DNA from: Trueperaceae bacterium
Lineage (GTDB): Bacteria > Deinococcota > Deinococci > Deinococcales > Trueperaceae
Assembly (NCBI GenBank): GCA_040905465.1
Contig: JBBDRK010000077.1
Span: 1 to 15,598, forward strand
Direction: 5' to 3'
DNA length: 15,598 bases
Under the pieces are notes generated by a model. The model saw nothing but the letters and a program-made list of their open reading frames with translations, did no database searches and was not told where the DNA came from. Shown in pieces: positions 1-15,598 of this stretch. Each line of letters begins with the position of its first letter. The stretch's first letter is position 1. The translations under genes were made by a program, and so were the position numbers.

Positions 1-1
1 T

Positions 2-88
2 GAGGCGGCTCGGCTCCTCGATGACCTGGTGCTGAGCCACGAGTTCACCGAATTCCTGACATTGGACGCGTATGAACGAATCGACTAG
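2..88 (+). CDS. aceB: Malate synthase A, C-terminal 28 aa (partial, begins before window)
   Basis: Frame 2 reads EAARLLDDLVLSHEFTEFLTLDAYERID-stop (TAG 86-88). This resembles the malate synthase A C-terminus (AARL...S.E..FLTL.[GA]Y) and lies directly upstream of glcDEF. Confidence 0.8.
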   Translation, partial: EAARLLDDLVLSHEFTEFLTLDAYERID

Positions 89-148
89 GCGGGCGAAGCC
101 GCGCCGTGTATCAGGTGGCGCTCGCGCCCACGTTCGAGGTGGTAGCAC

Positions 149-1609
149 ATGTCGTCTCACGGCCTGCTCGATGCGCTGAGGGAGCTGTACCCCAGGACTC
201 GACTGCTGGAGGAGCGCGCCGCCCTGGTTCCTTACGAGTCGGACGGGCTCGCCTCGTTCCGCATGAGACCGCTCGCCGTGGTGCTGCCGGAAACTCAGCA
301 GGAGGTAATCGATACCGTTCGCCTGTGTCACCGCGAGGATGTCCCTTTCCTGGCGCGAGGCAGCGGTACCAGCCTCTCCGGCGGTTCGATGCCCGTCGCG
401 GGAGGGCTGGTGATCGCCCTGAATCGCCTCAACCGCATCAAAAGGCTGGATCCGCGCCAAAGGCTGGCCGTGGTGGAACCTGGCGTAATCAACCTCGACG
501 TAAGCAGGGCCGCAGCGCCCTATGGACTTCATTACGCCCCCGATCCGAGCAGCCAGTCGATCTGCACGATCGGCGGCAACGTCGCGTTCAATTCCGGCGG
601 CGCGCACTGCCTAAAGTACGGCATGACGGCGAATCACGTGCTCGGGCTGACGGCGGTGCTGCCCGATGGGGAAGTGGTGGAGCTCGGGGGCGAGAGCCTG
701 GAGCAAGCGGGTCCGGACCTCGTAGGTTTCTTCTGCGGCAACGAGGGGCTGTTCGGAATCGTCCTCGAGATCACCCTACGGCTCCTGCCCCTGCCCGAGC
801 GGTACAAGACCGTGCTCGCCGCCTACCACGACCTGGAGGCGGCGGGAAATGCGGTAGCGCGGGTGATAGCGCTGGGCCTGTTACCGAGCGCCATGGAGAT
901 CATGGATCGATTGGCGCTGGACGCCGCCGAGAAAGCGGTTCGAGCAGAGTACCCGCCGGGTGCCCAGGCACTTCTGATAGTGGAGCTGGAAGGCGAGAGC
1001 GAGGTTGTCGAGGCCGAGTTAGCCCGGCTCACGACCGCTATCGGCGACTCGGGAGCGTACGAGGTGCGTGTCGCGGCCAGCCCCGAAGAGCGGGCATTGA
1101 TCTGGAAGGGCCGAAAGAGCGCTTTCTCGGCGGTCGGGCGACTCTCGCCAAACTACCTGGTGCAGGACGGAGTCGTGCCCAGGGGCCGACTGGGCGAGGC
1201 ACTGCGTGGAATCGAACGGCTCAGCAGGCGTTACGGCGTCGCGGTAGCCAACGTATTTCACGCCGGCGACGGCAACCTCCACCCACTCATTTTGTTCGAC
1301 GCCCGCGAAGCCGGGGCAATCGAGCGAGCCGAGAGCCTGGCCGGAGACATCCTGCGGTTATGCATCGAACTCGGCGGCTCGATCACCGGCGAACACGGAG
1401 TGGGTGTCGAGAAGCGAGAGTACCTTGCGGACATGTTCTCCGCCGTCGACATCGAAATGTTCAAGGCACTACGCCTCGCAATAGATCCCAAGGAGCTGTC
1501 CAACAGGGGCAAGATGTTCCCGCCCGAGACAACAGTCGATTCCCGGCCGGCGTCCCGCTCCGGCGAAACGGACGGCTCCGCCCCGGCCGGCCAGCCGAGA
1601 TCGCGATGA
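149..1609 (+). CDS. glcD: Glycolate oxidase FAD-binding subunit GlcD (486 aa)
   Basis: Motifs [52 protein letters not shown] and [22 protein letters not shown]-like sequence upstream. Confidence 0.93.
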
Positions 1610-2694
1610 AGGTGGTCGCGGCACTCGAGCCCAGGACCACGGCCGAGGTAGTGGATGCTGTTCGCTCTCACGACAGGCTGGTGGTGAGAGGCGGCTGCAC
1701 CAAACCCGCCCTTTCGACAGCGACGGACAGCGCTGTTGCTGTCGACATCGCCGGTCTGACAGGAATCGTCGAGTACGATCCGAACGAGTTCACCGTCACC
1801 GCTCTCGCCGGTACGCGGGTCTCCGAGGTCACCGGCCTGCTGGCGGCCAACGGCCAGTACCTCCCGTTCGATCCGCCGTTCGTTGCCGCTGGCGCCACCT
1901 TGGGAGGCAGTGTCGCTTCCGGACTGTCCGGTCCCAACCGCTACCGCTTCGGAGGCGTACGAGATTTCATCATCGGGGTGCGCCTGGTCGACGGCAGGGG
2001 GGATGAGGTGCGAGGCGGCGGCAAGGTAGTAAAGAACGCAGCCGGCTTCGATCTCCCCAAACTCATGGTCGGCAGCATGGGGCGCCTGGGGATCATGACG
2101 GAGATCACCTTCAAGGTGTTTCCCGCCCCGAAGGCCTGGCGCACGCTGACCGTAGCGATGCAGGGCATCGACGACGCCCTCGAGACGATAATGCGGCTGG
2201 GCTCGCTGCCGCTCGACCTCGAGGCCGTGGAGTTGACTCCAACGGCAACCTTGAACGTACGCATCGGTGGTCTGGAGGAAACACTGGAGGCCCGGATCCA
2301 ACGCCTCGAGCGGGCCATCGGGCGTGGTGACGGACGGGCGTTGTCGGGCGATGTCGAGCAGGCGTTCTGGAAAGAGTTGCGTGAGTTCAGGTGGCTACCG
2401 GACGAGCATAAACTCGTCAAGGTCCCCGTTACTCCGACCCGCGTGACACCACTCCACGAGCGCCTCGACAGGGCGGGCGCCACCGTCCGCTACGGCGTCG
2501 GGGCAAACGTCGCCTGGGTGGCCTGGCCGGGCGAGATGCAGGAACTGGACCGCCTCCTGAGCGCACTCGAGTTACCCGGCCTGGTGCTGATCGGACCACC
2601 GGAAAGTCCGAGAATCGGCCATGTCGCGGGCCGGTCTTTCGCCGCTCGCATCAAGTCCGTACTGGATCCGGCTCGTCGGTTTTCGGAGGTCTGA
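1606..2694 (+). CDS. glcE: Glycolate oxidase FAD-binding subunit GlcE (362 aa); true start is ATG 1606, not 106
   Basis: ATGA overlap with the glcD stop. Motifs [44 protein letters not shown] and [23 protein letters not shown]. Confidence 0.92.
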
Positions 2695-3984
2695 ATGCAA
2701 TACGAAAAGCCGGTCGAAGATCTCATTCCCCAGCGGGAGGAGATGACCCGAGCGATTCAGTCGTGCGTGCACTGTGGCTTCTGTCTCCCCACTTGCCCCA
2801 CGTACGTTGAAATGGGTGAGGAGATGGACTCCCCCCGCGGCCGCATATTCCTGATGAAAGAGGTGTTGGACGGCGGTCTCACGCTGGAGGAGGCGTCCCC
2901 GTACATCGACAACTGCCTGGGCTGCCAAGCGTGCGTGACGGCCTGCCCCTCGGGCGTTGAATACGGCGAGTTGCTGACACCCTTCAGGGCCTGGGCGGAA
3001 CCGCGACGCCAGCGTGCTCCGATGGACAGGCTCCAGCGACTGCTGTTGTTGGAGACGCTCCCTTTCCCCGAGCGCTTTCGCCTGGCTACCTTGGCGGGCC
3101 GTATGGCGCGACCGTTCGCCCGCCTTTTGCCGGAACGGGTCCGGGCGATGCTCGAGCTGCTTCCCGAGCACCTGCCTCGAGCGCCGCAGTTACCAGCCGT
3201 ATATGCCGCCACGGGCGAGCGCCGGGCGCGGGTCGCGCTCCTGGCCGGCTGCGCCCAGCGCGTGCTGGCGCCAGGCATCAATTGGGCAACGCTACGCGTG
3301 CTGGCCGAGAACGGGGTCGAGGTAGTGATTCCCCCACGTCAGGCGTGCTGCGGTGCGCTCGCGCTGCATACCGGTAGCGAGGCACGAGCCATGGCCACGG
3401 CGCGTCGAAACCTGGACGCATTCGTACCTGGCGACGTCGACGCTATCGTCTCCAACGCTTCCGGTTGCGGATCGGGGATGAAGGAGTACCCGCTGCTGTT
3501 CAAGGGCGCCTCGGAAGAAGCCGGCGCGCAGGAGTTCGCCGACAAGGTCATGGACATCTCCTCGTTCCTGGCGTCGCTCGGGGCAAGGCCGGCACAAGGC
3601 TTCCCGCGGCCGGTCCGGCTCGTCTACCATGACGCCTGCCATCTGGCCCATGCCCAGGGTGTGCGGAGCGCGCCACGCGACCTGCTCGCCGCCGCCCCGA
3701 ACCTGGAGCTGCTCGAGCCGCAGGAATGGGAGTTGTGCTGTGGCTCGGCCGGCACCTACAACATCGAGAAGCCCGATGTCGCTGGCGCCCTCGGGGAACG
3801 CAAGGCGGGGAATCTGCTGGCTGCCGGCGGCGATGCGGTGGCCACAGGTAACATCGGCTGCATGACACAGATCGGGTACCACCTGAACCGGCTCGGCCGT
3901 CCGCTGCCGGTGCTTCACACCGTCGAGGTACTCGACCAGGCGTACCGGGGCGTTTTCCAGCAGGAGCTTGCGCCCTCTGGTTAG
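2695..3984 (+). CDS. glcF: Glycolate oxidase iron-sulfur subunit GlcF (429 aa)
   Basis: Two 4Fe-4S motifs ([24 protein letters not shown]), DSPRGRI, CCG domains ([25 protein letters not shown]) and GNIGC. Start abuts the glcE stop. Confidence 0.93.
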
Positions 3985-4009
3985 CGGCGGGGCCTGGTGC
4001 TCGCGGGAG

Positions 4010-4074
4010 AACGTGTCGACGAAATCGAACAATGTAGACACGTTTAATGCATATGTCGAAGGCATGAATAAACG
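4010..4074. terminator. Inverted repeats between convergent glcF and cupin gene; possible bidirectional terminator or stability element
   Basis: AACGTGTCGAC (4010-4020) pairs with GTAGACACGTT (4034-4044), 10/11. A second, overlapping IR pairs CGTTTAATGC with GCAT-gaa-TAAACG. No clear U-tract. Confidence 0.35.
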
Positions 4075-4096
4075 GCTTGGAGGCGCGGCGCCGCTT

Positions 4097-4447
4097 CTAC
4101 AGCATGACGGCGAGAAGATCTTCACGGGGCGGAGTGAAGACGTCGAGCAGCCGGCCCTGCTCGTGAGCGGTCACTCCGTGCTCCAGGTCGCGCGGTATCC
4201 GTAACGTATCGCCGGCCTTCACTTCCAGCTCGCGACCGTCGATACGGAAAGTGAATCGTCCTTCCAGCACGTGCGAGACCTGCTCGTTGGGATGACTATG
4301 CATGGAACCGGTGGCGCCGGGCTCGAAACGTACCTCCATCGCCGTCAGCGACTCTCCGACTGCGACGAGGCGGCGCTCGACTCCGGTGTCGGCCACTTGC
4401 CAATCGGTTCGGAACAGGACGTCTTGCTTGACCTCGCTATCGCTCAT
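4097..4447 (-). CDS. kdgF: KdgF-type cupin (ring-opening/ketonisation of 4,5-unsaturated uronates), 116 aa
   Basis: Cupin motifs HSHPNEQVSHVLEG.F.F and GD...IP...HG, and a KdgF-like C-terminus LLDVFTPPREDLL. GGAGG SD 6 nt upstream. Clustered with kduD. Confidence 0.75.
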   Translation of the reverse strand: MSDSEVKQDVLFRTDWQVADTGVERRLVAVGESLTAMEVRFEPGATGSMHSHPNEQVSHVLEGRFTFRIDGRELEVKAGDTLRIPRDLEHGVTAHEQGRLLDVFTPPREDLLAVML

Positions 4448-4510
4448 CGGATGCCTCCAGGGCCCACTGTCGGGCCAGAACTATCGGTCGAGACGGTCAC
4501 GGGTGCCACT

Positions 4511-5578
4511 TCAGGCCGTCGACCGGGTGACCAGAGTGACGGGGAGCGTCACGTGTCTTTCGGTGATGGGCTTCTCCTGCAGATGATCGATGATCAGGTC
4601 GGCTGCCCTGGCGCCCAGGTCGTAGGCAGGGAATTCGATCGTCGTCAGCGGCGGGTCTACAGCGGCCGCCACGCTGAAGTTGTTGAACCCGATCACTGCC
4701 AGGTCTTCCGGGACCCGAACGCTTCGTGATCGAGCTGCGCGCAAGGCCCCCAGGGCGAGGAGGTCGTCGAAGCAGATCAGGGCGGTGGGCGGGTTACGGC
4801 GCCGCAGCAGCTCCAGCGTCAACTCGTGGCCCTGGGTGATCTCGGCGGGTTCGTTGGCGTGCTCCGTAATGACTATCGTGTCGGCCTTGCCGTGCTCGGC
4901 ATAGAGGGTGAGTTCCTCCTCGTACTCGAGGCCGTGGTCGGCGAGCCCCTTCAGGTATCCGGAGTGGCGGGCCCTGCTGGTGTAGGTGGAGAGGGCGCGG
5001 CTCAGGTAGGCGATTCTGGTATGCCCTCGGCGCACCAGGTAGCCGACGGCAGAGCTCAGACCGCCTTCGTCGTTGGCGCATACGGTATAGGCGTTTTCGT
5101 TCTCGCGCTGGATCTCCACTACCGGCAGCCCCAACTCCTCGAGCGCGTCGAGGTGAGGTTCGCTCAGGTCGGATACCACCGTCACCAGCCCATCCACCCG
5201 GCCGAGCAGATTCTTGGGCCAGACCAGCCCCGTTCCGCCGCCGCCCTGTAGTTCGCCGAGTTGCAGCGAGTAGAGGAGCAGGTGGTATCCCCGTCTGTTG
5301 CCGGCCGCCAGTGCCCCGTTGAGAATCTCTTCGAGGTAACCGGAGGCCGAGAGTCGGCCGTGCCGAGTGCCGGCGTAGATGAAGCCGAGAGTCCTCGTCT
5401 CGCCACCACGCATCGCCTGGGCCCACGCCCGGGGGGTGTAGTCGAGTTTGCGGATGGCGGCGAGGATTGCTTTGCGGGTGTCTTCCGATACCCCCGCCTT
5501 CTCGTTGATCACCAAGGAGACCGCCTGTGCCGACACGCCTACCTCGGCCGCAACGTCCTTGATCGTCGGTCGCCCCAT
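4511..5578 (-). CDS. LacI-family transcriptional regulator 1 (355 aa)
   Basis: HTH TIKDVAAEVGVSAQAVSLVIN, hinge LDYTPRAWAQAM, C-terminal RVPEDLAVIGFNN...PPLTTI...LVTRST. Confidence 0.95.
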   Translation of the reverse strand: MGRPTIKDVAAEVGVSAQAVSLVINEKAGVSEDTRKAILAAIRKLDYTPRAWAQAMRGGETRTLGFIYAGTRHGRLSASGYLEEILNGALAAGNRRGYHLLLYSLQLGELQGGGGTGLVWPKNLLGRVDGLVTVVSDLSEPHLDALEELGLPVVEIQRENENAYTVCANDEGGLSSAVGYLVRRGHTRIAYLSRALSTYTSRARHSGYLKGLADHGLEYEEELTLYAEHGKADTIVITEHANEPAEITQGHELTLELLRRRNPPTALICFDDLLALGALRAARSRSVRVPEDLAVIGFNNFSVAAAVDPPLTTIEFPAYDLGARAADLIIDHLQEKPITERHVTLPVTLVTRSTA

Positions 5579-5579
5579 A

Positions 5580-5591
5580 TGGAACGTTAAA
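5580..5591. promoter_or_regulatory. Candidate LacI-1 operator O1 (TGGAACGTTAAA)
   Basis: 10/12 match to the palindrome TTTAACGTTAAA with central CG. Shares CTTTAACGTTC (11 bp, reverse strand) with the site at 7712-7722. Immediately upstream of the lacI-1 start. Confidence 0.65.
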
Positions 5592-7575
5592 GTACCACAG
5601 GCGGACGAACATGCAACGTCAGCCTCATTCGAGTGCGGCTGGTGCCCGCCGGCAGGTGGAGCGCGACAGTCCAGGGCAGCGGCCCCAGGAAGCTGTGTCC
5701 TGCCGGCAAATCCGACGTGTTCTCGACGTTCAGCCGTCGGAGCGGACCGTCTACCTGGAGCTCGAGCTCCAGGTCGCGAGGGCGCGGTTGCGCCTGCCGG
5801 TCCTGGAGGCGACCCCGAAAGCGGTGGTGGCGTTCACCAAGCTTCTGGTGTCGCGGGAGAGCTATCGCCAGGAGCGAGTAGCGGTGCTCGATGTCGTTTC
5901 GCTCGGTCGAAAACGAGTGCTCGCAGCAGAGTTCGTCTCCGCGAAGCTCGTACGAAATGCTGAGCTCGGCGATGCCGCTTGCCAGCTCCAGACTGTTCAC
6001 GTTGAGGAGCCGGGTCCAGTGCAGCGTCAGTCTGTTCGCGTCGAACTCCACCTCGTCGCAGCCTTCGGCCGCCGACCACACGCTGCCATCGGTCAGCTCG
6101 ATGAACTCCGTTCCGTAGGGGGCGCTTTGCTGTGTGGGGACGTCCAGCAGGAACGGAACCAGGGGAGACGGCAGGTAGTTCGAGGAGAGCTTCGGTTCGA
6201 ATGAGGTGTTGCTTCCCACCAGCGGCAGCGCCACGTGCCAAGGCCCGGACCGGGCTATCCACAGGCCGTAGCAGCGGCCTCGTCGATCGCCCTTCGGTTC
6301 GCGGAATGACTCCCAGTGAGACCGGGCCGACGCTGCCGTGGGCTCGTCGTTACCCGGTTCGGGGAGGAGTGAGTCGGACGGTGTGGCGGTGCCCGTAGCC
6401 GTGCTGAGAGGTTCGAAGCTCCTCGCGGTCCGGTGCGCGCCTTCGGCGCCGCCGCTGGGCATTCCGTTCATCTCCTCGAGCTCTTTTGCCGCATGGAGGA
6501 TCTTCACCAGCATGCCGAAGGTGCTGCCGACCAATCGGTGGGGACCGCGGTAGCTGTAGGGCTGCCTGCCGCCGCGGTGCATGGTTGTGAGCCCGTCTTC
6601 GTCGAACCACTCCCGCTTCAGCGTCTCGAAGGCCCGCACGGCGGTGTCCAGGTCGAGTGACAATTCGGCTTCGCCGATCACCCCGCGCTCGAACAGGAGC
6701 GGACTGAGGCCGAGGACCACGTAGATGGTCGTTCCGTACGAAATTATCCCTTGGCTGCGGCCCCAGCAGACCGCGTAGCCGTCCGCCCTGGCAAGCAGTC
6801 GGAACACCGTGAGGTAGCGCTGGGCTATCGGCAGCAGACGTTCGAGTTCCCGCGGCCAGTCGTACTCCCGGCATAGCCTGACGGCGGCCGCGACGGTCTC
6901 CCATGCGTACTGATCGATGACCGCATCCGGCGGTTTGTCGTCGAACCAGGGATCGGCGTGCAGTTTGTCGAGCAGCAACCCTAACGCCGTGCGTCCCGCC
7001 CGAAGTACGGCGTCGCTGCTGCCCGCCGAACCTTCCTCGCCCAACAGGCGCGACGCCAGCAGTGCGTTCTGAGCCGTGATCCACAGGTAGTTGTCCGGCA
7101 GGGTTCGCATTCGCCGGTTATCGGCGTCGAAGTAGTGCCCGACGTCGAAGAGATTGCCGAGACCCGACTCTCGCACCTCGGGATCGAGCCGGTGCCACAA
7201 CGCGTTGTCTGCAAGCGGGCCGTATGCCCAGAGCGTTTCCAGGACTGCGCGATGCGGGAAGGGGACGAGACGCTGCCGCAGGTAGGGCAGAACGCTTCGG
7301 ACAACGCGGCGATCGACGGTTTCCTTCTCGCCCTCGTCGAGGTGGCGGCGCAACAGCGCCAGGAAGGCTGAAAAGTGGGCTCCGTTCTCGGCGTCGGAGC
7401 CGCCCATGTGCGGCCTGTCGTCGCGCTGCTGTTGTCCCAAGCGGTAGCCGGTCACGACAGGCGGGAGCGTTCCGTCGATGAGGAGCCGGCCTTCGAGTGC
7501 TCGGCCGCATGCCCGCGCGAAATCGACCATCTGCCCGGCGAGTCGTTGCTGGATTCGTGGTTGCGTGTCGGTCAA
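5587..7575 (-). CDS. Uncharacterised 662-aa cytoplasmic protein; putative carbohydrate-active enzyme with helical N-domain and beta-rich C-domain, distantly DUF2264/GH154-like
   Basis: TTG start with AAGGAG SD, no signal peptide. Ordered motifs DNYLW, PWFDD.....IDQY and QRY...F..L...DG....WGRS recall DUF2264 NNW / GWYxDG..DYY / RY...L...DG....GRS. The gene call is solid; the product is tentative. Confidence 0.6.
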   Translation of the reverse strand: MTDTQPRIQQRLAGQMVDFARACGRALEGRLLIDGTLPPVVTGYRLGQQQRDDRPHMGGSDAENGAHFSAFLALLRRHLDEGEKETVDRRVVRSVLPYLRQRLVPFPHRAVLETLWAYGPLADNALWHRLDPEVRESGLGNLFDVGHYFDADNRRMRTLPDNYLWITAQNALLASRLLGEEGSAGSSDAVLRAGRTALGLLLDKLHADPWFDDKPPDAVIDQYAWETVAAAVRLCREYDWPRELERLLPIAQRYLTVFRLLARADGYAVCWGRSQGIISYGTTIYVVLGLSPLLFERGVIGEAELSLDLDTAVRAFETLKREWFDEDGLTTMHRGGRQPYSYRGPHRLVGSTFGMLVKILHAAKELEEMNGMPSGGAEGAHRTARSFEPLSTATGTATPSDSLLPEPGNDEPTAASARSHWESFREPKGDRRGRCYGLWIARSGPWHVALPLVGSNTSFEPKLSSNYLPSPLVPFLLDVPTQQSAPYGTEFIELTDGSVWSAAEGCDEVEFDANRLTLHWTRLLNVNSLELASGIAELSISYELRGDELCCEHSFSTERNDIEHRYSLLAIALPRHQKLGERHHRFRGRLQDRQAQPRPRDLELELQVDGPLRRLNVENTSDLPAGHSFLGPLPWTVALHLPAGTSRTRMRLTLHVRPPVVL
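5589..5616 (-). promoter_or_regulatory. Putative sigma70-type internal promoter for lacI-1
   Basis: Minus strand: TTGCAT (5616-5611), 16 bp spacer, TACTTT (5594-5589), preceded by a TGn extended -10. The start codon is 10 nt downstream with no SD. Confidence 0.5.
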
Positions 7576-7589
7576 GACGAAGTTTCTCC

Positions 7590-7601
7590 TTTAACGGTAA
7601 A
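7590..7601. promoter_or_regulatory. Candidate LacI-1 operator O2 (TTTAACGGTAAA)
   Basis: 11/12 match to TTTAACGTTAAA. Overlaps the edge of the SD (AAGGAG, 7591-7586) of the 662-aa gene. Confidence 0.6.
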
Positions 7602-7663
7602 TGCGCGCCGGCATGAGTGCTTGGGGCCGTCCAGATGGGGATACGAGCGAAGTGTCTAGACTA

Positions 7664-7692
7664 CCTATACGTTATGGTTCTTGACATGTCAA
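7664..7692 (-). promoter_or_regulatory. Putative leftward promoter for the 662-aa gene operon
   Basis: Minus strand: TTGACA (7692-7687), 17 bp spacer, TATAGG (7669-7664). The -10 lacks the conserved final T. Confidence 0.4.
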
Positions 7693-7709
7693 CTCCGTAC
7701 GTGTAAGTT
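7681..7709 (+). promoter_or_regulatory. Putative sigma70-type rightward promoter for the ABC-iolB-kduD operon
   Basis: Perfect TTGACA (7681-7686), 17 bp spacer, TAAGTT (7704-7709), in an AT-rich patch of a GC-rich sequence. Confidence 0.7.
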
Positions 7710-7712
7710 TGC

Positions 7713-7724
7713 TTTAACGTTCAA
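7713..7724. promoter_or_regulatory. Candidate LacI-1 operator O3 (TTTAACGTTCAA)
   Basis: 11/12 match to TTTAACGTTAAA. Covers the predicted +1 of the rightward promoter. Confidence 0.7.
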
Positions 7725-7813
7725 CACGACCTGCCTGGTTCGGTCAAGTTCCGAAGGGATTAGGCGCCGGCGCACAGCCGGGCCCTTCGGCATATCCTTG
7801 AAGGAGGTACTAC

Positions 7814-9274
7814 GTGAAGCGACTTTGGCGACGACTTTCCCTGCAGGCGGTGGGCGCGACGATCCTGCTGGCCGGTTTGCTGATGGCACACGCACAGGAC
7901 GTGCGGGTGTGGAGCATTTCGGTAGAGCAGAACGACTTCTACCGTGAGCTCGAGCAGGCGTTCGCGGAGCGCTATCCGCAGTGGGAGCTCCAGTTCGAGA
8001 CCTTCAGCCAGGACACCTTCAAGCAGACTCTTCCGCTGGCGTTCGAAAGCGGAGAGGCGCCCGACGTGCTGCTCACCTCGATGGACGTGCCGATGGGAGA
8101 GATGCTCGACAACCGCTGGCTCGCGCCGGTAGCCGGCGGGCAGGAAGTACCGCAGTCGTTCATCGACAGGTTCCCCGCCAATACCTTCGTGAACGGCCAC
8201 AACATGGTCGACGGCGAGATCTACGGAGTGCCGACTAACGAGCAGGATATCTGGGGACCCGGCTACATGTACGTGAACCGCACGGTGCTGCGTGAGGCCG
8301 GAGTCGATCCCGACAGCGAGATCCCCACCACCTGGAGCGAACTGCTCGAGGTGTGTGAGCGGGTTACGGAAACCGGCTTATCCTGTTTCACCGCCTCGTT
8401 CAATGAGCGTTCGCAGATCGACCGCTGGTGGATCCCGTTCACCGCCGCGGCACAAAGCTCGAGCCCCTTCAACTACCAGACGGGCGAATTCGCCTACGCA
8501 GATCCTGCCAGGCTGCGCGCCTGGGAGCTGCTCCACACGATGTACGAAAGCGAGTACTTCATCCCGGGCGTGGAGACCACCGACCGCGAGACCTCCCGCC
8601 AGATCTTCGCCCTCGACCAGGCCGCCTTCTACACGGACGGTGCCTGGATGCCCAGCGTCTTCCGCGAGGGTATGGGCTTTCCCGACCTCGACTTCACCGT
8701 GGCGGCCGTACCAAGTCCCGACGACGGCGTGCAGGGAGCACTTCCCAAGGGCCTGCTGATCTCCCGGCTGCACGTCACCTCACAGGTGAGCAATCCTGAG
8801 GCAGCCTGGGCGCTGGTCGACTTCCTCACCCAGCCCGACGGACAGTATGCCCAGGGCTACGTCGGCGGCGGCTTCGGTTTCCTCTCCTTCACCGACAACG
8901 GCCGCTGGAGCGACCCTGACGACGCCGAGCTGCAGGAGGTACTGAGCCTTGGCCAGGAGATGCGGGTGTTCGAGCCGGTACCGCTCCTCGCCTGCGGCGA
9001 CATGGCGCAATCCACCGCCTACCGCGACGCCCTCGCCGATCCGTCCTTCGCCGAAGAGCAGTCCAGCGTCATCGAGTCGCTGGTCACTGGCCGCGACTGG
9101 GCGGAGAAGGCCAGTGAACTGGCAACCGGGCGCCAGGCCCTGCTTCTCGCCAACCTCGAGGAGGAAAGGGCCGCCGGGCTCGATGTGAGCATCGACTACT
9201 TCACCTACCCGGAGTGGCAGTTCGGCAGCGACTTCGACTACGGCATCTACCCGCTCTGCCAAGCGGACCGCTGA
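7814..9274 (+). CDS. Carbohydrate ABC transporter substrate-binding protein (486 aa)
   Basis: AAGGAGG SD and GTG start. Sec/SPI signal ending AHA|QD. Family-1 SBP features SGEAPDV, VDGEIYGVP, YVN..L..AG.DP...P.TW.EL and AAFYTDGAW. Precedes two permeases. Confidence 0.9.
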   Translation: MKRLWRRLSLQAVGATILLAGLLMAHAQDVRVWSISVEQNDFYRELEQAFAERYPQWELQFETFSQDTFKQTLPLAFESGEAPDVLLTSMDVPMGEMLDNRWLAPVAGGQEVPQSFIDRFPANTFVNGHNMVDGEIYGVPTNEQDIWGPGYMYVNRTVLREAGVDPDSEIPTTWSELLEVCERVTETGLSCFTASFNERSQIDRWWIPFTAAAQSSSPFNYQTGEFAYADPARLRAWELLHTMYESEYFIPGVETTDRETSRQIFALDQAAFYTDGAWMPSVFREGMGFPDLDFTVAAVPSPDDGVQGALPKGLLISRLHVTSQVSNPEAAWALVDFLTQPDGQYAQGYVGGGFGFLSFTDNGRWSDPDDAELQEVLSLGQEMRVFEPVPLLACGDMAQSTAYRDALADPSFAEEQSSVIESLVTGRDWAEKASELATGRQALLLANLEEERAAGLDVSIDYFTYPEWQFGSDFDYGIYPLCQADR

Positions 9275-9290
9275 GGGGCGACGTCAGGTA

Positions 9291-10265
9291 ATGAGTCTCT
9301 GGAAGGCGACGGGGTCGGGATTGATTTCCCGGCCCCATTCCGGGTTCAGCCGAGCGGGGATGGCCCGTCGGAGGCGGGAGTGGGCGTGGTGCTATCTCTT
9401 CCTGCTGCCGTTCCTGATCTTCTTCCTAGCCTTTACGCTGTGGCCCATCGCCGCCACGATCGGCTGGTCGTTCACCGACTTCCGCGTGCCCAGCCCCAGG
9501 ATGAACTTCATCGGCCTCGAGAACTTTCGCACCCTCCTCAAGGACGAGCTCTACATCCGCTCGTTCGTCAACACGATCATCTTCGCGCTGGGCAACACCG
9601 CCGTCAAACTGCCGCTGTCGCTGATCCTTGCCGTGTTCCTCACCAGAAAGTGGGTCGCCGGCAAGAGTTTTTTCAGGACCATCTATTTTCTGCCCATCGT
9701 GGTGCCCACGGCAATCGCCGGATTGATCTTCGCCCTGCTCCTCCACCCTCTCAACGGCGCGGTCCCCGACTTCCTGCGCGATCTCGGCCTGATCGGCAGG
9801 CGCGACAACCTGTTCCTGGGTGGCCGGGTTTCGGCGATGACCACGATCATCGCCGTAAGCGTGTGGCAGATACTCGGGCAGTATCTGATCTACTGGATCG
9901 CCGCGCTGCAGGGAGTGCCCGATGAACTGACCGACGCAGCCCATATCGACGGGGCGGGCTTCTGGCAGGAGTTGTTCCTGGTGACGCTGCCTGCCATCAG
10001 GCCCGTCGCCACCATCATCGCCTTCCTGGGACTGGTGAACGCCTTCAGCGTTTTCGGTATCGTACTCACTCTCACCGGCGGCGGTCCCGGCGCGCAGAGC
10101 TACGTGATGCAACTGTTCGTCTATGATCGGGGGTTCACCGAGGTGCCCTTCCGCTACGGCTACATTTCGGCGGGGGCGCTCCTGTTCTCACTGCTCATCC
10201 TGGCGACGTTCCTCCTGCAGACGTTCACCGTACGGCGGGCCCAGGCGCACCTGGCCAGCCGCTGA
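9291..10265 (+). CDS. Carbohydrate ABC transporter permease (MalF/UgpA-like); start could be ATG 9360
   Basis: About six hydrophobic segments, FIGLENF, FFRTIYFLP, EAA-loop variant ALQGVPDELTDAAHIDGA, LTGGGP. Confidence 0.93.
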   Translation: MSLWKATGSGLISRPHSGFSRAGMARRRREWAWCYLFLLPFLIFFLAFTLWPIAATIGWSFTDFRVPSPRMNFIGLENFRTLLKDELYIRSFVNTIIFALGNTAVKLPLSLILAVFLTRKWVAGKSFFRTIYFLPIVVPTAIAGLIFALLLHPLNGAVPDFLRDLGLIGRRDNLFLGGRVSAMTTIIAVSVWQILGQYLIYWIAALQGVPDELTDAAHIDGAGFWQELFLVTLPAIRPVATIIAFLGLVNAFSVFGIVLTLTGGGPGAQSYVMQLFVYDRGFTEVPFRYGYISAGALLFSLLILATFLLQTFTVRRAQAHLASR

Positions 10266-11203
10266 TGGCACGGCACGAACCCACCTCGGCTCCTCCTAAG
10301 CCGGCCCGCCGCAACCGAAGCCGCTTTCGCCCGTTGAAGGCCGTTCAGGTGTACCTGGGGCAGGGGCGAACACTGCGTAACAACCTGCTCCTGTGGGCAG
10401 TACTACTGATCATCGGCTTCGTCTGGATGTATCCGCTGCTGTGGATCGTCTCGGCGGCGTTCAAAAACTCCCGCGAAGTGTTCACGGCCGGCCCGAACCT
10501 GATCCCCGCCCAATGGCTGGGGTTCGAGAACTTCGTTCGGGCCTGGAAGGTGGCCAGCTTCGGACAGTACCTGGGAAACTCGGTCCTCTATGGGGTGCTG
10601 TCGGTAGTCATCGTAGTCGTACGGTCGATCCTGGCCGGATACGTGCTGGGACGGTTCCGCTTCCCCGGACGCGCCCTCATAATCGCGGTCGTCGCGTTCA
10701 CGGTCTTCGTACCGGTCGAGGGTTCGGTGATCCCGCAGTTCCGGCTGGTCAACTGGATCGACAAGAACCTGTTCCCGCTCCTGAACACCTACTTCGTGGT
10801 GCCGCTGATGCAGGGCGGCGGCGGCTCGCTATGGGTCCTGCTCTACCTGGGAGCGTTTCGCGCGCTACCCTCGGAACTGTTCGAGGCTGCCGAGGTAGAC
10901 GGCGCCAACTTCTGGCAGAAGTTCCGACTAACCGCGCCGCTGGTGAATCCCATCACCGCCACCGTCGTGATCTTCCAATTCCTGGCGTCCTGGGAAGACG
11001 TTCTCAACCCCATCATCTACACCCTGGGCAAGCCGGAGCTCCGCAACCTGCAGTCCGGCCTGATTGCGTTCCAGGGAGCCAACGCCACCGACTGGGTTGG
11101 CCTGGCCGCCGCCATCGTGATAACCATCATCCCGGTTATCGTCCTATTCCTCGCTGTCCAGCGGTTTTTCGTTCACGGACTGGCCGGGGCCGTGAAGTCC
11201 TAG
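10265..11203 (+). CDS. Carbohydrate ABC transporter permease (MalG/UgpE-like)
   Basis: TGATG overlap with the previous gene. YPLLWIVSAAFK, RFRFPGR, EAA loop LPSELFEAAEVDGA, C-terminal QRFFVHGLAGAVK. Confidence 0.93.
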   Translation: MARHEPTSAPPKPARRNRSRFRPLKAVQVYLGQGRTLRNNLLLWAVLLIIGFVWMYPLLWIVSAAFKNSREVFTAGPNLIPAQWLGFENFVRAWKVASFGQYLGNSVLYGVLSVVIVVVRSILAGYVLGRFRFPGRALIIAVVAFTVFVPVEGSVIPQFRLVNWIDKNLFPLLNTYFVVPLMQGGGGSLWVLLYLGAFRALPSELFEAAEVDGANFWQKFRLTAPLVNPITATVVIFQFLASWEDVLNPIIYTLGKPELRNLQSGLIAFQGANATDWVGLAAAIVITIIPVIVLFLAVQRFFVHGLAGAVKS

Positions 11204-11287
11204 TCGCCTGCCGCGCGCGGCCGGAGCTCCCGCCCCGGCAGTAGATCACGACCGCCGCCGTTTCCAGACAGAACAGAAGGGTTTTTC

Positions 11288-12088
11288 ATGCGCTACTTTC
11301 ACCGAATCGACAAGACGAGCGGACTCAGCGGGCTGCAAGATGACGCCTGCAAACTCCTCGATTTCTCCAGACTCAACCTCGAAGCAGGCGGGCGCTACGA
11401 AGGCAGGCTGAGCGCCGAACGCGAGGCGGTTCTGGTCGTGCTCTCCGGCTCAGCCAACCTCGAGGTGAACGGCGTTCGTTTCGACAACGTGGGCGGAAGG
11501 CCAGACGTGTTCTCCGGTAATCCCCATAGCGTGTACCTGCCCCGCGGAGCCAGCTTTCTGGTCGAAGCCGCGTCGGCCATGGAAGCCGCCCTGCCCTCCG
11601 CGCCGGCGTTCGAGGAATACGCTCCCTACCAGGTCCTTCCGGGCGAAGTCGACACCGGGACGTGGGGGACGCTCAATTTCACCCGTTACTTCCGCAAGAT
11701 CGTGGTTCACGGCGACGGTCGGCCGGCTTCACGAATCATCGTTGGCGAAACCATTACCCCCAGCGGTAACTGGAGCACCTTCCCACCCCATAAGCACGAG
11801 GTGGCCGAAGGCGGCGAGGTGTTCCACGAGGAGATGTACTACTTCCGCAACTCCTCCCCCGACGGCTACGGTCTCGTCCAGCATTACAGCCCGGAGCGCG
11901 GCTACGACAACACTTACCGGGTAGAGGACGACACCTTGCTGTCGATGCCGCACGGCTACCACACCTACGCGGCGGCCCCGGGCTCGGCCAGCTACTACCT
12001 CTGGTTCCTGGCGGGGGACGGCCGAGAGCAGGGCACGAGTTTCGATCCCAGAGTGGGCTGGGTGCAGAAAACGGTGGGAATGGTCTGA
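11288..12088 (+). CDS. iolB: IolB-type isomerase (KduI/IolB superfamily; 5-deoxy-glucuronate isomerase-like), 266 aa
   Basis: Motifs GGRPDVF, VGETITPSGNWSTFPPHKH, HEEMYYF, PHGYH and YYLWFLAG are IolB-like rather than KduI-like. The true substrate may differ (see findings). Confidence 0.8.
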   Translation: MRYFHRIDKTSGLSGLQDDACKLLDFSRLNLEAGGRYEGRLSAEREAVLVVLSGSANLEVNGVRFDNVGGRPDVFSGNPHSVYLPRGASFLVEAASAMEAALPSAPAFEEYAPYQVLPGEVDTGTWGTLNFTRYFRKIVVHGDGRPASRIIVGETITPSGNWSTFPPHKHEVAEGGEVFHEEMYYFRNSSPDGYGLVQHYSPERGYDNTYRVEDDTLLSMPHGYHTYAAAPGSASYYLWFLAGDGREQGTSFDPRVGWVQKTVGMV

Positions 12089-12870
12089 TGCCTCAATCGT
12101 CGCTTTACGAACGGTTCTCGCTGTCCGGCCGCGTGGCCCTCGTAACGGGCGGCGCCACCGGTATCGGGCAGGCAGTCGCGATCGCCCTGGCCGAAGCCGG
12201 AGCGGACGTTGCGATCACCGTGCGCCGGAGCCGCGCCGCTGAGACGGAAGAGCGGGTACGTGCACTGGGCCTCCGCTTCGCCGCACTCAGCACCGAGCTT
12301 TCCACGCTCGACGCGGACGGGGCGGGACGGCTGATGACGCGGACCGAGGACGAACTGGGGCCGGTAGACATCCTGGTCAACAACGCGGGGACGATAAAGC
12401 GAGCGCCGGCGGCGGAGCACCCCGAAAGCGATTGGCGGGAGGTTCTGTCCACGAACCTCGATGCGGTCTGGTACCTCTCCCAGGCGGCCGGGCAAAGGAT
12501 GCTCGATCGGACGAGCGGCGGCAGTATCGTCAACATCGCGTCGCTGCTGTCGTTCCAGGGCGGCATCAACGTACCTGGCTACGTCGCAGCGAAGCATGGC
12601 GTCGCCGGCCTCACCAAGGCGTTGGCCAACGAGTGGTCCTCCCGGGGGGTGAACGTAAACGCGATAGCGCCCGGTTACATCGTGACCAGCAACACCGAAG
12701 CGCTGCGGAGCGACCCCGTTCGAAGCAAGCAGATTCTGGAGCGAATTCCGGCGGGACGGTGGGGAGATCCTCGAGACCTGGCCGCCGCCGCCGTGTATCT
12801 GGCCTCGCCCGCTGCCGCCTACGTACACGGCCACGTTCTCGTTGTCGATGGCGGCTGGATGGCCCGGTGA
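12088..12870 (+). CDS. kduD: 2-dehydro-3-deoxy-D-gluconate 5-dehydrogenase KduD (SDR), 260 aa
   Basis: TGGATGIG, DILVNNAG, KduD-typical NIASLLSFQGGINVPGYVAAKHGVAGLTKALANEW, RIPAGRWG, VDGGWMAR. TGATG overlap with iolB. Confidence 0.9.
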   Translation: MPQSSLYERFSLSGRVALVTGGATGIGQAVAIALAEAGADVAITVRRSRAAETEERVRALGLRFAALSTELSTLDADGAGRLMTRTEDELGPVDILVNNAGTIKRAPAAEHPESDWREVLSTNLDAVWYLSQAAGQRMLDRTSGGSIVNIASLLSFQGGINVPGYVAAKHGVAGLTKALANEWSSRGVNVNAIAPGYIVTSNTEALRSDPVRSKQILERIPAGRWGDPRDLAAAAVYLASPAAAYVHGHVLVVDGGWMAR

Positions 12871-13088
12871 AGGATCAGATGGCGGTGAGGGAGGTTCGGC
12901 GGTCACTGAGTGAGACACCGGTAGTGGGCGTCCTGCGGGCTGCAGGAGCGGAGGAGGCACTGGCCAAGGCGGAGCTCGCCATCGCGGCCGGCCTGCGGGC
13001 GGTCGGGGTGGTCGCGAGCTGGAAGATCGCCCGTTACGGGGCGATACCGCCGGTGGATGAGGAGCTGTCGTCACTTAGGCGCAACTAG
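12867..13088 (+). pseudogene. eda: Truncated KDPG aldolase (eda/kdgA) N-terminus fused in frame to a PfkB/KdgK-like C-terminal tail (73 aa)
   Basis: GTGA overlap with the kduD stop (alternative ATG 12879). PVVGVLRAAGAEEALAKAELAIAAGLRAV matches the first beta-alpha unit of Eda. Similarity stops at the catalytic Glu position, and no GAGTV continuation appears in any forward frame. Confidence 0.7.
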
Positions 13089-13225
13089 CGGCGATTGGAG
13101 CAGACAACCGCTTATCCTTTCCGGAGTCACTGCAAGCTCCTACTTACGATGCCGCGCTAACGCCCGTTCGACACTCGTATCGTGCGCCTGCCTCGAGCGA
13201 CCCTGTTCGCGGCCGAGCAGAAGTG

Positions 13226-13234
13226 TGCTACTGT
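13226..13234 (+). promoter_or_regulatory. Putative extended -10 promoter for the lacI-2 operon
   Basis: TG-C-TACTGT (TGnTAnnnT) immediately upstream of the operator palindrome. Confidence 0.5.
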
Positions 13235-13265
13235 TCCGGTAACGTTACCGGGAACGCTACCGGAA
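13234..13265. promoter_or_regulatory. Tandem LacI-type operator upstream of lacI-2
   Basis: Perfect 16-bp palindrome CCGGTAACGTTACCGG (13236-13251) plus an overlapping 14/16 copy CCGGGAACGCTACCGG (13248-13263). Both have the central CG typical of LacI sites. Confidence 0.75.
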
Positions 13266-13337
13266 GACTTTCGGATGTGGCGCCAGGATGAGCCTGGCCG
13301 CGCCGCCTCTGCGGTGCGCCAAGTTGGAGCGTGAAGC

Positions 13338-14414
13338 GTGGAAGATGTGCGTGACGTAACGATCGTCGAGGTCGCGGCCCAAGCGGGCGTGTCGGTTTCG
13401 ACCGTGTCGCGTATCCTCAACAATCGCCCCGACGTCGCCAAGAGGACGCGCGAACGAGTACTGAACGTCATCAAGCAACTGGGCTTCGAGCCTCATGCGC
13501 CGGCCCAGCGCCTGGCGGGCGGCAAGAGCCGCACGATCGCAGTGCTGTACCCGCTGGAGCAGCCCGGTGAAGAGCCGGTGAACCAGTTGCACCTGGACTT
13601 CACTATCGGCGCCGCTACCGCCGCCGGGGAGAGCCAGTACTTCTGCAATCTGCTCACCAATCCGGTCACGGCCGAGTCGCTGCTGGGACTATTCCGCGGC
13701 AGGAACATCGACGGACTGATCCTGATGGAGGTCTACCTGGACGACTGGCGCGTCAACCTGTTGCGGGAACACGAGCTGCCCTTCACCCTGGTCGGCCGGA
13801 CCGCAGACGAATCCGCCACCGACTTCACCGACCTCGACATCGAGACCGGCGTGTCCGACGCCTTTGGCCATCTGGTGACTCTCGGTCACCGCGCCATCGG
13901 CTTCCTCACCTACGCCGGTCATCTGCGCACCAACGGCTTCGGTCCGGCCGTGCGCGCCTGGTCGGGTTACCAGCGGTCCCTGGCCGCCCACGACCTGCCG
14001 CCGATCGCCCATGAGCTGAGGTTCACGGCGGAGGACATGGCCGAGGCCACGCACGCCCTGCTCGACGAACACCCCGGGCTCACCGCCATCGTCAGTCTCA
14101 CCGACGCTCCGACAGGAGCCGTCATCAACGCGCTGATAGACCGGGGCCTGCGCGTGCCCGACGACGTGTCGGTCGTGGGCCTGGCGACCGACCGCATGGC
14201 CGACATGTTGTCGCCACCGCTCACAGCGATCCAATTCCCCGCCTACGACATGGGATTCATGGCCGCCAGCCGGCTGATCCACCAGCTGGAGCGGCGACCC
14301 GAGCCGGCTCGGAGCACGGTAGTGACACCCCAACTGGTCGTGCGAGGCACCACCGCCGCGCCCTCGGCCGAACGAAGGCCGGAGTCCTTACCGCTGGATC
14401 GGACGGCTGGCTGA
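13338..14414 (+). CDS. LacI-family transcriptional regulator 2 (358 aa)
   Basis: GGAG SD and GTG start. HTH TIVEVAAQAGVSVSTVSRILN, LGFEPHAPAQRL, GLRVPDDVSVVG, PPLTAI, LVVRGTT. Confidence 0.95.
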   Translation: MEDVRDVTIVEVAAQAGVSVSTVSRILNNRPDVAKRTRERVLNVIKQLGFEPHAPAQRLAGGKSRTIAVLYPLEQPGEEPVNQLHLDFTIGAATAAGESQYFCNLLTNPVTAESLLGLFRGRNIDGLILMEVYLDDWRVNLLREHELPFTLVGRTADESATDFTDLDIETGVSDAFGHLVTLGHRAIGFLTYAGHLRTNGFGPAVRAWSGYQRSLAAHDLPPIAHELRFTAEDMAEATHALLDEHPGLTAIVSLTDAPTGAVINALIDRGLRVPDDVSVVGLATDRMADMLSPPLTAIQFPAYDMGFMAASRLIHQLERRPEPARSTVVTPQLVVRGTTAAPSAERRPESLPLDRTAG

Positions 14415-14415
14415 C

Positions 14416-15598
14416 ATGCCGGAGTACGAGCCGCTCCCGTTAGGCGCACTGTGCAACGCCGGAGTCGAGCTCTACGGTCCGGACCGGTTCCGCTCCGGAG
14501 GCACCTACCTGCAGGTGCGACCCGAGCTGCCACCGCTCGGCGAGCAGTCTTTTCACGGCCTGCCCTTCCTCATCGGCCCCGCTGCACAACCGGACGGCGA
14601 ACGCTGCTTCCTGGCCTTCGGTTGCGATAATGAGTCGTATCGCGCGACGGTCCGCATTCCGGTGGGAAAGAGCGCCAGACACGTACTGTTCGCCCACGCC
14701 GTCCTCGAGACCGAGTTGTGGCGCGGCGGCGAGTTGGGCATCGAGGTCGCGCTCTACCGGTTCTGCTTCGCCGACGGTTCCGTCGTCGAGGTACCGATAA
14801 GGGAGCGCTTCGAGATCGGCACCTTCCCGCTGCCGTGGGGTCAATACCCCTTTCTCTGCCTACCCGACCAGAAGGACGCGCTCGAGGACCGCTACCAGGG
14901 GCGCTGGTCCCACTCGGGGTTCAGGCAGACGGAGGTGACCGGAGCCGTGCCCCACGGATACTTCATCTGGTCGTGGCACAACCCCTGCCCCACCGAGACA
15001 CTCACCGCCATCGAAGTGGTGCCGCGGGCCGGCAAGTTCGTCCTGGCGGCGGTGACGCTGGGCCACATCGATGAAACGCCGGTCTTGCGGGACACGGCTC
15101 GACCGGTACAGGTGACCCTCCGGGACGCCGAAGACGCGGCCCGGCCCTTCGACTTGACCGTGGACGTGGACCGCGGAACCGCCAGCTATGCCTACCCCTT
15201 GCCCACCGAACCGCTGGACGTGGCCGCGCCGGAGATGCGCGGCTTCGGGGCGCCGCCGAACCGGTCGAGCAGCCCGGCCTACACCACCATCGCCGCCCTC
15301 CCCTCGGCGACCGTGTCGGTGACTCAGAGCGGCGAGTCGCTCGCCGAGTTCCGCTGGGCCGACCTGGCCGGGGCCGGCAGCCTGGAGACGCCGCGGGTAA
15401 GATTCGACCTGCTGGAGCACGCCAAGAACTGGGTGCGAGTGAGCGTGCTGGACGCCGACACCGGCGAGGCCTTGCCGTGCCGCATAGCTTTCCACTCGCC
15501 GGCGGGCGTTCCTTACCCGCCGCACGGGCATCACGCCCCCATCTTCTCCAACCAGCCCACCTGGAATATCGATATCGGCGGCGACGTGTCCCTCGGAC
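14416..15598 (+). CDS. CehA/McbA-family metallohydrolase (carbamate hydrolase-like), N-terminal 394 aa, runs off the window; absent from ORF track
   Basis: ATG 1 nt after the lacI-2 stop and no stop codon to the window end. My translation MPEYEPLPLGALCNA...GEQSFHGLPF...RHVLFAH...ADGSVVEVPIRERFEI...WHNP...VDRG...WVRVSVLDADTGEALPCRIAFHSPAGVPYPPHGH...DIGGDVSLG follows the motif order I recall for carbaryl hydrolase CehA. The catalytic PHP-like domain would lie beyond the window. Confidence 0.75.
   Translation, partial: MPEYEPLPLGALCNAGVELYGPDRFRSGGTYLQVRPELPPLGEQSFHGLPFLIGPAAQPDGERCFLAFGCDNESYRATVRIPVGKSARHVLFAHAVLETELWRGGELGIEVALYRFCFADGSVVEVPIRERFEIGTFPLPWGQYPFLCLPDQKDALEDRYQGRWSHSGFRQTEVTGAVPHGYFIWSWHNPCPTETLTAIEVVPRAGKFVLAAVTLGHIDETPVLRDTARPVQVTLRDAEDAARPFDLTVDVDRGTASYAYPLPTEPLDVAAPEMRGFGAPPNRSSSPAYTTIAALPSATVSVTQSGESLAEFRWADLAGAGSLETPRVRFDLLEHAKNWVRVSVLDADTGEALPCRIAFHSPAGVPYPPHGHHAPIFSNQPTWNIDIGGDVSLG

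Follow-up and report, generated by a model that had tools for sequence, protein, structure and literature searches.

The locus at positions 4097–13088 of the window (the whole 15,598-nt stretch of DNA that was analyzed) appears, on balance, to be a self-contained divergent LacI regulon for the import and cytoplasmic catabolism of a uronate-containing oligosaccharide. The reading that we moderately favor is that a cytoplasmic uronate 4,5-eliminase, for which the 662-aa two-domain protein X662 is the candidate, feeds the Kdu pathway with an IolB-type isomerase in it. Gene identities, synteny, the operator, the fold and remote homology were observed, and from these we infer all catalytic activities as well as the substrate. 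In the proposed route, a solute-binding protein (SBP) and two permeases would import the oligosaccharide, necessarily with an ATPase encoded elsewhere, and X662 would carry out a beta-elimination across C4–C5 of a uronate residue, yielding a 4,5-unsaturated uronate. The KdgF-like cupin would linearize this product to 5-keto-4-deoxyuronate (DKI), the IolB-type isomerase would convert DKI to DKII in place of KduI, and KduD would reduce DKII to KDG, from which KdgK and Eda, with their genes on contigs C43 and C49, would form pyruvate and glyceraldehyde-3-phosphate. A preliminary description of the locus had proposed this pathway with non-canonical proteins in two slots, monomer release and isomerization. 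The comparative evidence (synteny in 21 of 22 and in four of four loci, see below) favors that proposal, which is thereby partly supported.

Organization and regulation of the locus

All genes named in the preliminary description were found where it had placed them. The left arm, on the reverse strand, consists of the gene for X662 (5587–7575), a LacI-family repressor with a LacI HTH and a Peripla_BP_3 domain (4511–5578) and, as final gene, the KdgF-like cupin of 116 aa (4097–4447; Cupin_2, 63.9 bits). On the forward strand, the right arm begins with the 486-aa SBP (7814–9274), which matches SBP_bac_1 and SBP_bac_8 and has an N-terminal signal-like segment. It continues with two BPD_transp_1 permeases, of which the first (9291–10265) is UgpA-like and MalF-like and the second (10265–11203) UgpE-like and MalG-like according to NCBIfam, the IolB-type isomerase (11288–12088), kduD (12088–12870), whose start overlaps the preceding isomerase stop codon by 1 nt, and a probable stub of eda (12879–13088). 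An ATPase gene is not present in the cluster, which holds only the SBP and the two permeases of the importer.

The two arms had been described as sharing an operator, and indeed two sites of this kind lie between them: CTTTAACGTTCAAC on the importer side (7712–7725) and CTTTAACGGTAAAT adjoining the X662 ribosome-binding site (7589–7602). When the 3.53-Mb genome was scanned for sites with at most two mismatches to CTTTAACGTTAAAG, for which about 1.6 sites are expected by chance, three were found, namely these two and one within a coding region on contig C28. As the presumed operator is nearly confined to this locus, LacI is probably a local repressor, which would bind the two TTTAACG-type operators between the arms. 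Each of the related loci L004, L005 and L006 also has two sites with the half-site TTTAACG in its homologous intergenic region, and the LacI in the same position there is 56–57% identical. Between the operators, sequence inspection revealed the palindrome TTGACATGTCAA (7681–7692), also found in L004, which may represent two back-to-back -35-like hexamers of divergent promoters; a consensus promoter scan did not return it.

Conserved neighborhoods and the imported ligand

The preliminary description had made its proposal depend on homologues of X662 and the SBP co-occurring with kdgF and kduD. In each of the five loci available (the window and L004–L007), X662 or its homologue has as neighbors the genes for the SBP, the two permeases, the IolB-like protein and KduD, and in the four that extend far enough also those for LacI and the cupin, so that this comparison brought no refutation. 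The SBP is 52–65% identical across four related loci, and in L005 and L006 Eda and a PfkB kinase directly follow the cupin.

Further support for the placement of X662 in the release step comes from sister operons of the Deinococcota (L051, L052, L053 and L057). All four that were examined have, in this order, LacI, two permeases, SBP, IolB-like protein, KduD, Eda, PfkB, cupin and the PL22 lyase Ogl. X662 thus appears to stand in the usual slot of a cytoplasmic oligouronide lyase. These operons are a Deinococcota version of the oligogalacturonide operon, which combines Ogl with KdgF, KduI, KduD, KdgK and KdgA. The Ogl-type operons share with the window the LacI repressor, the two-permease ABC importer with a large SBP, the IolB-type isomerase, KduD and the KdgF-like cupin (54–55% identical to those of L053 and L057), and thereby a common logic, in which an oligomer would be imported, an unsaturated uronate freed in the cytoplasm and this converted to KDG. 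They differ from the window in that X662, a barrel plus beta-sandwich protein of another fold class without a match to PF14583, takes the place of Ogl, that the genes of the window are arranged in two divergent arms, and that the window has just a stub of Eda, with KdgK encoded at another site. Moreover, the SBP of the window is only about 24% identical to that of the Ogl operons, which suggests that its ligand is probably a different one. The best solved relative of the SBP is a xylo-oligosaccharide binder (3zkk, E 1.6e-10). That the solved proteins nearest to the SBP have neutral ligands, xylo- and arabino-oligosaccharides, counts against the uronate reading.

The IolB-type isomerase

KduI and IolB perform aldose-ketose isomerization of six-carbon uronate-type aldehydes, as isomerases of the window type would. 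The window isomerase, the presumed KduI analog for the step from DKI to DKII, belongs to the same Pfam family as the two canonical enzymes (PF04962, 221 bits), but it reaches only 16.2 bits on the KduI model NF002091 (cut-off 250) and, with 196.7 bits, falls slightly short of the cut-off of 205 for the IolB model TIGR04378. A canonical KduI is absent from the own genome.

In a survey of 301 genomes of the phylum Deinococcota the matches to the isomerase were bimodal, with 24 non-own matches at 55–70% identity in 22 genomes and the next best at no more than 41%. KduD lies directly downstream of the isomerase in 21 of the 22 other high-identity loci that were fetched from this phylum, and in none of seven low-identity loci, which encode ordinary IolB. 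The window isomerase is therefore a member of a distinct subfamily which, unlike KduI and IolB, has KduD as its own conserved partner. This agrees with a non-canonical protein filling the isomerase slot; the subfamily is, however, a large one and not peculiar to this cluster.

It might be argued that the right arm is instead related to inositol, with the IolB-type protein acting as a true 5-deoxy-glucuronate isomerase, in which case the uronate reading would be wrong. Indeed, IolB is the closest curated model, the search for solved relatives yielded just one, the 'IolB-like' protein 2qjv, and all source names seen in the subfamily read '5-deoxy-glucuronate isomerase' or 'IolB domain'. Yet the score remains below the IolB cut-off, and the genome encodes a separate, ordinary IolB on contig C49 that scores 295 bits. 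The conserved pairing of the subfamily with KduD, its association with Eda, KdgK, KdgF and Ogl in the four sister operons, and the lack of any other iol-type match in the loci (neighbors compared with the reference set, selected ORFs with Pfam) also speak for the Kdu pathway, which makes an inositol function most improbable.

X662 as a candidate uronate 4,5-eliminase

X662 is translated from a TTG start codon, 8 nt downstream of an AAGGAG ribosome-binding site, and has no apparent signal peptide as judged by reading the sequence. It matched no Pfam and no NCBIfam family and is part of a very rare family with 11 clusters at 90% identity. The AF2 model (pLDDT 83.5, pTM 0.86) predicts an (alpha/alpha)6 barrel at residues ~5–374 followed by a beta-sandwich at residues ~418–660. 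This two-domain architecture is that of (alpha/alpha)-toroid plus beta-sandwich lyases, which employ a Tyr-based beta-elimination. Foldseek with the full-length model retrieved PL33 (8r73, E 3.4e-9; 8r72), PL15 Atu3025 (3a0o), PL12, PL8 and PL17 with E values from 3e-9 to 1e-5, and the C-terminal sandwich folded alone was most similar to PL33, which made up the top nine rows (E ~2e-5). The PL33 entries include, by title, a Y291A mutant. In contrast to these lyases, X662 matches no Pfam lyase family, its identity to them is only 8–12% (at most 12% among the top 10 Foldseek rows) at a TM of only ~0.45–0.5, and its N-terminal closed six-hairpin barrel is nearer to AGE, GH88 and GH154 proteins.

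With VIA, this N-terminal domain gave Z scores of 17–24 against solved structures. As the best alignment was to cellobiose 2-epimerases (3wkf, Z 23.9, 317 residues, rmsd 3.4), with N-acylglucosamine 2-epimerases at Z ~19–20, X662 could act as an epimerase or isomerase of the AGE-superfamily type and remodel the sugar after import, with DKI being released by an enzyme encoded elsewhere. We regard this as very unlikely. No sequence model of the AGE superfamily matched X662, the full-length and C-terminal fold matches are two-domain lyases, and the searches of the genome yielded no other enzyme for the release step. AGE enzymes rely on a His pair, whereas the residues invariant in the X662 superfamily are Asn, Asp, Tyr and Arg.

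Profile comparison points to the DUF2264/GH154 family, which includes beta-D-glucuronate dehydratases (BcGDH, 9o4u, 9nwf; BT_3677; PMC12269599). When 42 superfamily members were compared with 24 DUF2264 proteins in hhalign, the probability was 91.1% (E 1.1e-6), as against only 10.9% in an earlier run with thin alignments. The alignment paired D161-N162-Y163 of X662 with DNN, D221-x-Y223 with D-x-Y and G272-R273-S274 with GRS; N162, Y223, R273 and Y342 are invariant in the 42 superfamily sequences. In BcGDH, Y229 was proposed as the likelier base, R285 is essential, and N176 and Y354 are among the other residues lining the active site (PMC12269599). Both the proposed base Tyr and the essential Arg align with X662 residues, but the proposed acid Y289 (Arg +4) has no aligned counterpart, the alignment ending at residue 275. 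In addition, the two-domain layout resembles that of long DUF2264 plus DUF2264_C proteins, with a cluster of which the ESM Atlas model aligned over 557 residues (TM 0.68), and one family member (P0012) passes PF10022 with 26.2 bits (threshold 25). X662 itself, with 12.3 bits, stays below that threshold, and profile searches of PDB sequences yielded no significant GH154 match (9o4u at E 0.61 with one alignment, nothing with another). Further differences are the tiny size of the X662 family compared with 4344 DUF2264 hits and the predicted cytoplasmic location of X662, served by an ABC importer, outside any Bacteroides polysaccharide utilization locus (PUL). X662 is thus a remote DUF2264/GH154 relative by profile comparison and, according to its predicted fold, lyase-like. 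The claim that the cluster contains no recognizable lyase accordingly holds for Pfam and NCBIfam searches and does not extend to fold and profile.

The GH88-like fold of the N-terminal domain (3wiw and 2zzr, unsaturated glucuronyl hydrolases, Z 18.7–18.9; GH105 4xuv, Z 17.5; compare GH154 8oi4 with 18.4 and 9o4u with 17.4) raises another explanation, namely that X662 is a functional analog of GH88/GH105 that hydrates the C4=C5 bond in lyase products of other organisms and thereby releases DKI directly, with no elimination involved. The acidic residues D213 and D221 are invariant in the X662 family. A search for PF07470 (GH88/105) gave no match in the own genome (95% complete) and none in genome G029, tblastn returned no Ogl, GH88 or DUF2264 in the own genome, PF07940, PF00544 and PF02278 gave no match there, and no PL22, PL1, PL8 or heparinase-type genes were found in the rest of it. 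As the genome has neither GH88/105 nor any of the lyase families searched, the organism may scavenge ready-made unsaturated oligomers. Nevertheless, we consider the hydrolase explanation rather unlikely: PF07470 does not match X662, the sequence link leads to DUF2264/GH154, Tyr and Arg included, and a GH88-like gene lies in the same operon as the X662 homologue in L007, which argues for non-redundant roles of the two. KdgF, whose role is quoted in PMC12838403, would furthermore be of greatest benefit following an enzyme that sets a cyclic unsaturated monomer free.

Within the favored eliminase reading, X662 is somewhat more likely to release an unsaturated monomer as a lyase, in the role of Ogl, than to be a GH154-style dehydratase acting on a saturated uronate at the non-reducing end, the latter being still a substantial possibility. 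GH154 and X662 are both tied to unsaturated-uronate catabolism, and GH154 genes often adjoin GH88. The GH88-like neighbor in L007 fits a pair of dehydratase and hydrolase better than a monomer-releasing lyase. A difference from GH154 is that no GH88/105 was found in the own genome and in G029.

Proposed steps from the unsaturated uronate to KDG and beyond

The cupin matches the solved KdgF proteins 5fq0 (E 2.9e-16) and 5fpx (E 8.6e-14) over its full length, and KduD, a 2-dehydro-3-deoxy-D-gluconate 5-dehydrogenase, scores 341.4 bits on TIGR01832 (cut-off 338.85). The 69 codons at 12879–13088 are a probable 5′ stub of the KDPG aldolase gene eda. With Pfam alone the match is poor (PF01081, E 0.13), and five Eda proteins used as tblastn queries returned no significant hit. 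Residues 1–42, however, are collinear with residues 1–42 of an Eda encoded after kduD in one of the sister operons (43% identity; E 1e-7 in a database of only nine sequences). In all, ~45 Eda-like codons are followed by unrelated sequence. Pairs of Eda and PfkB (KdgK) are encoded outside the cluster contig, on C43 and C49. Compared with their cluster-linked counterparts in L006, the Eda proteins are 47% (C43) and 40% (C49) identical and the PfkB proteins 50% on both contigs.

Results and Discussion

The genome to which the window belongs (3.53 Mb in 81 contigs, 95% complete, with the window being contig C77 of 15,598 bases and about 65% GC) carries a regulon of two divergent arms. ORF calls together with Pfam and NCBIfam scans returned the genes of both arms where the preliminary description had placed them. 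The left arm (− strand) consists of X662 (5587-7575), a predicted enzyme of 662 amino acids without any Pfam or NCBIfam family, a LacI regulator (4511-5578) and a cupin of 116 amino acids (4097-4447; Cupin_2, 63.9 bits). The right arm (+ strand) encodes a solute-binding protein of 486 amino acids (7814-9274) followed by two permeases, a KduI/IolB-family protein of 266 amino acids (11288-12088), KduD (12088-12870) and an ORF of 69 codons (12879-13088). KduD passed its equivalog cut-off by a narrow margin (TIGR01832, 341.4 bits vs 338.85). No RNA sequencing runs carrying the stretch are listed; DNA runs carrying all or part of it number five and come from two studies, and one of the five may be a source of this DNA.

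Both arms had been claimed to share an operator motif, and two sites between them, at 7589 and 7712, indeed have CTTTAACG in common. Sites with at most two mismatches from CTTTAACGTTAAAG occur three times genome-wide as compared to about 1.6 expected by chance, and two of the three are those at 7589 and 7712. The remaining site, on contig C28, was rejected as it lies inside a coding region. The half-site TTTAACG is found twice in the equivalent spacer of each of three other loci with an X662 homologue (L004, L005 and L006). Between the two operator sites of the window lies TTGACATGTCAA, which, judged by its bases, may be read as two back-to-back -35 hexamers; a consensus promoter scan of the spacer (7576-7813), TTGACATGTCAA included, called no promoter.

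The sister operons L051, L052, L053 and L057 have the order LacI, permease, permease, binding protein of 510 amino acids, IolB-like protein, KduD, Eda, PfkB kinase, cupin and PL22 oligogalacturonate lyase (Ogl; PF14583, 68-71 bits). The likeness of X662 to Ogl lies in operon position alone, as X662, unlike Ogl, does not match PF14583. The binding protein of the window is only about 24% identical to that of the Ogl-type operons, and the solved proteins nearest to it are binders of xylo- and arabino-oligosaccharides. The IolB-like/KduD pair was found without the remaining genes in L054 and L055, and was missed by crude ORF calling in L056, which was also fetched, while in L050 (genome G049) KduD is accompanied by a PfkB kinase. 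The contig concerned (C38 of G049, with L016 and L050) also carries a true DUF2264 + DUF2264_C gene with a GH88-like gene immediately upstream. The IolB-like, KduD and PfkB genes are about 15 kb from this pair, separated from it by GH31, GH2, GH3 and GH1 genes as well as a binding protein, and the whole looks like a larger glycan-utilisation island.

X662 itself is rare. A word-indexed search of 5.8 billion clusters at 90% identity yielded 11 clusters, and among 1.84 billion 50%-identity representatives three were matched at E ≤ 1e-30 and 58 at E ≤ 0.001. A homologue was found in one of 60 relatives (G029) and in none of five further genomes with the same isomerase-KduD pair. Besides the window, four X662-bearing loci, located with the closer alignment A2, could be read: L004 (in G029), L005, L006 and L007. 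In all four, the X662 homologue lies next to the gene for the binding protein, for the IolB-like protein or for both, which agrees with the regulon as it was first described. L004, L005 and L007 have the complete series of binding protein, two permeases, IolB-like protein and KduD; the contig of L006 has the binding protein but breaks off within the first permease, and that of L007 ends inside the X662 homologue. LacI and cupin also occur in L004, L005 and L006, with Eda and a PfkB kinase coming next in L005 and L006. In L007 a different LacI and a GH88-like gene are placed ahead of the binding protein. The contigs of L004-L007 range from 38% to 61% GC (38%, 52%, 61% and 65% with the window included), and the isomerase remains 65-70% identical to that of the window. 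From this, the module has moved horizontally between distant hosts. X662 evolves faster than its partners, since the identity of its homologues to X662 drops to 37-46%.

After the cupin-Eda-KdgK genes, three of these loci contain a xylose-isomerase-like TIM-barrel protein and/or a GFO/IDH/MocA oxidoreductase (L005, 14888-15715; L006, 6916-8805; L004, 13581-14573), which are absent from the window; the oxidoreductase is found in L004 and L006. Enzyme pairs of a TIM-barrel protein and an oxidoreductase are reportedly used by a gut-bacterial cluster for the non-hydrolytic cleavage of glycosides. In the X662 loci these proteins may handle a second sugar of the substrate. A gene cluster for non-hydrolytic glycoside cleavage in gut bacteria is the subject of 10.1101/2024.03.25.586180.

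The protein in the isomerase position had been described as being of IolB type, and the family models bear this out with 196.7 bits for IolB (TIGR04378) vs 16.2 bits for KduI (NF002091), both scores being below the curated cut-offs (205 and 250, respectively). The sole solved relative found was the 'IolB-like' 2qjv, and the matches at E ≤ 0.01 did not include any KduI structure. A search of 301 genomes of the phylum Deinococcota (including the unpublished G034, which was counted only) gave a bimodal distribution, with 24 matches outside the own genome at 55-70% identity in 22 genomes and the remainder at ≤41%. The second IolB of the own genome, on contig C49, belongs to the ≤41% group and scores higher on the IolB model than the isomerase of the window. 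Of the loci fetched, KduD directly follows the isomerase in 21 of 22 with high identity (the exception being L034) vs none of seven with low identity; the subfamily is thus placed beside KduD and not among inositol catabolic genes as an IolB would be. In Deinococcota, the sole phylum whose neighbourhoods were examined, this subfamily most likely serves as KduI in uronate catabolism.

With 1245 matches at E ≤ 1e-60, the subfamily is a large one. The source names listed are all '5-deoxy-glucuronate isomerase' or 'IolB domain' and come from Deinococcota and several Proteobacteria (Deinococcus, Meiothermus, Trueperaceae, Chitinimonas, Burkholderia, Cupriavidus, Roseobacter, Paucibacter and others). 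For these KduD-paired proteins the label '5-deoxy-glucuronate isomerase' is probably a systematic misannotation. If the subfamily is KduI, inositol and uronate metabolism are mispredicted in those genomes. The pathway is already known; what is new here is the recognition of a large 'IolB' subfamily as partner of KduD. No description of an IolB-type KduI was found in the titles, abstracts and text passages covered.

The cupin of the window matches solved KdgF proteins over residues 13-112 (5fq0, E 2.9e-16; 5fpx, E 8.6e-14) as a single cupin domain, with two unnamed solved cupins, 7zyb and 2pfw, scoring slightly above the KdgF structures. A cupin is part of the uronate regulon in the window, L004, L005 and L006, and in the sister operons it is encoded between KdgK and Ogl. 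The 69-codon ORF behind kduD had been taken for an eda remnant. Its residues 1-42 do resemble the start of Eda, being collinear with residues 1-42 of an Eda encoded directly behind kduD in one sister operon (43% identity, in a small database), but the Pfam match reached only E 0.13, and tblastn with five Eda proteins against window positions 12700-13400 gave nothing significant. From its sequence the ORF is a probable 5′ stub of eda.

In the AlphaFold model of X662, which is of good quality (pLDDT 83.5, pTM 0.86), a helical barrel (residues ~5-374) is joined to a beta-sandwich (418-660) by a disordered linker (375-415). Foldseek with the full-length model against the PDB returned two-domain polysaccharide lyases (E 3.4e-9 to 1e-5, probability 1.0), namely PL33 (E 3.4e-9), Agrobacterium exo-alginate lyase, heparinase III, hyaluronate lyase, xanthan lyase and Alg17c, at 8-12% identity and TM ~0.45-0.5. 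The predicted model thus has the two-domain fold of the (alpha/alpha)-toroid + beta-sandwich lyases of PL8/12/15/17/33 in common with these enzymes, whereas X662 matches no lyase family among the Pfam and NCBIfam sequence models. When folded alone, the C-terminal domain (pLDDT 84.8) had PL33 in the top nine rows, followed by phosphorylase and mutarotase-type sandwiches. In the ESM Atlas, 557 residues of the X662 model aligned at TM 0.68 with a DUF2264 + DUF2264_C cluster, and ulvan-lyase-like and heparinase-like clusters aligned more weakly.

VIA-align, in which the N-terminal domain is dominant, ranked cellobiose 2-epimerases first (Z 23.9), then GH88 (Z ~19), GH154 (8oi4, Z 18.4; 9o4u, Z 17.4) and GH105 (Z 17.5). 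An AGE-like epimerase would fit the top of this ranking, and an analogue of GH88/105 would fit the similarity of the N-terminal fold to these two families (Z 17.5-18.9), from which X662 differs in having no PF07470 match; a true inositol module would fit the IolB-type scores of the isomerase, but not its position beside KduD. Taken together, these three explanations are rather unlikely.

The relationship to DUF2264/GH154 became apparent at the level of sequence profiles. Neither phmmer with X662 against PDB sequences (0 matches at E ≤ 10) nor the profiles of the wide alignment A1 and of the 42 superfamily members in A3 yielded anything significant, 9o4u being matched at E 0.61 with A1 and absent with A3. 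X662 also misses the gathering score of PF10022 (12.3 bits, E 0.083, vs 25), which the family member P0012 passes with 26.2 bits and the distant relative P0016 with 32.1 bits. A first hhalign comparison of thin alignments, with three DUF2264 proteins, gave a probability of 10.9%, and that of A3 with 24 DUF2264 proteins (A5) gave 91.1% (E 1.1e-6, 132 columns, X662 residues 122-275). The latter pairs DNY with DNN, WFDD with WYSD, D-x-Y223 with D-x-Y and GRS273 with GRS (X662 and DUF2264, respectively).

Invariant in the 42 sequences are N162, D213, D221, Y223, R273, S274, Y342 and Y467. N162, Y223 and R273 belong to the DNN, D-x-Y and GRS motifs of the alignment and match, by motif and spacing, N176, Y229 and R285 of BcGDH, a beta-D-glucuronate dehydratase of GH154/DUF2264 (9o4u; 9nwf with chondrosine). 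In BcGDH, Y229 was proposed as the likelier base, with R285 as the other candidate, and Y289 as the acid; the R285A mutant is inactive, and N176, N177 and Y354 are also part of the active site (PMC12269599). As the alignment ends at residue 275, it includes no counterpart of the acid Y289 (Arg +4); X662 has a Tyr at +7 from R273 (Y280), whose conservation does not extend to the wider set. Y342 is at +69 from R273, as is Y354 from R285 in BcGDH, a correspondence in spacing only. GH154, for which a reinterpretation as a dehydratase family has been proposed, is often encoded next to GH88/GH105 genes (PMC12269599, JBC 2025). With X662, a GH88-like gene is found in one of five loci (L007). A literature search found no description of the X662 family and no paper under the name DUF2264. 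What is new here, within a known pathway, is that the release slot is held by an enzyme family which is rare and uncharacterised.

PF07470 (GH88/105) was found neither in the own genome nor in G029, each being about 95% complete, and the own genome yielded no match to PF07940, PF00544 or PF02278, no true match to PF10022 and no tblastn match to Ogl, two GH88-like proteins and DUF2264. X662 is therewith the only candidate found for the step yielding the unsaturated uronate. A weak PF10022 match on contig C42 was rejected, as the translated ORF reads as a type I restriction-modification methylase; this methylase-like ORF of 659 codons (C42, ~20432-22408) is followed by a specificity-subunit-like ORF. 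Three Eda genes are present in the own genome, and those on C43 and C49 adjoin a PfkB kinase. Compared with the cluster-linked pair of L006, both kinases are 50% identical and the Eda proteins 47% and 40%. Because of these two Eda-PfkB pairs the pathway can be completed.

In the proposed route, a uronate-bearing oligosaccharide would be imported, X662 would perform a C4-C5 beta-elimination and the KdgF-like cupin would open the unsaturated monomer. The IolB-type enzyme would then produce DKII and KduD would produce KDG, with KdgK and Eda, encoded elsewhere in the genome, completing the route. A KduI/KduD route points to GalA, GlcA or IdoA and not to alginate. Whether X662 acts as a monomer-releasing lyase or as a dehydratase is a fairly close call that leans towards the lyase, which is favoured by the occupation of the Ogl slot, by co-transcription with KdgF and by the lack of any GH88/105 found; the kinship to GH154 and the GH88-like gene in L007 favour the dehydratase. 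A tentative idea is that X662 is the founding member of a new uronate 4,5-eliminase family, sister to GH154, and together with KdgF alone makes PL22 and GH88/105 unnecessary. If it held true, a saturated glucuronide or aldouronate, for example, could be cleaved or dehydrated within the cell and would feed the Kdu pathway without a recognisable polysaccharide lyase. Uronide fragments may be a food source even for an organism whose genome yielded none of the searched lyase and GH88/105 families. For carbohydrate-enzyme researchers, X662 is a concrete and rare candidate family, for which there is a clear assay and the genetic context is defined.

Upstream of the regulon, and convergent with the cupin, lie three genes resembling glycolate oxidase subunits (149-3984, + strand): a FAD-linked oxidase (149-1609; FAD_binding_4 + FAD-oxidase_C), a second FAD_binding_4 protein (about 1606-2694) and a Fe-S/CCG protein (2695-3984). 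An ORF of 862 amino acids (106-2694) is probably an over-long frame. On the other side, a second LacI gene (13338-14414, + strand) is preceded by CCGGTAACGTTACCGG, a perfect palindrome of 16 bp, and by a near-copy that overlaps it (13236-13263). It is followed by an ORF of 394 codons, which extends to 15597 (+ strand), is cut by the contig end and has no Pfam or NCBIfam family; in the ESM Atlas it corresponds to the N-terminal portion of a family of ~830-900 amino acids that carries no annotation (TM 0.70-0.76).
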